Shown here piece after piece: positions 1 to 64,000 of a DNA stretch of 64,000 nt. Positions within the stretch are counted from its first letter, which is position 1. Each line of letters begins with the position of its first letter. The DNA is taken from NCBI GenBank assembly GCA_027064095.1, contig JAMOQI010000080.1, positions 13,620 through 77,619 on the forward strand. Direction: 5' to 3'. This stretch comes from Bacteroidales bacterium (GTDB lineage Bacteria > Bacteroidota > Bacteroidia > Bacteroidales > UBA1556). The translations under genes were made by a program, and so were the position numbers. The notes below the pieces were generated by a model. It did not search any database. It was not told the DNA's origin and saw only the letters and a list, made by a program, of their open reading frames with translations.

Positions 1-422
1 ATAGAACTGGCAATATGTAGATTAGGATAACCAGATGTGGAAGAAAGAAAATATGCTCCGGCACAAATCCCTACTATACCTTTTCCTTTTTCTGTAACAA
101 ATTCTCGTAATTTATCAGCGCCACTTTCTCCCAAATTATTTAACTGCTTACTACCACTACCACCAGGGATAATAATTGCATCAAAATTTTCTAAAGCACC
201 ATTCTGAATTTCAGCAGCACTAATTGGCACAGCCCAAATTCCGGTATCAATTTTTAAAGCCTCTATTGTCTCAATTACCGAAACAGCACCTGCCCCATTC
301 CCTTTAAAAACACCAACTTTTATTTTACTATCTTCCTCGTTTTGTAAAACTTTGATAGTCTCTTGATGCTGACACGAATAAAACACCCCTAGAACCAAAA
401 GAATTATTATACTGTACTTCAT
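1..422 (-). CDS. BPL-N / class I glutamine-amidotransferase-like lipoprotein (partial, runs off window)
   Basis: Hand translation from ATG at 422: MKYSIIILLVLGVFYSC (lipobox)...FDAIIIPGGSGSKQ...GIVGICAGAY (nucleophile elbow typical of BPL_N/GATase1). Absent from the ORF track. Confidence 0.75.
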   Translation of the reverse strand, partial: MKYSIIILLVLGVFYSCQHQETIKVLQNEEDSKIKVGVFKGNGAGAVSVIETIEALKIDTGIWAVPISAAEIQNGALENFDAIIIPGGSGSKQLNNLGESGADKLREFVTEKGKGIVGICAGAYFLSSTSGYPNLHIASS

Positions 423-590
423 ATAATTACAATAATTTATTAAATATAATATGAGTTTTATACACTATTGCAAATGTAAGCCTTTTTAAATTATCATTGT
501 ATAAATTAGATTTTAAACAAAACTATAAGATTTTTTTATAAATTTGTTGCATAATAAGTTAACTCCAAAAAATAATAAAACATTTTGATT

Positions 591-1193
591 ATGAAATATC
601 TTTCAATAGTTGCTATATCACTTTCTGTTATAATTTTCTTTGGATGCAGTAATACTGATAATACGACAAATGATAGCATTACAAATAATAAAAATAAAAC
701 TGAAGATATCAATCTGGTAAAGGGAAAACAGATTGTACAAAAAGCACAAAGCACACTAGGTAAAAATCTAATGAAGACAATTCAATCTAAAGGAGTTTTA
801 GGTGCAATGGATTTTTGTTCTGCTAAAGCAATGCTCCTTACCGACAGCTTATCAAAAGAGCTAAATGTGATGATAAAAAGAGTCTCTGATAAAAACAGAA
901 ACCCTCAAAATATAGCTAATGATATAGAACTAAATTATATCACAGAAGCAAAACAGCTTATTGCTAATGGCAAAAAGCCATTGCCACACATAATTGACAA
1001 TAAGAACAATACAATAAGCTATTATCCTATTATGACAAACAAAGCTTGTTTGAAATGCCACGGAGAGAAGAATATTGATATTAAAGCAAATGTAGTAGCA
1101 AAAATAGACTCACTCTACCCTGCTGACAAAGCAATAGATTATAAAGAAAATGAATTACGCGGAATATGGGTTTTGGAAATGACAAAGCAATAG
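591..1193 (+). CDS. DUF3365/Tll0287-like mono-heme c lipoprotein
   Basis: Lipobox FFGC, RVSDKNRNPQN, CLKCHG heme motif, YKENELRGIW. Start taken at MKYLS. Confidence 0.8.
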   Translation: MKYLSIVAISLSVIIFFGCSNTDNTTNDSITNNKNKTEDINLVKGKQIVQKAQSTLGKNLMKTIQSKGVLGAMDFCSAKAMLLTDSLSKELNVMIKRVSDKNRNPQNIANDIELNYITEAKQLIANGKKPLPHIIDNKNNTISYYPIMTNKACLKCHGEKNIDIKANVVAKIDSLYPADKAIDYKENELRGIWVLEMTKQ

Positions 1194-1221
1194 TTATTTA
1201 TAACTAATTACTGAAGATTAA

Positions 1222-1338
1222 ACAAAACTAACAGAAATAAAAAGCCGAGGAAATACACTACTTAAGGCTTACGAATTGTGGAAAGGAAATAATAGCCAGA
1301 TAGATGATGTATGCGTAATAGGTATAAAAGCAAAATAG
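1222..1338 (+). pseudogene. C-terminal remnant of a SpoIIE/PP2C-type phosphatase
   Basis: Open frame without a start codon reads ...LLKAYELWKGNNSQIDDVCVIGIKAK*, matching the WKG..Q.DD..VIG.K tail of Bacteroidota SpoIIE proteins. Confidence 0.65.
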
Positions 1339-1350
1339 CGTATTCTGCAT

Positions 1351-2271
1351 CTAAAATATTGACAACTCTGTTTTTGTAGTAAACAATTCCAAGAATTTCA
1401 TTCCTTTAAAAGAATTACCCTTTTTATTTAATTTAGGGCTCCAAGTAGCAATACAATATTTATTTGGCAATAAAGCTACTATGCCTCCGCCAACACCACT
1501 TTTGCCCGGTAAACCCACTTTAAATGAAAACTCACCAGCTTCATCATAAAATCCACAAGTCTGCATTATAGCATTTATACGTTTTGTTTTGCTAAGACTT
1601 AATATTCTTTCTCCAGAAATTGGCTCAATTCCATTATTTGCCAAATACATAAATGTTTGCGCCAAATCCTTATTAGTCATACGGATAGAACATAAATTAA
1701 AATAAAAATCAAGTACATCGTCAACTTCATTATCAATATTACCAAATGACTTCATAAGATTTACAAGAGCTGCATTTCTATAACCAACCTCCTTTTCTGA
1801 TTGGGCTATTCTTGAACAATAGTCTATTTTATTATTATTTGATAATTTTCTCACAAATTCTATAAACTCCTGTTTAGGATATTCCAGCAAACTAATAAGC
1901 ATATCACTAATCACCAATGCCCCAGCATTTATAAATGGATTTCGAGGCACTCCCTCATCATACTCCAACTGCACTAATGAGTTGAAAGGATTACCGGATG
2001 GCTCAACTCCTACCCGCTTCCAAAGTTTCTGATTTTCCAGCTTATAAGCCAAAGATAATGTTAGCACTTTTGCAATACTCTGAATAGAAAATAATTCATC
2101 ACTATCTCCAAAACTATAATGCCGTCCATCAATACTAATTAGATGTACTCCAAATTTATTTGGGTCAACACCTCCCAATTCAGGAATATAATCCGCAATC
2201 TTTCCTCTGTCTTGCGTTTGCTCTATTTGCAAAAATATTTCCTTAAAAATGTTATTATAATCAAAACTCAT
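1351..2271 (-). CDS. glsA: Glutaminase
   Basis: FSIQSIAK (SxxK), VGVEPSGNPFN, NPFINAGA, GLPGKSGVGGG. Confidence 0.95.
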   Translation of the reverse strand: MSFDYNNIFKEIFLQIEQTQDRGKIADYIPELGGVDPNKFGVHLISIDGRHYSFGDSDELFSIQSIAKVLTLSLAYKLENQKLWKRVGVEPSGNPFNSLVQLEYDEGVPRNPFINAGALVISDMLISLLEYPKQEFIEFVRKLSNNNKIDYCSRIAQSEKEVGYRNAALVNLMKSFGNIDNEVDDVLDFYFNLCSIRMTNKDLAQTFMYLANNGIEPISGERILSLSKTKRINAIMQTCGFYDEAGEFSFKVGLPGKSGVGGGIVALLPNKYCIATWSPKLNKKGNSFKGMKFLELFTTKTELSIF

Positions 2272-2461
2272 AGCAACAATTCTAGTTAACTAATTTTATT
2301 ATTTTAAACTTTAAAACCCTCATATATAATTATAATACAAATATAATTATAGGAAAACAGTACGACCACTTCCTATCTTAAGTGCATCTTCTACAAAGTG
2401 TTATAACTATATTAAAATTTAAATAAGTTACATATCAAAGATAGTTATAATTTATTTTGAC

Positions 2462-2711
2462 TTAACTTGGATTATTTACAACCAATCCTGACAATTAAGC
2501 AAAACTAATAATCTCAGTTCGACATAAGATTTCACTCACAGAAAGCTTATATTTAATTGAAGTTAACAAATTTGGATATTTTTCAAATACCCAAATTTGA
2601 TTTTTTCTAAATCAGCCTGTCCTAAATTATTTCGAGAAGGGTTTCCCGCATTACACCCCGATATTCAATGCTTATTCATACAATTTACTTTTATATAAAT
2701 AATGCAGGTAA
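2462..2711. mobile_element. MITE-like composite repeat, copy 1 (~250 bp)
   Basis: Colinear similarity to 14258-14511 (CACTCACAGAAAG, TTTTCAAATACCCAAA, TAAATCAGCCTGTCC, CGCATTACACCCC, TTCATACAATT). Imperfect terminal inverted repeats TTAACTTGGATTATTTA / TAAATAATGCAGGTAA. Confidence 0.75.
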
Positions 2712-2787
2712 AAAATATTTACTAACTATAATTCTATTTATCCAAATATCCAATTCCACTTTAACTAATTATTGATACTTTTACAGC

Positions 2788-4062
2788 ATGAAATATAAAC
2801 TAATATTACTTACTTCATTTATTCTATTTCATCTACTAAGTTCTCAAGTAAAATTATATGCCCAGTCAATACGTAATTGTGGCACTGATAGGCATTTAGA
2901 ATATCAGAAAAAAAATATACCAGGACTTAAACAGAAACTAATAAAACAAGAGAATAATATTACTAAAGCAACAAAATCTCGCAATAACTTTAGCAAAGGA
3001 AAACAAATAATTTACATTCCGGTAGTTTTTCATGTGATTTGGAGTTTAAATATTCACAATATTTCTAATGCACAGATTAATTCACAAATTGATATATTAA
3101 ACCAAGATTATAGAAGACTTAACTCCGATACTTCACTTACACCTAATGATTTTAAAGCAGTAGCTGCTGATGTTGGAATAGAATTTTGTTTGGCACACCA
3201 AGACCCTGATGGTAATTGGACTGATGGAATAACAAGAACCCATTCTTCAAAATCTGTTTTTGAGATGAATACCGACGAGGCTAAATTTACCTCAACGGGG
3301 GGATACGATGCATGGGATGCTACTAAATATCTAAATATTTGGATAGTACCTTCTATTTCTGATAATGGAATGGGCGGCATTTTAGGATACACTCAATGGC
3401 CGGGAGGCAGCTGGACAACAGATGGAGTAGTAATAGCATATAAATATATTGGGAATATCGGCACAGCAGTGGCACCATTTAATTTAGGAAGAACAGCAAC
3501 TCACGAAATTGGACATTGGCTTGGATTATCGCATATTTGGGGCGACGATAACGGAGCTTGTTGGGGAAGCGATAATATCGATGATACTCCGAATCAAGCT
3601 GGATCTAATTATGGATGCCCAACTCATCCGAGTATTAGCTGCTCAAATAATGGCGATATGTTTATGAACTATATGGATTATACTGATGATACATGTATGA
3701 ATATTTTTACAATTGATCAAAAAATCAGAATGTTAACAGTACTGGATAGCATAAGACCAATTATTAAAACTTCCGGCAAATGTCAGGCTAACAGCATCGA
3801 AAGCAATAAAAATATCATTGACTTTTCTATTTCCCCAAACCCTAGTAGTTTTATGCTACTTTTAAGCTGGAAAAATCAATCCTTAGCAAAAAAAATAGAA
3901 ATTAAAATAATTGACGTTTACGGCAGAGTTGTAATAGAATTAACAAAAGAATCAAATAAATTAAATACAAACATTAAAATAAATAATCTTGAGCCAGGAC
4001 TTTATTTAATCAACCTTAAATCAGGTTCGATGCTTGGTACTAAAAAATTAATAATACAATAA
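2788..4062 (+). CDS. M43 (ulilysin/pappalysin-like) zinc metalloprotease with T9SS C-terminal domain
   Basis: Signal peptide, RNCGT Cys switch, HEIGHWLGLSH, MNYMDY Met-turn, C-terminal SPNPS...PGLYLINL...KKLIIQ. Confidence 0.9.
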   Translation: MKYKLILLTSFILFHLLSSQVKLYAQSIRNCGTDRHLEYQKKNIPGLKQKLIKQENNITKATKSRNNFSKGKQIIYIPVVFHVIWSLNIHNISNAQINSQIDILNQDYRRLNSDTSLTPNDFKAVAADVGIEFCLAHQDPDGNWTDGITRTHSSKSVFEMNTDEAKFTSTGGYDAWDATKYLNIWIVPSISDNGMGGILGYTQWPGGSWTTDGVVIAYKYIGNIGTAVAPFNLGRTATHEIGHWLGLSHIWGDDNGACWGSDNIDDTPNQAGSNYGCPTHPSISCSNNGDMFMNYMDYTDDTCMNIFTIDQKIRMLTVLDSIRPIIKTSGKCQANSIESNKNIIDFSISPNPSSFMLLLSWKNQSLAKKIEIKIIDVYGRVVIELTKESNKLNTNIKINNLEPGLYLINLKSGSMLGTKKLIIQ

Positions 4063-4064
4063 AT

Positions 4065-5165
4065 ATGATTATAGAAGAAATAGTAAAAGATACCGATATA
4101 GAATCAATAGTAAAAAAAATCCTAAAAGGAGAGAGAATAGATGTAAAAGAAGGAATAGAACTATATAAAAAAGCAGATCTATCCATATTGGGTTATTTAG
4201 CAAACTACATAAGAGAACAGAAAAACGGTGACAATGTTTTTTTTAATCGGAACTTACATATAGAACCAACTAACCAATGTGTTTATGCATGTAAATTTTG
4301 TTCTTATTACCGCAAGAAAGGCGAAAAAGGATGGGAATTTTCAAGAGAAGATATGATAAAGCAAGTGGAAGATATGGGAGATAAAATCACTGAGGTTCAT
4401 ATTGTTGGAGGTGTGCATCCAAAATGGGATCTGCACTATTATGGAAAGTTATTTCAGGAAATAAAGAGAATAAGACCCGACGTACATATCAAAGCATTCA
4501 CAGCTGTAGAGATCAGCTATATTGCAAAACGCTCAAAAATGAGTATTGAAGAAGGACTTAATGCCCTTAAGGCATATGGTTTAGACTCTATTCCTGGTGG
4601 TGGTGCAGAAATTTTTGATGAAGAAGTACGACAAAAAGTTTGTCCACATAAAGATACTGGTGAAGAATGGTTGTATTTACACGAAACTGCTCATAAAATC
4701 GGCATACCTACAAACGCGACAATCCTTTACGGACATATAGAAAAAATCGAACACCGTATAGATCATTTTAACCGACTACGAGAACTACAAGACAAGACAG
4801 GAGGATTTAACGTGTTTATTCCATTAAAATATAAAATGGCTAATAATGAGCTTTCTTATCTTGGAGAAGTAAGCGTTGTGGAAGATATTAAGCTGTATGC
4901 AATGGCCAGAATATTCCTCGACAACTTTAATCACATAAAAGCATACTGGCCAATGATAGGAAAAGACATATCACAATTACTACTTTCTTTTGGAGTTGAT
5001 GATTTTGATGGAACTATAAATGACAGCACAAAAATATATTCACTTGCTGGAGCTGAAGACCAGGAACCAAGTATGACAACCGACGAAATGATAGATATGA
5101 TAAAAGCTGTTGGAAGAAAACCTATTGAAAGAGATTCAATATATAACGTATTGAAAGAATACTAA
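4065..5165 (+). CDS. mqnE: Aminofutalosine synthase MqnE (CofH-family radical SAM)
   Basis: EPTNQCVYACKFC, EVHIVGGVHP, HIKAFTAVEI, PGGGAEIF, HIKAYWPM. Confidence 0.8.
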   Translation: MIIEEIVKDTDIESIVKKILKGERIDVKEGIELYKKADLSILGYLANYIREQKNGDNVFFNRNLHIEPTNQCVYACKFCSYYRKKGEKGWEFSREDMIKQVEDMGDKITEVHIVGGVHPKWDLHYYGKLFQEIKRIRPDVHIKAFTAVEISYIAKRSKMSIEEGLNALKAYGLDSIPGGGAEIFDEEVRQKVCPHKDTGEEWLYLHETAHKIGIPTNATILYGHIEKIEHRIDHFNRLRELQDKTGGFNVFIPLKYKMANNELSYLGEVSVVEDIKLYAMARIFLDNFNHIKAYWPMIGKDISQLLLSFGVDDFDGTINDSTKIYSLAGAEDQEPSMTTDEMIDMIKAVGRKPIERDSIYNVLKEY

Positions 5166-5428
5166 AGCGTAGTACTAAAAGTATTAAATCGCATTATTCA
5201 TCGCTTAATCATACTATTTTGCATCAAACACCAATTAGATAATCAAACAGCCATAAAAAATACAATGAATCTATCGGCAATTTTAATTACTTTTTCGTAT
5301 CATTTCACTTTTGTTTAAATAATTTTGGTTAATACAATTATTATTACTTTTGCTCGTTGGAGAATAGCTTAGATTATTCACAAATAATCTTGAGAATTAA
5401 ATATTCCTTTAGGAGCAAATATAGGTTT

Positions 5429-6421
5429 ATGACAACAATCGAAACAGCAAAATTGTTTAAATCATTTAACAACAAAAAAGTCCTTATTATTGGAGATGTA
5501 ATGGTTGACGCATATCTATTTGGCAAAGTAGATAGAATTTCACCGGAAGCACCGGTACCTGTTGTTTCTGTATCAGGACGAAATAGCAGAATGGGAGGAG
5601 CAGCAAATGTAGCATTAAATATTAGCGCGCTAGGTGCTGAACCTTTTTTATGCTCCGTAATTGGTAATGATACCAGAGGCAAAGAGTTTATCAATCTACT
5701 TAAGAAAAGGGGAATGAGTGATTTGGGAATTGTAAAGAGTAAAACCAGACCCACAACCACTAAATTTAGAGTATTAGGCAATAATGTACAAATGCTAAGG
5801 GTTGACGAAGAGGTTACCCACTATATCAGCAGAAACGAAGAAAGAGAGCTACTAAAAAAAATCACTGAAATAATTGAAAACAAAGCCATTAATGCTATTA
5901 TTTTTGAAGATTACGATAAAGGGTCAATCACTCCTACTCTAATAAGTTCTGTGGTAAAAATTGCCAAAAAACATAATATTATTATCACTGTCGACCCAAA
6001 AAAGAGAAATTTCAATCATTATGCAGATCTAACTCTTTTAAAGCCAAATTTTAAGGAACTTAAAGAAGGCCTTGGAAAAGAAATAGAGAATGGTGATATC
6101 CACAGCATTAGAAACTCGGCAATGGAAGTCCTCAGAAAAAATAATCTTAAAACAATTATTGTTACTCTTTCAGAACATGGAGTATTAATATGCAAAAAAA
6201 ATCTCCAGACTCATATTCCAGCCATAATAAGAAATATTGCAGATGTATCAGGAGCTGGTGATACAGTTATTTCAGTATTAACGCTAGCAATGTCATCTAA
6301 CTTTTCAGAAGTTGAAGCTGCAAAACTAGCTAATATAGCTGGTGGTATTGTATGCGAAGAGATTGGAGTTGTGCCTATTGATAAAGAAAAACTACTTAGT
6401 GAAGCAATAAAATTATTGTAG
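5429..6421 (+). CDS. rfaE1: Heptose-7-phosphate kinase (HldE/RfaE domain I, PfkB family)
   Basis: IGDVMVD, RISPEAPVPVV, GGAANVA, DVSGAGDTV. ATG at 5429 preferred over TTG at 5357; TACTTTTG promoter box at 5345-5352. Confidence 0.85.
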   Translation: MTTIETAKLFKSFNNKKVLIIGDVMVDAYLFGKVDRISPEAPVPVVSVSGRNSRMGGAANVALNISALGAEPFLCSVIGNDTRGKEFINLLKKRGMSDLGIVKSKTRPTTTKFRVLGNNVQMLRVDEEVTHYISRNEERELLKKITEIIENKAINAIIFEDYDKGSITPTLISSVVKIAKKHNIIITVDPKKRNFNHYADLTLLKPNFKELKEGLGKEIENGDIHSIRNSAMEVLRKNNLKTIIVTLSEHGVLICKKNLQTHIPAIIRNIADVSGAGDTVISVLTLAMSSNFSEVEAAKLANIAGGIVCEEIGVVPIDKEKLLSEAIKLL

Positions 6422-6434
6422 CTATTTTATAACC

Positions 6435-7145
6435 ATGATTAATATTTTTAAAAATACTATTTCAGTCATTTTTTTACTACTTATATTAAATTCATGCAAT
6501 AATGACAATAGTGAGTTAAGTAAAAGAGAACAAACTCTTTTATTTCAATCATATCACGGATTTATTTTACCCATAGATTCCTTTAAAACCCTAAATGATG
6601 CTCTTATCTATTTGGACGACACATATTGTCTCAAACATGAAGAACAATGGCCCATAACATTTTTAGATATGAAATCACATAGCTTGGTTAGTAAACCAAA
6701 TAATAATACCGTTAAAATTGGGCTGGAACCTCCACTTTGTTTCGACGCCCAGGTAGAATTCGACCCTACAATGATATTAGAAATTGTTAAAGACAGACAT
6801 AATATCACCATTGAGGGAGAATATACCGAGATAGACAGTATCCCTATATATGTAAAAAAACAAATGCTAAGTTTAGGAGATGACCCTAATTATTCAATTG
6901 GCGCTCTTGGTAATGGCATTTGGATTTGTACTAATAAGGATGACAACTTTGAAAATCTGTACCCTTTTATTTATGAATCTGTAATTGGATTTATTGAATC
7001 CGCAAGAGAATATTCTAATATGGCTTACAATAAAGATATTGAAGATCTTAACGAACAAGAATTTGATGAATTATCGAAAGAATTTTCACTTCATTTATCT
7101 TTCAAATATACCGATGAAGAAGCAAGTATAAAATTAGACCTTTAA
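6435..7145 (+). CDS. Hypothetical lipoprotein
   Basis: LLLILNSC lipobox, acidic body, operonic spacing. Confidence 0.6.
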   Translation: MINIFKNTISVIFLLLILNSCNNDNSELSKREQTLLFQSYHGFILPIDSFKTLNDALIYLDDTYCLKHEEQWPITFLDMKSHSLVSKPNNNTVKIGLEPPLCFDAQVEFDPTMILEIVKDRHNITIEGEYTEIDSIPIYVKKQMLSLGDDPNYSIGALGNGIWICTNKDDNFENLYPFIYESVIGFIESAREYSNMAYNKDIEDLNEQEFDELSKEFSLHLSFKYTDEEASIKLDL

Positions 7146-7152
7146 TCAAAAA

Positions 7153-7704
7153 ATGGATACTATATTTACTCTTAGGAAAACTCTCCAAAATATAAATGTT
7201 AAACATTGGCAGTACTTATTTTTAGGCACAATTATTTCAATAAGCTCTGCTATCTTTTGGTTTTACTATAGCATTATTATTGGAATTAACCTCAATATAA
7301 TAATCATATTATCTGCTCTAATACAAGGCTTTATCGCTTATCTATTTATGGAAGTTAAGGGAGAAGCGCGAAAAATATTCTTCTCACTTTTATTTTCTTT
7401 CCTTTCATTTTTTATAGGAAAATATCTTTTTTATGAACATTATTATGATTGGATTTTAAATGCATATATCGACAAAACAGTTATCAATAAAGACTTAGTA
7501 ATTTTTTATTTAAAAGAAATAAATATAAAAAGTATAGGCCTTTTTATGACAAATATCTCAAAAGTATTCTCATTAATAGACATTCTTTGGGTAGCACTAA
7601 TTGTTTTGTTCTCTCTCATATATATGTTTCTTCCCTTTGAAGAACACAAGATATCGACACCCCAAAATATGCGTAAAATGTTCCGCAAAAGACGTTTCGA
7701 ATAG
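7153..7704 (+). CDS. Hypothetical membrane protein (~4 TM)
   Basis: Several hydrophobic segments, basic C-terminus. Confidence 0.6.
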   Translation: MDTIFTLRKTLQNINVKHWQYLFLGTIISISSAIFWFYYSIIIGINLNIIIILSALIQGFIAYLFMEVKGEARKIFFSLLFSFLSFFIGKYLFYEHYYDWILNAYIDKTVINKDLVIFYLKEINIKSIGLFMTNISKVFSLIDILWVALIVLFSLIYMFLPFEEHKISTPQNMRKMFRKRRFE

Positions 7705-7750
7705 AACGCTAAAAAGCCTAACTTTGCGAGCTAGATATTTTATATAGAAT

Positions 7751-8482
7751 ATGATTGAAGACCAACAACATTTGGAAGCACTTCCCGGAGAAGATAAAAA
7801 GGAAAAAGTGCGCAATATGTTTAATAATATTGCGTCAAAATACGATTTTCTAAACCATTTTCTTTCTTTTGGAATTGATTATTATTGGAGAAACAGAGTT
7901 CTGAAAATAATTAAATCAAAACAACCAAAATCCATACTTGATATAGCTACCGGAACCGGTGATTTAGCTATACTTGCCTCAAAAGCAAATCCCGAAAATA
8001 TTATTGGTATCGATATTTCTGAAAAAATGCTTAGAGTAGGTGTTGAAAAAATTAAAAACAAAAATTTAGAATCCTTAATTAATCTTCAACAAGCTGATTC
8101 CGAAGATTTACCTTTTGACGATAATCATTTTGACCTTGCAATGGTAGCTTTTGGAGTACGTAATTTTGCTCACCTTGATATTGGGTTGTCTGAAATTCGT
8201 AGAGTTCTTAAACCAGGAGGCACACTCATTGTTTTGGAATTTTCGCATCCTACTTCTTTTCCAATGAAACAACTTTATGGTTTTTATTCAAAAAACATAC
8301 TACCATTTTTTGGAAAATTAATATCTAATGACTCTAGTGCATATACATATTTACCTGAATCAGTAAAACGATTTCCTGCCTATGACGAATTCACTTCGGC
8401 AATGAATAAAGTTGGTTTTAAAAATACTAAATGGGAATCGTTGAGCTCCGGAATATCATGTATTTATACTGGTGACAAATAA
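7751..8482 (+). CDS. ubiE: Demethylmenaquinone methyltransferase UbiE/MenG
   Basis: MFNNIASKYDFLNHFLSFG, LDIATGTGD, AFGVRN, RVLKPGG, AYTYLPESV. Confidence 0.95.
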   Translation: MIEDQQHLEALPGEDKKEKVRNMFNNIASKYDFLNHFLSFGIDYYWRNRVLKIIKSKQPKSILDIATGTGDLAILASKANPENIIGIDISEKMLRVGVEKIKNKNLESLINLQQADSEDLPFDDNHFDLAMVAFGVRNFAHLDIGLSEIRRVLKPGGTLIVLEFSHPTSFPMKQLYGFYSKNILPFFGKLISNDSSAYTYLPESVKRFPAYDEFTSAMNKVGFKNTKWESLSSGISCIYTGDK

Positions 8483-8515
8483 ACAATATTACTACTATTA
8501 ATACGTTTTTGATAG

Positions 8516-9241
8516 ATGAAATTTACGTTAAAATACATATTATTATTTGCATTTTCTATTGTTAGCACACATCATATTAGCGCCCAAAATATGCCCAAAA
8601 ATCTCCCAAAATACGACCACAAGCAATGGCATTTTGGCTTTACTTTAGGCATAAACACTATGAATTTCAGCCTTAGACCTGTTGATCAAAGTAAATATGA
8701 CACATCAATAGTTATAATCCAGCCAATGCTTTCACAAGGGTTTAATGTTGGTATTGTTGCCAATAAAAGGCTTGCCGAATACTTAGACCTCCGATTTGTA
8801 CCAACACTTTCCTTTGGGCAAAGAAATATGAAATATGTTTTGAAAACTAGCCCGACAGAAGAAAAACAATATATAAAGTCCGTTGAAAGTACATTCCTTG
8901 ATTTCCCATTTACAATTAAATATAAATCTAAAAGGTTTGACGGAAAACTAAATAATATGAGAGCCTACGTGCTTGGTGGTGCAAGATATAGTCTTGATTT
9001 AGCTTCACAGAAAAAGAAAAAAGGTGTTTCCGAAGAGGTTGTTATTAAATTAAATCCTCATGACTTTATGTTTACTACTGGTGTTGGTTTCGACTTTTAT
9101 TTACCATATTTCAAACTTGGCGTTGAACTCCAAATGGCATACGGTATTGTTAATGTTTTAAATGAAGAACAAACTATCTTCACAACTAATGTTGACAGAC
9201 TATCAAGTAAAATGATGTGGTTAACCTTAACTTTTGAATAA
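8516..9241 (+). CDS. porT: T9SS outer-membrane beta-barrel PorT/SprT
   Basis: HFGFTLGIN, GFNVGI, LDLRFVPTLSFGQR, GFDFYLPYFKL, C-terminal FE. The ubiE-porT adjacency is typical of Bacteroidota. Confidence 0.85.
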   Translation: MKFTLKYILLFAFSIVSTHHISAQNMPKNLPKYDHKQWHFGFTLGINTMNFSLRPVDQSKYDTSIVIIQPMLSQGFNVGIVANKRLAEYLDLRFVPTLSFGQRNMKYVLKTSPTEEKQYIKSVESTFLDFPFTIKYKSKRFDGKLNNMRAYVLGGARYSLDLASQKKKKGVSEEVVIKLNPHDFMFTTGVGFDFYLPYFKLGVELQMAYGIVNVLNEEQTIFTTNVDRLSSKMMWLTLTFE

Positions 9242-9266
9242 TAATTTTTTGAAATCCAACAAGATA

Positions 9267-10094
9267 ATGCAATTTTCAAAACAGACATTATATCCACTTC
9301 TCATTATTTTTATTTTTATCTTTTATTCATCATCTGCTAACTCCCAAAGAGATATTAAGATAGTATCAAGTTTTACAAAAAATAATACAACAATTGAAAA
9401 TACTATTTTAATAAATAATGATTTTATAATGTTTAAGAATAATGACATCAATATTCGTCTTTCGAAAAACAATGAAATTCTCGATATAGAATTAAATACT
9501 ATAGGAGTAAAATGGTCAGGAAACTTAGCCGGTTTCACCGAAAGATATAATGAATTCTGCAAGATAAAAACAGACTTTAAATACAAAACCTACGACGCCA
9601 ATATTCAAAAAAACAGAAGTATATTGCTAAATAATAATGATGCCATTTTAATAAATGATAGTTTGGTTAGCTATAAAAATTCTTTTCCTACATATATATT
9701 TACTAAAACAAATATAACTTCTAAAATTATTGGTTACAAAGCTGTCAGATATGATAGCCAGAGTGATTCAAATTTTATAGAATTATTTATGGGATATAAA
9801 TTAACCAGTATAGATTTGACGACAATAAAAAATCTTAATATTATTATTCAAAAAATATCATCGAGTATAGATAAAGAGTATACAATAAATTTAAACTTTT
9901 TGAATTCAACTAATAATCTATTCCCTTTAAAAACGGTTATTTATAAATCAAACAAAAATATTATTAGCCAAGAAACAGTTATAGCTTTGGATAAAATGGA
10001 AATAGACAAATCAAAATGCCATCCAAATAACAAATATACAAGCTTAAGTCTATTTGATTTATTACAGGCAGCCAAAAATGAAATAAAATTATAG
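9267..10094 (+). CDS. Exported hypothetical protein (DUF4412/GLPGLI-like)
   Basis: Signal peptide from MQFSK. TKTNITSKIIGYKAVRY resembles the kT...kI.GY.c..Y motif. Confidence 0.5.
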   Translation: MQFSKQTLYPLLIIFIFIFYSSSANSQRDIKIVSSFTKNNTTIENTILINNDFIMFKNNDINIRLSKNNEILDIELNTIGVKWSGNLAGFTERYNEFCKIKTDFKYKTYDANIQKNRSILLNNNDAILINDSLVSYKNSFPTYIFTKTNITSKIIGYKAVRYDSQSDSNFIELFMGYKLTSIDLTTIKNLNIIIQKISSSIDKEYTINLNFLNSTNNLFPLKTVIYKSNKNIISQETVIALDKMEIDKSKCHPNNKYTSLSLFDLLQAAKNEIKL

Positions 10095-10095
10095 T

Positions 10096-12033
10096 ATGTA
10101 TAGTGTTAATAACTTAGGTATTAGATATAGTGGCATCGACATTTTTACAAATGTTTCATTTCTTATAAACGAAAAAGACAGAATTGGATTAACAGGAAAA
10201 AATGGAGCTGGCAAATCAACATTACTAAAACTACTTTCAAAAAAAATAGAAGCTAATGAAGGAACAATCACCATCCCTAAAGATCGAAGCGTTAAATATC
10301 TTCCTCAGCATATTACTTGTACTACAAACCTAAGCATATTTGATGAGGCGATGACAGCCTTTGAAGAACATCAAGATCTGGAGAATAGAATTGACAAAAT
10401 CACTAATGAGCTTACATCACGTACCGACTACGAAAGCAAAGAATATCTTAACCTAATTAATGAACTAAATCATGCTAATGATCGCTTTCATATTCTAGAT
10501 GGACAAAGCATGGAGGGGAATACGGAAAAAGTTCTTTATGGTTTGGGCTTTGAAAAAGAAAAATTTGGCAACCTTGTGAGCTCTTTGAGCGGCGGTTGGC
10601 AGATGAGAGTTGAACTAGCAAAAATCCTGTTGCAAACTCCTGATTTAATTCTACTTGACGAGCCCACCAATCACCTTGATATTGAATCTATTCAATGGCT
10701 GGAAGACTTCCTAAAAAGCTATAACGGTGCTGTTGTATTGGTTTCTCACGATAGAGCATTTTTAGATGCCGTTACAAATAGAACAATAGAAATTACTAAA
10801 GGTAAAATTTACGATTATAAATGTAATTATTCAGAGTATATAAAACAAAGAGAGGTATTGCTAAATCAACAAAAATCCAGATTCGAAAACCAGCAAAAAG
10901 AGATAAAAGAAGTTGAGGACTTTATTGAAAGATTTAGGTATAAAGCAACAAAAGCAAAACAAGTACAATCACGTATAAAGCAACTTGATAAAATCGATCG
11001 TCAAGAACTTGACCTAATTGATAAGAAAAGTATTCACTTTAAGTTTCCTCCTGCCCCATCCTCTGGAAAAATAAGTGTTGAAATCGAAAATTACTCAAAA
11101 TCTTATGGCGATAATAATGTTCTTAAAGATATAAATCTGACTCTATTACGTAACGAGTTTATCGCTTTTGTTGGAAAAAACGGAGAAGGAAAATCGACAT
11201 TGGCAAAATCTATTATGAACCACATTGAGTATGAAGGAAATATAAAGCTTGGACATAATGTAAAGATTGGATATTATGCTCAAAACCAAGCAGAACTAAT
11301 GGATGAAGAGCAAACTGTATTTGAAACAATTGATAATGTTGCTGTAGGTGAAGTACGTAAAAAAGTAAAAAATATTCTAGGTAGCTTTCTGTTTTCTGGT
11401 GAAGATATAGAGAAAAAGGTAAAAGTACTAAGCGGAGGCGAGAAATCCAGATTGGCTCTTGCAAAACTATTACTTGAACCCGTAAATCTTCTTATCCTTG
11501 ACGAGCCTACAAATCATATTGATATGCAATCGAAAGATATTCTTAAAAATGCTCTTCTCGACTATAATGGCACTTTAATCGTAGTTTCTCACGATAGAGA
11601 TTTCTTGAAAGGATTAACTAATAAAGTATTTGAATTTAAAAACCATAAAGTTAAAGAACACCTGGGAGATATTTCATATTTCATAGAGAAAAGAAAATTA
11701 GAAAACCTTAAGGAATTAGAAAGGAGGTCGAAATCAGGCAATACAAAGTCTAACACTACATCCTCAAATAAAGAAGAGTATCTAAGAAGAAAAGAAATAG
11801 AAAAAGCAAAACGGAAATTACAAAAAGCTGTCGAGAAAATTGAAACACAAATTGAAGAACAAGAAAGCATGATTGCCATAATGGACGATCAACTTAGCCA
11901 CCCCAACGATTTTAATATTAACTTAGAAGATGGAAGCTTTTTGGAGAAATATAATAAAGCTAAAAAACGCTTAGACTCCTATGTTACCGAGTGGGAAAAA
12001 TTAAGTGAAGACTTAGATAAATTTGAAGCTTAA
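10096..12033 (+). CDS. ABC-F family ATP-binding protein
   Basis: Two NBDs (GKNGAGKS, GKNGEGKS, LSGG, LDEPTNH twice), no TM segments, C-terminal coiled coil. Confidence 0.95.
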   Translation: MYSVNNLGIRYSGIDIFTNVSFLINEKDRIGLTGKNGAGKSTLLKLLSKKIEANEGTITIPKDRSVKYLPQHITCTTNLSIFDEAMTAFEEHQDLENRIDKITNELTSRTDYESKEYLNLINELNHANDRFHILDGQSMEGNTEKVLYGLGFEKEKFGNLVSSLSGGWQMRVELAKILLQTPDLILLDEPTNHLDIESIQWLEDFLKSYNGAVVLVSHDRAFLDAVTNRTIEITKGKIYDYKCNYSEYIKQREVLLNQQKSRFENQQKEIKEVEDFIERFRYKATKAKQVQSRIKQLDKIDRQELDLIDKKSIHFKFPPAPSSGKISVEIENYSKSYGDNNVLKDINLTLLRNEFIAFVGKNGEGKSTLAKSIMNHIEYEGNIKLGHNVKIGYYAQNQAELMDEEQTVFETIDNVAVGEVRKKVKNILGSFLFSGEDIEKKVKVLSGGEKSRLALAKLLLEPVNLLILDEPTNHIDMQSKDILKNALLDYNGTLIVVSHDRDFLKGLTNKVFEFKNHKVKEHLGDISYFIEKRKLENLKELERRSKSGNTKSNTTSSNKEEYLRRKEIEKAKRKLQKAVEKIETQIEEQESMIAIMDDQLSHPNDFNINLEDGSFLEKYNKAKKRLDSYVTEWEKLSEDLDKFEA

Positions 12034-12049
12034 CAAGAAAAAAAACAAC

Positions 12050-12508
12050 ATGACCAACAATTATATTTTACGCCAACTTAGATACACGTTTGATTATTCC
12101 GATTCTCAAATGATTCAAATATTTCATATTGCCGGAAAAGAAGTAAGCAGAAGTGAAATAAGCAATTGGTTGAAAAAAGAAGATGATCCTGATTATAAAA
12201 ACCTCGTTGATAAAAACCTTTCATATTTTCTAAATGGATTTATCATTGACCGTAGAGGTAAAAAAGAAGGACATTTACCCATTGCAGAAAGCAAACTCAA
12301 CAACAATATTATTCTTCGTAAAATTAAAATAGCTCTTAATCTTAAGGATGAAGACATTCTTGAATTACTTAGCTATGCAAATTTTAGATTAAGCAAACAT
12401 GAATTAAGTGCATTTTTCAGGAAACCAACACAAAGCCAATATCGAAAATGTAAAGACCAGATAATCAGAAACTTTTTATATGGACTAAAGATTGCATATG
12501 CAGGTTAA
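12050..12508 (+). CDS. DUF1456 (YehS-like) protein
   Basis: MTNNYILRQLRY, FLNGFIIDRRG, NNIILRKIKIAL, SKHELSAFFRK, CKDQ. Confidence 0.85.
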   Translation: MTNNYILRQLRYTFDYSDSQMIQIFHIAGKEVSRSEISNWLKKEDDPDYKNLVDKNLSYFLNGFIIDRRGKKEGHLPIAESKLNNNIILRKIKIALNLKDEDILELLSYANFRLSKHELSAFFRKPTQSQYRKCKDQIIRNFLYGLKIAYAG

Positions 12509-12584
12509 CTAACAAATTACAGCTTAACTTTTCAGCAAGAAAATTTACTATATTTGTGGTTTCAAATTTTACAAAAGACAGGTT

Positions 12585-14252
12585 ATGAAGTATTTTTTTC
12601 TAAGCATTATTCTTACATTCATTATAAATCTAAACCTTAACGCCAAGGATACAAACATAAATCAAGAAAAAAATAGCACCTCAATAGTTCAAGTAAAAAA
12701 AACAAATAAAGAAAGAGATAATTTAAGTGAAAGAATTGACGAATGGTTTGCTCCAAAAGTAAAATGGCTAGGAGAAATATTATTTTGGGACCCATTCACT
12801 GCCATGGGGATTTATGATCCAATTGTAAGAGACAGCCAAGGAAATCCAATATTAGATATTAACAATAAACCCGTAGAAAAACATTTTCCACTTGTAGTAA
12901 TATGGCTGATATTAGGAGCTCTTTACTTCACTATAAGAATGAGATTCATAAATATCAGAGGCTTTAGACACGCCATTGACTTAATTAAAGGGAGTTATGA
13001 CAAACCCGATGATCCAGGCGAAGTATCGCATTTTCAAGCATTAGCAACCGCATTATCCGGCACTGTAGGACTTGGTAATATAGCGGGAGTAGCAATTGCT
13101 ATTAGTGTTGGTGGTCCCGGAGCTACTTTTTGGATGATCATAGCAGGATTACTTGGCATGTCATTGAAATTCACTGAAGTAACATTAGGAGTTAAATACC
13201 GCAAGGTAGATGAGAATGGAGTAGTTTCGGGAGGTCCAATGTATTATTTGTCAAGGGCTTTAAAAAAGAAAAATTTAGGCGTTATTGGTAAAATTCTTGC
13301 AGTTACATATGCAACTTTACTAATGGGAGCATCTCTTGGTGGTGGTAATATGTTCCAGGCAAATCAAACTTTTAAACAATTTGAAATGTTAATACCTGCC
13401 ATGCAAGGTCATGGTGCTTACTTTGGTTTAGCAATAGCAATATTAGTAGGAATAGTAATACTCGGTGGAATAAAAAGCATCGCAAAAGTAACAGAAAAAA
13501 TAGTTCCTATAATGGCTGGAATATATATTCTGGCAGCATTTTTTATTATTGGAGTTCATTGGGATGAAATTCCACATGTTATGGGCCTTATCTTAAAAGG
13601 AGCATTTATACCAGAAGCCATCAGAGGTGGTTTTATCGGAGTACTAATAATTGGTTTCCAAAGAGCAGCATTCTCCAATGAAGCAGGTGTAGGCTCGGCA
13701 TCAATAGCTCACTCAGCTGTTAAAACTGATGAACCTGTTAGTGAAGGACTTGTGGCTTTATTGGAGCCGTTAGTAGACACAGTGATAATTTGTACAATGA
13801 CAGCTTTTGTAATAATATTTACCGGATACCACAATCCTGAGCTTGCTAATGGATACGACGGAGCACAGCTTACATCTATGGCTTTCAGTAGTATTATCAG
13901 CTGGTTTCCTATCATTCTAACAATAGCAATAAGTTTATTTGCATTCTCAACATTAATATCTTGGTCTTACTACGGATTAAAAGGATTTACTTTTCTTTTT
14001 GGTAAATATTTCGATAGAGCATTCTCTAATAAAAACATTAAAAGATACGTGTTCTTTATTATATTTTTAACATTCATTGTAATCGGTGCAGCATCAAATA
14101 TGGGCTCTGTAATGGATTTTGCTGATATGATGATATTATCGATGGCTTTCCCTAATATTATCGGTCTTTTAATTTTAGCTCCTGAAGTATATAAGGATAT
14201 GAGAACTTATATGGCAAAAGTAAAAAGTGGTGAAATAAAGAAATATAAATAA
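12585..14252 (+). CDS. Alanine/glycine:cation symporter (AlsT/AgcS family)
   Basis: [47 protein letters not shown]. Confidence 0.95.
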
Positions 14253-14257
14253 GACTA

Positions 14258-14511
14258 TTAACCTGGATTATTCACAAGTAATCCTAACGATTAAGTAAAA
14301 CTAATAACCTCTGTTATAAAGTCTCACTCACAGAAAGATTATATCGAACTGAGGTTAATAAATTTAGATACTTTTCAAATACCCAAACTTGAGTTTATTA
14401 TAAATCAGCCTGTCCCGAACTTATATTAACAGGGTTTTCTCGCATTACACCCCACTTTTCATTACTCATTCATACAATTCGCTTTGCTTTTGTATGAATA
14501 ATGCAGATTAA
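14258..14511. mobile_element. MITE-like composite repeat, copy 2
   Basis: TIRs TTAACCTGGATTATTCA...TGAATAATGCAGATTAA, colinear with 2462-2711. Lies between convergent genes. Confidence 0.75.
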
Positions 14512-14539
14512 AGATATTTTTAATACTGGAAATAAATAA

Positions 14540-15211
14540 TTACTTTTTCCCTTGTACAACAATAACAATTTCGCCTTTTACAGTTCCTTTTACAAAATAT
14601 TCTGCAAGTTCTTTCAAGCTACCTCGCTTTGTCTCTTCATATATCTTACTTATCTCTCTACTTACTGACGCCTGTCTTTCTGCACCGAGTTCAACTGCCA
14701 GTTGAGTAAGAGTCTTTACCAATCGATGTGGTGACTCATAAAGGATAAAAGAATATTTATGATTTGCGAGTTCTTTAATTCTTGTTTGTCGTCCTTTTTT
14801 ATGAGGCAAAAAACCCTCAAAAACAAATCTATCATTTGGTAATCCACTATTAACTATTGCAGGTACAAAAGCTGTTGCTCCGGGTAAACATTCTACTTCT
14901 ATACCTTCTTTAATACACTCACGCACAAGAAGAAATCCAGGGTCACTAATAGCCGGTGTGCCTGCATCAGAAATTAGACCCACCGACTGCGATTGCTGTA
15001 TCCTTTGTATTATAGATGCTAACTTCTCATGCTCGTTATGCATATGATAAGCTACCAACGATGTTAGAATTTCGTAATGATTAAAAAACTTTTTAGATGT
15101 TCTTGTATCTTCAGCCAAAACAAAATCTACTTCTTTAAGCAGTCGCAATGCTCGCATTGTAACATCTTCAAGATTACCTATTGGTGTAGGGATGACATAT
15201 AATTTTGCCAT
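14540..15211 (-). CDS. rsmI: 16S rRNA C1402 2'-O-methyltransferase
   Basis: PTPIGNLED, AEDTR, SDAGTPAISDPG, YESPHR, REISK. Confidence 0.95.
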   Translation of the reverse strand: MAKLYVIPTPIGNLEDVTMRALRLLKEVDFVLAEDTRTSKKFFNHYEILTSLVAYHMHNEHEKLASIIQRIQQSQSVGLISDAGTPAISDPGFLLVRECIKEGIEVECLPGATAFVPAIVNSGLPNDRFVFEGFLPHKKGRQTRIKELANHKYSFILYESPHRLVKTLTQLAVELGAERQASVSREISKIYEETKRGSLKELAEYFVKGTVKGEIVIVVQGKK

Positions 15212-15212
15212 A

Positions 15213-16490
15213 TTATTGTTCTTTTATAAAATCACGAATAAGTTTAAATAATCCATTATACTTTGTCAAAGGTACACTTTGAGGTAAATCAGTTGGAGAA
15301 TGATATTCAGAATACTCATCCCCGGTAGTATAAATAAAAAATGACGGTACTTTTTTTAAATAAAATGGACAATGATCGCTATTGCAGGCTTCGCCCCTTA
15401 CTTTTACTTTTTTTAAGTATTTTTTGCTGTTATTTATTTGTAACAGTTTGTTAAATTGATCTTTAAAAATTGTTCCATTAACAACAACAATACCCTTACT
15501 TCCGGTACCAACCATATCTAAATTTAACATAAAATGAATCTTCTTTAAGTCAAAAAGTGGATGTTGCACAAAATATAATGAACCCAAAAGACCAACCTCC
15601 TCTCCAGAGAAAGAGATAAATACTATGCTATAATCCGGCTTATTTTCTTCTTTGGAGTAATATCTTGCCATATCGAGTAGCATTGAAGTGCCACTGAGAT
15701 TATCATTACCTCCGGGAAATACCACCTCTTGCCCCATCATTCCCATATGATCATAATGAGCACCTATTACAATAAACGAATCCGGATATTTTGTTCCTTC
15801 TACATACGAAACTACATTCTGTGTTTTAAATTTAGAGAAATAATTATTTTTAAAACTAATGGAAATTTCACTTACATTCCTCTTAAACTTACTATCTAAT
15901 ACATCAATAATAGCATAATCAACAGGCTCCTGGGCATGAGAAAAACTCCACGGATTTAATTTATCCTTATTCAAAAATATTAAGCCTCCAACAGATGTTT
16001 TAAATAAATATCTAACTTCTTTATTTTCTTTACTAAAAACAAGAAAAGTCTTTTTTAAATCAGGATTCATTAATATTGACTTTAAGTATTTGTCATCATT
16101 AGCAAATAAACTATCATCAATAAAAATAACTTTATACTTAGATTTTCTTTCTCTAGAAGCATTTAAAATATAATAATCTGTACCAGGCTGAAGAGTATCA
16201 CTTCCTACTACAAAATAATCAACTTGCGAGATAGTATTTATTGGAAAAGTAAACTCTTGAAAATAACTATCATTGAAATGCTTTAGTCCATCATTCTTAA
16301 ACTGATTAGCGATAAAATCAGCAGCTTTTTTATTTCCATCACCGACATATCCTCTTCCCATATAATCTGGCGCACCCAGTGTCATCATCATTTTCCGAGC
16401 ATAAGTTGAATCTTGAGCATAAATAAATGAATCTGCAATCAAAAAACTAAACAATAACGCAACAAAAAGAAACAAATAGTAATTTTTCAT
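15213..16490 (-). CDS. M28 family aminopeptidase
   Basis: Signal peptide, GAHYDH, GGNDNLSG, GEEVGLLGS, NLDMVG, SDH, YH. Confidence 0.9.
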   Translation of the reverse strand: MKNYYLFLFVALLFSFLIADSFIYAQDSTYARKMMMTLGAPDYMGRGYVGDGNKKAADFIANQFKNDGLKHFNDSYFQEFTFPINTISQVDYFVVGSDTLQPGTDYYILNASRERKSKYKVIFIDDSLFANDDKYLKSILMNPDLKKTFLVFSKENKEVRYLFKTSVGGLIFLNKDKLNPWSFSHAQEPVDYAIIDVLDSKFKRNVSEISISFKNNYFSKFKTQNVVSYVEGTKYPDSFIVIGAHYDHMGMMGQEVVFPGGNDNLSGTSMLLDMARYYSKEENKPDYSIVFISFSGEEVGLLGSLYFVQHPLFDLKKIHFMLNLDMVGTGSKGIVVVNGTIFKDQFNKLLQINNSKKYLKKVKVRGEACNSDHCPFYLKKVPSFFIYTTGDEYSEYHSPTDLPQSVPLTKYNGLFKLIRDFIKEQ

Positions 16491-16671
16491 AAATTATAGC
16501 AATAATAAATTATAATAAAGTCCAATTCTTATTTGGCAAATTTAAACAAATAAGAGGAATTCGGCTAAATAATAAGATATTTTCATTTTGTAAGTAAAAT
16601 AGAATCTCCAAAAACGAAAATAGTTGTATTTTTGTAATGATAAGTAAATACAAATTTTAAATATATATATA

Positions 16672-17751
16672 ATGTCAGAAAAAATATTTGATAAGGTAAA
16701 ACCCGGCTTTATCTACGGAGAAGATTTACAAGAGGTATTAAGAATAGCAAAAGCTAATAATTTTGCTCTTCCGGCAGTCAATGTTGTTAATTCAGACTCT
16801 GTAAACGCCGCTTTAGAAGCAGCAGCAAAAGTAAATAGCCCAATAATAATACAATTTTCGAATGGTGGAGGTCAATTTTATTGTGGAAAAGGCCTTAAAC
16901 TTGAAGGTCAAGAAGCTGCAATAGCAGGTTCTATTGCTGGCGCAATGCACATTCATCAAATGGCGGAATTATATGGTGTACCCGTTATTATTCATACTGA
17001 CCATGCTGCAAAGAAATTACTTCCTTGGATTGATGGTCTATTAGATGCCGGTGAAGAATTTTTTGAAACTTATGGCAAACCTTTATTTAGCTCTCATATG
17101 CTGGATTTATCTGAAGAGACTTTAGAAGAAAATATCTCAATCAGTAAGAAGTATCTTGAGAGAATGAGCAAATTAGGAATGACGTTAGAGATTGAACTAG
17201 GTGTTACCGGAGGCGAAGAAGATGGTGTTGACAACACAAGTATTGATAACTCTATGCTTTATACCCAACCTGAAGATGTAGCTTATGCTTATGAAGAGTT
17301 AAAGAAAGTAAGTGACTATTTCACAGTGGCAGCCTCCTTTGGTAATGTACATGGAGTATACAAGCCTGGGAATGTACACCTTACTCCAAAAATCCTTGAT
17401 AATTCTCAAAAATATATACAGGAGAAATTTAATACTGAAGAAAAACCTGTAAACTTTGTATTCCATGGTGGCTCAGGTTCCGATCCTAAAGATATTAAAG
17501 AAGCAATAAGTTATGGTGTTATCAAAATGAATATTGATACAGATACACAGTGGGCTACATGGAATGGAGTAAGAGAATATGAAGCAAAATACCATGATTA
17601 CTTGCAAGGACAAATTGGAAATCCTGAGGGTGATGACAAGCCAAATAAAAAATATTACGACCCTAGAAAGTGGTTAAGAGAAGGAGAAATAAGCATGGTT
17701 AATAGATTAGAAAAAGCATTTAAAGAATTAAATGCTCTTAACAGAAATTAA
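16672..17751 (+). CDS. fbaA: Class II fructose-bisphosphate aldolase
   Basis: HTDHA, FSSHMLDLS, GNVHGVYKPG, VFHGGSG, KKYYDPR. Confidence 0.97.
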   Translation: MSEKIFDKVKPGFIYGEDLQEVLRIAKANNFALPAVNVVNSDSVNAALEAAAKVNSPIIIQFSNGGGQFYCGKGLKLEGQEAAIAGSIAGAMHIHQMAELYGVPVIIHTDHAAKKLLPWIDGLLDAGEEFFETYGKPLFSSHMLDLSEETLEENISISKKYLERMSKLGMTLEIELGVTGGEEDGVDNTSIDNSMLYTQPEDVAYAYEELKKVSDYFTVAASFGNVHGVYKPGNVHLTPKILDNSQKYIQEKFNTEEKPVNFVFHGGSGSDPKDIKEAISYGVIKMNIDTDTQWATWNGVREYEAKYHDYLQGQIGNPEGDDKPNKKYYDPRKWLREGEISMVNRLEKAFKELNALNRN

Positions 17752-17764
17752 TACTATACTTAAT

Positions 17765-17800
17765 AAAAAAAGCTCTGAAAAAATTTCAGAGCTTTTTTTT
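17765..17800. terminator. Bidirectional intrinsic terminator
   Basis: A-run, AGCTCTGAAA...TTTCAGAGCT stem, T-run, between convergent genes. Confidence 0.9.
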
Positions 17801-17804
17801 ATTA

Positions 17805-18659
17805 CTATAATCCGGGTCTAGTTCTCAATATCTCTTTATTAGCAATACTTAGAATAGGAACAGGAGATTGGTTCACCAATTGTTGTCCCTGAGAACCTAA
17901 CCATATATCCGATGCTAGCTTCTCTGTTTCTATCATAGTGGCAATCAAACCAGCATCTACTTTTATAGCGTAATTCATAATAGTCCTTGCACCGTTATTA
18001 GATTTTGTATAATGAGTAACAACTTTCTTTACCCCACTTTTTTCTAAAAACTTTTCTGTTTGTTCAACATAACTATTAACTCTCTTTCTGAGTGTACCAA
18101 CATTGGTAAAATAAAGGCCTAAAATATGAACTTCAGCACCATAAGCTAGGGCTATCTTTGTTGCAATTGGTAATTTTTGTCTGGTATCTAAAGTACTATC
18201 AATGGGTATTACTATTGTTTTTAGACCTCGTTTTAAAGTCCTGTGTTCACGTATAGTGATAACAGGGCATTTTGCCTCCGCAATAACATGATTTGCATTA
18301 TCTCCCATTAAAAACCTCCTAAATCCCTGATTACCATGCGCACCCATCATAATAATATCTACCTGATTTTCGATGGAAATTTTAACAATTTCTTTATAAG
18401 TAACTCCTTTTACTAATTTAAGCTCAACCATATCAGGGCTTATTCTATCTTTATAACCTTCTTTTATTTTATTAAAAGTTTCAGTTACCACATCATGTAA
18501 ATTCTGATCCTTGGTCAAATTAAGATGTCTAATAGAATTTTTATTTTCCACCCACACACATAGTAAACTCGATCTAAACCTACTAGCAAGACCTATTGCA
18601 TGGTCAAATGTATTCAATGAAGACTCTGAAAAATCTATTCCAACAAGTATCTCATTCAT
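17805..18659 (-). CDS. Universal stress protein (tandem USP domains)
   Basis: ILVGIDFS, MGAHG..G....GDNA, CPVIT, SPVPILS. Confidence 0.9.
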   Translation of the reverse strand: MNEILVGIDFSESSLNTFDHAIGLASRFRSSLLCVWVENKNSIRHLNLTKDQNLHDVVTETFNKIKEGYKDRISPDMVELKLVKGVTYKEIVKISIENQVDIIMMGAHGNQGFRRFLMGDNANHVIAEAKCPVITIREHRTLKRGLKTIVIPIDSTLDTRQKLPIATKIALAYGAEVHILGLYFTNVGTLRKRVNSYVEQTEKFLEKSGVKKVVTHYTKSNNGARTIMNYAIKVDAGLIATMIETEKLASDIWLGSQGQQLVNQSPVPILSIANKEILRTRPGL

Positions 18660-18896
18660 AAGAAAAACGTATTACAGTGATTAATTGCCACAAAGATAAC
18701 ACAAAAAGTTAATACTTTCAAATATCGGAATTTATAAATGAATAGAAAATTTTTCATCAAAATCAAAGTAAAAAGAATCTTATGACTACATTAACTTATT
18801 GATAATATGTATTCTAAAGCTATTAATAACAAAAAGTTTGATAGCAAAAACTTTTTTTCAGGCAAGACTCATAGATAAAAATATCTATAGTAAAAA

Positions 18897-19397
18897 TTAA
18901 GGTTTAATTTCATTTTTATCAATCTGATCTTTTTCAATATAGGGATAATTAATATCATCAGCAACTACAAAAGCGAAAGGATAATCCTTAAGAATAGATT
19001 GCATAAAGTATAAGGCGTCTAGCTTAGATATAAAATCACCAATTCTAACTTTAAAATAAGGTGAATTATAAACTACGTACACATGAATACCAGGGTAATC
19101 CATCAATAATTCAGCTTTTTCTTTATTAGCTTTATCCTTAGAGTTTACACCCGAAACTGATAATATCTGAATTCTATAACCTCTAAAACTTTTTTTGGTT
19201 TTGTTAACAACTATATTCTTTTTAAGAATAGATTCTATTTGTTCTGATTGATGGTAAACCACCATCCCCAAAGTGTCGGTAATATAATTATTTCTTTTAT
19301 AAAGGAAATTAGTATTAATGTCTTCTTGAGCATTAATACCTGTATATGTTGCAACAATAGCAAACAATAAAACAAATCTTACTATAATTTTTATCAT
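18897..19397 (-). CDS. SPOR-domain protein
   Basis: Signal peptide, GYRIQI, SPYFKVRIGDF, YPFAFVV. Confidence 0.85.
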   Translation of the reverse strand: MIKIIVRFVLLFAIVATYTGINAQEDINTNFLYKRNNYITDTLGMVVYHQSEQIESILKKNIVVNKTKKSFRGYRIQILSVSGVNSKDKANKEKAELLMDYPGIHVYVVYNSPYFKVRIGDFISKLDALYFMQSILKDYPFAFVVADDINYPYIEKDQIDKNEIKP

Positions 19398-19415
19398 CTT
19401 GCAAAATTATAAAAA

Positions 19416-20264
19416 CTATTTGGTTTGATAATCATAAATTGACTTTGATCTGATACTTAAAACAGGTATTGGGCTATGATTAACCATTTGCTGTGCATAA
19501 GGTCCTAAAAATAAATTCATTGGAGCAGACTCTTGATCTGTCATTATGCATATTAAATCTGAATTATTCTCTTTTGCGTATTTTATTGTTCCATCAGTAA
19601 CATTACCAACCTTAGCCACATCGGTAGAATATGGTATTTCATATTCATCTAAATATTTCTTGGTCTGCTCAGCATATTCATCTACCAAATCCCTAATTGA
19701 AGCAACATTAGAAGAATAAACTGAGAGAATTTGAACAGTTGCATTAAAACATTTTGCTAAAAAAGCCACAAATGGTACTTTCTGTCTGGTTTCACGTGTG
19801 CTATCAAGTGGTAATAAAATATTATTTATTGGTTTATTATAATCTTCATCATAACGAAGAGTGATAACCGGGCATTGCGCATTTGCAACAATCTTATAAG
19901 CATTACTGCCCATCCAAAACTCATCAAATCCTGATGTTCCATGAGTGCCAACAATAATTAATGTAGCATCGTGATATTTAGCTTGATTGGTTAACTCTTT
20001 ATGTACTTTCCCATTACGCATTTTATACAGAAATTTACCTCCTGTAAGTTCATCTTTGTATTCTTCTACTATTGCTTCAAATCTCTTTTTTGCTTCTAAT
20101 CGTGGATCAAATGCATTAGAATATACTGTATTTGTACTATTACCCTTGTCCACCCATACCATCATAAGATTTGCATTTATTTTATTAGATACATTTATTG
20201 CAAAATGTAGAGCATTCATTGCTCCTTCAGAAAAATCCATTCCTAATATAACTATCTTCTTCAT
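19416..20264 (-). CDS. Universal stress protein (paralogue of 17805-18659)
   Basis: From MKKIVILGMDFS; GTHGTSG...GSNA, CPVITLR, SPIPVLS. Confidence 0.9.
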   Translation of the reverse strand: MKKIVILGMDFSEGAMNALHFAINVSNKINANLMMVWVDKGNSTNTVYSNAFDPRLEAKKRFEAIVEEYKDELTGGKFLYKMRNGKVHKELTNQAKYHDATLIIVGTHGTSGFDEFWMGSNAYKIVANAQCPVITLRYDEDYNKPINNILLPLDSTRETRQKVPFVAFLAKCFNATVQILSVYSSNVASIRDLVDEYAEQTKKYLDEYEIPYSTDVAKVGNVTDGTIKYAKENNSDLICIMTDQESAPMNLFLGPYAQQMVNHSPIPVLSIRSKSIYDYQTK

Positions 20265-20777
20265 AATAGATAATAATTTAATAATTAATACGCACAGACA
20301 TTTACCACCGTAAAAATACAATAAATATATATAAAATACAAATTCAAATACTATTTTAAAGAAGAAACCAAATTATTCTTAAATAACTAATTATTTTATT
20401 GAGAAATAGTTTATAAAAAAATCTATTTTCTCATTCTTTTTTCATATTTTTGAAACTCAATTGTTTCATTGCTTATTGACTATTAAATCCTTTGTTTCTT
20501 CCCTAATAAAATATGAGATTCCATTACTTATAATGAAACATAAATAACTTTACATTTTAAAGTTTTAATTCAAATTTAACAGGAAGTTCACAAAAGGAAT
20601 TAATAAATATATAATTATCGATGATAATACTATTTTTATTATGTGATTATATATCACTTAATTAATAAAGTTTAAATATATGAAACACATATGATTAAAA
20701 TAATTATTAAACACACAAGAGAATGATTATTTTTATCATTAGGTGTTCCATATCACCAAAACAAACATTTTAAATAT

Positions 20778-22748
20778 ATGAAAGAAAACTTCAGTCCAAG
20801 AGAAAATTACATTAATACTCAGCAAAAAGTTGGTTATGTAAAAAGACGTAATGCTACCCAAGCAGACTACGACCGTGTTGGATTCATGTCAGGTCTAGAA
20901 GTGCATCAACAACTACTGACAAAGAAGAAATTATTTTGTCATTGTCCGGCAGGAGTATTTCACGATGATGACGACTATGATGCAGAGCTGCTACGTCATA
21001 TGAGGCCAACACTTAGTGAATTAGGAGAATATGATGGTACTGCTCTAATGGAGTTTAGAACTAGAAAAGACATTGTTTATAGAATTAAAAATGAAACAAC
21101 CTGCACCTACGAAGTTGATGACACTCCTCCATTTCCAATTGATAGAGAAGCTCTTGAAGAAGCAATTGAAATTTCGTTGTTATCAAAACTAAATATTGTT
21201 GGAGAAGTACATATTACCAGAAAGCAATATCTTGATGGAAGTATTCCAACAGGATTTCAAAGAACAGCTATTATTGGTGTTGAGGGCAAAATTGAATTAA
21301 AGAACAAAACAGTAAAACTAATACAACTCAGTATTGAGGAAGATAGTTGCCGTGAGATATCAGACATTGGCCACGTAAGAACTTATAAAACCGATAGACT
21401 TGGCATGCCATTAATTGAAACAGTTACCTATCCCGAATTTATAAATCCTGATGAAGTAAAAGAAGGCTGCGATTATATCAGATTTCTAAATAGAAGTACA
21501 GGAAAAGTAAGAACCGGAATGGGTGCTGGCAGACAGGATGTAAATGTTAGTTGTAAAGGTGGTAGCAGAGTTGAAATAAAAGGTGTGGCTCATACCAAAT
21601 GGATACCAGAACTTTCTCATAATGAAGTTTTCCGTCAATGGGCATTACTTCAAATAAAAGATGAATTAAATAAAAGAGTAAAAGACAAATCAAAGTGGAA
21701 AATAAGTCATTTAGCACTTTCTGAAGAAGACTTTGCCGGCAATAAAAATTTTGAAGGCATTTTTGATGACAACCACCAGGTTATTGCTGTACGGCTTCCG
21801 CATTTCTACAAATTGCTTTCACATTTCACGCAGCCGGAAAAAGTTTTTGCAAATGAGATAAGTGAAAGATTAAAGGTTATTGCATGCCTCGACCAACCAA
21901 ATATGACACATAGTGAGGATATAAATCCTATTCTTTCAGAGGATGAGATTCAAAACATATTCAAGAAGCTTAAAGCAAACAAAGATGATGCATTTGTAAT
22001 TTTTGATGCTGATCCTGAAGACATAAGTACTGCATTAGAAACAATAGAAGAAAGATGTTTAATAGCATTTGATGGGGTACCAGAGGAAACTCGCAAATCT
22101 TTAAGTGACGGCACAACAATTTTTGAAAGAGTGCTTCCTGGTGCTGACAGGATGTATCCCGATACCGATTCAGCTCCTATTCCTCTGAGTGAAGATTATA
22201 TCGAAAAACTAAGAAAGGGATTACCTGAAGATATAATTGACAGGTACCATAAAATGCAAGATTGGGGCGTAGCAAAAGATACTTTCACTTATATTTTGTC
22301 GAAAAACCTATTCCCTATTTTGGATAAAACAATTAAAATAACAAACTTCACGCCTAAGCAAATTGGAAATTTTCTTGGCCATAACTTCAAATTTATCGAA
22401 GGCCAATATTCTAAAAATATTGATTTTAGATACGAACAAATAATAGACTTATTTAAGTATTTAGAAAGTAAAAACCTTGATATTGATATTGCACATAATA
22501 TACTGATTGAACTTTATCAACATTCAAAAATGGATTTTGACTCTATTTTAAAGAGTATTAATTTCAACAAGAAAACCAGGCAAGAAATTATAGATCAGAT
22601 ACCATTTTTAAGAGAAAAATTTAAGACTGAAGGCAAAAAGCAAACACCGGAAATTGAACATAAATGGATAATGGGTAAATTAAATAAAATGGCTTTGGGA
22701 AATATCAATTTGAGTGAGCTTAGCAAAATTATTAAAACTAAAGGTTAA
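20778..22748 (+). CDS. gatE: Glu-tRNA(Gln) amidotransferase subunit E (archaeal type)
   Basis: GLEVHQQL..KKLFC, RPTLSELGEYD, DGSIPTGFQRT, EEDSCR, DRLGMPLIE, RQDVNVS, RVEIKGV, central insertion, RVLPGADRMYPDTD. Confidence 0.93.
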   Translation: MKENFSPRENYINTQQKVGYVKRRNATQADYDRVGFMSGLEVHQQLLTKKKLFCHCPAGVFHDDDDYDAELLRHMRPTLSELGEYDGTALMEFRTRKDIVYRIKNETTCTYEVDDTPPFPIDREALEEAIEISLLSKLNIVGEVHITRKQYLDGSIPTGFQRTAIIGVEGKIELKNKTVKLIQLSIEEDSCREISDIGHVRTYKTDRLGMPLIETVTYPEFINPDEVKEGCDYIRFLNRSTGKVRTGMGAGRQDVNVSCKGGSRVEIKGVAHTKWIPELSHNEVFRQWALLQIKDELNKRVKDKSKWKISHLALSEEDFAGNKNFEGIFDDNHQVIAVRLPHFYKLLSHFTQPEKVFANEISERLKVIACLDQPNMTHSEDINPILSEDEIQNIFKKLKANKDDAFVIFDADPEDISTALETIEERCLIAFDGVPEETRKSLSDGTTIFERVLPGADRMYPDTDSAPIPLSEDYIEKLRKGLPEDIIDRYHKMQDWGVAKDTFTYILSKNLFPILDKTIKITNFTPKQIGNFLGHNFKFIEGQYSKNIDFRYEQIIDLFKYLESKNLDIDIAHNILIELYQHSKMDFDSILKSINFNKKTRQEIIDQIPFLREKFKTEGKKQTPEIEHKWIMGKLNKMALGNINLSELSKIIKTKG

Positions 22749-22749
22749 T

Positions 22750-24132
22750 ATGGAAGAGTTATTTCAAGGATATAAAGGCGATGCTTTAGCCTTACTTAAG
22801 AAGTATAATGTAAGAGTCTGGGGTCATGCAAAAGTGGAAACAACAAGAGGTCCATTCGAAGGAACTATCTTACCTAGATCAGAAAATGATGATGACAAAC
22901 ATATTGTCATGAAAATAGTTACAGGATATAATGTTGGAATTGACACTAACACTATCACAAAAATAGAAGAGTTGGGATATAAGAAAGCCAATTACGCAAT
23001 TCCAGAAAAAGAATTTCCATACACAAAAGGACTTCCTAAGGTAAAACTAATGGGTACAGGAGGAACTATTGCCTCACGATTAGATTATAGAACGGGAGCA
23101 GTAATACCCGCTTTTTCACCAGGAGAACTCTATGGAGCCGTTCCTGAATTGGCAGAGATATGTAATCTTGAAACAGAAAAAGTTTTTGCTGTTTTCAGTG
23201 AAAATATGGGACCAAAGCAATATATTGCTCTTGCAAAAGCTATAGGAAAAGAAATAGAAAGAGGTGTGGATGGAATTGTAATTGGTCATGGTACGGATAC
23301 ACTTCATCATACAGCTGCTGCTTTAACTTTTATGGTTCAAGATTCTCCTATACCTATTGTTTTGGTAGGGTCTCAACGCTCTTCTGACCGACCAAGCTCC
23401 GATGCTGCTTTAAACCTAATGCACGCTATGAAAGCTGCCGGCGAAGGTGATATTGCTGAAGTAATGGTCTGTATGTTTGGTCCTACTTCTGATGAGTATG
23501 GATTGCTGCACAAAGGAACACGAGTACGGAAAATGCACTCCTCTTATCGTTCTACTTTCCGAACAATCGGAGATGTGCCATTGGCAAGAATAAATAGGAA
23601 AGAAATTATACCTATAAAAAAAGATTACAAAAAGCGTCGACACGATAAAAATGTCAAGATACTTCCTTATTTTGATAACAATGTAGCCATGTTATACTTT
23701 TGGCCAGGAATGCCTTCAAAGGTTATGGACTCATTAATTGATGCCGGCTATAAGGGAATAATTATTGTTGGAACAGGATTAGGTCATGTAAACAAAGAAC
23801 TATATCCAGCAATTGAGAGAGCGCAAAAAGAAGGAGTTCATGTATTTATGACGCTTCAAACTCTTTGGGGATATGTCCATATGTTTGTTTATGATACCGG
23901 ACGCGACCTAATGGCTAAAGGCATAATTCCTTTAGGAAATATGCTTCCTGAAGTTGCTTGGGTAAAACTTAGTTGGGTACTTGGTCAAACTTCTGACCCT
24001 GAAAAGGTAAAAGAAATGATGTTAGATTCTATTAATGACGAAATATCTGAACGAGAACCTTATAATGGATATTTAGTTTATCAAGGTGGAATACCTGAAG
24101 TTGAAGATTTTATTAAGAATGTACATAAATAA
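22750..24132 (+). CDS. gatD: Glu-tRNA(Gln) amidotransferase subunit D
   Basis: GatD N-domain (KIVTGYNVGI), TGGTIASRLDYRTGAV, HGTDT, GSQRSSDRPSSDA, RKMH. ATG 1 nt after the gatE stop. Confidence 0.93.
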   Translation: MEELFQGYKGDALALLKKYNVRVWGHAKVETTRGPFEGTILPRSENDDDKHIVMKIVTGYNVGIDTNTITKIEELGYKKANYAIPEKEFPYTKGLPKVKLMGTGGTIASRLDYRTGAVIPAFSPGELYGAVPELAEICNLETEKVFAVFSENMGPKQYIALAKAIGKEIERGVDGIVIGHGTDTLHHTAAALTFMVQDSPIPIVLVGSQRSSDRPSSDAALNLMHAMKAAGEGDIAEVMVCMFGPTSDEYGLLHKGTRVRKMHSSYRSTFRTIGDVPLARINRKEIIPIKKDYKKRRHDKNVKILPYFDNNVAMLYFWPGMPSKVMDSLIDAGYKGIIIVGTGLGHVNKELYPAIERAQKEGVHVFMTLQTLWGYVHMFVYDTGRDLMAKGIIPLGNMLPEVAWVKLSWVLGQTSDPEKVKEMMLDSINDEISEREPYNGYLVYQGGIPEVEDFIKNVHK

Positions 24133-24275
24133 TAATTATATATACTGAACTTTTAATAATCTGAATAATAGTTATATCTAATATTTTTTATTAGTTTTAT
24201 ATTATTTCTCAGTGATATATTATCTGATATATATAATACTATTTTGTTTATCAACAATCGACAAACAAACCTTTA

Positions 24276-25334
24276 ATGAATAAAAGAGCCAAAATAATTT
24301 CACAAACATTTTCTGGATGGAGAATATTCATAGCGGTATTTATTGGCATGTCTGTAAGCATTTATTTAATTTTAGACGACTTCTCTTTTACACTCTATAA
24401 CACAATTGATTGGACACTACATTCATTACTGTTTTTATTATTAGCAATAATTTTTGAAGCAATAAGGGATATCGCATATATGTATCGCATACGCCTTATG
24501 ACTGATGGTGAAATCAAGTGGCGACAAAGTTTTCAAGTGATAATGTTATGGGAATTTGCCTCAGCATTAACACCCTCAGTGGTTGGAGGTTCTGCTGTAG
24601 CTCTATATATTGTAAACAAAGAAATAAATAATCCGGGTAAAGCCACCGCCATAGTTATGATAACAGCATTATTAGATGAGCTGTTCTATGTAATAATGGT
24701 TCCAATAATATTTCTATTTATCGGGACAAATGAATTATTTATAAATACAGAATTCAATCTATTTAAGCTGGGGAGTTTTCCTACGCAAACAATTTTCTTT
24801 ATTGGTTATTCTTTTATTTTATTACTCACATCCATAATATCTTTTGCAATATTCTATCGTCCAAAACTTTTCAAAAGTCTATTAAATTCTATTTTCAGTA
24901 TAAGTATTCTAAAACGCTGGAAAGAACGAGCCAATAAAACAGGTGAAGAAATAATAATTACCTCAGAACAAATGAAAGGCAAAAAACTTGTCTTTTGGAT
25001 TAAAGCTTATGCCTCAACTTTAATATCATGGACAGCACGTTTTGCTGTTATCAATATGCTAATACTTGTATTAAAAGGTGATGGTAATCAAATTATAATA
25101 TTTGCCAGACAGTTAGTCATGTGGGTAATTCTACTAATCAGTCCAACTCCAGGGGGGAGTGGTGTAGCAGAATATATGCTCCCAAAATTTTTAGGAGAAT
25201 ATATGGGTGCTTTTGGAAACGAAATAGCCCTCAGTTGGCGTTTATTAAGCTACTATTCTTATTTGTTTATCGGCTCTATTGTATTGCCAATTTGGCTACA
25301 AAGAGTTTATAAAATTAAAAAGAAAGATGCCTAA
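24276..25334 (+). CDS. LPG-synthase TM domain / UPF0104 flippase-like protein
   Basis: Multiple TM helices, ALTPSVVGG, SPTPGGSGVAE, WRLLSYY. Confidence 0.85.
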   Translation: MNKRAKIISQTFSGWRIFIAVFIGMSVSIYLILDDFSFTLYNTIDWTLHSLLFLLLAIIFEAIRDIAYMYRIRLMTDGEIKWRQSFQVIMLWEFASALTPSVVGGSAVALYIVNKEINNPGKATAIVMITALLDELFYVIMVPIIFLFIGTNELFINTEFNLFKLGSFPTQTIFFIGYSFILLLTSIISFAIFYRPKLFKSLLNSIFSISILKRWKERANKTGEEIIITSEQMKGKKLVFWIKAYASTLISWTARFAVINMLILVLKGDGNQIIIFARQLVMWVILLISPTPGGSGVAEYMLPKFLGEYMGAFGNEIALSWRLLSYYSYLFIGSIVLPIWLQRVYKIKKKDA

Positions 25335-26328
25335 ACTAAGCATTATCTTACCATTTTACAATGCTGAGAACACAATACAAAGGGCTGTTTTAAGTATTAT
25401 AAATCAGACTTTTATTGATTTTGAATGCATTCTTATCGACAATAAATCTACCGATAATAGTAGAAATATAATTCTCCAAACTATAAAAAATGACAGAAGG
25501 TTTATTTTAACCGAAGAACCTAAACAAGGTGTTGTTTTTGCATCAAATAGAGGAAGTGAATTAGCTAAGGGAGAATATATCGCGAGAATGGATTCTGATG
25601 ATGAATGCTATGCAAATAGGTTTGAGAAACAAATTGCCTTCTTAGACTCTAATGAAGATTATGGAGCTGTATCCGGGATAGTAGAATTTGCTGGAAATAA
25701 AAGCAATAGTCGTGGGTTCGCCAATTATATTGACTGGGTTAATTCTGTAAATACATACAAACTGATAATAAGAAAAAGGTTTATAGAATCACCAATTGTC
25801 AACCCATCGGCTATGTGGCGACAAAAAGTCAGTAATCAGTACGGTATGTACATAGAATCTGATTTGCCGGAAGATTATGAGCTATGGCTAAGATGGCTTT
25901 CTTATGGAGTAAAAATTGGAAAAGTAAAAGACAAAGTATTAAAATGGTATGACTCATCCACCAGGCTTACAAGAACGGATAAAAGATATAGCAATATGGC
26001 TTTCTACAAAGTTAAAAGTCCATTTTTAGTTGATTATCTTAAAAAAATTAATCCACATTTTCCCAAAGTAACCATATGGGGAGCCAGTAAAATATCGCGA
26101 CAAAGAGCAAAACTATTAGAGAAATTAGGTGTAGACATTTCAGGATATATAGATATAAGTAGAAAAAGAAAACTGCAAGATAATATTATATATTACAAAG
26201 AGATAGCACCGCCACAAGACATTTTCATACTTGTATATGTGCGGCAAGTGAATATGCGGCAACAAGTACAAAAATATCTTGAAAGCAAGTTGTTTAAAGA
26301 AGGGAAAAACTATTTACTGATATCTTAA
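25327..26328 (+). CDS. Family 2 glycosyltransferase
   Basis: SIILPFYN, IDNKSTD, ARMDSDD, EDYELW. Start at MPKLS. Confidence 0.9.
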   Translation: MPKLSIILPFYNAENTIQRAVLSIINQTFIDFECILIDNKSTDNSRNIILQTIKNDRRFILTEEPKQGVVFASNRGSELAKGEYIARMDSDDECYANRFEKQIAFLDSNEDYGAVSGIVEFAGNKSNSRGFANYIDWVNSVNTYKLIIRKRFIESPIVNPSAMWRQKVSNQYGMYIESDLPEDYELWLRWLSYGVKIGKVKDKVLKWYDSSTRLTRTDKRYSNMAFYKVKSPFLVDYLKKINPHFPKVTIWGASKISRQRAKLLEKLGVDISGYIDISRKRKLQDNIIYYKEIAPPQDIFILVYVRQVNMRQQVQKYLESKLFKEGKNYLLIS

Positions 26329-26335
26329 ACTCGAA

Positions 26336-27148
26336 TTATAAACCCTTTAATAATTCCGTAATTATTACAGTAAGCTTAGGCTCCGCTGATGCGGCTGCTT
26401 CCAACACCTCCTCATGAGACACTTCAGCAACAACACCTTCTACACCAAGATCGGTAACTATAGAAGCTGCAAAGCAAGGAATACCAGCATGTCGTGCAAC
26501 AATCGCCTCAGGGACAGTACTCATACCAACAGTATCGCCACCAATAATCCTAAAATATTTGTATTCTGCAGGAGTTTCAAAAGTAGGACCTGTGGTACCA
26601 ACATATACTCCATGATGTACTAAAATATCATTTTCTTTAGCAATTTCTGTTGCTCTGGCTACCAATTTCTTATCATATACTTCGCTGAAGTCCGGGAATC
26701 TAACTCCTAGTCTATCATCGTTTGGCCCCATTAATGGATTGTCAGGGAATAAATTTATATGGTCAGTAATAATCATAATATCACCAACTTTAAAATCAGG
26801 ATTCATACCACCTGCAGCATTAGAAAGCACTAGTAATTCAATTCCTAATTCTTTCATTATTCTGATAGGGAAAGTAACCTCTTTCATCTGGTATCCTTCA
26901 TAAAAGTGGAAACGTCCTTGCATAGCAACAACTTTTTTACCACCTAAATATCCAAAAACTAATTGTCCTTTATGACCTGAAACAGTAGACACAGGAAAAT
27001 TGGGAATATCCTTATACGAAATAGCTTTTTCTACTTCAATATGATTTCCAAGGTTACCCAAACCTGACCCCAATACAATACCTATCTGTGGATTAAAATC
27101 AATTTGTTTCTTTATAAACTCCGTAGTCTGCTTTATTTTCTCGTACAT
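26336..27148 (-). CDS. Purine-nucleoside phosphorylase (trimeric type)
   Basis: LGSGLG, GRFHFYEG, NAAGG, GPTFETPAE, VGMSTVPE. Confidence 0.95.
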   Translation of the reverse strand: MYEKIKQTTEFIKKQIDFNPQIGIVLGSGLGNLGNHIEVEKAISYKDIPNFPVSTVSGHKGQLVFGYLGGKKVVAMQGRFHFYEGYQMKEVTFPIRIMKELGIELLVLSNAAGGMNPDFKVGDIMIITDHINLFPDNPLMGPNDDRLGVRFPDFSEVYDKKLVARATEIAKENDILVHHGVYVGTTGPTFETPAEYKYFRIIGGDTVGMSTVPEAIVARHAGIPCFAASIVTDLGVEGVVAEVSHEEVLEAAASAEPKLTVIITELLKGL

Positions 27149-28136
27149 AATTCTCTATAATTTCTTTAAAAATAATTTTATCATTTCCCAAAAATGAAAT
27201 TCTAATTGGTAATTTATACACTGCTGATTTTTTAATTTCTATAAAATCAGAAAGTCTTACAGCATCCTTTTCACTTGTGATTAGAATATTATTTTGGCCT
27301 GCAAAGCTATTAATTTTTTCATTAATAGCAACAATGTCCTTTGAAGTAAATTTGTAATGATCGCGATAAGCCAAATGATAAACCCCACTGAAAGGATATT
27401 TATTTCGTATAAAATCCTCCATTGACTTTGGGTTTGCTAAACCACTAACGAGTAAAATATTATCAATTTGTTGCAAATCTACCTGCTCATTACTAAAAGC
27501 AACTAGATTATCATATTCAATTTTTGAGAAAAGAACAGGTGAGTCAGTAAAAGCACTAATATCATTAATAATCCGTTTACGTTCTTCATCAGAAATATCA
27601 GCAGGACACTTAGTAACAACTACTACATCAGAGCGTTTTGCGGCTTTTGGATTCTCCCTTAGTCGCCCTACAGGCATAGACTTATCTTTAGTAAATATTT
27701 TGGAATAATCCGTAAGTAATATATTTAAGCCCGCCTTAATTGCCCTATGCTGATACGCATCATCCAATAGTATCACATCAGTTTTGGGATACTGAAATAA
27801 TAATTTAGTAACAGCCTCTACCCTATTTTCTCCAACAAAAACACCTACGTCAGGGAATTTTTGTTTTATCTGCAAAGGCTCATCACCACAGTCTATCGCT
27901 TTGGAATCATCAAAGACCTCTCTAAATCCTTTAGTCTTACGGCCATAACCTCGACTTAATGTTGCAACATTATAGTTTTTCTTCAGAAGCTTAACAATAT
28001 ATTCAATATGAGGAGTTTTCCCACTTCCCCCTACGGCAAGGTTGCCAACATTTATAATTGGAAAGTCGAATGACGACGACTTTAAAATCCCTTTATCAAA
28101 AAGGTAATTCCGTATTTGTGTGATTAATGTGTACAT
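27099..28136 (-). CDS. lpxK: Tetraacyldisaccharide 4'-kinase
   Basis: VGNLAVGGSGKTP, LSRGYGR, GDEP, LDDAYQH, PVGRLRE, TSEKD. Confidence 0.93.
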   Translation of the reverse strand: MYTLITQIRNYLFDKGILKSSSFDFPIINVGNLAVGGSGKTPHIEYIVKLLKKNYNVATLSRGYGRKTKGFREVFDDSKAIDCGDEPLQIKQKFPDVGVFVGENRVEAVTKLLFQYPKTDVILLDDAYQHRAIKAGLNILLTDYSKIFTKDKSMPVGRLRENPKAAKRSDVVVVTKCPADISDEERKRIINDISAFTDSPVLFSKIEYDNLVAFSNEQVDLQQIDNILLVSGLANPKSMEDFIRNKYPFSGVYHLAYRDHYKFTSKDIVAINEKINSFAGQNNILITSEKDAVRLSDFIEIKKSAVYKLPIRISFLGNDKIIFKEIIENYVRENKADYGVYKETN

Positions 28137-28346
28137 TAAGATATTAAATTAAAAACAATATCGAATTTATGTACTGCTAATCAATACTTTATCAAATCCA
28201 ATATTTGTAAGCCTAAATGCAAATTTACTAATATTTTTATTCATTATTGAAATTGATTAATCTTTTGAAAAAGGATAAATTCAAATGGTAAATGCAATTT
28301 ATAAAAGATTGACAAATAAACATATTTACATTAAAGTAAAAATACA

Positions 28347-28354
28347 TACATTTG
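28347..28354 (+). promoter_or_regulatory. Bacteroidota sigma-A -7 box upstream of the riboswitch
   Basis: TACATTTG matches TAnnTTTG, 5 nt before riboswitch P1. Confidence 0.7.
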
Positions 28355-28358
28355 CAAT

Positions 28359-28519
28359 TGATGGTTTCTCTATAAAGAGGACTAAGAGGGAATTAGGTGA
28401 AAATCCTAAACAGTTCCCGCTGCTGTAAGCTCTGTAAACATTCTGATATTAAGCCACTTTTTGAAAAACAAAAGGGAAGGCGTCGGAAAATGTGGAGTAA
28501 GTCAGAAGACCTACCATCA
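28359..28519 (+). ncRNA. Cobalamin riboswitch
   Basis: AAGAGGGAA-TTAGGTGAAAATCCTAA, CCCGCTGCTGT, GCCACT...GGGAAGG, B12 box AGTCAGAAGACCT. P1 pairs TGATGGT with ACCATCA. Sits upstream of a TBDR. Confidence 0.93.
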
Positions 28520-28596
28520 TAATATCAAATTAAAGGCTTTCGGAGAAAAAGCGATGTAGGAATTACTATTTTCCCGATGCCGCAATACGAATTTGT

Positions 28597-30513
28597 ATGC
28601 GGATTTTTATTTTTATAACATTAAGTATTTTATCCTATTCGTTATCTAAGGCACAACCGCCAAAGGATAGCATCGTTATGCTTAAAGTTACGGATATTAC
28701 TGCTAATAAATTATCCTTTGTTAATGATATTGATCTACAACATTTCGATGCAAAAGAGATATCAAACTATTCTGGACAAAGTCTGGACAATATCCTTAAC
28801 GACAAAGCTGGAATAAATATAAAGACATACGGCTACGGAGGAATGAGTAATGCCGGAATAAGAGGTGGAAATTCTTATCACACAGCTGTGTTATGGAACG
28901 GTGTTAACCTTCAAGACCCACTAAACGGTGGTTTTAATTTAAGTTTATATCCACTATTTTTTTCCAATGACATTAAGGTTCACAAGGGAGGCAGTAGTGC
29001 GCTTTTTGGAAGCGGAGCCATGGGAGGAAGTATTCATCTAACCAACAAAAAAGATTTTAATAAGGGCTTGCAGATAGATCTATTATCAGGGATAGCTAGT
29101 TTTTCAACTTATCAAATTGGAGCTGGCATAAAATACTCCGACAATAAGCGTTCAAGTCTTCTTAAAATATTTTACAAAACTGCTAAAAATGATTTTCCTT
29201 TTAAAAATACAGAAGTCTACGGTAGCCCAAAAGTACGACAGAAAAATGCGGAGCAAAAGCAGATTGGGGTATTACAAGAAAATGCTTTTTTATTGAGTAA
29301 ACATCAGAAGCTAACATCTGCAGTTTGTTATCAGCATAGCTATCAAAACATCCCAAGACAGATGAGCTCATATAATGCATCAGCTAGTCAAGAAAACGAG
29401 TCCCTTAGAGCACAATTAGCATGGAAATACTTTAATAAAAATTATTCTTTTCAGTTAAGAAATTCAAACTTACTATCCTCACTTTTATATAATGACAACA
29501 GTAATAGTATCAAAGCTCTACATAGTAGTTTTAGCAATATTTCCGAAGCTGAATTTAACTTAAAACTTAGAAAAATCGACAATTTAAAAATTGGACTAAT
29601 TAACACTTTTGAAAAATCTAATTCGGATGAACTAAAATCCACTCTGGATCAAAATCCACAACAAAACAAAACAGCTTTATTTATTTCATATAAAGCAATT
29701 TTCAGTAAGAAACTTTTTGCAATGGCAAATCTACGCAAAGAATATGTCAAAAATAGGTTTACGCCATTAACATACTATGGCAGTGTTAATTGGAAAGTTA
29801 TTAATTTATTGATTTTACATGCCAATATATCAAAAAATTATCGTACTCCTACTTTCAACGATTTGTTTTGGTCTGATGCCATGGCAAAAGGAAATCCGCA
29901 ATTACTAGACGAATCTTCTATAAGCGAAGAGTTCGGAATTAAATTAAAAACTAATAATAAGTTATTATCTATATCATTTAATGCCTACAATACTAATTAT
30001 AAAAATTTAATTCAATGGGTGCCAGAAAATGGCATCTGGACTCCTCTCAACAAAAAAGCAGTATGGTCGTATGGTATTGAAAGTTTACTCAATGTTAACA
30101 AAAAAATAGGAACTTTTAATCTATCGGCAAGTGGCTTAATCGCATTATCAAGATCTACAATTTCTGAGTTAAACGATAGCGAAAATAATGATATTATAAA
30201 CAAGCAACTAATATTAACTCCTCAATCAGAGGGAAATATTAGCTTCAAAGTTGAATATAAGAAATTTAGTTTTGAATATATTACAAAATATGTTGGAAAG
30301 CGTTATACTAACGCTAATAATACTGACTTTCTTGACACTTATTTGTTAGGAGATATTATCCTCAATAAAAGCTTTAAAATAAATAATAATAAACTCGCTA
30401 TAATGTTCCGATTGAATAATATTTGGAATACAGAATATGTTTCTATGCCTTCGTATGCTATGCCACTGTGTAATTACGAGCTAAGTATAAGATTATTTTT
30501 AAATAAAAAATAA
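28597..30513 (+). CDS. btuB: BtuB-like TonB-dependent cobalamin receptor
   Basis: Plug motifs (IKTYGYGG, IRGG..HTAVLWNG, GSGAMGGSI), YRTPTFNDL, NNIWN. Follows a B12 riboswitch. Confidence 0.8.
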   Translation: MRIFIFITLSILSYSLSKAQPPKDSIVMLKVTDITANKLSFVNDIDLQHFDAKEISNYSGQSLDNILNDKAGINIKTYGYGGMSNAGIRGGNSYHTAVLWNGVNLQDPLNGGFNLSLYPLFFSNDIKVHKGGSSALFGSGAMGGSIHLTNKKDFNKGLQIDLLSGIASFSTYQIGAGIKYSDNKRSSLLKIFYKTAKNDFPFKNTEVYGSPKVRQKNAEQKQIGVLQENAFLLSKHQKLTSAVCYQHSYQNIPRQMSSYNASASQENESLRAQLAWKYFNKNYSFQLRNSNLLSSLLYNDNSNSIKALHSSFSNISEAEFNLKLRKIDNLKIGLINTFEKSNSDELKSTLDQNPQQNKTALFISYKAIFSKKLFAMANLRKEYVKNRFTPLTYYGSVNWKVINLLILHANISKNYRTPTFNDLFWSDAMAKGNPQLLDESSISEEFGIKLKTNNKLLSISFNAYNTNYKNLIQWVPENGIWTPLNKKAVWSYGIESLLNVNKKIGTFNLSASGLIALSRSTISELNDSENNDIINKQLILTPQSEGNISFKVEYKKFSFEYITKYVGKRYTNANNTDFLDTYLLGDIILNKSFKINNNKLAIMFRLNNIWNTEYVSMPSYAMPLCNYELSIRLFLNKK

Positions 30514-30514
30514 A

Positions 30515-31576
30515 ATGCACAAAATCTATTTTTTAAATCTCGTTTTCTTTCTTCTTTTAACATCTTGTACCGAAAAAATAATAGAAGATCCTATTAAAAT
30601 CGCCCCAGATTCAAAAGCTATATATATAAGTAATGAGGGAGCATTTGGTTATAACAATGCCTCATTATCAGTTTACTACCCCGAGACAGACAAGCTTGAG
30701 AATAAAGTGTTTAAAAAAATAAATGGACGAGGATTAGGAGATGTATTACAATCGATATATCATTATGATGATAAACTTTATTATGTTGTTAATGCATCTT
30801 CGAAAATAGAGATTTCAAATGCAAATACATTTGAAGAAAAAGGTACAATTACAAATATTACTTCTCCCAGATATATGCATATAATTGATAATAAAGCATA
30901 TATAAGTTGCTGGGGCGATGGTGGACAAATTGTGGTAGTAGATTTAAAAGATAATAATATTGTCAAGAAAATTGATGTTGGTAATGGCCCTGAGAAGATA
31001 CTTTCCACCAAAGATAATTTAATAGTATGCAATAGTGGAGGCTTTACAACTGATAGCACTATTTCAATAATTAATTTAACAACAAATAATGTAATTAAGA
31101 CATTAAAAGTGGGGGATGTACCTTCTGATGTTAAATTTAATTCTGACTCAAGTTATTTTTATGTTTTATGCAAAGGAAAAACTATTTACGATGCTTCATG
31201 GAATGTAATTGGGCATACTGCCAGCAAATTGGTAAAAATATTAAGTAGTAATTTTACTATAGAAAGCAAAAATACTTTGTTTCAACAAAGACATCCTTCG
31301 CAGCTTGTTTACAATAATCTTGAAGACAAATTTTTTATAGGAGGAGGTTATGGATTCCAAGGCATTTATAATTACGAATTAGACCAAGAAAAACTTGACA
31401 CCAACGCCCTAATAGATAAAAGTTTTTATGGGATTTCTGCCGACAGTAAGGGAAACTTATATGGTTTTGAAAGTACAGACTTTTCAAGCCAAGGAAAAAT
31501 GGTAATAATGGATTTCCAAGGTAATATTCTTAAAGAAGCTAAAGTCGGCATTGGCCCAAATGGAATGACAGAATAA
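30515..31576 (+). CDS. BtuG-like beta-propeller surface lipoprotein
   Basis: LTSC lipobox, NEGAFG..NASLS, LGDVLQS, SPRY, VGIGP. 1 nt after btuB. Confidence 0.8.
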   Translation: MHKIYFLNLVFFLLLTSCTEKIIEDPIKIAPDSKAIYISNEGAFGYNNASLSVYYPETDKLENKVFKKINGRGLGDVLQSIYHYDDKLYYVVNASSKIEISNANTFEEKGTITNITSPRYMHIIDNKAYISCWGDGGQIVVVDLKDNNIVKKIDVGNGPEKILSTKDNLIVCNSGGFTTDSTISIINLTTNNVIKTLKVGDVPSDVKFNSDSSYFYVLCKGKTIYDASWNVIGHTASKLVKILSSNFTIESKNTLFQQRHPSQLVYNNLEDKFFIGGGYGFQGIYNYELDQEKLDTNALIDKSFYGISADSKGNLYGFESTDFSSQGKMVIMDFQGNILKEAKVGIGPNGMTE

Positions 31577-31592
31577 CCTAAATATTAATAAC

Positions 31593-32210
31593 CTATTTTT
31601 CTATATTATACCTAATTAAATTATAAGTCCTAACATTACCGTAAATTGGGAAATCCTGACGTAACACCAAACCTACACCCTTAGCATAGAAATAATGGCT
31701 TTTTGAAGTAAGATTAAGAAATGGCAAATATCTTGTCATCTCAGCATCTAAGGTATTAAAAGTCCCTGCCATACATATTGTAGGCTTATCAGGCATACGC
31801 ATAAGTCTATATGTAAAATTCAGTGTATCATTATTAAGACTAGGGATAACATTCTTGTATAATGTGTCAGTAAAGTTCATCGGGTTAAAAAACTTTTGGC
31901 CAGTCTCATCTACCAAATACATAGCAGAATCTCTAAGAAACTGCTTATAGATTAGTGAAGAACTACTTTTAAAAACATAATAAATATCCCCATTTATATT
32001 TGTATCTGACTCAATATAAGTACTATCGTAAGATACAAATGTAGCATTACCCAAAGTATCAACAGTAGAAACATCATAAACCCAATAACTTCCAACAGAC
32101 ATAGGAGTAAAAGTTTCAAGCCCAATTTTATAAATAGTAACTTCTTCTTGTTTTTTGCATGAGATAGTTGAAATAAAGACTATTAAACTTAAAATGTACA
32201 AATATTTCAT
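31593..32210 (-). CDS. Hypothetical lipoprotein, last gene of the PqqD operon
   Basis: TISC lipobox, PMSVGSYWVY, AGTF, YAKGVGLV. Confidence 0.65.
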   Translation of the reverse strand: MKYLYILSLIVFISTISCKKQEEVTIYKIGLETFTPMSVGSYWVYDVSTVDTLGNATFVSYDSTYIESDTNINGDIYYVFKSSSSLIYKQFLRDSAMYLVDETGQKFFNPMNFTDTLYKNVIPSLNNDTLNFTYRLMRMPDKPTICMAGTFNTLDAEMTRYLPFLNLTSKSHYFYAKGVGLVLRQDFPIYGNVRTYNLIRYNIEK

Positions 32211-32226
32211 AATAAACCTTTTAATG

Positions 32227-32841
32227 CTATTTAATATTTTCTAAACCGGATTTAGCAGATTCGTCACCAGGATTTAACCACATCACTCTTTCAAAAAGCA
32301 CTTTAGCTTCTCGATATTTACTCATATAATAATTATTCCAAGCTGAATTTAAAACCACATCGTAGGTAAAAGGATACATATTAAGTAGCAACTGTAAATA
32401 ATTATCCGCAGCTTTATATTCTGTCCTGTTGAGATAAATCTGCCCTAAACGAAGGTTTGCTGTATAATTATATTTATCAATCTTAAGGACTTTCTTATAC
32501 GCAATAATTACTTTTTCCCAATTTCCCATAGCAGAAGCGGGAAATGTTAAGCCCAACAAAGCCTCAATACTTAGAGGCCTTAATTCGGAGCATTTAGTAT
32601 AATAAGCAAGGCTTTCTGTATATTGACCGGCTTCGTATGATAGCCAAGCCAAGCGAATATTTATTTCATAAGAACTTGCATTATAAACCTTTTTCATCTG
32701 ATTTACCGCCTTTGAATATTCGCCTTTTACTTCATTTGCATAGCTATTTTTAAAAGCAACCTCAATATTATCTTGAGCCATAATAAAATTATAAAAACCT
32801 GCAAAAATTATTATTAAAGTTATTTTTCTTAGAACTTCCAT
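32227..32841 (-). CDS. Exported TPR protein
   Basis: Signal peptide and repeated LRL(A/G)...Y..A...Y helical pairs. Confidence 0.85.
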   Translation of the reverse strand: MEVLRKITLIIIFAGFYNFIMAQDNIEVAFKNSYANEVKGEYSKAVNQMKKVYNASSYEINIRLAWLSYEAGQYTESLAYYTKCSELRPLSIEALLGLTFPASAMGNWEKVIIAYKKVLKIDKYNYTANLRLGQIYLNRTEYKAADNYLQLLLNMYPFTYDVVLNSAWNNYYMSKYREAKVLFERVMWLNPGDESAKSGLENIK

Positions 32842-34148
32842 TGTAATCCTCCTAAAACGTTTATTTGTTGATAATTAATTTTTTCTAAATCGTAAATATT
32901 ACTATAACTAATCTCTTCCTTCTCTGTATATTTCCAAAAATATTGAGCACCTAAAAATAAATTAATATGCTTATTTAATACATAAATAAATTTACTCCCA
33001 ACCAATCCGTGGGTATGGTTGGGTATTTCGTAAGAATAATTATTACTTAAAAGTGTAAAATTCTTTACATCACCATAAATTCCGATAACCTCCAGCCATA
33101 ATTTAGGAATAAGTTTTAAACCAACTTTTTGATAAAATATTGGTCGTAAAGAGCCAATACCATCATGAAATGCATGTAATTGAGTAATAGAATAAAAGTC
33201 AATATTTCCTTTAGGGAACCAAGAGAAAGAAGCTCCTGCTTGTAACTGCAAATCGGATTTTCCAAAGTTAGAAACAACTCCACTTAAACCCCAAATACTA
33301 TTTTTATAGACATGCTCATATTGCATTCCACCCATAAAACTAATTGTTGAAAAATTAGCATAGCCCAAACTCATATCAAGGGAGTCAACAACACCATAAG
33401 TTTTTCCGTTGACTTTCGAAAAACCTCCGGCAATAGAAATATTATTTGTTCTATCAAACCAATACTTTGGCTTAATATTAACAGCATTCTGGCGCAAAGT
33501 AAACCTTCTTATCTCAAATACATTTGAATTCTCCACAGCAGTTATCATTTGTAACTTTGCATAGTTATAATTAAAATCAAGCTCAATATTCTTAGTTATT
33601 AAACCTGAATACATAATACCGGCCAAACCAATAGAATTTTCATAATTAGTTTGAGAAATTAAAGAATTATCATTTGCCCTAAATTTATTAGATTCTATCA
33701 ACGGGACCATATTTCCATATAAACCAAAAAAGTATAAATTACCCTTATAATTAATGCCGGCAAAATTCTCTATGGTATCGGCAACACCCCACAAATTATA
33801 TGCTGCCATATTCTGCTTTGAATACAAAAGAGACAGAAAATACTTTTCTTTAAAAAAGGAATCTAAAATTGCTGACTTATTCTGCTTATATGCTTTATTT
33901 AAATAGAATGAAGACATAAAAAAATTAGAAGTATAGTAATAAGCAACTCCTAATCTATAATTTAGATAATAATAATCAAATCCCTGCTTCTCAGCTTCTT
34001 TACCAAATATTATTAATGAGTCCCAACTAGAAGCATAATAATATGACAATGATTTTGACTCCACCGTCTTAAAATTTATATCCTCCTGTGCATTTGAAAC
34101 TATAACTCCTATTATAAAAGAAAAAACTATAATTAATATAAAACGCAT
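32829..34148 (-). CDS. Outer-membrane protein: N-terminal TPR-like region plus beta-barrel
   Basis: Signal MRFILIIV...SNA, YRLGVAYY helix, alternating aromatic beta-strands, C-terminal GGLQWKF beta-signal. Confidence 0.65.
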   Translation of the reverse strand: MRFILIIVFSFIIGVIVSNAQEDINFKTVESKSLSYYYASSWDSLIIFGKEAEKQGFDYYYLNYRLGVAYYYTSNFFMSSFYLNKAYKQNKSAILDSFFKEKYFLSLLYSKQNMAAYNLWGVADTIENFAGINYKGNLYFFGLYGNMVPLIESNKFRANDNSLISQTNYENSIGLAGIMYSGLITKNIELDFNYNYAKLQMITAVENSNVFEIRRFTLRQNAVNIKPKYWFDRTNNISIAGGFSKVNGKTYGVVDSLDMSLGYANFSTISFMGGMQYEHVYKNSIWGLSGVVSNFGKSDLQLQAGASFSWFPKGNIDFYSITQLHAFHDGIGSLRPIFYQKVGLKLIPKLWLEVIGIYGDVKNFTLLSNNYSYEIPNHTHGLVGSKFIYVLNKHINLFLGAQYFWKYTEKEEISYSNIYDLEKINYQQINVLGGLQWKF

Positions 34149-34152
34149 AATT

Positions 34153-36348
34153 CTATAATCTTTTAAATACAAATTCTTTATTATTCTTCTGTACTTTCCA
34201 AATAAAATCAGTAGAAGAATATTTAAATTCAGCGGTAATATTACCAATAGATTTATTAAATATTATATCATTATACTCAGACTTAAGCTCTAATTCACTA
34301 TCATCAAAAAACTGTTTTCTGGATAAATACCGTATTTTAAAAACAGGTCTAATAAAAATATAAAAAGGAGCTATAAAATCTTGCAAAAACATCAGTATTT
34401 TAGCATTAGAAATGGTTGCAGGTAAAAAGTCATTTACTTCAATACCTTTATAATAACCAAATATCATACGATATGAAGTCAGATAAAACCAATATAAAGG
34501 GTCAGATTTTGAGCCATTGTAGGATGTAAAAATCAGCTCTTCTTCATTAGCTCTAAAATAAGCATAGCTCTTTGTATAAGGACTATATAAATATGTTTGA
34601 TTATAAAAATCCAAACCCACAATCCATTTAATCTGCTCTTTATTAAACCCTTTATCAGAATTAGTTGATACCAACTCCCATTCTATTTCCATGCCTGGCA
34701 CAAACTTAAATTTCGATTTCAGACTAGAGTCTATTTCTATATTACTTACAATATCATTCAATTTAGGAGCCCCATTATTAACAAAATTAAACTTAGAATT
34801 CTCTTCGCTAATATATGGGCCAATGAGATAATTCAATGTCTTGGAACCGACATAAGGAGTAGATTGCAACTGAAAGTGCAAATGAGGAAATGGTGAACGA
34901 CCGGAATTACCTACTGTTGCGAGTATTTCTCCTTTTTTAACATACTGACCTTTTTCAACTCTAAAACTCCCTTTTTTGATATGACTTACTTGGCTGTAGA
35001 GATATTGAGCATGCTTAATTACAATACTATTACCCCAATTATGCTCAATATCCACATCTCCAATCTTGTTATCTTCATACAAATCAACAATTTCCACAAC
35101 TTCACCATCGGCAGGCGCAATTATAGGCTTATTGTAGCAGTAATAATCCTGTGGTAAATTACCATCACCATCATATTCCAAACCATTTTCGGCAATAACA
35201 AAATCCCATGCATGTTTCCAGTCCTTTTGATGAGTATATTCTCCATTATGAGCCTGATTAACAAGCCATTTTCCAGAGAATGGGAAATGAATAGAAATCA
35301 TTGATTTATCACCAAATCTGGTATAATAATTCTGATTAGAATATAAATTTTTCTCCGGAGAAAACTTCTGTAAACTAACCAGTTCCGGCTTTCTAAAAAA
35401 TCGTTCTCGATACTTTAATACTAACAAGAAGCTTATCACAACAATATTTACCGGCAGTGAATATGTTGAAAGTTGAAAAATAGAAAGCACGTCGGTAGTT
35501 CCTGTTACCAATATTGACAACAAAGGAATAAGTAGGACTACTATCACAAAAGAATATATGGAAGGTATAATAAAAAAACCACCAATGGCAATTGCCGAAA
35601 GAATAAAGTTAAAACCTATATATCCATAATTCAATTCTCCCAAACTGGCACCAATAAACTGGTAATAGAAATAGGCTGCATAGAACCCTATTAAACTAAG
35701 CAAGAAAGATATACGAGAATTTATAAGTAAAGCTATTGCAATAATAATACCTGCATAAATATTATATTGAAAGAAAATAGCTCCCAATGAAATAAAGTAT
35801 AGACTTAATGACTCTGGAATGGCAATATCATTAAATACAAAATGCGTTTGCAACAAATCATTACCACCAATCAAAACAATATCATTATAGGCATAAACGC
35901 CTATTTCACTTATTTCTAAACTCCCATAATGTCTGGCAGCAAGGCTAACCATCCATATACCAAACAAAAATGGTAAACTTAAAAACGGCAATGCATATTT
36001 ATTGAGAATAGCTTCCAATACAACAGTTACAAATAAAGTTAATATTGATGAAAATATTAGCAATAACAAAAACTGCCAGTTGAACTGATAATAAATACCT
36101 AATCCTAAACCAACTAATAAGCTATTAAAACCATATAATCCATTAATTATTTTAGTACGATTAAGTCCAAGAAAATAAGCTGTAATATGACTTGAGGCAA
36201 TGGCTATCACTCCGCTAACACCTGCATTTAAATTAAAGAAAGAAACCAATAACAATATCAAACCTAACAATCTACCATCAGAGAAAAATATCTGAGAGTA
36301 AGAATTCAATATGCTATAAACAACCGACTTTATTTTAGACTTAATCAT
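34153..36348 (-). CDS. Urea-transporter-like membrane domain fused to an M23 peptidase domain
   Basis: UT repeats (SQIFF, GLYGFN, LSLPF / GAIFF, GYIGFN, YSLPV), then HAWDF, WGNSIVIKH, VKKGEILATVGNSGRSPFPHLHFQ. Confidence 0.85.
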   Translation of the reverse strand: MIKSKIKSVVYSILNSYSQIFFSDGRLLGLILLLVSFFNLNAGVSGVIAIASSHITAYFLGLNRTKIINGLYGFNSLLVGLGLGIYYQFNWQFLLLLIFSSILTLFVTVVLEAILNKYALPFLSLPFLFGIWMVSLAARHYGSLEISEIGVYAYNDIVLIGGNDLLQTHFVFNDIAIPESLSLYFISLGAIFFQYNIYAGIIIAIALLINSRISFLLSLIGFYAAYFYYQFIGASLGELNYGYIGFNFILSAIAIGGFFIIPSIYSFVIVVLLIPLLSILVTGTTDVLSIFQLSTYSLPVNIVVISFLLVLKYRERFFRKPELVSLQKFSPEKNLYSNQNYYTRFGDKSMISIHFPFSGKWLVNQAHNGEYTHQKDWKHAWDFVIAENGLEYDGDGNLPQDYYCYNKPIIAPADGEVVEIVDLYEDNKIGDVDIEHNWGNSIVIKHAQYLYSQVSHIKKGSFRVEKGQYVKKGEILATVGNSGRSPFPHLHFQLQSTPYVGSKTLNYLIGPYISEENSKFNFVNNGAPKLNDIVSNIEIDSSLKSKFKFVPGMEIEWELVSTNSDKGFNKEQIKWIVGLDFYNQTYLYSPYTKSYAYFRANEEELIFTSYNGSKSDPLYWFYLTSYRMIFGYYKGIEVNDFLPATISNAKILMFLQDFIAPFYIFIRPVFKIRYLSRKQFFDDSELELKSEYNDIIFNKSIGNITAEFKYSSTDFIWKVQKNNKEFVFKRL

Positions 36349-36359
36349 ATAATAAAATA

Positions 36360-37718
36360 TTAGAGCTCAAATGTACTCAAATGTTCCGGAATCTTCTCAA
36401 AATTAGAGATACTGCTCATATCTTCACCTTTACGAATCACCTCTACTTTAGAATCTTCAGTAATCATTACCACCTTGGGACGTAGGGTAATAAACTGCAT
36501 CCACTGAGTCATATTATAAGCTCCAACGCGATGAATCACCACATTATCGCCTTTACTTAAAGGAGGCAAGCTTGCATTATCCCTAATAACATCAATATTC
36601 ATACAAAGTGGACCGTAGAGAACAGTATCTTCCACATGATGTGAGAACTCTTGAGCAGGAGTAATCTTATGATCGTACCAAAAACTTGTAAAAAGTAAAT
36701 TTACACCTATATTGAGAACGGTAGTACGCTTTCCTGTACTGCTTCTTTTGTTGGCAATAACTGTACCCAAAAGATAACCTGCATCATCAACTAATGCACG
36801 ACCTGTTTCCAATATCAAAGTTGGTAAATGATCGGGATGGATATTACTATTCAAGAGAGCAGAAGTAATAGCCTCTGCATAATCATCAAAAGTAGGGTTG
36901 GTATCTTCGGCAGGCAAATAAGCACCTTTAAGAGTATTTTTTGATGCAAAGCCTCCACCAAGGTCAATATATTTCACATAATGATCATACTTCTGTTTTA
37001 AGCCAACAGCAAGGTCAGCAAGCTTAGTTGCTGCTACACCATATGGTTCAGCAGTCATCATATATGTTCCAATGTGTGCATGAAGTCCTATAAGATCCAT
37101 TTTCTTTGACATCATAATCTTATTAAGAGCATCCCAAGCCTGCCCATTCTCATAATTAAATCCAAAACGGTCCCACATAGGATAAATTCCAGTATCCATA
37201 TTCACACGAATAGCCACTTGGGGTCGAATATTTAGTTCTTCCACTAAATTTAATATCATATAATACTCATCAAGGTGGTCGATATGAATAAGTGATTTAT
37301 TCTTAATAGCCATACGAAGATCATCCTCTGTTTTATCCGGTCCATTAAAGATAATATACCTACCATCAACACCATTGCCTCTAGCCTTATCATACTCAAA
37401 ACCAGAAACCACCTCTGCCCATGAGCCCTCTTGGTGGAAAGTGTTACATACAGCACTTATATAATTTGTCTTATAGCTCCAAGCAAACTGTACTTTAGGA
37501 TATCTAGTGCTGAAAGCACGATAAGCATTTCTGAAAGTTTTGCGCAATGTACTCTCAGATATTACATATACAGGAGAACCATGTTCTTCAATAATATCTT
37601 TTACAGCAACATTATCAATATGAGTTTTTGGAACAAACTCAGTCCTCATACCAAACTTATTTGGCATAGCATTCTCTAATCTTTTTATAAGCGGGCGTTC
37701 ATATTTCAATTTAGTCAT
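36360..37718 (-). CDS. Fold-type III PLP decarboxylase (LysA/ODC-like, atypical)
   Basis: GSPVYV, WSYKTN (PLP Lys), HAHIG, DLGGGF, ETGR, GPLCMNID, GAY. Confidence 0.85.
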   Translation of the reverse strand: MTKLKYERPLIKRLENAMPNKFGMRTEFVPKTHIDNVAVKDIIEEHGSPVYVISESTLRKTFRNAYRAFSTRYPKVQFAWSYKTNYISAVCNTFHQEGSWAEVVSGFEYDKARGNGVDGRYIIFNGPDKTEDDLRMAIKNKSLIHIDHLDEYYMILNLVEELNIRPQVAIRVNMDTGIYPMWDRFGFNYENGQAWDALNKIMMSKKMDLIGLHAHIGTYMMTAEPYGVAATKLADLAVGLKQKYDHYVKYIDLGGGFASKNTLKGAYLPAEDTNPTFDDYAEAITSALLNSNIHPDHLPTLILETGRALVDDAGYLLGTVIANKRSSTGKRTTVLNIGVNLLFTSFWYDHKITPAQEFSHHVEDTVLYGPLCMNIDVIRDNASLPPLSKGDNVVIHRVGAYNMTQWMQFITLRPKVVMITEDSKVEVIRKGEDMSSISNFEKIPEHLSTFEL

Positions 37719-37743
37719 AATATTTCTTTTATTAAGTTAAGGT

Positions 37744-38787
37744 TTATAATTCTCCTTGTGAAGATATTTTTTCAAATTCATCAATATTAACAATCATATC
37801 GTAGGCATAGCGGACAAACATTTTACCAATATCGTAACATTGATATGGTTTAATGGTATTACCAACAGCTAAATTTACCAATGCTTCAGGAATGTTTTGT
37901 CCAACACCAACAGCCAAATATATCCAAGCAGGCATTCTAGGATTTATTTCCAAAAGATGATAAGTGCCATCTTGCGAACGCATCAGTTCTAACTCAAATC
38001 CTCCACGCCATTTAGTTTGTTTTATAAAATGATGAGTAAGCTCAATAAGTTCACTATTATCAATAGATATTCCTCCCCAAGCTTTGCCTTTATCTGTAAT
38101 ATATTGTTTACGCATTGGCACTGCAGCAATAGTATTTCCTTCACCATCGCCAAGCCCTGTAACATTATACTCATCTCCACGGATATATTCCTGCACCACA
38201 ATTGGCAAACCCCATTTTGCACTTACTTTATTGAAGAATGTCTTGGCCTGCTCAATATTATAAGCGATATATGCATCGTAGAATTTGCCTTTTACTAATA
38301 TAGGAAAAGAATAATCGCTACCTAGCTGATACAATTCAGAAGGGTCATAAACTGCTTTAGACTGAGGAACATTAATATCATACTTTTTACCAAATTCCGG
38401 CAAATTAACTTTATGTCTTTCCTCAAATTGTTGTGAAGTAGGCAAGAAAGTTTTAATATTCATATCTAACAGTGCATTCTCAATTTTCATAAAAGAATAT
38501 AGTTCAGCATCAAAATTTGGAATAATAACATTAATGTTTTCCTTAGTATTTATATATTCTAATCTAGCTTTAAGAACTTCTGTTCCTGCCGAAGGATAAG
38601 GTATTTGATATATTTTATCAAAAAGATCGTGCATATAAATTCCAGGCTCCAACGACTCGTAACTAAATCCAATAAGCCTTGCATCAAATGAAGTTGCTTC
38701 TTTAAGTCCTCGCGCCACAGCAACACCTGGTCCAGGATTATCGATGGCATTTAAACCACTTAACGCAATTGTATATTTAGGCTTCAT
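37744..38787 (-). CDS. ATP-grasp carboxylate-amine ligase
   Basis: PILVKG, VQEYIRGDEY, WRGGFELE, LLEINPR. Start could also be 38805. Confidence 0.9.
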   Translation of the reverse strand: MKPKYTIALSGLNAIDNPGPGVAVARGLKEATSFDARLIGFSYESLEPGIYMHDLFDKIYQIPYPSAGTEVLKARLEYINTKENINVIIPNFDAELYSFMKIENALLDMNIKTFLPTSQQFEERHKVNLPEFGKKYDINVPQSKAVYDPSELYQLGSDYSFPILVKGKFYDAYIAYNIEQAKTFFNKVSAKWGLPIVVQEYIRGDEYNVTGLGDGEGNTIAAVPMRKQYITDKGKAWGGISIDNSELIELTHHFIKQTKWRGGFELELMRSQDGTYHLLEINPRMPAWIYLAVGVGQNIPEALVNLAVGNTIKPYQCYDIGKMFVRYAYDMIVNIDEFEKISSQGEL

Positions 38788-38791
38788 AATA

Positions 38792-39043
38792 CTATGCTTT
38801 ATCATTATCTGTTAACTGATATTGTGATATCATCTCCTTAAAATCTTGCAAATCTTTATCAAAAGTATTAGCATTAGTATCGTATTTACTTAGAAAATAC
38901 TCACAAATTTCGTTATCGCTCTTTCCTTCTTTTATCATATTCAAAATTTCAGTTCCTGTTTGATTTACTGAAAATGATTCTCCTGAACTTGGATTGAAGA
39001 GGAAACCACTGTCGCTAATTGCAATATTTTTATTAATACTCAT
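38792..39043 (-). CDS. Stand-alone PqqD-family protein / RiPP recognition element
   Basis: 83 aa, GFLFNPSSGESFSVNQTGTEILNMI followed by helices (KYD...FDKDLQDF), the PqqD beta3-alpha3 pattern. Confidence 0.85.
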   Translation of the reverse strand: MSINKNIAISDSGFLFNPSSGESFSVNQTGTEILNMIKEGKSDNEICEYFLSKYDTNANTFDKDLQDFKEMISQYQLTDNDKA

Positions 39044-39546
39044 AGTATAAGTTTTAATGATTAATAAATTAGAAATAACACAAAATCAATTGTCATAATT
39101 GAATGTATTATTTCATTGTGCAATTATAACGAGATATTTTAAGTATAGTTTATAGTATTCCTTGAAAAATGTGTAAAATTTTCTTATTCAACTACATTTA
39201 TTTAAATTTATTGAAAATCCAGAAAAGTATTGGTATATAATTGATGATAAGTTGATACAACTTTCTCTACTTTAGGGAGATTATTTTCTAAAATCATAGT
39301 TTTAAAAGCACTTATAATATTGATGACCAATTGATTATGTAATCAAAGGATAAATTTTTATCGAATAATAATAATTGTAAATATATATTATATAAAAAAA
39401 TAATTTCCTATTCCAACTTAAAGACTTAAACTAAAGTTAAAATCTCATCTTTATGAAGATATCATTATTAACAGAGAGATAATTGAGGCTTTTCAAAAGC
39501 CGGCTGAAACGCTAAAAATAAAATATAAAATTACAGTTCTACAATT

Positions 39547-40242
39547 CTATCTTAAACCTTTTACTTTTGAAATAGCAGCAACAAATTCTTTAAGATAGAA
39601 AGGTTCGAAATATGCTACATCTACAAAGTCTCCAGCAATAAATTTATTATAAGATAAAGAAACCATACCGACCGCTGTTGCTTCTACATCTTCGACAAGT
39701 ACAGCATTTTTGTGATTAATAATATTCATACATTTTGCTGCACCATCACCAAAAAAAAGAACTTTATGAGAATCAAGTTCTGATTTAAAACTATTCTCAT
39801 CAACAACTATTGCTGTAATATCATTTTTATTATTCAACTCAAAATCAAAGGTTTGAGAATATACTTCCATTCTTCTGGCATCTATCATAGGTCGAAAAAG
39901 AACATTTTTATCCTTATCATGCAACAGCTTTGCCAAAGCTGCCATACTATGTAAGGTACTAATAGAAATCAAAGGAATATCAAGAGCATAGCAAAGTCCC
40001 TTTGCTGTGGAAGTTCCAATTCTTAAACCTGTATATGAACCAGGGCCTTTACTTATAGCAATAGCTGATAAAGAAGAATACTCTATCTTATTTCTCTTTA
40101 ATAATTCATCAATAAAAGGGGCAAGCTTAACAGCATGAGAATTCCCTTCTTTATTTTCAATATCGTCGAGCAACACCCCATCTTTTGATAAGCTAACTGC
40201 ACATACTTTTGTTGAAGTTTCAATATTGAGGATATAAGTCAT
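39547..40242 (-). CDS. tsaB: tRNA t6A biosynthesis protein TsaB
   Basis: ILNIETST, GPGSYTGLRIG, IDARRMEVY, EPFYLK. Confidence 0.95.
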   Translation of the reverse strand: MTYILNIETSTKVCAVSLSKDGVLLDDIENKEGNSHAVKLAPFIDELLKRNKIEYSSLSAIAISKGPGSYTGLRIGTSTAKGLCYALDIPLISISTLHSMAALAKLLHDKDKNVLFRPMIDARRMEVYSQTFDFELNNKNDITAIVVDENSFKSELDSHKVLFFGDGAAKCMNIINHKNAVLVEDVEATAVGMVSLSYNKFIAGDFVDVAYFEPFYLKEFVAAISKVKGLR

Positions 40243-40255
40243 CTCAAATACAGAA

Positions 40256-41251
40256 TTAATTAAAATAGCTATCAATAAGTTTTAATAATTCTACTTTACG
40301 GCCAGTATCAGCAAAGCTAACATCTACTGCATTTTGTGTAAGTTTCTTTAAGTCCTCTTTAGAAAGATTTAAAGCTTCTGTTGTAGCAATGAAATTCTCA
40401 TTCATATAGCCTCCAAAATAAGCAGGATCATCAGAATTTATAGTAACCTTAAGGCCTAAGTCAAGCATTTTCTTAACAGGATGATTTCGTAAATCTTTAA
40501 CAACCTGTAATTTTAAATTTGAAAGAGGGCATAGTGTCAAGCCCATATTTCTATTCTTCAATTCTAACAATAAATCCTCATCATCCATAGATCTATTGCC
40601 ATGGTCAAGGCGGTCTATTTTCAACAATGAAAGGCTATCCCAAATATATTGAGCTGGGCCTTCTTCCCCGGCATGGGCGACCTTCAAATAACCCTGCTTA
40701 GCAGCAATATTGTAAACTGTTTCAAATTTCTGAGGAGGATTACCCACTTCAGAAGAATCAAGACCTACAGCAATAAATTCATCTTTCATAGGCTCTGCTG
40801 CCATCAATACTTCTATGGCCGCTTCTTCAGAAAGGTGACGTAAAAAACTCAATATCAAACCACTGCTAATCCCCCAAGCTTCAGCTTCTTTCATAGCTCT
40901 ACGAATTCCATTAACCACTGTTTCAAGTGCAATTCCTCTATCGGTATGCGATTGTGGGTCAAAGAATATTTCAGCATGAAGAATATTCTGCTCTTTAGCT
41001 TTTTGAAAATAAGCCAGAGTCATTTCATAAAAATCCTGTTCGTGAATAAGTACGTTACATCCTGCGTAATATATATCCAAAAAATCCTGAAGATTACCAA
41101 ACTTATAAGCAGTCTTAACCTCTTCAACTGTTGAATAAGGCAAATCAACTTTATTACGCTGAGCGAGTTTAAACATTAATTCAGGTTCAAGGCTTCCTTC
41201 TATATGAAGATGAAGCTCTACTTTAGGCATTTGAGTTATAAATTCTTTCAT
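40256..41251 (-). CDS. Adenine/adenosine deaminase
   Basis: ELHLHIEGSLEPE, FLDIYYAG, HAGEEG, DHG, NSDDPAYFGG. Confidence 0.9.
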   Translation of the reverse strand: MKEFITQMPKVELHLHIEGSLEPELMFKLAQRNKVDLPYSTVEEVKTAYKFGNLQDFLDIYYAGCNVLIHEQDFYEMTLAYFQKAKEQNILHAEIFFDPQSHTDRGIALETVVNGIRRAMKEAEAWGISSGLILSFLRHLSEEAAIEVLMAAEPMKDEFIAVGLDSSEVGNPPQKFETVYNIAAKQGYLKVAHAGEEGPAQYIWDSLSLLKIDRLDHGNRSMDDEDLLLELKNRNMGLTLCPLSNLKLQVVKDLRNHPVKKMLDLGLKVTINSDDPAYFGGYMNENFIATTEALNLSKEDLKKLTQNAVDVSFADTGRKVELLKLIDSYFN

Positions 41252-41281
41252 TACTGTTATATTTATTACATTCTAATAAAA

Positions 41282-41323
41282 ACGCCACAAAAAATAATGA
41301 ATACTTTCCCTTTTTTGTGGCGT
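41282..41323 (-). terminator. Probable terminator hairpin after the S46 peptidase
   Basis: ACGCCACAAAAAA...TTTTTTGTGGCGT inverted repeat with a large loop. Confidence 0.6.
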
Positions 41324-41336
41324 AATTTTTTACTTA

Positions 41337-43598
41337 TTACTTAATAATAGTCATCTCATCTACCAAATGACCGGCATTTCCTAACTTATCTATTACGAAA
41401 AGCACATAACGAATATCCACGACAATAGTACGTTGAATGCTATTCTCAAAGAAAATATCACCACTCATAGCTTCCCAGTTACCATCAAAAGCAATACCTA
41501 TAAGTTGACCATCGCCATTAATACAAGGACTTCCAGAGTTACCACCTGTAATATCATTATTTGTTAGGAAACAAACATGCATTGTCCCATCCTTATCAAC
41601 ATATTGTCCATAATCCTTATTATTATACAATTCTTTAAGTTTAGCCGGAACGATAAACTCTTCATTGTTTGGATCTTCTTTCTCCATAACACCTTTAAGA
41701 GTAGTAAAGTAGTTATATTCTACTGCATCACGAGCCTGATAAGGTTCAACCTGCCCATAAGTCATTCTTAATGTTGAATTTGCATTTGGATAATATTTCT
41801 TTCCAGTATCCATTTTACGAAGTCCATCAACAAACAGGCGCTTACCTTTTTCCATATTTTTATCTATATCGCCAAGGTGACTATAAATATCTCGAATAGA
41901 ATTTACCACTGCCAATGTCAATTGAAAACCCGGATCTTTCTCTAGTACTTTTAAAGAAGGTTTATTCAAAAATGCACGCATTCTATTAGAATCTACAAAT
42001 ATTGATTTTGCATACACAGCATCTGTATATTTAGCAATATCACCTTTGTATTTTTTATTTATCATATCAATAACATACAATCTTTCTTGACTTACAATGG
42101 AGTCCTTAACTTTCTTATCATATTTAATTTTCTTATTGAAAGCGGAATACTCTTTAGGAACATTTTTAAAATACATTCCTATAAGCTCTTGGAACATATC
42201 TTTGTCTGTATCAAAGTCATAATCTTTGAAATATTCAGCCATACCTGCTGCAATTTCTTGAGCTTGACTTTTAATACTTTCATTATATTTTGCTTTATCT
42301 TCCTTAGACTTTTTATTAGCTTGTGCTTTCAAAGTCATATACATAGAGAAAGTTCCAAAACTATAATATATATTTTCCGGACCTTGGAAAACAGCTTCCT
42401 CAAGATATTTTAAAGGAATATTATAAGGCTGTTGTTCTTTATAGCCTTCTTCTATCATCTTTAGGGCCTCACCATACTTGGCAGCTCTTTTCTCATTAGC
42501 ATTAGCCCACTTTAAATATCTGTTCTCTATTTCAACTTTCTTATCATAAACATGGTTAGACTTTAAGCCTTTGCTTTGACCAATAAAATATTTCCAATAG
42601 TTAGCAGTTTGAGCATGTTTTGCAGCATATTTTAATCTAATAGCATGACTCATATCCATATGCTTCTTCATTACATCAAGCTTATGAGTACGGATATCAA
42701 CAATAGTTGGGTTTATTTCATCCAAAGCTGTCTTAATACCATAAGATGTCAAATAACGGTCAGTACTTCCAGGATATCCCCAAATCATAGCAAAATCATC
42801 TTTCTTAACACCTTTCAATGAAACAGGTAAATAATGCTTTGGCTTCATAGGTATATTATCTTTAGAATAAGAAACACCATTTCCATCTTTATCGGTATAA
42901 ATTCTAAACATAGAGAAATCTCCGGTATGACGTGGCCACATCCAATTGTCGGTATCACCACCAAATTTACCAATAGACTCTGGTGGAGCACCAACTAAAC
43001 GTACATCCTTATACTGATTATAAATAAACATATAGAATTCATTACCATTGAAGAATGGTTTAATATCTACACGATAAACTCCATCAGGATTATTAGCTTT
43101 TTTAATTTTCGCAATAGCTTTACGAACCATTTTTGCGCGCTCAGCTTCAGAAGTCTCATCAGTAATTCCAGCAAGTACAGAATCTGTTACATTATCCATC
43201 CTCTCTAAAATATAAGCTGTTACATCATGTACGGGGAGCTCTTCCTCATACTTTGTAGCCCAGAAACCATCTCTAAGATAATCATGTTCTACAGTTGAGT
43301 TAGCTTGTATTGTACCATAACCACAGTGGTGATTTGTAAGGTATAAGCCTTTATCAGAGACAAGTTCTCCAGTACAGAAGAACCCCATACTAACAATGGC
43401 ATCCTTCATACTCGAATGATTAATGCTATACATTTCTTCAGCAGTAAGGTGTAAACCTTCTTTATGCATATCAGTATAATTAAGGCGTTCAACAAGCATT
43501 GGAAGCCACATTCCTTCATCAGGTGGAGTTGAAGCGTTAGCTCTTATTCCAAGTGTGAACAATAGAAAAAGCATAAAGCTTAATAGTAATTTTTTCAT
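41337..43598 (-). CDS. dpp7: S46 dipeptidyl-peptidase, DPP7 type
   Basis: DEGMW, TNHHC, DTDNWMWPRHTGDF, TGGNSGSP. AFDGNWE has Gly at the S1 site (DPP7) rather than Arg (DPP11). Confidence 0.9.
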   Translation of the reverse strand: MKKLLLSFMLFLLFTLGIRANASTPPDEGMWLPMLVERLNYTDMHKEGLHLTAEEMYSINHSSMKDAIVSMGFFCTGELVSDKGLYLTNHHCGYGTIQANSTVEHDYLRDGFWATKYEEELPVHDVTAYILERMDNVTDSVLAGITDETSEAERAKMVRKAIAKIKKANNPDGVYRVDIKPFFNGNEFYMFIYNQYKDVRLVGAPPESIGKFGGDTDNWMWPRHTGDFSMFRIYTDKDGNGVSYSKDNIPMKPKHYLPVSLKGVKKDDFAMIWGYPGSTDRYLTSYGIKTALDEINPTIVDIRTHKLDVMKKHMDMSHAIRLKYAAKHAQTANYWKYFIGQSKGLKSNHVYDKKVEIENRYLKWANANEKRAAKYGEALKMIEEGYKEQQPYNIPLKYLEEAVFQGPENIYYSFGTFSMYMTLKAQANKKSKEDKAKYNESIKSQAQEIAAGMAEYFKDYDFDTDKDMFQELIGMYFKNVPKEYSAFNKKIKYDKKVKDSIVSQERLYVIDMINKKYKGDIAKYTDAVYAKSIFVDSNRMRAFLNKPSLKVLEKDPGFQLTLAVVNSIRDIYSHLGDIDKNMEKGKRLFVDGLRKMDTGKKYYPNANSTLRMTYGQVEPYQARDAVEYNYFTTLKGVMEKEDPNNEEFIVPAKLKELYNNKDYGQYVDKDGTMHVCFLTNNDITGGNSGSPCINGDGQLIGIAFDGNWEAMSGDIFFENSIQRTIVVDIRYVLFVIDKLGNAGHLVDEMTIIK

Positions 43599-43685
43599 GA
43601 TAATAATAAAATTTAAAATTGTAATTTATTTGTGTGTATTAATGTATTTAATTAACTATTTATATATTAATGTAAATCTTACGCA

Positions 43686-44681
43686 TTAGTTTAATTTATC
43701 TGACAGAAGTCTCATTTCAATAACTGGAGAAATGCCCTCATAAAGAATATTATAAACAGCCTCAGCTATAGGAAGATACACTTTATGCTCCTTATTAATT
43801 TCCATTAAACATTTCACCGCATAATAACCTTCGGCAACCATATTCATCTCTGCCATAGTAGCTTTAACAGAATACCCACGGCCAATAAATGTACCAAAAG
43901 TCCTGTTTCTACTAAACTTAGAATAAGAAGTTACCAAAAGATCTCCCACATATTCTGTATCCATCACCTTTCTATATTGAGGAAAAACGTCTTCAAGGAA
44001 TCTGCGAATTTCCCTCATAGCATTAACAATAAGCACCGCTTGAAAATTATCCCCATATCCAAGTCCGATACAAATACCATTTGCAATTGCAACAATATTC
44101 TTAATCATAGCGGCATATTCAGTACCTGCAATATCAACAGAAGTCTTCATCTTCATATACCATGTAGAAAAAAGCTCAGCAATATGCTGTGCTTTTTCTT
44201 CTTGTAGAAATGCAATTGTTAAAAAAGATAACTTCTGCATAGCAACTTCTTCAGCATGGCATGGTCCAGCTATAATTCCAATATCATTATATGGAACATT
44301 ATAATTATTATGAAAATAATTGGCTACTATTTGATTAAACTCAGGCACAATACCTTTTATAGCAGAAATTATTATCTTATTTTCGAAATGTGTAATACCA
44401 GCCTCTGTGATACTATTATGAAGAAATGCAGAAGGAATAGCAAATATCAAAATATCGTATTTCTTAACGATATATGTCATATCTACAGAAATATCCAGCG
44501 TATTTGGGTCTAATTCAGCATATTGAAGATAAACAGGATTACGACCATGTTTTTCAACATAATTTTTAGTTTTGGTACTTCTAACCCACCAACCTATTTG
44601 GTCAACATTGTGACCAAGTAATTTCACCAAGGCTGTCCCCCAACTTCCAGAACCAATAACTGCTATTTTCCTTTCTATCAT
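43686..44681 (-). CDS. gpsA: NAD(P)H-dependent glycerol-3-phosphate dehydrogenase
   Basis: GSGSWGTAL, GPCHAEEV, KNIVAIA, GDLLVT.YS.FSRNR, VAEG. Confidence 0.95.
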   Translation of the reverse strand: MIERKIAVIGSGSWGTALVKLLGHNVDQIGWWVRSTKTKNYVEKHGRNPVYLQYAELDPNTLDISVDMTYIVKKYDILIFAIPSAFLHNSITEAGITHFENKIIISAIKGIVPEFNQIVANYFHNNYNVPYNDIGIIAGPCHAEEVAMQKLSFLTIAFLQEEKAQHIAELFSTWYMKMKTSVDIAGTEYAAMIKNIVAIANGICIGLGYGDNFQAVLIVNAMREIRRFLEDVFPQYRKVMDTEYVGDLLVTSYSKFSRNRTFGTFIGRGYSVKATMAEMNMVAEGYYAVKCLMEINKEHKVYLPIAEAVYNILYEGISPVIEMRLLSDKLN

Positions 44682-44788
44682 AAGTGTTATTAAACCTCTA
44701 CTCTTATTTGCTATGCAAAACTACAAAATTTAATTTGTTATATAACAAAATTAACAGGGTTTACCATTATATACACTCTTAATTTATT

Positions 44789-45382
44789 TTAAAAAATATT
44801 ATACAACACAGCAGCATATATATAAAACCTAAGCAAACGAGTTAATCCTAATAGTGACAATCTCTTTAAAGGATAATCTAAAATACCAGCAACTAATGTA
44901 ATAGTAGAAAATGGCAAAGGGAATAAAGCTGAGAACACTATCAAGAAACCTCCATATTTATGTAATGTAGCAAAATGTGATGAGAATTTATTAATAAGCC
45001 ATCTATGCACTCTCGGAAAGTTTGAAATTCTGTTTCCAATCAAATAAGCTGCTATTCCTCCCAAATAAGATAATATTGCAATAAAAGTCAACATAAGTAG
45101 AGGATGCGATGATGCTTTACTCCAAACAATAAAAAAATCCGGAGGTATAAGTCCTAAAAAAGTTTCGGAAATAAAAAAAAGTATCAACACAAAAGGAGGA
45201 TCTAATTTTTTAAGAAATATAGTTACATTCTCCTTAAAATCAACTATATAAGTCTGTGCAATATACAACGCAACACCCACTATTATCGAAATAATTATTA
45301 AGCGCAATACACTCTTCCAGGCCAGAGTATAAAATCCCCTTCTCTTTAATAAATTATGATATAAATTAATTCTTCTTTTCAT
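44789..45382 (-). CDS. DedA/VTT-like membrane protein
   Basis: SETFLGLIPPD, ALFPLPFS, RLLRF, several TM helices. Confidence 0.75.
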   Translation of the reverse strand: MKRRINLYHNLLKRRGFYTLAWKSVLRLIIISIIVGVALYIAQTYIVDFKENVTIFLKKLDPPFVLILFFISETFLGLIPPDFFIVWSKASSHPLLMLTFIAILSYLGGIAAYLIGNRISNFPRVHRWLINKFSSHFATLHKYGGFLIVFSALFPLPFSTITLVAGILDYPLKRLSLLGLTRLLRFYIYAAVLYNIF

Positions 45383-45580
45383 CGCAAGCTACAAAAATAA
45401 TATACTATGACACAAAAAAGAAATTCATTAAAGATATTTAAGAAAATATTTATCACTTATAAGAATTTATCTTAGCAATTAGAAAATCATTTTTTTGATA
45501 TTCAAAATTCATAATATTAAACTAACAAAAATGTATAATGATAATAAAAGAGTCTAATTGAAAACAAAATATTTTTCGAA

Positions 45581-46084
45581 CTAAGGGATTTTGTCAACAT
45601 ATATGGCAGGAGTAAAAACAATATTACTTTTATGCAAAGCCCTATCAATAATTTGTGCTGAGAATTTCACACTATCACTAGTAGAACTATAATTATTAAA
45701 GAATAATTCAATTTGAATTTCACCCCTTATTCCTCTACTCGCTAGTTCATCTTCCACATTTGGTATTCTTGCATTAAAAGTTGTTGGCAATTCTACTTTA
45801 ACAAAGCTGTCATTTTTCAGTTCGTAATAGTCTATCAAAAAATTATAATAATAATCTCCATTTGCATTATATGGTGGCAACGTATCATCAGTTTCCAAGC
45901 CAATATCACCATCTCCATCGGTAAAATTAATTATCAAATATCCCTTATTATCAACACCAGTACCATCCGATATTTTAACAAAGTCATTAAATTCAATAAT
46001 TGGTTCAATAGGATAAACCTCATGCTTAACACATGAAGTAAATGCCAACGTAAGAAAAACCAATATTATAATTAATTTATACAT
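45581..46084 (-). CDS. Hypothetical lipoprotein
   Basis: FTSC lipobox, FTDGDGDIG, IDRALHKSN. Confidence 0.7.
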   Translation of the reverse strand: MYKLIIILVFLTLAFTSCVKHEVYPIEPIIEFNDFVKISDGTGVDNKGYLIINFTDGDGDIGLETDDTLPPYNANGDYYYNFLIDYYELKNDSFVKVELPTTFNARIPNVEDELASRGIRGEIQIELFFNNYSSTSDSVKFSAQIIDRALHKSNIVFTPAIYVDKIP

Positions 46085-46175
46085 AATTTAAATATGAATT
46101 AACTGCTCTATAATGATATTAGTATCTTTGCAGTTATTGCAAAATTAATAATTTAAAATTAACGAAATAAATTTA

Positions 46176-47168
46176 ATGTTAAATTCACTTCAATTAAAAC
46201 AAAAAATTAGTCATATTCAAAATGAATATGACTTTAATACAACGGCCATTGAAGTGTTTTATTATCAATACAATAATAATTTAATATATCAACAATGGAT
46301 AAATAATTTAGGTATTAATCCTAAAGATATTACAACAGTGGAAGATATACCTTTTATGCCAATCTCTCTTTTTAAATCTCATAAAATAAAATCTTTCGAA
46401 GGCAATAGTGAAATTATTTTTCAAAGTAGTGGCACAACTGGGAATCAAACCTCTAAGCATTATGTAAAATCAATAGCATTATACCGAGAATCGTACAAAA
46501 GAGCATTTAAATATATGTATGGGAATATTGAGCAATATACTATTCTGGCATTACTACCATCATATTTAGAAAGGGAAGGGTCATCATTAATTTTTATGAC
46601 TGAAGACTTAATAAAAAGCTCAAAAGATTCACACAGCGGATTTTATTTATACAATTACCTTGATTTGCATAATATTCTAAATAAATTATCAGAACAAAAT
46701 AAAAAAGTTCTTTTATTAGGGGTAAGTTTTGCTCTATTAGAATTTGCTGAAAATTACAACATCAATTATAAGGATCTGATTGTAATGGAGACAGGAGGCA
46801 TGAAAGGTAAAAGAAAAGAGATTTTACGACAAGAACTTCATAGTATTCTCCAGAAAAGCTTTGGGGTAAAGCAAATCCACTCGGAGTACGGAATGACAGA
46901 ACTGATGTCACAAGCATATTCTAATGGTAATGGAATATTTGAGTATCCACCTTGGATGAAAATACTTATCAGAGACCCCAACGACCCATTAAGCTTAATA
47001 GCAAAAGGAAAGACAGGAGGAATAAATGTTGTAGATTTATACAATCTATACTCTTGCTCTTTTATTGCTACTCAGGATTTGGGTAAACTTCTTGAGAACA
47101 ATCGTTTTGAAATATTAGGGAGATTCGATAATTCTGATATTAGAGGATGTAACTTACTAGTATCCTGA
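46176..47168 (+). CDS. LuxE/PaaK-like acyl-protein synthetase
   Basis: FQSSGTTG, METGGMKG, HSEYGMTEL.SQAY, TQDLG, GR...RGC. Confidence 0.85.
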   Translation: MLNSLQLKQKISHIQNEYDFNTTAIEVFYYQYNNNLIYQQWINNLGINPKDITTVEDIPFMPISLFKSHKIKSFEGNSEIIFQSSGTTGNQTSKHYVKSIALYRESYKRAFKYMYGNIEQYTILALLPSYLEREGSSLIFMTEDLIKSSKDSHSGFYLYNYLDLHNILNKLSEQNKKVLLLGVSFALLEFAENYNINYKDLIVMETGGMKGKRKEILRQELHSILQKSFGVKQIHSEYGMTELMSQAYSNGNGIFEYPPWMKILIRDPNDPLSLIAKGKTGGINVVDLYNLYSCSFIATQDLGKLLENNRFEILGRFDNSDIRGCNLLVS

Positions 47169-47359
47169 ACTCGACATAAGCTTTACTCACAGTTTTGATA
47201 ATTGGATTTCTAATCGACAGGACCATAGGGCTAAAAAGCCAATAACACTGTATCTTTGCACTAAAAATCTCTCATAACATATAACTCCATGATTTTCAGC
47301 GATAGTTATAGCATACTATTAAATTTCTGTAAGATAAATCTTATATCAAACTCAAGTTA
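47161..47359. repeat. REP/MITE-like element with 20-bp imperfect arms
   Basis: TATCCTGAACTCGACATAAG...CTTATATCAAACTCAAGTTA, with ACTCACAG shared with the 2509 and 14305 copies. Confidence 0.65.
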
Positions 47360-47369
47360 TTACAATAAA

Positions 47370-47768
47370 TTATTTCTTAAAAGCCGAAGATATATTTTTG
47401 GCTAAATCTTGGAATTCTTCGGCAGACAATGCTAACTTTTCTTTCTTAAAATCCATATCATAAATACTATTAATAGGTATTAAATGAATATGCGTATGAG
47501 GTACTTCCAAACCAATAACTGTAATTCCAATTCTTTTACATGGAACAACTGTTTCAATAGCTCTACCAACTTTTTGTGCAAAATTCCATAATTTAGCATG
47601 TAAATCCTCATCAACATCCAATATATAATCAATCTCTTGTTTAGGAATAACAAGAGTATGCCCTTTTGCCAATGGATTAATATCTAAAAAAGCATAGAAC
47701 AACTCATTCTCAGCGATTTTATAAGAAGGGATTTCCCCTTTTACAATTTTAGTGAAGATAGAACTCAT
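47370..47768 (-). CDS. HIT family protein
   Basis: IFTKIV.GEIP, AFLDINP, GHTLVIPK, VPHTHIHL. Confidence 0.95.
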   Translation of the reverse strand: MSSIFTKIVKGEIPSYKIAENELFYAFLDINPLAKGHTLVIPKQEIDYILDVDEDLHAKLWNFAQKVGRAIETVVPCKRIGITVIGLEVPHTHIHLIPINSIYDMDFKKEKLALSAEEFQDLAKNISSAFKK

Positions 47769-47771
47769 AAT

Positions 47772-48245
47772 CTAACGTTCTATTTTGATTAGTTCTAATT
47801 GAAGTAGACCTGCAGGCACTTGAATTTCTGCAATATCACCAACAGATTTTCCTAAAATACCTTTCGCTATAGGAGAACCAACAGAAATCTTACCTAATTT
47901 AAAATCAGCTTCTTTTTCAGGTACGATAGTATAAACCATTTCTTTTCCTGTAGCTTTATTTACTAAAGTAACCTTTGAAAGTAATAATGCTTTTGAAGCA
48001 TCAATTTTCGATTCATCCAGTAATCTTGCATTCTGAACAATTTTCTGCAATTTAGAAATTTTTAATTCTAATAAGCCCTGAGCTTCTTTAGCAGCATCAT
48101 ATTCTGCATTTTCTGACAAATCACCTTTATCACGTGCTTCAGCAATTTGCTTAGAAATTGATAATCTTTCTACTGTTGTAAGATGGTTAAGTTCCTCCTT
48201 TATACTAGCAAGACCTTCTTTAGAGAAAAATTGTATATCTGACAT
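47772..48245 (-). CDS. greA: Transcription elongation factor GreA
   Basis: EARDKGDLSENAEYDAAK, ISVGSPIAK. Confidence 0.97.
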   Translation of the reverse strand: MSDIQFFSKEGLASIKEELNHLTTVERLSISKQIAEARDKGDLSENAEYDAAKEAQGLLELKISKLQKIVQNARLLDESKIDASKALLLSKVTLVNKATGKEMVYTIVPEKEADFKLGKISVGSPIAKGILGKSVGDIAEIQVPAGLLQLELIKIER

Positions 48246-48374
48246 AATTAAATGTTTTAATTTTATTTAATATTGATAACAAACACAAAAAAACACAGAA
48301 AAAAAAAATTAATGTCCAGTAATAAAATTCTGAATTCACTAAAATTATTTCTGATGTAAGTCTGAAAATCGAAT

Positions 48375-48409
48375 AAAAAATCAGAAGGCCAAAATAGTCT
48401 TCTGATTTT
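48375..48409 (-). terminator. Intrinsic terminator-like hairpin between the PorV-family gene and greA
   Basis: Minus strand AAAATCAGAAGAC-TATTTT-GGCCTTCTGATTTTTT. Confidence 0.7.
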
Positions 48410-48464
48410 CACTGCAAAAGTAATAATTTTTTTTAATATACTGTTCGTGTATATTTAATATATA

Positions 48465-49517
48465 TTATAAGTGAAGTCTAACACCCACACTATGTGTTCC
48501 TGCAAAAGGATTTGTAGTTTGATAAGCATAATCAATAGAGAAACCCGCTTCATCACCTTTCTTAAAAGGAGCTCCAATTGAAATACCGGCAGCAAATCCA
48601 CTTAAAGCATTCATTCTTTGAGCTGCATCAAAAGCTCCATTTTCATAAGTATAACCAGCTCTAAGAACTAGATATTGACTCCATTTAAATTCCATCCCTA
48701 AAGAATGTTGGTCATTAGTAAAAGAATTAGAAGTAAAAGTATATGCAGGAGTTAAAGTCATTTTATCACCGATAAACAAATCGTAAGAAGCACCAATACG
48801 AATTAAAGTAGGAAGTTCAAATCCTGCTGATCTTTGTTCAACAGTCATAGCATTTGCTTGGCCTGGTACAAATCCACGAAATGTAAGTCCATCACCAGAA
48901 TACTTCATATTTGGACCAACATTTTTCAAAGTTACACCAAATTTAAACTGATCACTCTTTCCGGTAACATACTGAATACCAGCATCAATAGCAACGGTGG
49001 AAGCCTTTGTAGACGAAGTAGATTCACTAACAATCTTTACAGTAATACCAGCATAAATACTATGAGAGAATGCCTTTGCATAAGATAAATTAATATTACT
49101 CTGCTTAGGAGAGAAAGTACCAATTCCACCTTCTGGTTGATCAACAGTAGTAATAGGAATATCTCCGTAAGAGAATGAAACAACAGAAAGTCCTAAAACT
49201 CCTCCATTTTCACCCAATTTCTGAGTCAAACCAAAAGCAGCTATATTTGTTCCTGTACCTTTCAACCATGTAGTATTTGAAAAAATTAATTCAGTAGAAC
49301 GCGTGTGAGCGATACCAGCTACATTAAGAAATTGCGCTTCTAATCCTCTAATATTGGCAGAGTTTGAACCTCCAAGACCATTACTTCTTGCCCAAGGATT
49401 TATCAACAACTGACCAGCTCCAGCTTCACCGGCTCTATCTTTATTTCCAGCGTAAGCTTCGACAAAGACTAAGCTTAACACAAGACTCATTATCAATATT
49501 TTATATACTCTCATCAT
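48465..49517 (-). CDS. PorV/PorQ-family outer-membrane beta-barrel
   Basis: Signal peptide, AGAGQLLINPWARSNGLG, FLNVAG, DAGIQY, GVTLKNVG, LRAGY, IDYAY. Confidence 0.85.
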   Translation of the reverse strand: MMRVYKILIMSLVLSLVFVEAYAGNKDRAGEAGAGQLLINPWARSNGLGGSNSANIRGLEAQFLNVAGIAHTRSTELIFSNTTWLKGTGTNIAAFGLTQKLGENGGVLGLSVVSFSYGDIPITTVDQPEGGIGTFSPKQSNINLSYAKAFSHSIYAGITVKIVSESTSSTKASTVAIDAGIQYVTGKSDQFKFGVTLKNVGPNMKYSGDGLTFRGFVPGQANAMTVEQRSAGFELPTLIRIGASYDLFIGDKMTLTPAYTFTSNSFTNDQHSLGMEFKWSQYLVLRAGYTYENGAFDAAQRMNALSGFAAGISIGAPFKKGDEAGFSIDYAYQTTNPFAGTHSVGVRLHL

Positions 49518-49543
49518 TATATGATTTATTTTGATTTTCAATA

Positions 49544-52500
49544 TTAAAATGCATTCAAGTCAACAGGTCGCATTACGCCAAACCACTTAATTATTTTCTC
49601 TCCAATATTTGGAGCATCGATATGTATATAGTATATACCACTTGCAATTGGAATAGCAGCTGTATTTTTCAAGTCCCAATCTAAGTAAGTGTTTGATTCG
49701 TCTTTATTAAACCTCCTAACAAGAGTACCATTAGATGAATAAATACTTATAGTGCATCGTTCAGGTAGATTAGTAATTCTAACACGATTATCCAACTGGT
49801 TAGTCTCGTATGCAGAGAAAGCATAATATGGATTTGGCACTGCGCGAATTAAATCAAGAGCTGTTTCAGCTGTTATCAAATCACTTTTAATAGTAGCTAT
49901 ATTTCCAGTATTGAATCCATACGCAGGATAATTATTGTTAAAGTGTGTACTTTGAACAACAGTATTATTAGTACTCCAAACATCTTTCTTATAAGGATAA
50001 TTAACACGTAGTCTAACTAAAGCATCATTCTGCAACCACTCTTCACCATCAATAGCCATAGGAATACCTGTCCACATAATTTCACGGTGAACTTGCATTA
50101 ACTTTATACTAGTTGGATTTCCTTTTAACATATTATAAAGCCATTTACCTTTATCATATGCAGGACAACCATTAGCATCAGGAGAATGACGCAACACATA
50201 AACAAAGTGCTTTCCTCCCATCAAAACATCTCCAACAGATGTAAAGTAATTAGATGTTGGATTAAACTTCATATCTCTACCATTCTCACCAACTAACCAA
50301 GAAGACTCACCAAACATAATATTCAATCTTTCCCCGCTCTCAACACTAATTGCATAGCCTGGGAACCATCCCATACCTTCTCCGGAAATATAGTTAGGTG
50401 CGGAAGGGTCTGTTTCTTGTCCATTAGAACTTGAAGCGTAGTTTCCATCTTTATCAACAGAGGCATGTCCACGCAATTGAAACTTCTTCTTATTACCTTC
50501 ACTAGCTACATTATCGTCACCTGTTTCTATTACAACACATCTAGTCCATTTACTCTTATCTGAAGTAAATACTAAGTCAATACCTTCAACATTTGCCAGA
50601 TTATAAGTTTTATGGGTAGGAGTACCTGCAGGACCATTTTCATAAATTGAAGCTAAACGATATGGAGCCCATGTACCACCTATCAATTTTTCATAAATTT
50701 CATTAGGATCAAGCCATTTTGAAGGATCAGGATCATAATCATTATGGAATGTCTTATTTTTATCTTCAAGTGTACCTGATCGAATCCAGTTCAAAGCACT
50801 AGGCGTATTAGCATCTATATCAAAACCACCGTCAAAATCAGGCAAACCTCCTAACCAACGATGAGAAGAATCTTGATAGATTAAATTTGCTGAGATTAAA
50901 CCATTTGTCTCTAATTCTGTTTGTCCTGCACCTTCATATTGCTGAATTTGAATACTCAATCCTTCGTCAAGTAATAATTGCTCATTACCCACAGAAATAT
51001 TAGCATCACTGGTATCAATAATAATTACTCCATTTTTCTCTAAGCTCCAACGAGCAGAATTAACATCTGTACCGCTCTCAGGGAAGAATCGCAATATATA
51101 ATCAGCGGCTTCAACATTTAATGGGTCAATAACTTTGACATTAACAGGGCCATGGCCATTAATATATTCAATTTTCTCAACTTGATTTTCAGCTAATATT
51201 CTAGCTTTAGTTTCAGGAGTCAACTCCAAGTCATTTCCACCATTACCTCTACCATCAAGTCTAGTTATCATAGGTCCAGAACCATATTCTGAGTTTGCAA
51301 TAGTACCATCAGCTTCAGGGCTAGGAATATGAGGCATAACAGTATGAATTTTAATTGAGCCAACGGCGGATTTACGTCCAGCTAAATAAGGCTTTTTCTG
51401 TCCATTCAATCCATTTAATGTTCCAGGGTCTTGAGAATATGGTAAATAATTATTCTGTGCATATGCTATTGCCACAAAATAATACTTTTTATTATTAACT
51501 AGCTTAACATCACCAGAAGCAAATTTATCTTCTGTAATTTTAAATGAATGTCTAATTCCTTTGTTTTCAGCTTCAACTTTCAATTCAGGAATATTTCCTC
51601 CAAGTTGGTCACTATAAGTATAATTAACCAAATTACCAACTGAGTCTTTAAGGTCACATTGAGCTACTAATCTTGATTTATCAGGATCATTCAAATCTGC
51701 CAAAGAAACTTCGTCATTAGCAAGCTGATAAATTTGATATCCTTGGAAATGATAATAAGGATCATAATGAGTAGTATCATCATTCAAGGCAGAAATTGTA
51801 ACATCTTCTTCTATATAATCTTCGTTAGCATTATTAGAAGACTTAATATTTTTGAGGTAAAGAATAATCTCTTTATCAAGTTCTTGTACAATCACTTCAG
51901 GAGCATCAGGGCCATCAAGTACTTTAAAACAGTTATCAAATAAAGCCTGTGCTTTATCATCAATTTTACGTAATAATTGAACTGACTCAAAAGGTCCTCC
52001 GGAAGCAGCTCTAGCCCAAGGAATACCAACAGTGATATAATTAATAGCACCAGACTCTAATGTAAATTCCCCAGCAGACTGCATAAAACGTCTATCACCG
52101 GGAGCATTATTAGATGTTTCTTCAGTCCATTTTTTAGGGCTAGGAGTTACACCACCAGTTCCCCAATCACAAAAGTCAGTTTCGTCAGGAAACATAAAAT
52201 CACATTCAGGTCCACCGGTATTATGAGCATCACCACCATATGTCATTTTCGTACCATCTTTCCATATACCTCTTAAAAACTGATAATACTCAGGAGCTAA
52301 TGTTGGGTCTTGTGTTGCGCTCGTACCAAAAGGAGGGTTATTATGATACACAAACTTACGCATACCAAAACGTTCGTTATCAATTATACTATCACCAAAA
52401 TTAACACCATTAATACTTTCATCGCACAATTGAACACCATTAGAATCATATTTAGGATTATCAATACCATCAGCATCCATATAAGGTCCTTGGAAGAAAT

Positions 52501-53587
52501 CCACACCTACTGCAGGAGGTTGAGCTCCATAATCTTGTGGGCGGCCCAAGCCATCGATAGCAGATCCATTGTAACAATATCCTAATCCTCTGGAAACATC
52601 ACAACCCACATAATCATCATTAGCATATCCTAGATCCGTATCAACCCACTGACTAAAATAAGTATTTGTAAGTCGGAAAGTTGATCTATTAATTATCTCA
52701 TAAGTATAAAAGGTCATATTGTTAATCTCATCGTTAGTAGTAAAAGCAAAAGCTTGAGCTCTTATCTCCACACCAATTGCATTACCTTTAGTTTCTGAGT
52801 GTATATTACCATTATCATTAAACACCCACCAAATAGTTTGGTCACCTTTAAGAACAGCATCTGCTAAGATACCACCTTCAGGAGTTGGAGTATAATAATA
52901 ATTTCCATTAGCATCTTTTGTTGGTTTACATAAAGCATTTGTAATATCATAATAAGGATATTCACCTTGTTCCCATTCATAAACACCATTTCCATTCAAA
53001 TCAACGAAAGGAGCCAAATACTGGCTTTGACCTTTTGAAACATCGCCATTTGCAGGCCAATTTTTGATAATATCAGGTACAGAGTAATCCGGATACTCAG
53101 AATTATTATATTTCAATAAAAAATTGTCAACTTGCTCACGAGTAATAACAAAAAGTTTGTCATATTCATTACACACATCAGAGGTAGTACTAGCAGTACC
53201 ATCATTTGTAAGTGGGCCTGGCCAATAATCATCACCATTACCTCTATATCTTTGAAAAGCTCCTTTTAACTGGCCATTAACATCCGTACCACCAAGCCAT
53301 AATGAAGCAGAGAACATTGCTGTTTTTGAAGAACCTTTTGGTATTTCATATTGGGCTGTGGTCTGCAAATCCCACCACATATCACCACCTGTATTAATAC
53401 GTGCTCTTACATTGTTAAGATTAAGTTCAGTTGAGGCTTTTGCAGGCAAACAACCAGCAGCACTAGTACGTGCACTACTGCTTTTCCTTGCACTTTTTTT
53501 CTCTCCTTGTACATTTTTAGCAAAGGCAGAAGTTGTAAATAATGCAGCTATTATTATAAGTGCGAATATATTTATAAATTTCTTCAT
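49544..53587 (-). CDS. Large secreted protein with T9SS-like C-terminal sorting domain
   Basis: Signal peptide, LNLNNVRA, Dx(D/N)G Ca-binding-like loops, C-terminal VPNPY...FlgD-like WDLKN..IASGIY domain. Confidence 0.8.
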   Translation of the reverse strand: MKKFINIFALIIIAALFTTSAFAKNVQGEKKSARKSSSARTSAAGCLPAKASTELNLNNVRARINTGGDMWWDLQTTAQYEIPKGSSKTAMFSASLWLGGTDVNGQLKGAFQRYRGNGDDYWPGPLTNDGTASTTSDVCNEYDKLFVITREQVDNFLLKYNNSEYPDYSVPDIIKNWPANGDVSKGQSQYLAPFVDLNGNGVYEWEQGEYPYYDITNALCKPTKDANGNYYYTPTPEGGILADAVLKGDQTIWWVFNDNGNIHSETKGNAIGVEIRAQAFAFTTNDEINNMTFYTYEIINRSTFRLTNTYFSQWVDTDLGYANDDYVGCDVSRGLGYCYNGSAIDGLGRPQDYGAQPPAVGVDFFQGPYMDADGIDNPKYDSNGVQLCDESINGVNFGDSIIDNERFGMRKFVYHNNPPFGTSATQDPTLAPEYYQFLRGIWKDGTKMTYGGDAHNTGGPECDFMFPDETDFCDWGTGGVTPSPKKWTEETSNNAPGDRRFMQSAGEFTLESGAINYITVGIPWARAASGGPFESVQLLRKIDDKAQALFDNCFKVLDGPDAPEVIVQELDKEIILYLKNIKSSNNANEDYIEEDVTISALNDDTTHYDPYYHFQGYQIYQLANDEVSLADLNDPDKSRLVAQCDLKDSVGNLVNYTYSDQLGGNIPELKVEAENKGIRHSFKITEDKFASGDVKLVNNKKYYFVAIAYAQNNYLPYSQDPGTLNGLNGQKKPYLAGRKSAVGSIKIHTVMPHIPSPEADGTIANSEYGSGPMITRLDGRGNGGNDLELTPETKARILAENQVEKIEYINGHGPVNVKVIDPLNVEAADYILRFFPESGTDVNSARWSLEKNGVIIIDTSDANISVGNEQLLLDEGLSIQIQQYEGAGQTELETNGLISANLIYQDSSHRWLGGLPDFDGGFDIDANTPSALNWIRSGTLEDKNKTFHNDYDPDPSKWLDPNEIYEKLIGGTWAPYRLASIYENGPAGTPTHKTYNLANVEGIDLVFTSDKSKWTRCVVIETGDDNVASEGNKKKFQLRGHASVDKDGNYASSSNGQETDPSAPNYISGEGMGWFPGYAISVESGERLNIMFGESSWLVGENGRDMKFNPTSNYFTSVGDVLMGGKHFVYVLRHSPDANGCPAYDKGKWLYNMLKGNPTSIKLMQVHREIMWTGIPMAIDGEEWLQNDALVRLRVNYPYKKDVWSTNNTVVQSTHFNNNYPAYGFNTGNIATIKSDLITAETALDLIRAVPNPYYAFSAYETNQLDNRVRITNLPERCTISIYSSNGTLVRRFNKDESNTYLDWDLKNTAAIPIASGIYYIHIDAPNIGEKIIKWFGVMRPVDLNAF

Positions 53588-53611
53588 AATTGAAATATTG
53601 TTTGTTTCTTT

Positions 53612-56600
53612 TTAGAAGTTAAACATTATACCGAAACGAATTCTTCGAGGTAAACTGTAGTTATATGGGTTATTAATTCTAGTTGAGTATAAGTCAATAA
53701 ATGATTGAGGATCGTTCTTCGCATAAATAGAAGATTGATGCTCTGCTGCTGATAAATACCCATCATCATCGGGATTACCAGTATACCTATATACACTAAC
53801 TATATTTCTAGCATCCAAAACATTAAGTATTTGGAAATATACGTTCAAGTAATGTGGACTTTTCCTACTGCCTTCTTTACGTTTTAGATAAAAGTCTCTA
53901 TCAATACGCATATCCATTCTAAACTGCCAAGGCAAACGAGACCCGTTAATAGAACCTTTAAGTACCGGATTATTACCGCCTAATAATGCAGAAGTAATAT
54001 TACTTTGCCTACTATAAGGTACTCCACTACCACCGGTAAATACCATATTTACTCCAGTATTTTCAAGTATCCTAATAACTTTTACTTTATCGGTACCTTT
54101 TACTCTTTTAGTAATAGTTGGTCCATTATAGCTCTTACCTCTTCCATAGCGATAATCAGCAGTAACATTAATAGTGTGATTTCTATCCTGGTTAATAGGA
54201 TTCAAAGTACGTAAGTTAGGTTGACCGGATGTTACCAGATTAATACCTGAAGTAGCACTAGAACCTGTTGCATTTGCAAACTGCAAAGTATAACTAACTT
54301 TCATCCAAAGATTCTTTGTACGACGAAGGTCATAAGCCAATGTAACACCTTTTACTGTACCAAAGTCGATATTATTATATGAAATATAATCAACCGGATA
54401 TGCACTGGTAAAACGGTAAGCTTGTATTTGGTCTCTATTTTCTCTATAATAAGCAGAAAACTTAATAGATGAAGAGTTGGAAATTTTCTGTTGGAAACCT
54501 AATTCATAGTCAGTAGTACGCTCAGGTTTAAGATTAGGATTATTAATAATCGATGTTCCAACCTGATTTATAAAGAAATAGTTCATCATAGGGATTCTAT
54601 TTCTTCCTGTTGGCCGAGAAGTTAACACATCATAATGAGCAAAGAATAGAGCCTCATCTGAGATAGGGAAAGAAAACGAAATACGAGGTGAAATTGTATT
54701 TTGAGGATCATAATCCTTAAATGCAGTAGCTGATAATTCCTTTTGATCAGGATTAACTAAATAAGGAGCTATTCCTGAAGGTGTTTCTATAGTTGTTGGG
54801 TCACTAATCTCAGTACCTTCGGAGTTAAACCAACGACTACCATCACGATAACCAAGAATTGCAGATGGGTTATTCACATCATTAACATAAACTACATAGT
54901 CGTCACCCATATTACTAGGTATAGAACCTAAATTGGGGTCATTAACTTCTTTAACAGTTTTAGCTTCGCTAAATAGGTAAGGGTCTTTAAGAACTTTCTG
55001 GTTTGCATCGAATCTATCAAAACGCAGTCCTATTGTCAAAATCAAGTCATTAACTGAGAATCTATCTTGAATATAACCAGCAACATAGATAGGCTCATAA
55101 GCACCAATAGTACGTGAATTATTTCCATTATCATCAATACCGGTAAAGAAATCTTCGAAAGCAGGTTTTCCTTGCAATTTATTTCCATAAGGGTCATATC
55201 CATAATAGAATAAATATGGGTTACCACTATTCATCAACTCATCCGGACTGAACATATCAATACTAAATGTAGAAGGATCATAACTATCCAAATCTATCCA
55301 ATCTGTACCATCAACTGGCAAACCTAATTTAATTCTCAATTGTTTATCAAAATATGCTTGAGTATTGGCATCATATAATCTATTATATTCTATTGTATCT
55401 TGGAAAACACCGGCATCGTCCATAATAAGTATTGGATTAGCTTTATCTAACTGAGCAATATGTCTGTTAGTAATTCCTCTCATAAGAGTCCAAAGTCCGG
55501 CAGGATTATAACCATAACCAGTTTCTTTACGCTGCTCGTATTGAATACCAAACTGCAATTCATGATCTCCGATATCGGCAGAGCCATTAGCATTCAAGCC
55601 AAATCGAGAGTTATCAAAATAGCTATAACCATTATATGGAGTACCGGTATTATTATATAATCCATATACACTAGTAGGTAACTGACCATTAAGTAGAGCT
55701 CCTCCATTTTGAACCGTTAAGGCATTACGATAAAAATTATTATTATCATAAAGATTATAATACTGGTCGGTATAATTACTTAAGTTCGGATTAATTTCAG
55801 ACCTTTGGAATTCATATAAAGTATCTCTAAAACCATTCTGAATATATACATTATTTAAACCTGTAGCAGAATCACTACCTAATTCAAAAGATTTGACAGA
55901 ATGAGTAGTAAACTTACCCACATAACCATAGTTAAAAATATTATCACCATGCAAAGGGTTATAAGTTTTGGAATTGGTACGAGAATAGTCGGCTTGAATG
56001 CTATAATATACATTTTTAACTAGAGACTTACTATCCTTACCAGTAGGAAAACGTTGAGTAAATTTACCATAAACCCTCCAAGTAGTGGCATCGTTAACAC
56101 CATTATTTTCCGGATTGTATAATGAATTTGCTTGACTCCATAAGTTTGCTCGTCTCCATCTAAATGAACCGCCAAAAGTAAGGTTGGTATTATCAGTAGT
56201 TCTAACATCAATTTTTCCGGCAAAGTTGGCAGACATAGACTCAGCATTTTCACGGGTATGAAGTTTTTCCATATCATCTTTATACACAAATTCCGAATTA
56301 GGGAAAGAACCAAAACCAGTTCCAGAAGGACGTACAGGATTTTTTCTTAGATAATCTAATTTATCAGCTTTAATTCTATGAGTACCTATAGAAGCTGGAG
56401 AACCATCAACTGTATAATTTCCTTCACCAGAAATAAAGAAACCTAATAGTGAAGTAGATTTGGTAGAGTCTTTTCCTTTAATTAACGGACCCTGAACGCT
56501 AAGCCCAATTAAGTTATATCCATAGCCATCTAACAAAGTAGATGTTACAGCTTCTACACCTGCGCCAAAATTACGAGATGGTCCTTTTGTTGTAATATTA

Positions 56601-57256
56601 ATAATACCACCAGTAAGGTCACCATACATAGCAGGAGTACCACCAGTAATAACAGCCACCTGATCAATTGCAGATTGTGGCAAAGAAGAAGATCCAATAA
56701 CACGTACTCCGTCAATATATGTAGCAGTACCTTCGTTACGACCACCACGCATACCTCCCATATTACCATTCTCATCGGAGAATACACCACCAACAGTAAC
56801 AGCAACAGCAGTAGCAGAACGACCAGGCATTTTTGCTATCTCTTCAGAGGTCATTGTACCACCTGTAGAAGTTTGATCCTTATCTATCAATGGCACCTTA
56901 TAGTCAACCACTTCAAAAACATCAAGGTTTGTAGCAGATGATTCTAATTTAATATCTAAGAATCGAATCTTATTGGCATTGATAATAACGCCCTGATACA
57001 TCTTCTTTTTATATCCAACATAAGAAATTTTTACATCATACTTACCCGGTTGAATTGGCTTAATTTTGTATTTACCATCGAAATCTGTAGTTCCACCATT
57101 CACAACCTTACCACCTAGCTCAACAACAACGTTAGCAAAAGGAATTGGTTCATTGGATTCGGAATCAGTAACTTTCCCTTGTAAAGTACCAGACTGCGCC
57201 TTAGCAAAGAAAGATACAAACAAAATCATACTTGATAATAGTAACTTACGAATCAT
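53612..57256 (-). CDS. Large TonB-dependent receptor with N-terminal carboxypeptidase-regulatory-like domain
   Basis: LQGKVTD...TDFDGKY, plug RGGR...YIDG...TGG.PA.YG, GLRFD, SPRISFSFPI, NPNLKPE, PRRIRFGIMFNF. Confidence 0.9.
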   Translation of the reverse strand: MIRKLLLSSMILFVSFFAKAQSGTLQGKVTDSESNEPIPFANVVVELGGKVVNGGTTDFDGKYKIKPIQPGKYDVKISYVGYKKKMYQGVIINANKIRFLDIKLESSATNLDVFEVVDYKVPLIDKDQTSTGGTMTSEEIAKMPGRSATAVAVTVGGVFSDENGNMGGMRGGRNEGTATYIDGVRVIGSSSLPQSAIDQVAVITGGTPAMYGDLTGGIINITTKGPSRNFGAGVEAVTSTLLDGYGYNLIGLSVQGPLIKGKDSTKSTSLLGFFISGEGNYTVDGSPASIGTHRIKADKLDYLRKNPVRPSGTGFGSFPNSEFVYKDDMEKLHTRENAESMSANFAGKIDVRTTDNTNLTFGGSFRWRRANLWSQANSLYNPENNGVNDATTWRVYGKFTQRFPTGKDSKSLVKNVYYSIQADYSRTNSKTYNPLHGDNIFNYGYVGKFTTHSVKSFELGSDSATGLNNVYIQNGFRDTLYEFQRSEINPNLSNYTDQYYNLYDNNNFYRNALTVQNGGALLNGQLPTSVYGLYNNTGTPYNGYSYFDNSRFGLNANGSADIGDHELQFGIQYEQRKETGYGYNPAGLWTLMRGITNRHIAQLDKANPILIMDDAGVFQDTIEYNRLYDANTQAYFDKQLRIKLGLPVDGTDWIDLDSYDPSTFSIDMFSPDELMNSGNPYLFYYGYDPYGNKLQGKPAFEDFFTGIDDNGNNSRTIGAYEPIYVAGYIQDRFSVNDLILTIGLRFDRFDANQKVLKDPYLFSEAKTVKEVNDPNLGSIPSNMGDDYVVYVNDVNNPSAILGYRDGSRWFNSEGTEISDPTTIETPSGIAPYLVNPDQKELSATAFKDYDPQNTISPRISFSFPISDEALFFAHYDVLTSRPTGRNRIPMMNYFFINQVGTSIINNPNLKPERTTDYELGFQQKISNSSSIKFSAYYRENRDQIQAYRFTSAYPVDYISYNNIDFGTVKGVTLAYDLRRTKNLWMKVSYTLQFANATGSSATSGINLVTSGQPNLRTLNPINQDRNHTINVTADYRYGRGKSYNGPTITKRVKGTDKVKVIRILENTGVNMVFTGGSGVPYSRQSNITSALLGGNNPVLKGSINGSRLPWQFRMDMRIDRDFYLKRKEGSRKSPHYLNVYFQILNVLDARNIVSVYRYTGNPDDDGYLSAAEHQSSIYAKNDPQSFIDLYSTRINNPYNYSLPRRIRFGIMFNF

Positions 57257-57350
57257 ATACTTAATTTTATGTTATTTATAATTCTTGTACATTTAAAGGG
57301 CTCAAAAATAGGAAAAAATACCTTTAACTTTAACTTTATTTAACATGCAT

Positions 57351-57827
57351 TTAATTGATAATGTACGGAGGGTTCAACACGGCATCGTATATCACTGCTT
57401 TTCTTAGGTCAAAATCAACTATTTCCAACTCTTCATTTTCCTTATTTTGATTAATTCCAAATTGCACTTTGTTATTTTTTTCGGTTTCACAAGTGATATT
57501 TTCGGTTTCGATACTTTCAATTTCTCTCCCAATAATATCGGTTTCGTGATTTTCTATATCATGTTGAATTATAGATTCTTCTCCTAACACATTATTATCT
57601 ATCACTTCACTTTTTATCTCACTATCAAATTCTTTTTCACCGAAAAAATTATTAACAAAGCCTTCTATTTCTTTTTCAATATTTTCAATAGATGAAGTTT
57701 CAACCTTAGGATTAGCTTCAATATTTTGTAATTCAATTTCGTTATTTTTCTTCATGGACTTTTGGTACTGTTTGTATCCAAATATAGCGATAGCAATAAG
57801 AATAAAGATAAAATTTTCCATAATCAA
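57351..57827 (-). CDS. Hypothetical single-TM acidic protein
   Basis: N-terminal TM helix, Glu-rich body, C-terminal DLRKAVIYDAVLNPPY. Confidence 0.65.
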   Translation of the reverse strand: MIMENFIFILIAIAIFGYKQYQKSMKKNNEIELQNIEANPKVETSSIENIEKEIEGFVNNFFGEKEFDSEIKSEVIDNNVLGEESIIQHDIENHETDIIGREIESIETENITCETEKNNKVQFGINQNKENEELEIVDFDLRKAVIYDAVLNPPYIIN

Positions 57828-57982
57828 AAAGGTCTAAAATTCAGCTGTATTTTCAGTTTTCAAATATACATTATAATTTAATAACATCAATATATAATTC
57901 AGATTTCGGTTTTTAATAGGCAGGGAAAGGATATTTGCTAAAATCAATATAAGATTATAATTTTATGAATATTCAATAGATA

Positions 57983-57999
57983 TAACCTGCATTATTCAT
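57983..57999. repeat. Isolated arm of the MITE outer TIR
   Basis: TAACCTGCATTATTCAT is near-identical to the reverse complement of the right ends at ~2695-2711 and ~14495-14511. Confidence 0.55.
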
Positions 58000-58130
58000 G
58001 TGAGATAAATATTTGAATATTATATGCTACTATTAATGTAAATTACAAATCTAAATTGCAATAGTCGATAGATTAATAATATGCCATAAATTGATTATAC
58101 ATTTATAACGAAATAAATTTATTTTTTATT

Positions 58131-58889
58131 CTAAAACTTCTCAAAAACCCCCATACCAAATAAAGCAAAATCATATTTAATAGGGTCTATAGGATCAAAT
58201 GTTTTAAGATTGTTTGTCAGCTCTACAACTGCTTTCCAATCATTTTGCTTACGATTTAATAATCCTAATTTACGGGCAACTCTACTGCTGTGAGTATCAA
58301 GGGGGATCATTAAATCTGCAGGACTAATTATATTCCATATTCCAAAATCTACACCATATTTTGCATCTCTAACCATCCAACGAAGAAACATATTTATCCT
58401 TTTTGCTGCGGAACCTTTATCAGTATTTGCCAAATGCTTTTCACTTCGTTTTAAGTGCTTTGTTTCAACAAAAACAGATCTAAAATAAGCTATACTAGCT
58501 TTAATATCATCAGGGAATTTAGAAAATACAGTTTCCAAGCCATTATGATTTAAGTAAATATTTTGTAATGAAGCCAAAAAGAATAATGCATCATCAGAAT
58601 TAAAAGTTCTATAAACAAAATTACTAAATCTACAAAAATCCTTATCTGAAGCCTGGGTAATAAAATCGTAAGGTTGATAATCCATCAATTGCATCCATAG
58701 CTGAGATTTTTTAATTATCTGAGGCCTTTGTCCCCAAGCCAATGTTGCTGCAATAAAACCTGAAATCTCAATATCTTCTTTTCTTGAGAACTGTTTAGGT
58801 ATTTGAATGGGGTCTGTTTCTATAAATTTAGGATTTTGATATTCTGCTTGTTTAAAATCCAAAATTTCTTGTAATTCGTTTTTCTCCAT
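58131..58889 (-). CDS. TIGR02757 family protein
   Basis: FIETDPIQIP, AWGQR, KRINMFLRWMVR, PLDTH, DPIKYDFALFG. Confidence 0.92.
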   Translation of the reverse strand: MEKNELQEILDFKQAEYQNPKFIETDPIQIPKQFSRKEDIEISGFIAATLAWGQRPQIIKKSQLWMQLMDYQPYDFITQASDKDFCRFSNFVYRTFNSDDALFFLASLQNIYLNHNGLETVFSKFPDDIKASIAYFRSVFVETKHLKRSEKHLANTDKGSAAKRINMFLRWMVRDAKYGVDFGIWNIISPADLMIPLDTHSSRVARKLGLLNRKQNDWKAVVELTNNLKTFDPIDPIKYDFALFGMGVFEKF

Positions 58890-58922
58890 ATTAAGTCGAT
58901 TTAATATATTAAACATCCTAAA

Positions 58923-59256
58923 TTATTTAACAATTAATGTCATTTCAGAAACAGTTTGTGCAGAAAAAATTCCAATAGCATCTCCTTGTATATTTATATT
59001 TATCTTTTTGCTTACTGAATGACATCCTATATGTGAATATATAATAGTATATTTTCCTTCAGAAATTGTTAATGAAAAGAATCCATAAACATTGCTCACT
59101 GCCCCAGTAGTTAGAATCTCTTTTATCCTCAACATTGCACCTATCAAATCCACTCCCGTAGAAGCGCCTTTGTTATAACCACTAATAGTCAGCTTTTAAC
59201 TATTATGCGCCGACAACGCCAAGTTACTTATCATCAAGAATATATTTTATTCTCAT
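58923..59256 (-). pseudogene. Decayed N-terminus of a TonB-dependent receptor
   Basis: MRIKYI[frameshift]FLMISNLALSAHNS*KLTISGYNKGASTGVDLIGA...SNVYGFFSLTISEGKYTIIYSHIG, with an in-frame stop at 59196-59198 and early truncation. Confidence 0.75.
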
Positions 59257-59380
59257 ATAATATTTATCTTTAATCGTTTTAAGGTTCAAAAGTACATTTA
59301 TTTCTCAATTTTAATACTTAATAAATATTATTTAATTTGTAAATTTGCCAACATAATTTATAACCATTTAACGAAACACT

Positions 59381-61048
59381 ATGAGAAAGACCATTTTATT
59401 ATTTAGCTTATTTGCATTGATTGGATTTTCATCATGTAACAATGAAAAAAGTACAACAAAAGCGGAGAAAAGCAAAGAAAAAGACGATGAAACATATACA
59501 TTAGTGGAAGGTACTCCTATTGATATATATGCAAAAGTAAAATTAAGCGCAGACATTAGTCATTTAAGCGCAAGTGAAAAAGAAGTACTAAAACTAATGT
59601 TTCAAGCTGCTGATATAATGGAAGACATTTATTGGCAGGAGGCATACGGAAATAGAGATGCTCTTTTAGCAAAAATCAATAATGAAAATGTAAAATTATT
59701 TACAAAAATAAACTATGGGCCATGGGATAGATTAAATGGCAATAAAGCTTTTTTAAATGGTTTTGGGGAAAAGCCTGCGGGAGCAAATTTCTACCCTACC
59801 GATATAACAAAAGAAGAATTTGAAGCTTTGCAAGAACCAAACAAAAAAAGCTTATATACAGTTTTAAGAAGAGATGAAAACGGAGCATTAAAAGTAGTAT
59901 GGTATCATGAAGCCTTTAAAGAAGAAGTTACAAAAGCCGCAGATTTGTTAAAGCAAGCATCGGAAAAAGCAGAGAACCCTCAGCTTAAGAACTACCTTAG
60001 CTTACGAGCTGAAGCCTTGCTTACTGACAAATACCAGGAAAGTGATATGGCTTGGATGGATATGAAAAACTCTAATATAGACTTTGTTGTTGGGCCTATT
60101 GAAAATTACGAAGACCATTTGTTTGGCTATAAAGCAGCACATGAATCATTTATCCTAATTAAAGACGTAAAATGGAGTGAGAAGCTAAAATATTACGCTC
60201 AGTTTTTACCACAGATGCAAAAAGAATTGCCTGTTGATGCTAAATACAAAGCTGAAACTCCAGGCTCTGATGTTGACCTAAATGCCTATGATGTAGTTTA
60301 TTATGCCGGAGACTGTAATGCAGGAAGCAAAACTATTGCCATAAATCTACCAAATGATGAGGAGGTTCAATTACAAAAAGGATCACGGAAGTTACAACTA
60401 AAGAATGCTATGAGAGCTAAATTTGATAAAATTCTTATTCCTATCTCTAAAATATTGATTGATAAAGAACAACGTTCTCATATACAATTTGATGCTTTTT
60501 TTGCTAATACTATGTTCCATGAAGTATCTCATGGAATGGGAATAAAAAACACCATTACCGGTAATGGAACTTGTCGTACTGCATTAAAAGAACAATATTC
60601 AGCCTTAGAAGAAGGGAAAGCTGATATTTTAGGTCTATATTTAGTTACTAAATTAGCTAATATGGGAGAACTTGGAAAAGTTGACCTTAAAGATAATTAT
60701 GTAACTTTTATGGCAAGTATATTCAGAAGTATAAGATTTGGAGCTGCAAGTGCTCATGGAAAAGCTAATTTAATAAGGTTTAATTACTTCCTTGAAAGAG
60801 GAGCGTTTACAAGATTAGAAGACGGAACATATCATGTAAATATTAAAAAGATGAAGGAAGCAAGTACAGCCTTAACCCAAGATATACTTAAGTTGCAAGG
60901 AGATGGTGATTATGAAGTTGCCAAAGCTTTTGTTGATAAATGGGCAGTAGTTACTCCTAAGTTAAAAGAAGATTTAAAACGTCTTGCAGATGCTAATATT
61001 CCTAAGGATATTTATTATGAGCAAGGGCCTCAAGTATTGGGCTTATAA
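59381..61048 (+). CDS. M49 dipeptidyl-peptidase III-like zinc lipoprotein
   Basis: FSSC lipobox, INYGPWDRL, GANFYP, GPIENYED, NLPND, HEVSH, EEGKAD. Confidence 0.88.
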   Translation: MRKTILLFSLFALIGFSSCNNEKSTTKAEKSKEKDDETYTLVEGTPIDIYAKVKLSADISHLSASEKEVLKLMFQAADIMEDIYWQEAYGNRDALLAKINNENVKLFTKINYGPWDRLNGNKAFLNGFGEKPAGANFYPTDITKEEFEALQEPNKKSLYTVLRRDENGALKVVWYHEAFKEEVTKAADLLKQASEKAENPQLKNYLSLRAEALLTDKYQESDMAWMDMKNSNIDFVVGPIENYEDHLFGYKAAHESFILIKDVKWSEKLKYYAQFLPQMQKELPVDAKYKAETPGSDVDLNAYDVVYYAGDCNAGSKTIAINLPNDEEVQLQKGSRKLQLKNAMRAKFDKILIPISKILIDKEQRSHIQFDAFFANTMFHEVSHGMGIKNTITGNGTCRTALKEQYSALEEGKADILGLYLVTKLANMGELGKVDLKDNYVTFMASIFRSIRFGAASAHGKANLIRFNYFLERGAFTRLEDGTYHVNIKKMKEASTALTQDILKLQGDGDYEVAKAFVDKWAVVTPKLKEDLKRLADANIPKDIYYEQGPQVLGL

Positions 61049-61062
61049 TGTAGAATTTTTAT

Positions 61063-61126
61063 TCACCTAAGCTCGACATAAGCTATTAGCTTAATGTTAT
61101 AAAAATCTTATATCAAACTTTGGTTA
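61063..61126. repeat. Short REP-like palindrome, same family as 2509, 14305 and 47161
   Basis: TCACCTAAGCTCGACATAAG...CTTATATCAAACTTTGGTTA (15/20 inverted match). Confidence 0.65.
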
Positions 61127-61128
61127 TT

Positions 61129-61167
61129 AAAAAAAGAGGGCTGCAAATTTAACTTGCAGCCCTCTTT
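61129..61167. terminator. Intrinsic terminator between convergent genes
   Basis: AAAGAGGGCTGCAA...TTGCAGCCCTCTTT stem with an A-run on the left. Confidence 0.9.
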
Positions 61168-61190
61168 AGTATTATTAACACGAGTTAATA

Positions 61191-62390
61191 TTAATCAGGT
61201 AATTCTTCTAATGTTCTAAACGCAATATAAGCTAAATTTCCCATTCCGCGATAAAGAGCGTCTTCATCAATATCGAAAGTTGCAGTATGAAGATTTGTAA
61301 TATCCTTACCTCTTATTTTGGTTCCTATTCTAAAAAATGAGCTAGGCACTTTATGAGCGTAATAGGCAAAATCTTCTGCAGTCATTCTCATATCCAACTC
61401 TTCTACCTTACGCTGTCCCAGATATTCTTTAGAAAATAGCTTTAAATTCTCTGTTAGTGTAGGGTCATTAACTACAAAAGGATATCCAGGAACTATATTA
61501 ACTTCACAACTTCCACCCATACTTTGTGCAAGTTCTTCAGCTAACTTAGTAATTTTCGCCTTTGCCTTTTCTCTCCACTCTTCATTGAAAGTCCGTAATA
61601 TTCCTGATAACTTTACTTCATCAGGAATTACATTTGTTTGTCCTTCGGCAATAAATCTCCCAAAAGACACTACTGTTGGAACTGTAGGAGGAGCAATTCT
61701 ACTCACAACTTGTTGCATTGTAACCACAATATGACTAGCAATAAGAACCGGATCAATATTCAAATCGGGAGTTGCACCATGACCACCTTTACCTTTAACC
61801 GTTAAATAAATTTCATCAGTAGAAGCCATATACATCCCGGACCTATAACCAACTTTACCTGAATTCATAGTCGGCAGAACATGTTGACCAATTACATGCC
61901 GTACATGAGGATTCTCAAGTACACCAGCCTCTATCATAGCCTTAGCACCACCAGGAAGGACCTCCTCAGATGGCTGAAAAATCAGCTTAATACTACCATC
62001 CAAATCGGCACGAATATCATTCAATATTCTAGCAGCTACAAGCAACATAGCAGAATGAGCATCATGACCACAAGCATGCATTATTCCCTCATTTTTTGAC
62101 TTATAAGGCACTGCGTTTAATTCCGTAATTGGTAAAGCATCCATATCAGCTCTTAATGCGATAACTTTATCTTTTTTCTTTCCTTCAATAAAACCAACAA
62201 CGCCAGTTTTAGCAACATTCTTCTCATAAGGAATACCATATTGCTCTAATTTTGATGCAATAAAATCTGCTGTATGGTGTTCTTGAAAAGCTAGCTCGGG
62301 ATTGGCATGTAAATGCCTTCTAATTGCTACTACTTCGCTATGATATAAACGGCAATGCTGCTCAATTCTTTGTCTTAATATAGATGCCAT
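61191..62390 (-). CDS. M20D amidohydrolase
   Basis: RRHLHANPEL, LRADMDALP, MHACGHD, FQPSEE, GKGGHG, EDF, LH. Confidence 0.93.
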   Translation of the reverse strand: MASILRQRIEQHCRLYHSEVVAIRRHLHANPELAFQEHHTADFIASKLEQYGIPYEKNVAKTGVVGFIEGKKKDKVIALRADMDALPITELNAVPYKSKNEGIMHACGHDAHSAMLLVAARILNDIRADLDGSIKLIFQPSEEVLPGGAKAMIEAGVLENPHVRHVIGQHVLPTMNSGKVGYRSGMYMASTDEIYLTVKGKGGHGATPDLNIDPVLIASHIVVTMQQVVSRIAPPTVPTVVSFGRFIAEGQTNVIPDEVKLSGILRTFNEEWREKAKAKITKLAEELAQSMGGSCEVNIVPGYPFVVNDPTLTENLKLFSKEYLGQRKVEELDMRMTAEDFAYYAHKVPSSFFRIGTKIRGKDITNLHTATFDIDEDALYRGMGNLAYIAFRTLEELPD

Positions 62391-62516
62391 ATTTTCTTAT
62401 AATATTTTATGTTTATAGTCTGTTCTAATCAAAATCAGTAAACCTTTAGGCTTAATCCGAAATACAAATATATCTTAATAACTAATCTCCTAAATTTACA
62501 TTTTACAAATCAAATA

Positions 62517-62891
62517 TTACTTATCAAAAAACATTTTCACTCCTATGAGAATAATAAAAACCGCAAAAGATTTTTTCACCATTGACTGAGAGATACTTAA
62601 AGCCAATTTAGACCCCAAATAGCCACCCACTACAAAGAAAATTGCTAATATCAATGCATATTTCCAATTAATATAACCATCTTTATAGTAGTTAATTGCA
62701 GCTAAAATTCCTATTGGAGGAATCATCATTGCAAGGCTTGTACCTTGAGCTTCGAATTGGCTCATGCCAAGCAGCATAATCAATGCAGGAATAATTATTA
62801 CACCTCCACCTACACCAGCAAAGCCACTCAATATACCAGCAGCCAAACCTATTAATACTAATATTAACACTGTAGTTATACTCATTCTCAT
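62517..62891 (-). CDS. Half-size TauE/SafE (TSUP) family membrane protein
   Basis: AGILSGFAGVGGGVIIIP, AQGTSL. Confidence 0.88.
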   Translation of the reverse strand: MRMSITTVLILVLIGLAAGILSGFAGVGGGVIIIPALIMLLGMSQFEAQGTSLAMMIPPIGILAAINYYKDGYINWKYALILAIFFVVGGYLGSKLALSISQSMVKKSFAVFIILIGVKMFFDK

Positions 62892-63127
62892 ATATTTAAA
62901 ATTTTACAACTTAACTTCGTTTATGCTATTTATTATAAGTTACAAACTTACACACCATTACATTTTGACAAGTGGGTGAAATCATCTAATTAAGGTCAAT
63001 ACTTGCTTTATTAATAATCTATTATTAAAAGAATGATATCAAAAGAATAATAAATACTTATTGTGTAAAACAAATAATACCATTGCTTTTTTACATCACT
63101 CTCGCAAAAACTACGAATAATATATAT

Positions 63128-64000
63128 CTAAAAATCCATTCCCAAAGAAAAATAAAAAACGGATTTTTTATGAACTTCTGAATTTTCTACTCCCCATGCC
63201 CAATCAGCTCTCATATAATAACCGAAAACTTGAGATCTAATCCCAAAACCATATCCAGCTACAAGAGGATCATCTTGATTTATAATTGTAATAAGTATAG
63301 GTTGTCTGTAAACTTCTTTCTTAAATAATGAATTATTATCGGAATAAGGGTTAATTCCCGTCCAGGCAGTACCAACATCTAAGAAACCAACAAACATTAA
63401 ATTATTCCAAAACTGGGACTTAACCGGAGTTTTACTAAAAAACTGAAACGGAGGGAAACGCAACTCTGTATTCCACAATAAAAAGTTGTTGCCATTTCTA
63501 ATATTTTGATAGAAACCACGCATATTAGTCGCCAAAGTTTGGTAAGCAAAAGGCTGTTCTTGATCTACCTGTATATTTGTATTAAACTTTGCATTCATCC
63601 AGTTGTCAACACCACCCATATAATAAATAAGCCTATTACTCCCCATGGAAGTACTTCCGGCAAACCTATTTGCCCACACAAAAGTTTTATAAATTTTGAT
63701 ATATTTTCTAAAGTCAAAACCAAATACAAACATATTTTTATCTAAATATTCTATTGGTTGATAATATTCTCCAAAAATCTTATAACGTGTTCCATACAGA
63801 ATGTTAACGCCTCCTTTTCTAGACTTATCGTAAACATATTCCAATTTCAAAATAACATTATTGAGCATAACATCAGGCTTAATCAATGTTTTTGAATCTG
63901 TTGCTCTAGCAACACCATTGTCATTTCTGAGAGTAATGGTAGTTCTAAAGCCTCTGATATTATCTAAAGGCATTCCTACTTTTACAAAAAACTCATGTAT
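63128..64000 (-). CDS. Omp85/BamA-TamA-like barrel, C-terminal part (gene starts beyond the window)
   Basis: Frame open to the window edge. MRGF loop motif, NTELRFP, FLDVGTAW, GYGFGIRS, RADWAWG, FSLGMDF. Confidence 0.75.
   Translation of the reverse strand: MHEFFVKVGMPLDNIRGFRTTITLRNDNGVARATDSKTLIKPDVMLNNVILKLEYVYDKSRKGGVNILYGTRYKIFGEYYQPIEYLDKNMFVFGFDFRKYIKIYKTFVWANRFAGSTSMGSNRLIYYMGGVDNWMNAKFNTNIQVDQEQPFAYQTLATNMRGFYQNIRNGNNFLLWNTELRFPPFQFFSKTPVKSQFWNNLMFVGFLDVGTAWTGINPYSDNNSLFKKEVYRQPILITIINQDDPLVAGYGFGIRSQVFGYYMRADWAWGVENSEVHKKSVFYFSLGMDF

Follow-up and report, generated by a model that had tools for sequence, protein, structure and literature searches.

The amidotransferase GatDE is called an archaeal signature, exclusive to archaea and dedicated to glutamine, in passages of three reports (PMC2330236, PMC2811023, PMC2943598), and the basis of the Gln/Asn specificity of amidotransferases is called an open question in a passage of one of them (PMC2330236). 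In bacteria, a related task falls to GatCAB: the part of the study on Bdellovibrio bacteriovorus that describes the Asp-AdT pathway, composed of an AspRS of the non-discriminating type (ND-AspRS) and GatCAB, reads the combination of GlnRS, AsnRS, one AspRS and GatCAB with neither AsnA nor AsnB as tRNA-dependent Asn synthesis (PMC4206432). Our literature search on bacterial GatDE found no paper. The archaea-only distribution is wrong: of the 301 Bacteroidales genomes sampled, 141 encode a full-length GatE, and other bacterial groups have the gene as well.

Here, one such locus is analyzed in a 64,000-nucleotide stretch of a Bacteroidales genome (hereafter, the window). On the forward strand, gatE (20778..22748; 656 aa) encodes the predicted kinase/amidation subunit, of a subfamily denoted Y-type (motif RKQYLDGSIP in this protein), and gatD (22750..24132; 460 aa) the predicted ammonia-donating subunit, which combines GatD_N with a type I asparaginase fold. 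A single base separates the gatE stop codon from the gatD ATG at 22750; the GTG at 22714 proposed by the ORF finder as the gatD start would overlap gatE, and the ATG was taken instead. GatE scored 466.5 bits against NCBIfam NF003107 (cut-off 456) and 398 bits against TIGR00134 (cut-off 320), with the NCBIfam GatB models far under their cut-offs, and GatD scored 512 bits against TIGR02153 (cut-off 324) and 509 bits against NF003217 (cut-off 310), with the Pfam GatD_N domain found in it. The GAD insertion of GatE, at 21.2 bits, fell slightly below the Pfam cut-off of 23.4. For both subunits the best PDB matches by sequence were archaeal GatE and GatD, and the AlphaFold model of GatE (pLDDT 92) had 1zq1_C and 2d6f as its best fold matches (E 1e-41 to 1e-45). 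The Mg ligands H43, E187 and E214 of GatE correspond to His15, Glu157 and Glu184 of the archaeal enzyme, and GatD has the catalytic residues T106, T182, D183 and K261 (the Thr nucleophile and a Thr-Lys-Asp triad). All the motifs that a first-pass annotation of this DNA had named as intact are present in full-length genes that pass curated cut-offs, and the N-terminal extension of about 30 aa that it had noticed is real: it measures 28 aa, archaeal alignments begin at residue 29-30, and a helix is modeled at residues 7-18. Judged from sequence, gatE and gatD encode an intact GatDE, and gene adjacency and homology suggest an alpha2beta2 complex of GatD and GatE.

The locus shares with archaeal GatDE (2D6F, M. 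thermautotrophicus; 1ZQ1, P. abyssi) the curated HMMs passed by both subunits, the fold, Mg ligands and GAD insertion of GatE, and the N-domain and asparaginase catalytic residues of GatD. It differs in its host, a bacterium of a lineage with GlnRS, AsnRS and a U1-A72 tRNA-Gln, in carrying RKQYLDGSIP where the archaeal motif is RKIVIDGSN, in the gene order gatE-gatD rather than gatD-gatE, and, together with the other bacterial copies, in the loss of two GatE features considered below, the KGVQ Gln and the tail motif, alongside the added extension.

An artefact or relic, be it a chimera of the assembly, contamination with archaeal DNA or a recent transfer in decay, might be suspected from the source, a metagenome bin of 85.6% completeness, and from the lack of any single public-run piece across the whole 17-kb stretch (one 7.7-kb piece covers 20754-28430). 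Against this stand the left flank, fba-usp-SPOR-usp-gatE-gatD, found again in six genus relatives; the empty sites revealed by synteny comparison in other genomes; the flat depth over both flanks on public-run contigs identical letter for letter (in run X1, the possible source, 10.6-11.6); the GC3 and codon use of both genes, ordinary for the host genome; and the sheer frequency of GatE in the order. In addition, the motifs are invariant in 119 of 119 GatE and 55 of 55 GatD matches, and GatE distances track those of AspRS (Mantel 0.71, p 0.0005). Median identities over 14 genomes were 64% for GatE, 81% for GatD and 70% for AspRS, that is, conservation at the housekeeping level. We consider an artefact extremely improbable; the genes are confirmed as native to the chromosome, and the chimeric flanks about which the first-pass annotation had cautioned are contradicted by the genus synteny and read depth.

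One copy of a dispersed repeat of about 105 bp (20680..20783, forward strand) has its 3' end at the gatE start codon. Other copies lie on the start codons of unrelated genes, so that the repeat is not gatE-specific, and a regulatory leader upstream of gatE was rejected, also with no Rfam match. Mobile carriage was likewise set aside: no near-full-length GatE was found on plasmids except for one haloarchaeal record with 71% cover. Among 20 wide loci, gatE-gatD had no conserved functional neighbors, and no aspS, asnS or tRNA-Asn nearby. A gene resembling glutamine synthetase (GS) lies 6-8 kb away in 7 of these 20 loci as part of an old synteny block, and a divergent asnA adjoining gatD was seen once.

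The motif RKQYLDGSIP is carried exactly by proteins of Heimdallarchaeota and Hodarchaeales, and RK[NQ]YLDGSV occurs in Loki, Thor, Odin, Baldr and Njord proteins (the Asgard Y-type set comprised the annotated GatE of Heimdall-, Hod-, Njord-, Loki-, Thor-, Odin- and Baldrarchaeia). Most Asgard GatE matches are Y-type, and the canonical ones that were looked up all belong to Asgardarchaeia/Odin-labelled clusters. In GatE and GatD trees, built by quick searches with one Natrinema row left out, the bacterial proteins form a monophyletic clade (SH-aLRT 99-100) that joins the Asgard Y-type proteins in one subfamily, and both are placed with GatE/GatD, apart from GatB and free, ordinary L-asparaginases. 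The bacterial clade proposed in the first-pass annotation thus stands, but the motif cited for it is no bacterial novelty. By these trees, the closest archaeal relatives of bacterial GatDE are the Asgard Y-type enzymes, of which we know of no characterization. The two share the RK[QN]YLDGS motif, diagnostic columns and the gatE-gatD order, found in 18 of 30 copies versus none of 51 canonical ones; they differ in that the Asgard proteins keep the KGVQ Gln (23/23) and mostly the tail motif, and the bacterial copies neither. An old inter-domain transfer, also part of the earlier proposal, is likely on this evidence and the residence has been long; a 35-row AU test did not separate the possible directions of the Asgard-bacteria transfer (p 0.39).

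The KGVQ Gln, which we take to be the reader of the tRNA A1-U72 pair, is found in all 23 Y-type and in 22 of 24 canonical archaeal GatE, but in none of 26 bacterial ones; a literature search on this residue (Gln240) returned nothing relevant. The GatE tail is retained in bacteria, and its archaeal motif GXXAXGX was not seen in any bacterial GatE in an alignment inspected by eye. In passages of one source, this tail motif is tied to the choice of Gln versus Asn, and loops of the KGVQ region stand beside the first pair of the tRNA (PMC2811023). With the GAD insertion eroded, bacterial GatE has lost archaeal tRNA-Gln features, a point in favor of the Asn reading below. Most Asgard GatE are Y-type, and archaea have no GlnRS in the description of PMC9499178; Asn as the product therefore need not follow from the Y motif itself.

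The window's genome encodes AsnRS, one AspRS and a U1-A72 tRNA-Asn, and within this 85.6% complete bin no match was found for asnA, asnB, gatA or gatB, nor for any amidase, the sole GatB_N match being gatE itself. No glnS or GS was found there either; three unrelated neighbors of these two genes are also missing, which indicates an assembly gap. Both tRNA-Gln genes are U1-A72, the bacterial and not the archaeal type in the comparison that the first-pass annotation had recommended. The GluRS of this one genome has Arg at the position of T. thermophilus R358, presumably a marker of discrimination, if an imperfect one.

Across the 301 Bacteroidales genomes (141 with and 160 without gatE), asnA was present in 17 of 141 versus 88 of 160, housekeeping asnB in 9 versus 84, and either in 25 versus 118, leaving 116 gatE-positive genomes without both; with all AsnB-family paralogs counted, 77 of the 141 have at least one. 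The avoidance holds when each of 141 families is represented by a single genome (1000 draws; p <= 2e-6). A tree of GlnRS from 89 genomes offered 11 independent pairs, which went the same way in 6.9 cases and the opposite way in 0.3 (median sign-test p 0.03), with asnA or asnB taken singly falling short of significance (median p 0.125 each). By contrast, glnS shows no anti-correlation (137/141 versus 155/160). Replacement of GlnRS, which seemed true in the window's genome, is rejected by these glnS counts; replacement of GS, suggested by its absence there, by GS matches in 78 of 80 genomes (40/40 with gatE); and replacement of AsnRS by its retention in 66 of 69 gatE-positive Bacteroidales. Outside the order, 69 of the phylum's 78 genomes examined have GatB, and these relatives therefore keep an amidotransferase; the three GatE-sized matches there all occur alongside GatB. 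All five GatB-positive Bacteroidia checked have GlnRS.

We give about an even chance to the reading that bacterial GatDE serves as a tRNA-dependent asparagine synthetase alongside AsnRS. Asn is likely rather than Gln because gatE-positive relatives usually lack the ordinary asparagine-making genes. The retained AsnRS, the GatB of relatives outside the order, the lost tRNA-Gln features and the conservation at the housekeeping level also speak for this reading. The single AspRS would mischarge tRNA-Asn (U1-A72) with Asp, GatE would phosphorylate the beta-carboxyl using ATP, and GatD would free ammonia from Gln and send it through a tunnel, yielding Asn-tRNA-Asn; AsnRS would be kept for times of free Asn supply, as described for Bdellovibrio with GatCAB. 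GlnRS, AsnRS, one AspRS, the U1-A72 tRNA-Asn and the absence of AsnA and AsnB match the part of the Bdellovibrio study that sets out the pathway (PMC4206432). The difference is that GatCAB acts there and GatDE here, where the substrate, the relaxed AspRS and the Asp-AdT activity are predicted. Several observations count against Asn: 25 of the 141 gatE-positive genomes also have asnA or asnB; of 42 genomes without gatE, asnA and asnB, only 2 have GatB, so that 40 have none of the routes tested; and where families are of mixed status (13 families), loss mostly goes without compensation, 14 of 16 gatE-negative members lacking both asnA and asnB. The AsnB-family paralogs, the paired tests on asnA and asnB singly, the GatB found with every GatE-sized match outside the order, the absence of aspS, asnS or tRNA-Asn near gatE, and a GS-like gene that tracks gatE (see below) add to these objections. 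The His/Gly residues that we take as non-discriminating AspRS markers, at positions located here, were found in 0 of 70 Bacteroidales, and this too counts against Asn; the objection is weakened, not removed, because the five Bacteroidia with GatB and GlnRS also lack them. AspRS anticodon loops look alike with and without gatE, and a candidate AspRS signature tied to gatE was dropped, its top columns lying mostly outside these loops in a set chosen by trait. Further, the GAD insertion is still present, and a passage of PMC2943598 reports no binding of ND-AspRS by the GatDE of M. thermautotrophicus.

Alternatively, GatDE could have remained an ancestral Glu-tRNA-Gln amidotransferase, adapted to U1-A72 tRNA-Gln and acting as back-up or repair beside GlnRS. 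In the relevant parts of PMC2330236 and PMC2811023 this is the only GatDE activity known, and the retained GAD insertion cradles ND-GluRS in the archaeal enzyme (passage of PMC2943598); the missing KGVQ Gln may be no more than an adaptation to U1-A72, present in tRNA-Gln too. Four gatE-positive genomes, including that of the window, have no glnS match, but two of the four have a GatB-like match and the window's gap is probably one of assembly. The GluRS Arg, an imperfect marker, would also speak against this view, as do the near-universal glnS and the avoidance of asnA and asnB, left unexplained. We therefore hold a Gln back-up role unlikely, and the supply of Gln-tRNA in place of GlnRS, one of two options in the first-pass annotation, is not supported by the glnS counts and the U1-A72 tRNA-Gln genes; its other option, repurposing, is favored, with the substrate switch a prediction from sequence.

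A role outside translation, in which GatDE amidates free Asp/Glu or an aminoacyl-tRNA used off the ribosome and the asn pattern reflects a shared peptide-fermenting lifestyle, would account for the presence of GatDE alongside GlnRS, AsnRS and sometimes GatB, where it should be redundant, for the divergent tail and insertion, and for the 40 genomes that tolerate absence of all routes. An unlinked GS-like gene of about 500 aa tracks gatE (39/40 versus 13/40), and a shared lifestyle could therefore drive the pattern. However, GatE keeps its fold, with the helical domain and the tail that serve tRNA binding, archaeal GatD shows no activity unless charged tRNA is present in a passage of PMC2330236, and the wide loci offer no conserved pathway neighbor; we judge this role improbable.

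Returning to tRNA-dependent Asn synthesis, we tentatively propose, at somewhat less than even chances, that Y-type GatDE is a second deep subfamily, spread over Asgard archaea and many bacteria, that was exchanged early between Asgard archaea and bacteria; its bacterial branch then took Asp-tRNA-Asn as substrate and supplies Asn in roughly half of the Bacteroidales families. One Asgard-like contig has tandem Y-type pairs, a hint that labor may already have been divided between Gln and Asn in archaea. Through the Asgard link, translation machinery was exchanged between domains long ago near the archaeal relatives of eukaryotes, and, if the proposal is true, the Asgard and bacterial enzymes would be a natural pair for probing Gln/Asn specificity. 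No earlier GatDE is known to us to make Asn, so this would be the first, adding a third route to those of AsnA/AsnB and GatCAB, and the apparent Asn auxotrophy of many anaerobes would be removed.

The window carries gatE (20778–22748, + strand, 656 aa) and gatD (22750–24132, + strand, 460 aa), separated by a single base. In profile searches, both proteins exceeded the thresholds of the curated GatE and GatD models, with far lower scores for GatB and most asparaginase models; their closest solved structures by sequence are 2D6F and 1ZQ1, whose GatE chains are also the top structural match of the GatE AlphaFold model (pLDDT 92). The GatE Mg ligands named in PMC2330236 (His15, Glu157, Glu184) map by alignment to H43, E187, and E214, their motifs are kept in 119/119 close GatE homologues, and the four GatD motifs in all 55 loci with a long GatD. 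Thus, the pair belongs to the GatDE protein family and is intact, as the first-pass annotation proposed. These proteins already carry the GatE label in automated annotation; searches of open-access literature turned up no paper that deals with GatDE of bacteria or of the Asgard type.

The chance that an artefact explains GatDE in this genome, a bin of 84 contigs (2.13 Mb, 85.6% complete), is negligible. A chimeric join, raised earlier as a concern, finds no echo in the reads: depth over both flanks is flat in public-run contigs, although the best runs are possibly the source and hence not independent, and a single public-run piece covers gatE through 28430. The fba-usp-SPOR-usp left flank, with two universal-stress-protein genes around a SPOR-domain gene (17805–20321, divergent from gatE), recurs in six genus relatives; conservation of the usp-SPOR-usp block is limited to the genus. 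Composition is ordinary (gatE/gatD GC3 0.244 and 0.228 vs 0.218 ± 0.028; codon distance at the 53rd and 74th percentile), and close homologues bearing names are from Bacteroidales or Bacteroidetes. Two dispersed repeats were also found. One of ~105 bp (20680–20783; 17 same-sense matches in the window's genome), partly tandem and with ATGAAA-like ends, is placed on start codons of unrelated genes and has no match in the fetched loci of relatives or in Rfam; the other, intergenic and ~250 bp long (about 14258–14520), yields 136 blastn pieces genome-wide.

Full-length GatE was detected in 141 of 301 Bacteroidales genomes, each at least 85% complete (53–70% identity), eight further genomes having only weak GatB-like matches; in the window's genus, 9/14 genomes have a GatE match. 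Outside the order, as judged by score and frame length, GatB is present in 69/78 sampled genomes of the phylum and a GatE-sized second match in three, all of which also have GatB. A wide bacterial tier (~40–58% identity) appears among cluster representatives, of which two carry the names CSSED10-310 and Deltaproteobacteria. In other families, gatED lies between a permease gene and a NUDIX gene; of the five gatE-negative genomes examined, two have this permease gene and NUDIX gene side by side. Across 14 genomes, median identity is 64% for GatE, 81% for GatD, and 70% for AspRS, and distances correlate with those of AspRS (Mantel 0.71, p 0.0005 for GatE; 0.37, p 0.014 for GatD). The gatED pair is an old one, inherited for the most part and lost patchily.

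The RKQYLDGSIP motif, previously taken for a bacterial divergence, is identical in proteins annotated Heimdallarchaeota and Hodarchaeales; RK[QN]YLDGSV occurs in Njord, Loki, Thor, Odin, and Baldr proteins (all of the foregoing are Y-type GatE), and canonical RKIVIDGSN in TACK, Asgardarchaeia, and others. In a quick-search GatE tree (81 rows, LG+G4, eight GatB as outgroup), canonical GatE (SH-aLRT 95) separates from Y-type plus bacteria (93), and the distinct bacterial clade that had been predicted is recovered (100), with Heimdall proteins as sister (98). In a mixture-model tree of 30 rows without GatB, this division holds (100), as does the grouping of Heimdall proteins with bacteria (96). 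The asparaginase-rooted GatD tree gives the same division (canonical 91/92, Y-type plus bacteria 96/94), with Loki-like, not Heimdall-like, GatD as the bacterial sister (89/95); neither protein groups with its outgroup. Among archaeal copies, gatD directly follows gatE, as in bacteria, in 18/30 of Y-type (metagenome loci being "Asgard-like" by similarity) and 0/51 canonical ones, 13 of which have gatD in front. In one Asgard-like contig (L122:7965–14489), two differing gatE-gatD pairs of the Y-type stand in tandem; the GatE of the second pair apparently lacks a C-terminal tail. Of the inter-domain transfer suggested initially, an Asgard donor is no more than likely, because archaeal monophyly with bacteria outside is not rejected (AU test, 35 rows, p 0.39).

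In the KGVQ loop of GatE, the Gln residue (Gln240 of 2D6F in the alignment) reportedly takes part in A1-U72 reading (Oshikane 2006). Among archaeal GatE, 23/23 of the Y-type and 22/24 canonical ones have it, against 0/26 bacterial GatE; in the latter, the GAD insertion is eroded at conserved positions. The GatE tail motif, tied to the Gln-versus-Asn choice in PMC2811023, was not seen in the bacterial rows of the alignment. These changes show release from archaeal tRNA-Gln; they cannot separate bacterial tRNA-Gln from tRNA-Asn, because both are U1-A72.

The bin contains no match for glnS, gatA, gatB, or glutamine synthetase, which first suggested GatDE as the organism's only source of Gln-tRNA. 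This idea, and the earlier proposal of Gln-tRNA supply if taken as replacing GlnRS, is countered by glnS in 292/301 genomes (137/141 with gatE, 155/160 without); glutamine synthetase is present in 78/80, including 40/40 with gatE. Three unrelated glnS neighbours of the closest relatives are likewise absent from the bin, pointing to an assembly gap. The first pair is U1-A72 in tRNA-Asn and in each of the two tRNA-Gln genes, whereas archaeal GatDE reads A1-U72 (PMC2330236). GatDE here lacks the context that defines the archaeal Glu-AdT system. A back-up Gln route is rather unlikely. G078 and G203, both 99% complete and from the same family, lack glnS, asnA, and housekeeping asnB and have GatE, a GatB-like match, and AsnRS; labour is possibly divided between two amidotransferases.

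Genes for asparagine synthesis avoid gatE: in the 301 genomes, asnA occurs in 17/141 with and 88/160 without gatE, the corresponding figures for asnB of the E. coli type being 9/141 and 84/160 (some possibly overlooked, as long models scored no more than four candidates in a genome); one or the other gene is present in 25/141 and 118/160. As kin are not independent, one genome per family was drawn (1000 draws; p ≤ 2e-6). Pairs were also compared on a GlnRS tree covering 89 genomes picked by available coordinates, not trait, a weak single-gene substitute for a species tree; of 11 independent pairs, 6.9 were concordant and 0.3 discordant (p with a median of 0.03 and a range of 0.002–0.69; median 0.125 for asnA or asnB alone). 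Other counts speak against the link: gatE, asnA, and asnB are all missing from 42 genomes (only two of them with GatB), 14/16 gatE-negative members of mixed-status families have neither asn gene, and 77/141 gatE genomes have AsnB-family paralogs of some kind. Lifestyle may contribute, since a ~500-aa glutamine-synthetase-I-like gene (e.g., L073:3470–4969) tracks gatE equally closely (39/40 vs 13/40 by our reading of the search output; 5/27 with asnA/asnB and no gatE); amidation by GatDE outside translation or independent of tRNA is less probable still than a Gln back-up. Forty of the 301 genomes, many small, have no match to gatE, asnA, housekeeping asnB, or GatB and are apparent asparagine auxotrophs or users of another route. 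A divergent AsnA-like gene (L076:11020–12147, genome G066; Pfam AsnA E 3e-79) is convergent with gatD; AsnA of G204 scores comparably low.

The His/Gly markers of non-discriminating AspRS are absent in 70/70 Bacteroidales and also in 5/5 Bacteroidia with GatB beside GlnRS; GluRS has Arg at the R358-equivalent position, an imperfect marker site. Archaeal GatDE did not bind ND-AspRS (PMC2943598), a result that weighs against a stable Asn transamidosome but leaves a two-step route untouched. AsnRS was found in 66/69 Bacteroidales with gatE. Our best reading, held with about even confidence, is tRNA-dependent asparagine synthesis: AspRS would mischarge tRNA-Asn, GatE would phosphorylate the Asp on the tRNA, GatD would deliver ammonia from Gln to yield Asn-tRNA, and AsnRS would be retained for salvage, in line with what is argued for Bdellovibrio with GatCAB (PMC4206432).

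Follow-up and report, generated by a model that had tools for sequence, protein, structure and literature searches.

A widespread bacterial operon combining an RRE with a leader-like tail on its decarboxylase

Introduction

Genome mining based on RREs commonly presumes a separate short precursor peptide, and leaders borne by enzymes escape notice. What, then, does an RRE grip in an operon in which no precursor can be recognized? This question is raised by a cluster of seven genes in a window of 64,000 nucleotides (the whole stretch of Bacteroidales DNA analysed here), which a preliminary description had read as a trans-envelope pathway.

Organization of the locus

All seven ORFs are present on the minus strand, preceded by an AT-rich leader:

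39044..39546, no strand: AT-rich upstream leader; short ORFs inside it lack a YxxP motif
38792..39043, minus: discrete RRE, PqqD family, YxxP-binding type, 83 aa (Pfam PqqD; conserved N27 and D64)
37744..38784, minus: ATP-grasp ligase of 346 aa, or 353 aa with the upstream ATG at 38805 as start (ATPgrasp_Ter)
36360..37718, minus: fold-III PLP decarboxylase of 452 aa with FigC as nearest relative (profile and structural matches)
37650..37718, minus: leader-like tail at the decarboxylase N-terminus, residues 1-23 (Y6-x-x-P9-x-I11; Lys21 at +15 as putative carrier)
34153..36348, minus: urea-transporter-fold (UT) channel (1-312), M23 metallo-amidohydrolase domain (about 350-535) and beta-rich domain (540-731) (Pfam, Foldseek)
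32829..34148, minus: signal peptide, TPR and predicted outer-membrane beta-barrel, YaiO-like, 439 aa; usual, not universal
32227..32841, minus: TPR protein of 204 aa, N-terminus resembling a signal peptide, probably in the periplasm (Pfam TPR)
31593..32210, minus: predicted lipoprotein (Cys18), a co-oriented passenger outside the conserved system (sequence; neighbourhood counts)

With ATG starts taken at 38784 and 34148, the genes are separated by 7, 25, 11, 4, -13 and 16 bp. The RRE gene follows a leader of 503 bp, and GC content is 26% at positions 39001-40000 compared with about 31% for the window, so that both the close spacing and the AT-rich leader of about 500 bp described previously hold. 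Pfam assigns PqqD to the RRE (E 3e-9), ATPgrasp_Ter to the ligase (E 2e-13), a fold-III decarboxylase domain (E 6e-29) and, in the channel fusion, UT at residues 12-311 (E 1e-58) and M23 at 406-495 (E 4e-16), while the search gave no family for the barrel and the lipoprotein. As already reported, no pqq or radical SAM genes occur in the cluster. A link to the convergent BtuB-like/DUF5074 pair was considered and rejected, as this pair lies on the opposite strand and is absent from the recurrent neighbours. A plasmid search gave no match.

Conservation and spread of the operon

The operon is a real and widespread bacterial unit. Six of the seven genes travel together, and RRE, ATP-grasp ligase, decarboxylase and channel-hydrolase form a core whose genes lie side by side in almost all of 199 loci, which confirms for six genes the co-conservation expected from the single locus. 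L107 was left out as a duplicate of L011. In genome loci, the RRE was found in 111/112, the decarboxylase in 115/115 and UT in 107/110 cases, and in metagenome loci in 68/69, 66/66 and 50/50 cases, respectively. Four exceptions to this linkage were searched, and in all four the missing gene is encoded elsewhere. Sampling of 300 genomes from the phylum gave 26 with the operon, and it reaches other phyla, too. Two-component, LytTR, AraC-like and ECF regulators recur upstream of the loci. No paper on this gene combination was found in the openly accessible main texts searched, in line with the earlier impression of an uncharacterized pathway; these proteins may be among the entries in the RRE datasets of PMC12710340.

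The RRE and the leader-like tail

Among solved chains, TbiB1 (5v1u, E 1e-13) and TfuB1 (6jx3, E 3e-8) are nearest to the RRE. The model for PQQ biosynthesis, TIGR03859, scores 13 with a cut-off of 46, and no PqqA, PqqB, PqqC or PqqE was found beside the PqqD-family gene. A free precursor ORF was rejected, as 4543 intergenic starts in 119 loci yielded no conserved short YxxP ORF. The statement that a convincing precursor is missing thus stands for a free ORF, but not for precursor-like sequence as such: the decarboxylase itself, through its N-terminal tail, probably supplies the precursor. This tail bears a lasso-type RRE motif, [YF]xxPx[IVLM], in 117/117 genome loci, all of which (117/117) also have Lys at +15; the motif is retained across loci spanning 31-78% GC, where Lys occupies this position in 67/70 tails and Arg in none. 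Elsewhere, the motif occurs in 0/114 RREs, 0/120 ligases and 53/1068 other ORFs, and it is missing in 3/3 parsed paralogues (3 of 12 paralogue loci served as tail controls). A scan across genome G000 returned 16 of 13671 ORFs, namely the decarboxylase and 15 unrelated, mostly very short ones.

RRE and tail also covary. Asp64 of the RRE is kept in 164/165 loci with a Tyr tail (the exception, L074, has His64) and in 4/5 with a Trp tail, but in 0/6 with a Phe tail, where a tree covering 86 of these sequences shows just 2-3 independent events. Asp64 probably binds the Tyr hydroxyl of the tail. N27 and D64 show the same 37-residue spacing as N33 and D70 of LppB, a match by spacing rather than by direct alignment. 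According to PMC13381572, these LppB residues bind Pro and Tyr of the leader, and the decarboxylase tail fits the RRE motif given there, [Y/W]xxPx[L/V/I/F/A]. In complex prediction, RRE plus tail scored 0.46 and the best control 0.02, with contacts agreeing to at least 93% and a partner pLDDT of at least 57. The mark applied was reached by 116/157 solved and 2/215 mismatched pairs; at scores of 0.60 or below, it was reached by only 18 solved pairs and by both mismatches. This prediction lends weak support to the pairing, and the pass may reflect a resemblance to lasso RRE complexes of known structure. Taking motif, covariation and model together, the RRE probably binds the decarboxylase tail. 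Lasso-like cleavage at F22/G23 (Y6 = -17, G23 = +1) appears less likely, many fusions having Pro at the corresponding site. An RRE acting as LysW-like carrier was rejected, its C-terminus not being conserved.

For what follows binding, we propose that the RRE would grip the YxxPxI leader on the decarboxylase tail and that the ATP-grasp enzyme would next attach an L-amino acid, through its side-chain carboxylate, as an amide to Lys21. The decarboxylase would then strip the alpha-carboxyl group to leave an amine-tipped acyl-lysine, e.g. 4-aminobutyryl, and the channel-fused hydrolase (M23; a sirtuin elsewhere) would free the acyl group where the channel is predicted to open to the cytoplasm. A putative outer-membrane step would probably fall to the TPR/barrel pair. 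This sequence of ligation to Lys21, decarboxylation and release at the channel, with glutamate as the amino acid we would name, has in our judgement an even chance of being correct. Acylation and subsequent deacylation of Lys21, considered by themselves, are about equally balanced, while glutamate as the unit loaded is a tentative and somewhat unlikely assignment.

Natural fusions of RRE with ligase and of ligase with decarboxylase occur, and the latter are instructive in this respect. All 14 of 14 ligase-decarboxylase fusions keep the tail motif, which indicates that the RRE does more than tether, whereas position +15 is Arg in 11/14, Lys in 2/14 and Ala in 1/14. To our knowledge, Arg cannot accept an ATP-grasp amide, and its presence counts against the ligate-decarboxylate-release reading. 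The Arg substitution rather suits a binding role, in which the tail would be a docking or activating strand only, its basic +15 residue would bind a partner or the substrate, and RRE, ligase and decarboxylase would form a complex. Substrates would be free small molecules as for FigA/FigC, and the channel-fused hydrolase would trim an N-acyl amine. The unfused tails, however, nearly all retain Lys and never have Arg, and the motif persists even where ligase and decarboxylase are already fused; we regard a purely docking strand as rather unlikely.

ATP-grasp ligase and decarboxylase

The ligase retains the ATP-binding lysines and the E-x-N-x-R metal motif (K125, K165, E266 and E279-x-N281-x-R283 are conserved), while its B-domain loop is short and, if the tail merely docks, could be completed by a partner. 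That the ligase joins an amide to Lys21 is, jointly with the later removal, a claim that might equally well hold or fail.

In the decarboxylase, K83, H215, E304 and C372 are invariant. Its pocket is neutral (N340/F343/T344/W347, C-M-N, Q405/Q408/F409), with CMN, NxxFTxxWY and F409 found in 67-68 of 68 decarboxylases. The best structural match is FigC-type 7kh2 (E 8e-56), and this closest relative works on a free compound, as a docking strand would have it. The profile scores reach 208 bits for TIGR01048 (LysA; cut-off 298) and 226 bits for NF041039 (FslC; cut-off 500). Both the LysA CE loop and the RPALY/RPAMY elements are missing, and Phe409 occupies the position of a DAPDC Tyr which is presumably the D-specificity site. 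By sequence, the enzyme is not a plain LysA. In favour of a lysine-biosynthesis or cell-wall module, in which the decarboxylase would replace LysA and M23 would cut peptidoglycan or its precursors, G000 (86% complete; DapF present), G001, G007 and G013 yielded this fold-III decarboxylase and no second one, an observation that also counts against the ligate-decarboxylate-release reading. Against such a module, in addition to the missing elements and Phe409, stands a separate LysA-like gene in G032. The order of reactions assumed previously, with an amine made first and then ligated, is less likely; ligation is probably followed by decarboxylation, as with FigC and BtrK.

Channel-hydrolase fusion and sirtuin variant

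The channel part adopts a UT fold with ten helices (Foldseek E 3e-13). Its urea recognition motif is altered to Q19-I20-F74-S124 / A190-I191-F246-S297 compared with Q-V-Y-T / Q-V-F-T, i.e. Q to A, T to S twice and Y to F in the pore. Foldseek also gives M23 matches for the hydrolase domain, in which H373, D382, H456, H489 and H491, which we take to be the zinc ligands and catalytic histidines, are present in 60/60 sequences. Domain 540-731 had no Foldseek match among those listed and no usable Atlas match. An alternating Lys/Arg pattern puts residues 312-330 inside, and the M23 domain is hence predicted to be cytoplasmic.

In the L131-L133 lineage (62 clusters), a sirtuin sits at the M23 position. 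Its catalytic His, E359 and F362 are invariant in 45/45 aligned sequences and the zinc ribbon is kept, while the acyl pocket has ExxF where class III desuccinylases carry the YxxR that binds succinyl, E359 and F362 aligning to Y64 and R67 of Sir2Af1, the binders of the succinyl carboxylate. Sirtuins use acyl-lysine within peptides, which speaks for an acylated tail rather than a docking strand. The interchange with a sirtuin and the predicted cytoplasmic location of M23 argue against cell-wall remodelling, which had been among the products suggested initially. Although M23 enzymes are normally peptidoglycan hydrolases, we consider the lysine/cell-wall module highly improbable. A sirtuin releases O-acyl-ADP-ribose, which is too large for a urea-type pore without further hydrolysis; this, too, counts against release at the channel as proposed.

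A sirtuin is, on the other hand, a classic eraser that spends NAD+. Together with the changed pore motif and the regulators upstream, this would suit a writer/eraser switch, in which decarboxylase activity would be tuned by an acyl group on Lys21 and the channel-fused eraser would take this group off when a solute passes through the channel or binds to it. The ExxF pocket, however, suggests decarboxylation of the acyl group itself and thereby places the decarboxylase in the same chain, and a switch leaves the TPR/barrel linkage unexplained. We judge it very unlikely.

TPR protein, barrel and lipoprotein

The barrel call is based on a homologue resembling YaiO-family TPR plus outer-membrane barrel proteins and on C-terminal WKF-like ends. 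The homologue from L124, a locus of Pedobacter paludis R-8 with the six-gene arrangement, has an Atlas feature score of 0.98 and a TM of 0.62-0.73 to YaiO clusters, while the barrel itself matched neither PF19413 nor any other Pfam family. The predicted distribution over cytoplasm, inner membrane and outer membrane is supported, with an outer-membrane part that is usual but not constant: the TPR/barrel part is missing from the flanks of some loci, and the barrel was undetected in 10/91 and 8/30 loci, including L132/L133, which counts against the ligate-decarboxylate-release reading as well. The lipoprotein had been regarded as a member of the system, but its gene occurs in 2/91 and 0/30 loci, the two positive ones lying in genomes of the same genus.

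Comparison with known systems

In the LysW/LysX system, an ATP-grasp enzyme loads a carrier, the cargo is modified, and a peptidase releases it. LysW offers the C-terminal Glu carboxylate of a separate protein, whereas an internal Lys amine is proposed here. Similarly, the BtrJ of butirosin biosynthesis is an ATP-grasp enzyme. BtrI/BtrJ/BtrK resemble the present operon in combining ATP-grasp with a fold-III decarboxylase on a carrier-bound amino acid, BtrK decarboxylating glutamyl-S-BtrI (PMC7857480). In contrast, the proposed carrier would be a lysine amide on an enzyme tail instead of an acyl carrier protein thioester, no phosphopantetheinyl carrier protein is found among core genes or recurrent neighbours, and an RRE and a channel-fused hydrolase are added. 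The FigA/FigC (FslA/FslC) rhizoferrin route shares the Cys-Met loop and the ligate-then-decarboxylate logic, FigC acting on an amide-linked amino acid (PMC7857480); the operon differs in having no NIS synthetase and no conserved siderophore receptor nearby.

Fosfazinomycin FzmZ is a YxxP peptide that scaffolds a small molecule released later, but is a free 22-mer that is consumed (PMC13622209), while the scaffold here would belong to an enzyme and could be used again. With UT-A, UT-B and dvUT (PMC11589576), the channel shares the UT fold but neither the recognition motif nor the absence of a fused hydrolase. Compared with YaiO-family barrels, the homologue resembles TPR-YaiO, yet a glycosyltransferase is absent beside the barrel.

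Should the proposed pathway be true, it would add a carrier strategy based on a lysine amide, a new protein acylation that either of two unrelated erasers removes, an M23 enzyme with an intracellular job, a sirtuin whose pocket is reversed in charge and a UT-fold channel passing a non-urea solute. As every decarboxylation exposes a new amine, repeated cycles of loading and decarboxylation on a reusable carrier Lys could also build a 4-aminobutyrate-type oligoamide, released by M23 or sirtuin and passed to the surface by the TPR/YaiO-like barrel. This extension is distinctly unlikely; it would represent a new biosynthetic logic, in which one enzyme brings along both a RiPP-style leader and a carrier lysine that can be loaded again.

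The RREs of lasso and LPP systems (TbiB1, TfuB1, LppB) are alike in being discrete PF05402 proteins with a [Y/W]xxPx[hydrophobic] motif and an equally spaced Asn/Asp pair (PMC13381572). In contrast to these systems, the operon lacks a free precursor as well as a B2 protease, a lasso cyclase and a kinase, and its leader forms the start of an enzyme of 452 aa. Neither a B2 protease nor an asparagine-synthetase-like cyclase is among the core genes or recurrent neighbours; a transglutaminase-like neighbour occurs in a single locus, L033.

Operon organization and conservation

The operon comprises the following feature, obtained by ORF reading of the window:
31593-39043, minus strand, seven ORFs
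Successive ORFs are separated by 7, 25, 11, 4, -13 and 16 bp and are preceded by an AT-rich leader of 503 bp, which bears out the preliminary description of seven co-oriented genes with short gaps or overlaps behind a leader of about 500 bp. Pfam matches were obtained for PqqD (the peptide-binding RRE), ATP-grasp (the ligase), a fold-III PLP decarboxylase, a urea transporter with M23 (the channel fusion) and TPR; the barrel protein and the lipoprotein match no Pfam family. None of the four core proteins reached the cut-off of an NCBIfam model for a specific enzyme (score/cut-off 226/500 for FslC, 208/298 for lysA and 126/275 for urea transporter), and named homologues with 62-65% identity are from Bacteroidales or Bacteroidetes. 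Convergent with the operon, with stop codons just 16 bp apart, lie a TonB-dependent receptor nearest BtuB (under cut-off) and then a DUF5074 beta-propeller lipoprotein (window 28597-31576, plus strand), likely a cobalamin-uptake pair.

In a sample drawn across the phylum, the ligase was matched in 26 of 300 other genomes. Linkage was assessed in 119 genome loci (40 handles plus 80 named, minus one duplicate) and 80 metagenome loci, of which only those with enough flank were scored; all of them, spanning a GC range of 31-78%, were retrieved via the ligase and are hence non-independent.

Adjacency of operon genes in genome loci and metagenome loci
RRE: 111/112; 68/69
Decarboxylase: 115/115; 66/66
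Channel fusion: 107/110; 50/50
Barrel: 81/91; 22/30
TPR: 80/91; 26/30
Lipoprotein: 2/91; 0/30

In the three genomes without an adjacent channel and the one without an adjacent RRE, the missing gene is present elsewhere, while an RRE search in three ligase-free genomes gave no match. From these adjacency counts, the system is a four-gene core (RRE, ligase, decarboxylase, channel fusion) with a TPR/barrel pair that is usually present and the lipoprotein as its one passenger. Hence, the co-conservation proposed for checking was found across both sets of loci, and the view of seven genes as one system stands for all but the lipoprotein. For one operon (L094), the contig bears the label Melainabacteria, which may reflect mis-binning or transfer, and one ligase match (genome G104) contains a single internal TAG.

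The decarboxylase tail and its probable recognition

The most likely reading of the core, with an even chance of being right as a whole, is that the RRE would bind the N-terminal tail of the decarboxylase, the ligase would load a dicarboxylic L-amino acid, probably glutamate, onto Lys21 of this tail, the decarboxylase would take off CO2, and the channel-fused hydrolase would free the amine-tipped unit. Its working would resemble scaffolding of the BtrI/J/K or FzmZ kind combined with lasso-type recognition. Tested for membership, it fell outside the lasso, PQQ, LysA, FigC and Btr systems, and no account of this gene combination was found in the literature searched.

The N-terminal extension of the decarboxylase holds conserved islands at residues 6-11 (0.86) and 20-23 (0.92), surrounded by variable spacers (0.52, 0.56). 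The motif [YF]xxPx[IVLM] opens all 117 decarboxylases of the genome loci, each with Lys exactly at +15 from the tail aromatic; elsewhere, the motif occurs in none of 114 RREs, none of 120 ligases and 53 of 1068 other ORFs. The earlier statement that no convincing precursor ORF is present thus holds for free peptides, none being conserved among 4543 short ORF starts of the genome loci, but overlooks this leader-like motif on the decarboxylase itself. In metagenome loci, which include Trp variants of the motif, Lys stands at +15 in 67 of 70 tails (one of the 70 mis-parsed, one further locus unparsed) and at +14 in two. All three decarboxylase paralogues parsed, out of 12 fetched, lack the tail.

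According to two reports, this motif is the one that discrete lasso RREs bind (PMC13381572; PMC12710340), and the closest solved relatives of the operon RRE are TbiB1 and TfuB1. In LppB, the leader Pro is held by N33 and the leader Tyr is hydrogen-bonded by D70 (PMC13381572). In the operon RRE, N27 and D64 are spaced identically, from which, and not by alignment, we infer that they are the counterparts. Among 176 RRE/decarboxylase pairs, D64 is kept in 164/165 Tyr-tail, 4/5 Trp-tail and 0/6 Phe-tail loci; the Fisher value of 2e-10 overstates this covariation because the Phe cases represent only 2-3 events on a tree of 86 decarboxylase cores. Complex prediction for the RRE with tail residues 1-32 supported the pairing weakly, with 0.46 versus 0.02 for the best control (contacts agreeing to 93% or more, partner pLDDT of 57 or higher), a pass for which likeness to solved lasso complexes may account. 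In calibration, the mark was reached by 116/157 solved and 2/215 mismatched pairs, those passing at 0.60 or below being just 18 solved pairs plus both mismatched ones.

Natural fusions comprise 14 ligase-decarboxylase proteins, one RRE-ligase and one decarboxylase-channel protein (P0180, P0271-P0284, P0210). The tail motif is retained in all 14 ligase-decarboxylase fusions, though tethering is no longer required; in 11 of them, +15 is Arg, which is the main counter-evidence to Lys21 loading and favors a tail for docking only, an explanation we regard as doubtful but a serious second.

Ligase and decarboxylase

The ligase retains the ATP lysines and the E-x-N-x-R motif and has a short B-domain loop; it most closely resembles 2pn1 and carbamoyl-phosphate synthase domains. 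Its C-terminus (window 37744-37760) shows a conserved G-E-L in most homologues, which could be an alternative carboxylate donor. Tandem double ATP-grasp proteins also occur, either as one chain of about 710 aa or as two separate halves (L131-L133, L136, L190; P0123 and related); their first half often carries EINNRFPSW and the second EINPRF, which suggests, at the sequence level, two ligation steps.

In the decarboxylase, every PLP residue is kept. Among solved structures, the enzyme is closest to FigC (E 8e-56, versus 7e-38 for DAP decarboxylase), with which it shares a Cys-Met loop, whereas LysA has Cys-Glu; its specificity helix is neutral instead of RPAMY, and Phe409 takes the position of Tyr in DAP decarboxylase. 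FigC and BtrK substrates are side-chain-linked amino acids (PMC7857480). A LysA or cell-wall role, which we consider very improbable, would fit the finding that no other fold-III decarboxylase or separate LysA-like gene was found in G000 (the genome of the window), G001, G007 and G013, possibly reflecting lysine auxotrophy or incomplete assemblies; against it, genome G032 has a separate LysA-like gene. DapF is present in G000 despite the lack of a detected LysA-like gene.

Channel fusion and sirtuin variant

The channel fusion model (pLDDT 87) displays a urea-transporter fold, an M23 domain and a beta domain. Alternating Lys/Arg counts place both channel termini inside, and the M23 domain, whose five catalytic-type residues are invariant (60/60), is therefore predicted to be cytoplasmic. 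Compared with the urea recognition motif of urea transporters (PMC11589576), the channel reads Q-I-F-S / A-I-F-S, a change suggesting another solute. The C-terminal beta domain (window 34153-34730) seems dispensable, since channel-M23 proteins of 565-573 aa from L058, L062, L070 and L072 lack it.

In operons L131-L133, a tandem ligase accompanies a channel fused to a sirtuin in place of M23. Such sirtuin-fusion clusters number 62, those named being from Rokubacteria/Methylomirabilota, Nitrospinota and Anaerolineae. The 45 fused sirtuins aligned have an intact catalytic His and zinc ribbon, and their invariant E359 and F362 align gap-free with Sir2Af1 Y64 and R67, residues that bind the succinyl carboxylate (PMC4253809). 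Desuccinylases hold a carboxylate at this site, and an acidic residue there suggests that the acyl group has a terminal ammonium, the product expected from ligation followed by decarboxylation. Sirtuins yield O-acyl-ADP-ribose, however, and this product, likewise main counter-evidence to the Lys21 scheme, would suit a regulatory switch, which we judge unlikely.

Outer components, neighbors and regulators

For a Pedobacter paludis homologue of the barrel protein, structural comparison showed a likeness to YaiO-family TPR-barrels (feature score 0.98; TM 0.62-0.73); the flanks of L132 and L133, both sirtuin loci, gave no detected barrel. Nineteen loci (L019, L020, L021, L025, L027, L037, L042, L102, L156, L159, L161, L163, L164, L167, L169, L187, L191, L200, L202) have, next to the operon, a member of a 260-315 aa protein family, and those members that were scanned end in a type IX secretion C-terminal domain; in L102, L167 and L187, the gene is inserted between those of the RRE and the ligase. 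The family is a possible surface partner and was not detected in G000. Additionally, 10 loci (L022, L037, L043, L044, L102, L144, L167, L180, L187, L209) have a membrane acyltransferase (Acyl_transf_3/HGSNAT-like) next to the operon, an enzyme that could transfer an acyl group to an exported amine. Recurrent regulators, found upstream of the operon in many loci (e.g. L013, L051, L066, L074), are LytTR two-component pairs, hybrid kinases, AraC-like proteins and ECF sigma factors.

Follow-up and report, generated by a model that had tools for sequence, protein, structure and literature searches.

Gene content of the locus

The window, that is, the whole stretch of 64,000 nucleotides analysed here from a Bacteroidales bacterium (contig JAMOQI010000080.1), contains a minus-strand operon of six genes in the order PqqD-family protein, ATP-grasp ligase, decarboxylase, urea-transporter/M23 peptidase fusion, 472-aa open reading frame (ORF) and TPR protein, with the PqqD gene lying two genes upstream of the decarboxylase. 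The following features, given in window coordinates, are considered below.

38792..39043, minus strand: 83-aa protein of the PqqD family (PF05402 above cut-off), assigned from its sequence as a stand-alone RRE
37744..38805, minus strand: ATP-grasp ligase (carbamoyl-phosphate-synthase-like group), which in other bacteria occurs naturally fused to the decarboxylase
36360-37718, minus strand: decarboxylase ORF, 452 aa, third gene of the operon run
37718-37629, minus strand: codons 1-30 of the decarboxylase
37644..37718, minus strand: whole N-terminal arm of the decarboxylase, residues 1-25, pLDDT <50, with residues 3-14 as the predicted PqqD interface
37686..37703, minus strand: candidate RRE recognition motif Y6-x-x-P9-x-I11 of the arm, placed by sequence, conservation and model contacts
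37650..37658, minus strand: K21-F22-G23, a second conserved block 15 residues past the Tyr, placed by conservation
34153..36348, minus strand: fusion of a urea-transporter-like membrane domain with an M23 peptidase, zinc site H373, D382, H489 and H491 intact
32227..34247, minus strand: two downstream envelope-type genes, the 472-aa ORF without a family match and the TPR protein

PqqD was found upstream of the decarboxylase in 73 of 80 genome loci, the remaining 7 being cut by contig ends, and in 69 of 80 metagenome loci, where 10 were cut short and one (L164) had no PqqD within 3 kb. Among 301 genomes of one class, 42 carried the decarboxylase and 43 this PqqD family, with all 42 shared, and the one extra PqqD-bearing genome is 61% complete; since related genomes do not count as independent cases and the operon moves as a unit, this co-occurrence shows partnership, not contact. 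The urea-transporter/M23 gene was present in 72/80 loci, and the 472-aa ORF and TPR genes also travel with the operon (60 and 63 of 80 loci, respectively). The zinc-site residues of the M23 domain, which we take to be its metal ligands from the pattern usual for this family, were invariant in 67/67 sequences, and in 5/5 genomes whose locus lacked the fusion gene it was kept elsewhere.

Several departures from the standard arrangement were observed. In one genome (G089) the operon is split, with ligase, decarboxylase and channel on one contig (L116:4735-9762), where an opposite-strand 146-aa gene is inserted, and PqqD on another beside envelope genes (L206:1501-1743), and the Tyr/Asp pair described below is kept. 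An optional gene of 250-305 aa lies between decarboxylase and channel at L012:9443-10273, L013:9375-10289 and L038:5039-5785, and upstream of PqqD in 27/80 loci (e.g. L056:5916-6515) there is a gene family of ~200 aa that may encode a metal-binding AraC-type regulator and is absent from the upstream neighbours in the window. The decarboxylase gene is in two pieces at L064:8001-9361, and in two single records (P0437, P0264) a partial decarboxylase is joined to a urea-transporter domain by fusion or frameshift. A second, lone PqqD paralogue without an evident partner occurs ~5.5 kb upstream of the operon copy at L026:842-1087.

The decarboxylase is a PLP enzyme of the alanine-racemase fold, with the catalytic residues K83 and C372 and the adjoining M373 retained in 79/79 sequences. 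Its best match by both sequence and fold was FigC (7KH2; E 8e-56), compared with E 1e-21 for BtrK. The substrate loop reads Cys-Met in 79/79 sequences, as against Cys-Glu in LysA (1TUF), where the loop Glu has a role, and the protein fell short of the diaminopimelate decarboxylase model TIGR01048 (207.9 vs 297.9 bits). It likewise fell short of the N-citrylornithine decarboxylase (FslC/FigC) model NF041039 (226.4 vs 500 bits), and its neighbour is an ATP-grasp and no NIS synthetase. The subfamily acts on acylated or tethered substrates, as exemplified by BtrK, which decarboxylates carrier-bound glutamate (PMC7857480). No second LysA-like gene was detected at E 1e-20 in the window's 85.6%-complete genome, and several relatives have both.

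The N-terminal arm of the decarboxylase

The original prediction described the start of the decarboxylase as an extension of ~30 residues bearing the lasso-type leader motif YxxPxL, and the N-terminal sequence that it quoted is correct (window 37718-37629, minus strand). Y6 and P9 are indeed present, and the third motif residue is I11, giving YxxPxI, which still fits the published RRE-bound consensus [Y/W]xxPx[L/V/I/F/A] (PMC13381572). The extension is real and conserved, and it is shorter than had been proposed: residue 16 of M. jannaschii LysA and position 14 of the FslC model both align with decarboxylase residue 34, so only ~18-20 residues are additional. Residues 1-25 had pLDDT <50 in an AlphaFold2 monomer model with a mean of 88.8, and the arm is thus predicted to be disordered in the monomer, which places the consensus in an unstructured segment.

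Such a motif occurs in the first 17 residues of 13/1196 long ORFs of the genome; a single copy therefore proves little, and the case rests on conservation. Y6 and P9 were both found in 118/120 nearest homologues, and again in 118/120 homologues of a 47%-identical relative, a set that includes entries named Persephonella, Hydrogenothermus, Calditrichia and Eremiobacteraeota. Among 150 non-redundant operon copies (<95% identity), position 6 was Tyr (93) or Phe (57) and P9 was invariant (150/150), so that the alignment of homologues envisaged in the original prediction bore out conservation of the motif. The second block was equally well kept in these copies (K21 150/150, G23 148/150), and the spacing from Tyr to Lys was 15 in 390/391 scored sequences, with a variable length from there to the core of the enzyme (43 of these arm-to-core distances being mis-anchored). 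The synonymous codons of the motif vary freely in 106 loci, which points to selection on the protein.

A deep comparison took in 153 rows, made up of 150 representatives at 50% identity and three others, and 116 of these had enough coverage to enter the tree. The motif was carried by 18 of the 116, 17 of them in one clade of 45, and by 0/14 long N-termini of the more distant decarboxylases outside that clade. Among the 28 rows closest to the window it was absent from 11, in some cases perhaps through wrong starts. The most distant carriers retain only [Y/W/F]xxPx[hydrophobic], Trp forms included. Lys21, the only acylatable near-invariant residue of the arm, is replaced in three of the 120 homologues of the 47%-identical relative (twice by Pro, once by Arg), and several distant representatives whose catalytic Lys and Cys are intact have Pro, His, Thr or Ser there.

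A search for longer proteins gave 15 matches, 14 of which are fusions of ATP-grasp and decarboxylase. The motif was kept in 14/14 fusions, 40-47 residues before the core and inside diverged linkers; it therefore need not be N-terminal, nor is it made redundant by fusion of the two enzymes. Eleven of the 14 form one clade (support 100) and all of these have Arg at the K21 position, which indicates that an amine at the Lys21 position is not obligatory; read-through may account for the other three. Most of the fused clade, and distant members too, have lost the Gly of K-F-G. The fused clade (P0249, P0434-P0436, P0438-P0442, P0444 and P0445) consists of proteins of 858-934 aa with long Pro/Ala/Ser-rich linkers that contain the motif, and one of its members has a split form in its protein cluster.

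The contexts of motif-less relatives were also searched. A plasmid search with P0265 returned no matches, and three viral scans returned one trio and one fragment. The trio lies on a 65.7-kb viral contig (L236:2761-5239) and encodes PqqD, ATP-grasp and decarboxylase with overlapping stops and starts. No frame near the start of its decarboxylase encodes the motif, its PqqD is retained with Ser at position 27, and no envelope genes were found within the 9 kb examined; both partners may be decaying in this copy, or the RRE may serve a second purpose. The expectation that the motif is limited to PqqD-linked copies was thus addressed in part, with this one phage copy having PqqD and no motif. A plasmid match (H2) and five further loci (L117-L121) proved to be unrelated decarboxylases and were set aside.

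The PqqD protein and its predicted contact with the arm

The operon PqqD is the sole PF05402 match in the window's genome. Its best solved relatives by profile were TbiB1, TfuB1, PbaB1 and LppB, with TbiB1 ranking first by both profile (E 3e-13) and fold (TM 0.85), and it has the three strands, three helices and length below 100 aa of the stand-alone B1-type fold. In a profile alignment to 9X8Z, its N27, Y54, D64 and F68 align with N33, Y60, D70 and F74 of LppB. These LppB residues bind the leader Tyr and Pro, with D70 bonding the Tyr and N33 fixing the Pro kink in the crystal structure of the LppB-leader complex, and the N33A substitution nearly abolishes binding (PMC13381572). N27 was kept in 163/164 and F/Y68 in 164/164 PqqD copies, and the outer strands are also conserved (A8, S10, G13, F16, G21 and E/D22 in 157-163 of 164), while Ser/Thr23 stands in 163/164 copies where lasso RREs have Tyr. 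As judged from these alignments, the neighbouring PqqD is a TbiB1-like RRE that carries the four YxxP-binding residues.

The modelling of PqqD with the arm suggested in the original prediction was carried out by folding one decarboxylase chain, the ligase and PqqD together with 79-row alignments. The model scored 0.73, compared with 0.01 for the best of three controls; the score mark applied is reached by 116/157 solved complexes and 2/215 mismatched pairs, counts that are only rough for a three-chain job. At least 75% of contacts were common to the runs, and the partner had a pLDDT of at least 80. The confident interface is predicted to bring decarboxylase residues 3-14, together with 325, 329, 359, 361, 386 and 388-389, against the leader cleft of the RRE, the closest predicted pairs being Y6-Y54, P9-N27/F68/D64 and I11-V26. 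No ATP-grasp residue is listed in the confident PqqD interface, which bears neither way on binding between PqqD and the ligase. Complexes of this kind have been solved (5V1U, 6JX3 and 9X8Z), and the pass may therefore reflect likeness to these, or their having been learnt by the predictor, and not binding by this particular copy.

Residue pairing between the two proteins was analysed in 180 pairs (164 operon pairs plus 16 from new genomes), after removal of 11 duplicates, the phage locus, one locus that had no PqqD within reach, and L026, where the second PqqD had been picked. Tyr6 was paired with Asp (93), Asn (12) or His (1) at RRE position 64 (105/106 Asp/Asn), and Phe6 with Tyr (53), Ser (15), Thr (3) and His, Leu and Val (1 each), never with Asp or Asn (0/74). 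This pair, which corresponds to the hydrogen-bond pair of the solved LppB-leader complex, came first among 37,516 column pairs when scored by normalised mutual information and second when scored by corrected mutual information. On the tree, however, position 6 changes only 5 times and position 64 only 4 times, and an independent-pairs test gave 3 pairs the same, 0 opposite and 1 without difference (p 0.25). A branch-overlap test did not single out Y6-D64, as 150/567 comparable column pairs reached the same value, and N20, which lies outside the modelled interface, tracks position 64 equally well. The swap is therefore suggestive only as support for the contact.

A separate precursor was sought at three levels. 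No small ORF recurred beyond the six genes, except for shadow frames, among ORF families of at least 25 aa in 80 loci. Since YxxP precursors of 21-22 residues have been missed by gene finders (PMC13622209), ORFs were further scanned down to 10 codons in 86 sequences (810 rows), with no recurring tiny YxxP ORF among the matches listed. A profile of residues 1-24 likewise revealed no free-standing arm-like copy in 118,773 genome and 70,779 locus segments, where the decarboxylase itself scored 46.8 bits and the best non-decarboxylase segments 11.5 and 12.6 bits (genome and loci, respectively); this search covers arm-like sequence in an 85.6%-complete genome. The statement in the original prediction that no precursor gene is in view agrees with these results. 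Its main proposal, that PqqD docks on the arm as on a pseudo-leader, gains good in silico support from the pocket residues, the complex model and the co-occurrence, with the lack of a separate precursor also in its favour and the residue swap adding no more than a hint. We consider it very probable, as a prediction, that the RRE binds the decarboxylase arm.

Possible roles of the arm and their significance

As to what binding would achieve, we lean, with some reserve, towards the RRE acting, in bound form, as an accessory subunit of the ligase and decarboxylase, with the tag as its docking site and not a precursor. The survival of the motif in 14/14 fusions, together with the replacement of Lys21 in the fused clade, makes it likely that the arm serves for docking and is neither a modified substrate nor a mere tether. 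In the modelled complex, Y6 and P9 would sit in two pockets of the RRE, residues 10-13 would pair with its third strand, and the RRE would also rest on the decarboxylase's C-terminal domain. Binding could then order the arm and hold the K/R-F-G segment at a fixed distance, and the ordered arm might switch on or position the enzymes, by analogy with a leader-bound RRE and its lasso partner enzymes. More speculatively, the ligase might attach an acyl group to a diamino acid at its side-chain amine, and decarboxylation of the acylated acid by the FigC-like enzyme might then give an N-acyl-diamine that would be handled by the membrane channel-peptidase.

The arm could instead be a working leader that the RRE presents to the M23 peptidase for cutting at or near K-F|G, a cut that would mature the decarboxylase or free a peptide whose new end is the substrate of the ligase. 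That the M23 domain would lie in the cytoplasm is presumed from the usual topology of urea transporters. Lasso precursors carry YxxPxL at -17 to -12 and Gly at +1 (PMC10368454), and taking Y6 as -17 puts G23 at +1, in the lasso register; the fixed Tyr-Lys spacing beside a variable distance to the core, the invariant zinc site, the retention of the fusion gene elsewhere in genomes without it at the locus, and the finding that peptidases from different families receive leaders from RREs (PMC13381572) fit the same idea. Position -2, however, is Lys/Arg and not Thr/Ile, and Ser/Thr23 of PqqD replaces the lasso Tyr, taken as Tyr33, that is reported to help form the peptidase pocket (PMC10368454). 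Comparing K-F-G with the presence of the peptidase yielded no contrasting cases, as all five genomes lacking it at the locus had kept the gene. As regards a RiPP core in general, no modifiable residue is conserved at depth, and K-F|G is a possible cleavage point. Because distant members have lost the Gly and position -2 is Lys/Arg, we regard a working leader as unlikely; if it were true, precursor and maturase would be one gene product, processed at a membrane channel.

Nor do we think it probable that the RRE-arm pair serves mainly as a tether that would channel substrate by keeping the ligase, or the membrane channel-peptidase, close to the decarboxylase. The fusion of ligase and decarboxylase in 14 protein clusters implies that the two act together, the conserved outer strands are what a second binding face of the RRE would lead one to expect, and discrete RREs are known to scaffold modifying enzymes (PMC7470986). 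A tether for the ligase would nevertheless be redundant in the fused proteins, where 11/11 clade members keep the motif at one and the same site in linkers that have otherwise diverged, an argument that leaves room for tethering to the membrane component. The same observation makes assembly of an RRE/ATP-grasp/decarboxylase complex, the purpose first proposed, unlikely to be the whole story, as the motif persists in proteins that already join ligase and decarboxylase in one chain.

It is improbable, too, that the arm has a structural or active-site role in the decarboxylase oligomer and a leader likeness that is incidental or vestigial, with PqqD binding, for example, a peptide encoded outside the locus. 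The phage trio that keeps PqqD without the motif and the covariation of positions 6 and 64, which is not significant on the tree, would suit this explanation, as would the fact that gene finders have missed tiny YxxP precursors (PMC13622209) and the genome's completeness of 85.6%. Against it, the deepest-conserved part of the arm is exactly the RRE consensus, with Trp, Tyr and Phe exchanging, the arm is predicted to be disordered in the monomer and to form an interface with PqqD, and neither an arm-like short ORF in the genome and locus segments nor, among the matches listed, a recurring tiny YxxP ORF was found. Least probable of all, and very much so, is a built-in carrier whose Lys21 is acylated by the ligase and whose tethered acid is decarboxylated in place, as BtrJ and BtrK work on BtrI: the invariance of K21 in the operon copies, the carrier-bound glutamate of BtrK (PMC7857480) and the YxxP peptide that scaffolds a small molecule in fosfazinomycin biosynthesis (PMC13622209) speak for it, but the Arg of 11/11 fused clade members, the other replacements of Lys21 in enzymes with intact catalytic residues and the closer match to FigC than to BtrK speak against it. 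The alternative in the original prediction, that the extension is itself the modified substrate, loses ground on the same substitutions.

The docking arrangement that we favour shares much with characterised systems. Like the lasso B1 proteins in complex with their leaders (TbiB1-TbiA, 5V1U; TfuB1/FusB1, 6JX3) and LppB-LppA (9X8Z), it involves the same stand-alone RRE fold, the Asn/Tyr/Asp/Phe pocket in register, a [Y/W]xxPx[L/V/I] ligand and predicted binding by strand addition. Unlike those systems, the motif here sits in a 452-aa enzyme or internal to a fusion, the RRE has Ser/Thr in place of the B1 Tyr, the -2 position is Lys/Arg, and the conserved set of six genes includes no separate precursor, B2 peptidase or macrolactam cyclase. 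FzmZ/FzmA/FzmT of fosfazinomycin biosynthesis likewise combine an RRE and YxxP for a small molecule and not a classical RiPP, but the peptide there is a free 22-mer modified at its C-terminus (PMC13622209), whereas here it is fused to an enzyme and has no conserved modified residue. The closest decarboxylase is that of the rhizoferrin pair FigA/FigC (FslA/FslC), with which the Cys-Met substrate loop and the logic of acylation followed by decarboxylation are shared; identity to FigC is 29%, an ATP-grasp takes the place of the NIS synthetase, and no RRE is described for the rhizoferrin route in the available portions of the sources. Butirosin BtrI/BtrJ/BtrK also unite a small accessory protein, a ligase (BtrJ, presumably an ATP-grasp) and a decarboxylase of the alanine-racemase fold, but the small protein here is an RRE and not an acyl carrier protein, and there is no conserved attachment residue.

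The full-text literature searched, which takes in few subscription papers, gave no account of the operon or of an RRE bound to an enzyme's own tail; the RRE-Finder data sets may list the family, and the available portions of PMC10352776 and PMC8939145 make no mention of the operon. What lies at the locus is thus a known recognition module in a setting without prior description in that literature.

Stand-alone RREs serve as markers of RiPP clusters, and many of them have no precursor in view; in the RRE-Finder survey, about half of the discrete lasso-type matches lacked lasso machinery (PMC7470986). The six-gene operon is widespread in Bacteroidota, and relatives of its decarboxylase are named from Aquificota, Calditrichota and Proteobacteria. 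Should the ligand of an RRE be a leader-like tag carried by an adjacent enzyme, this would provide an answer for some of the precursor-less orphan RREs, and the RRE module would be a plain protein-docking device outside RiPP maturation. A recognition module of natural-product biosynthesis would then have been reused to organise enzymes, which would give a handle on the six-gene operon.
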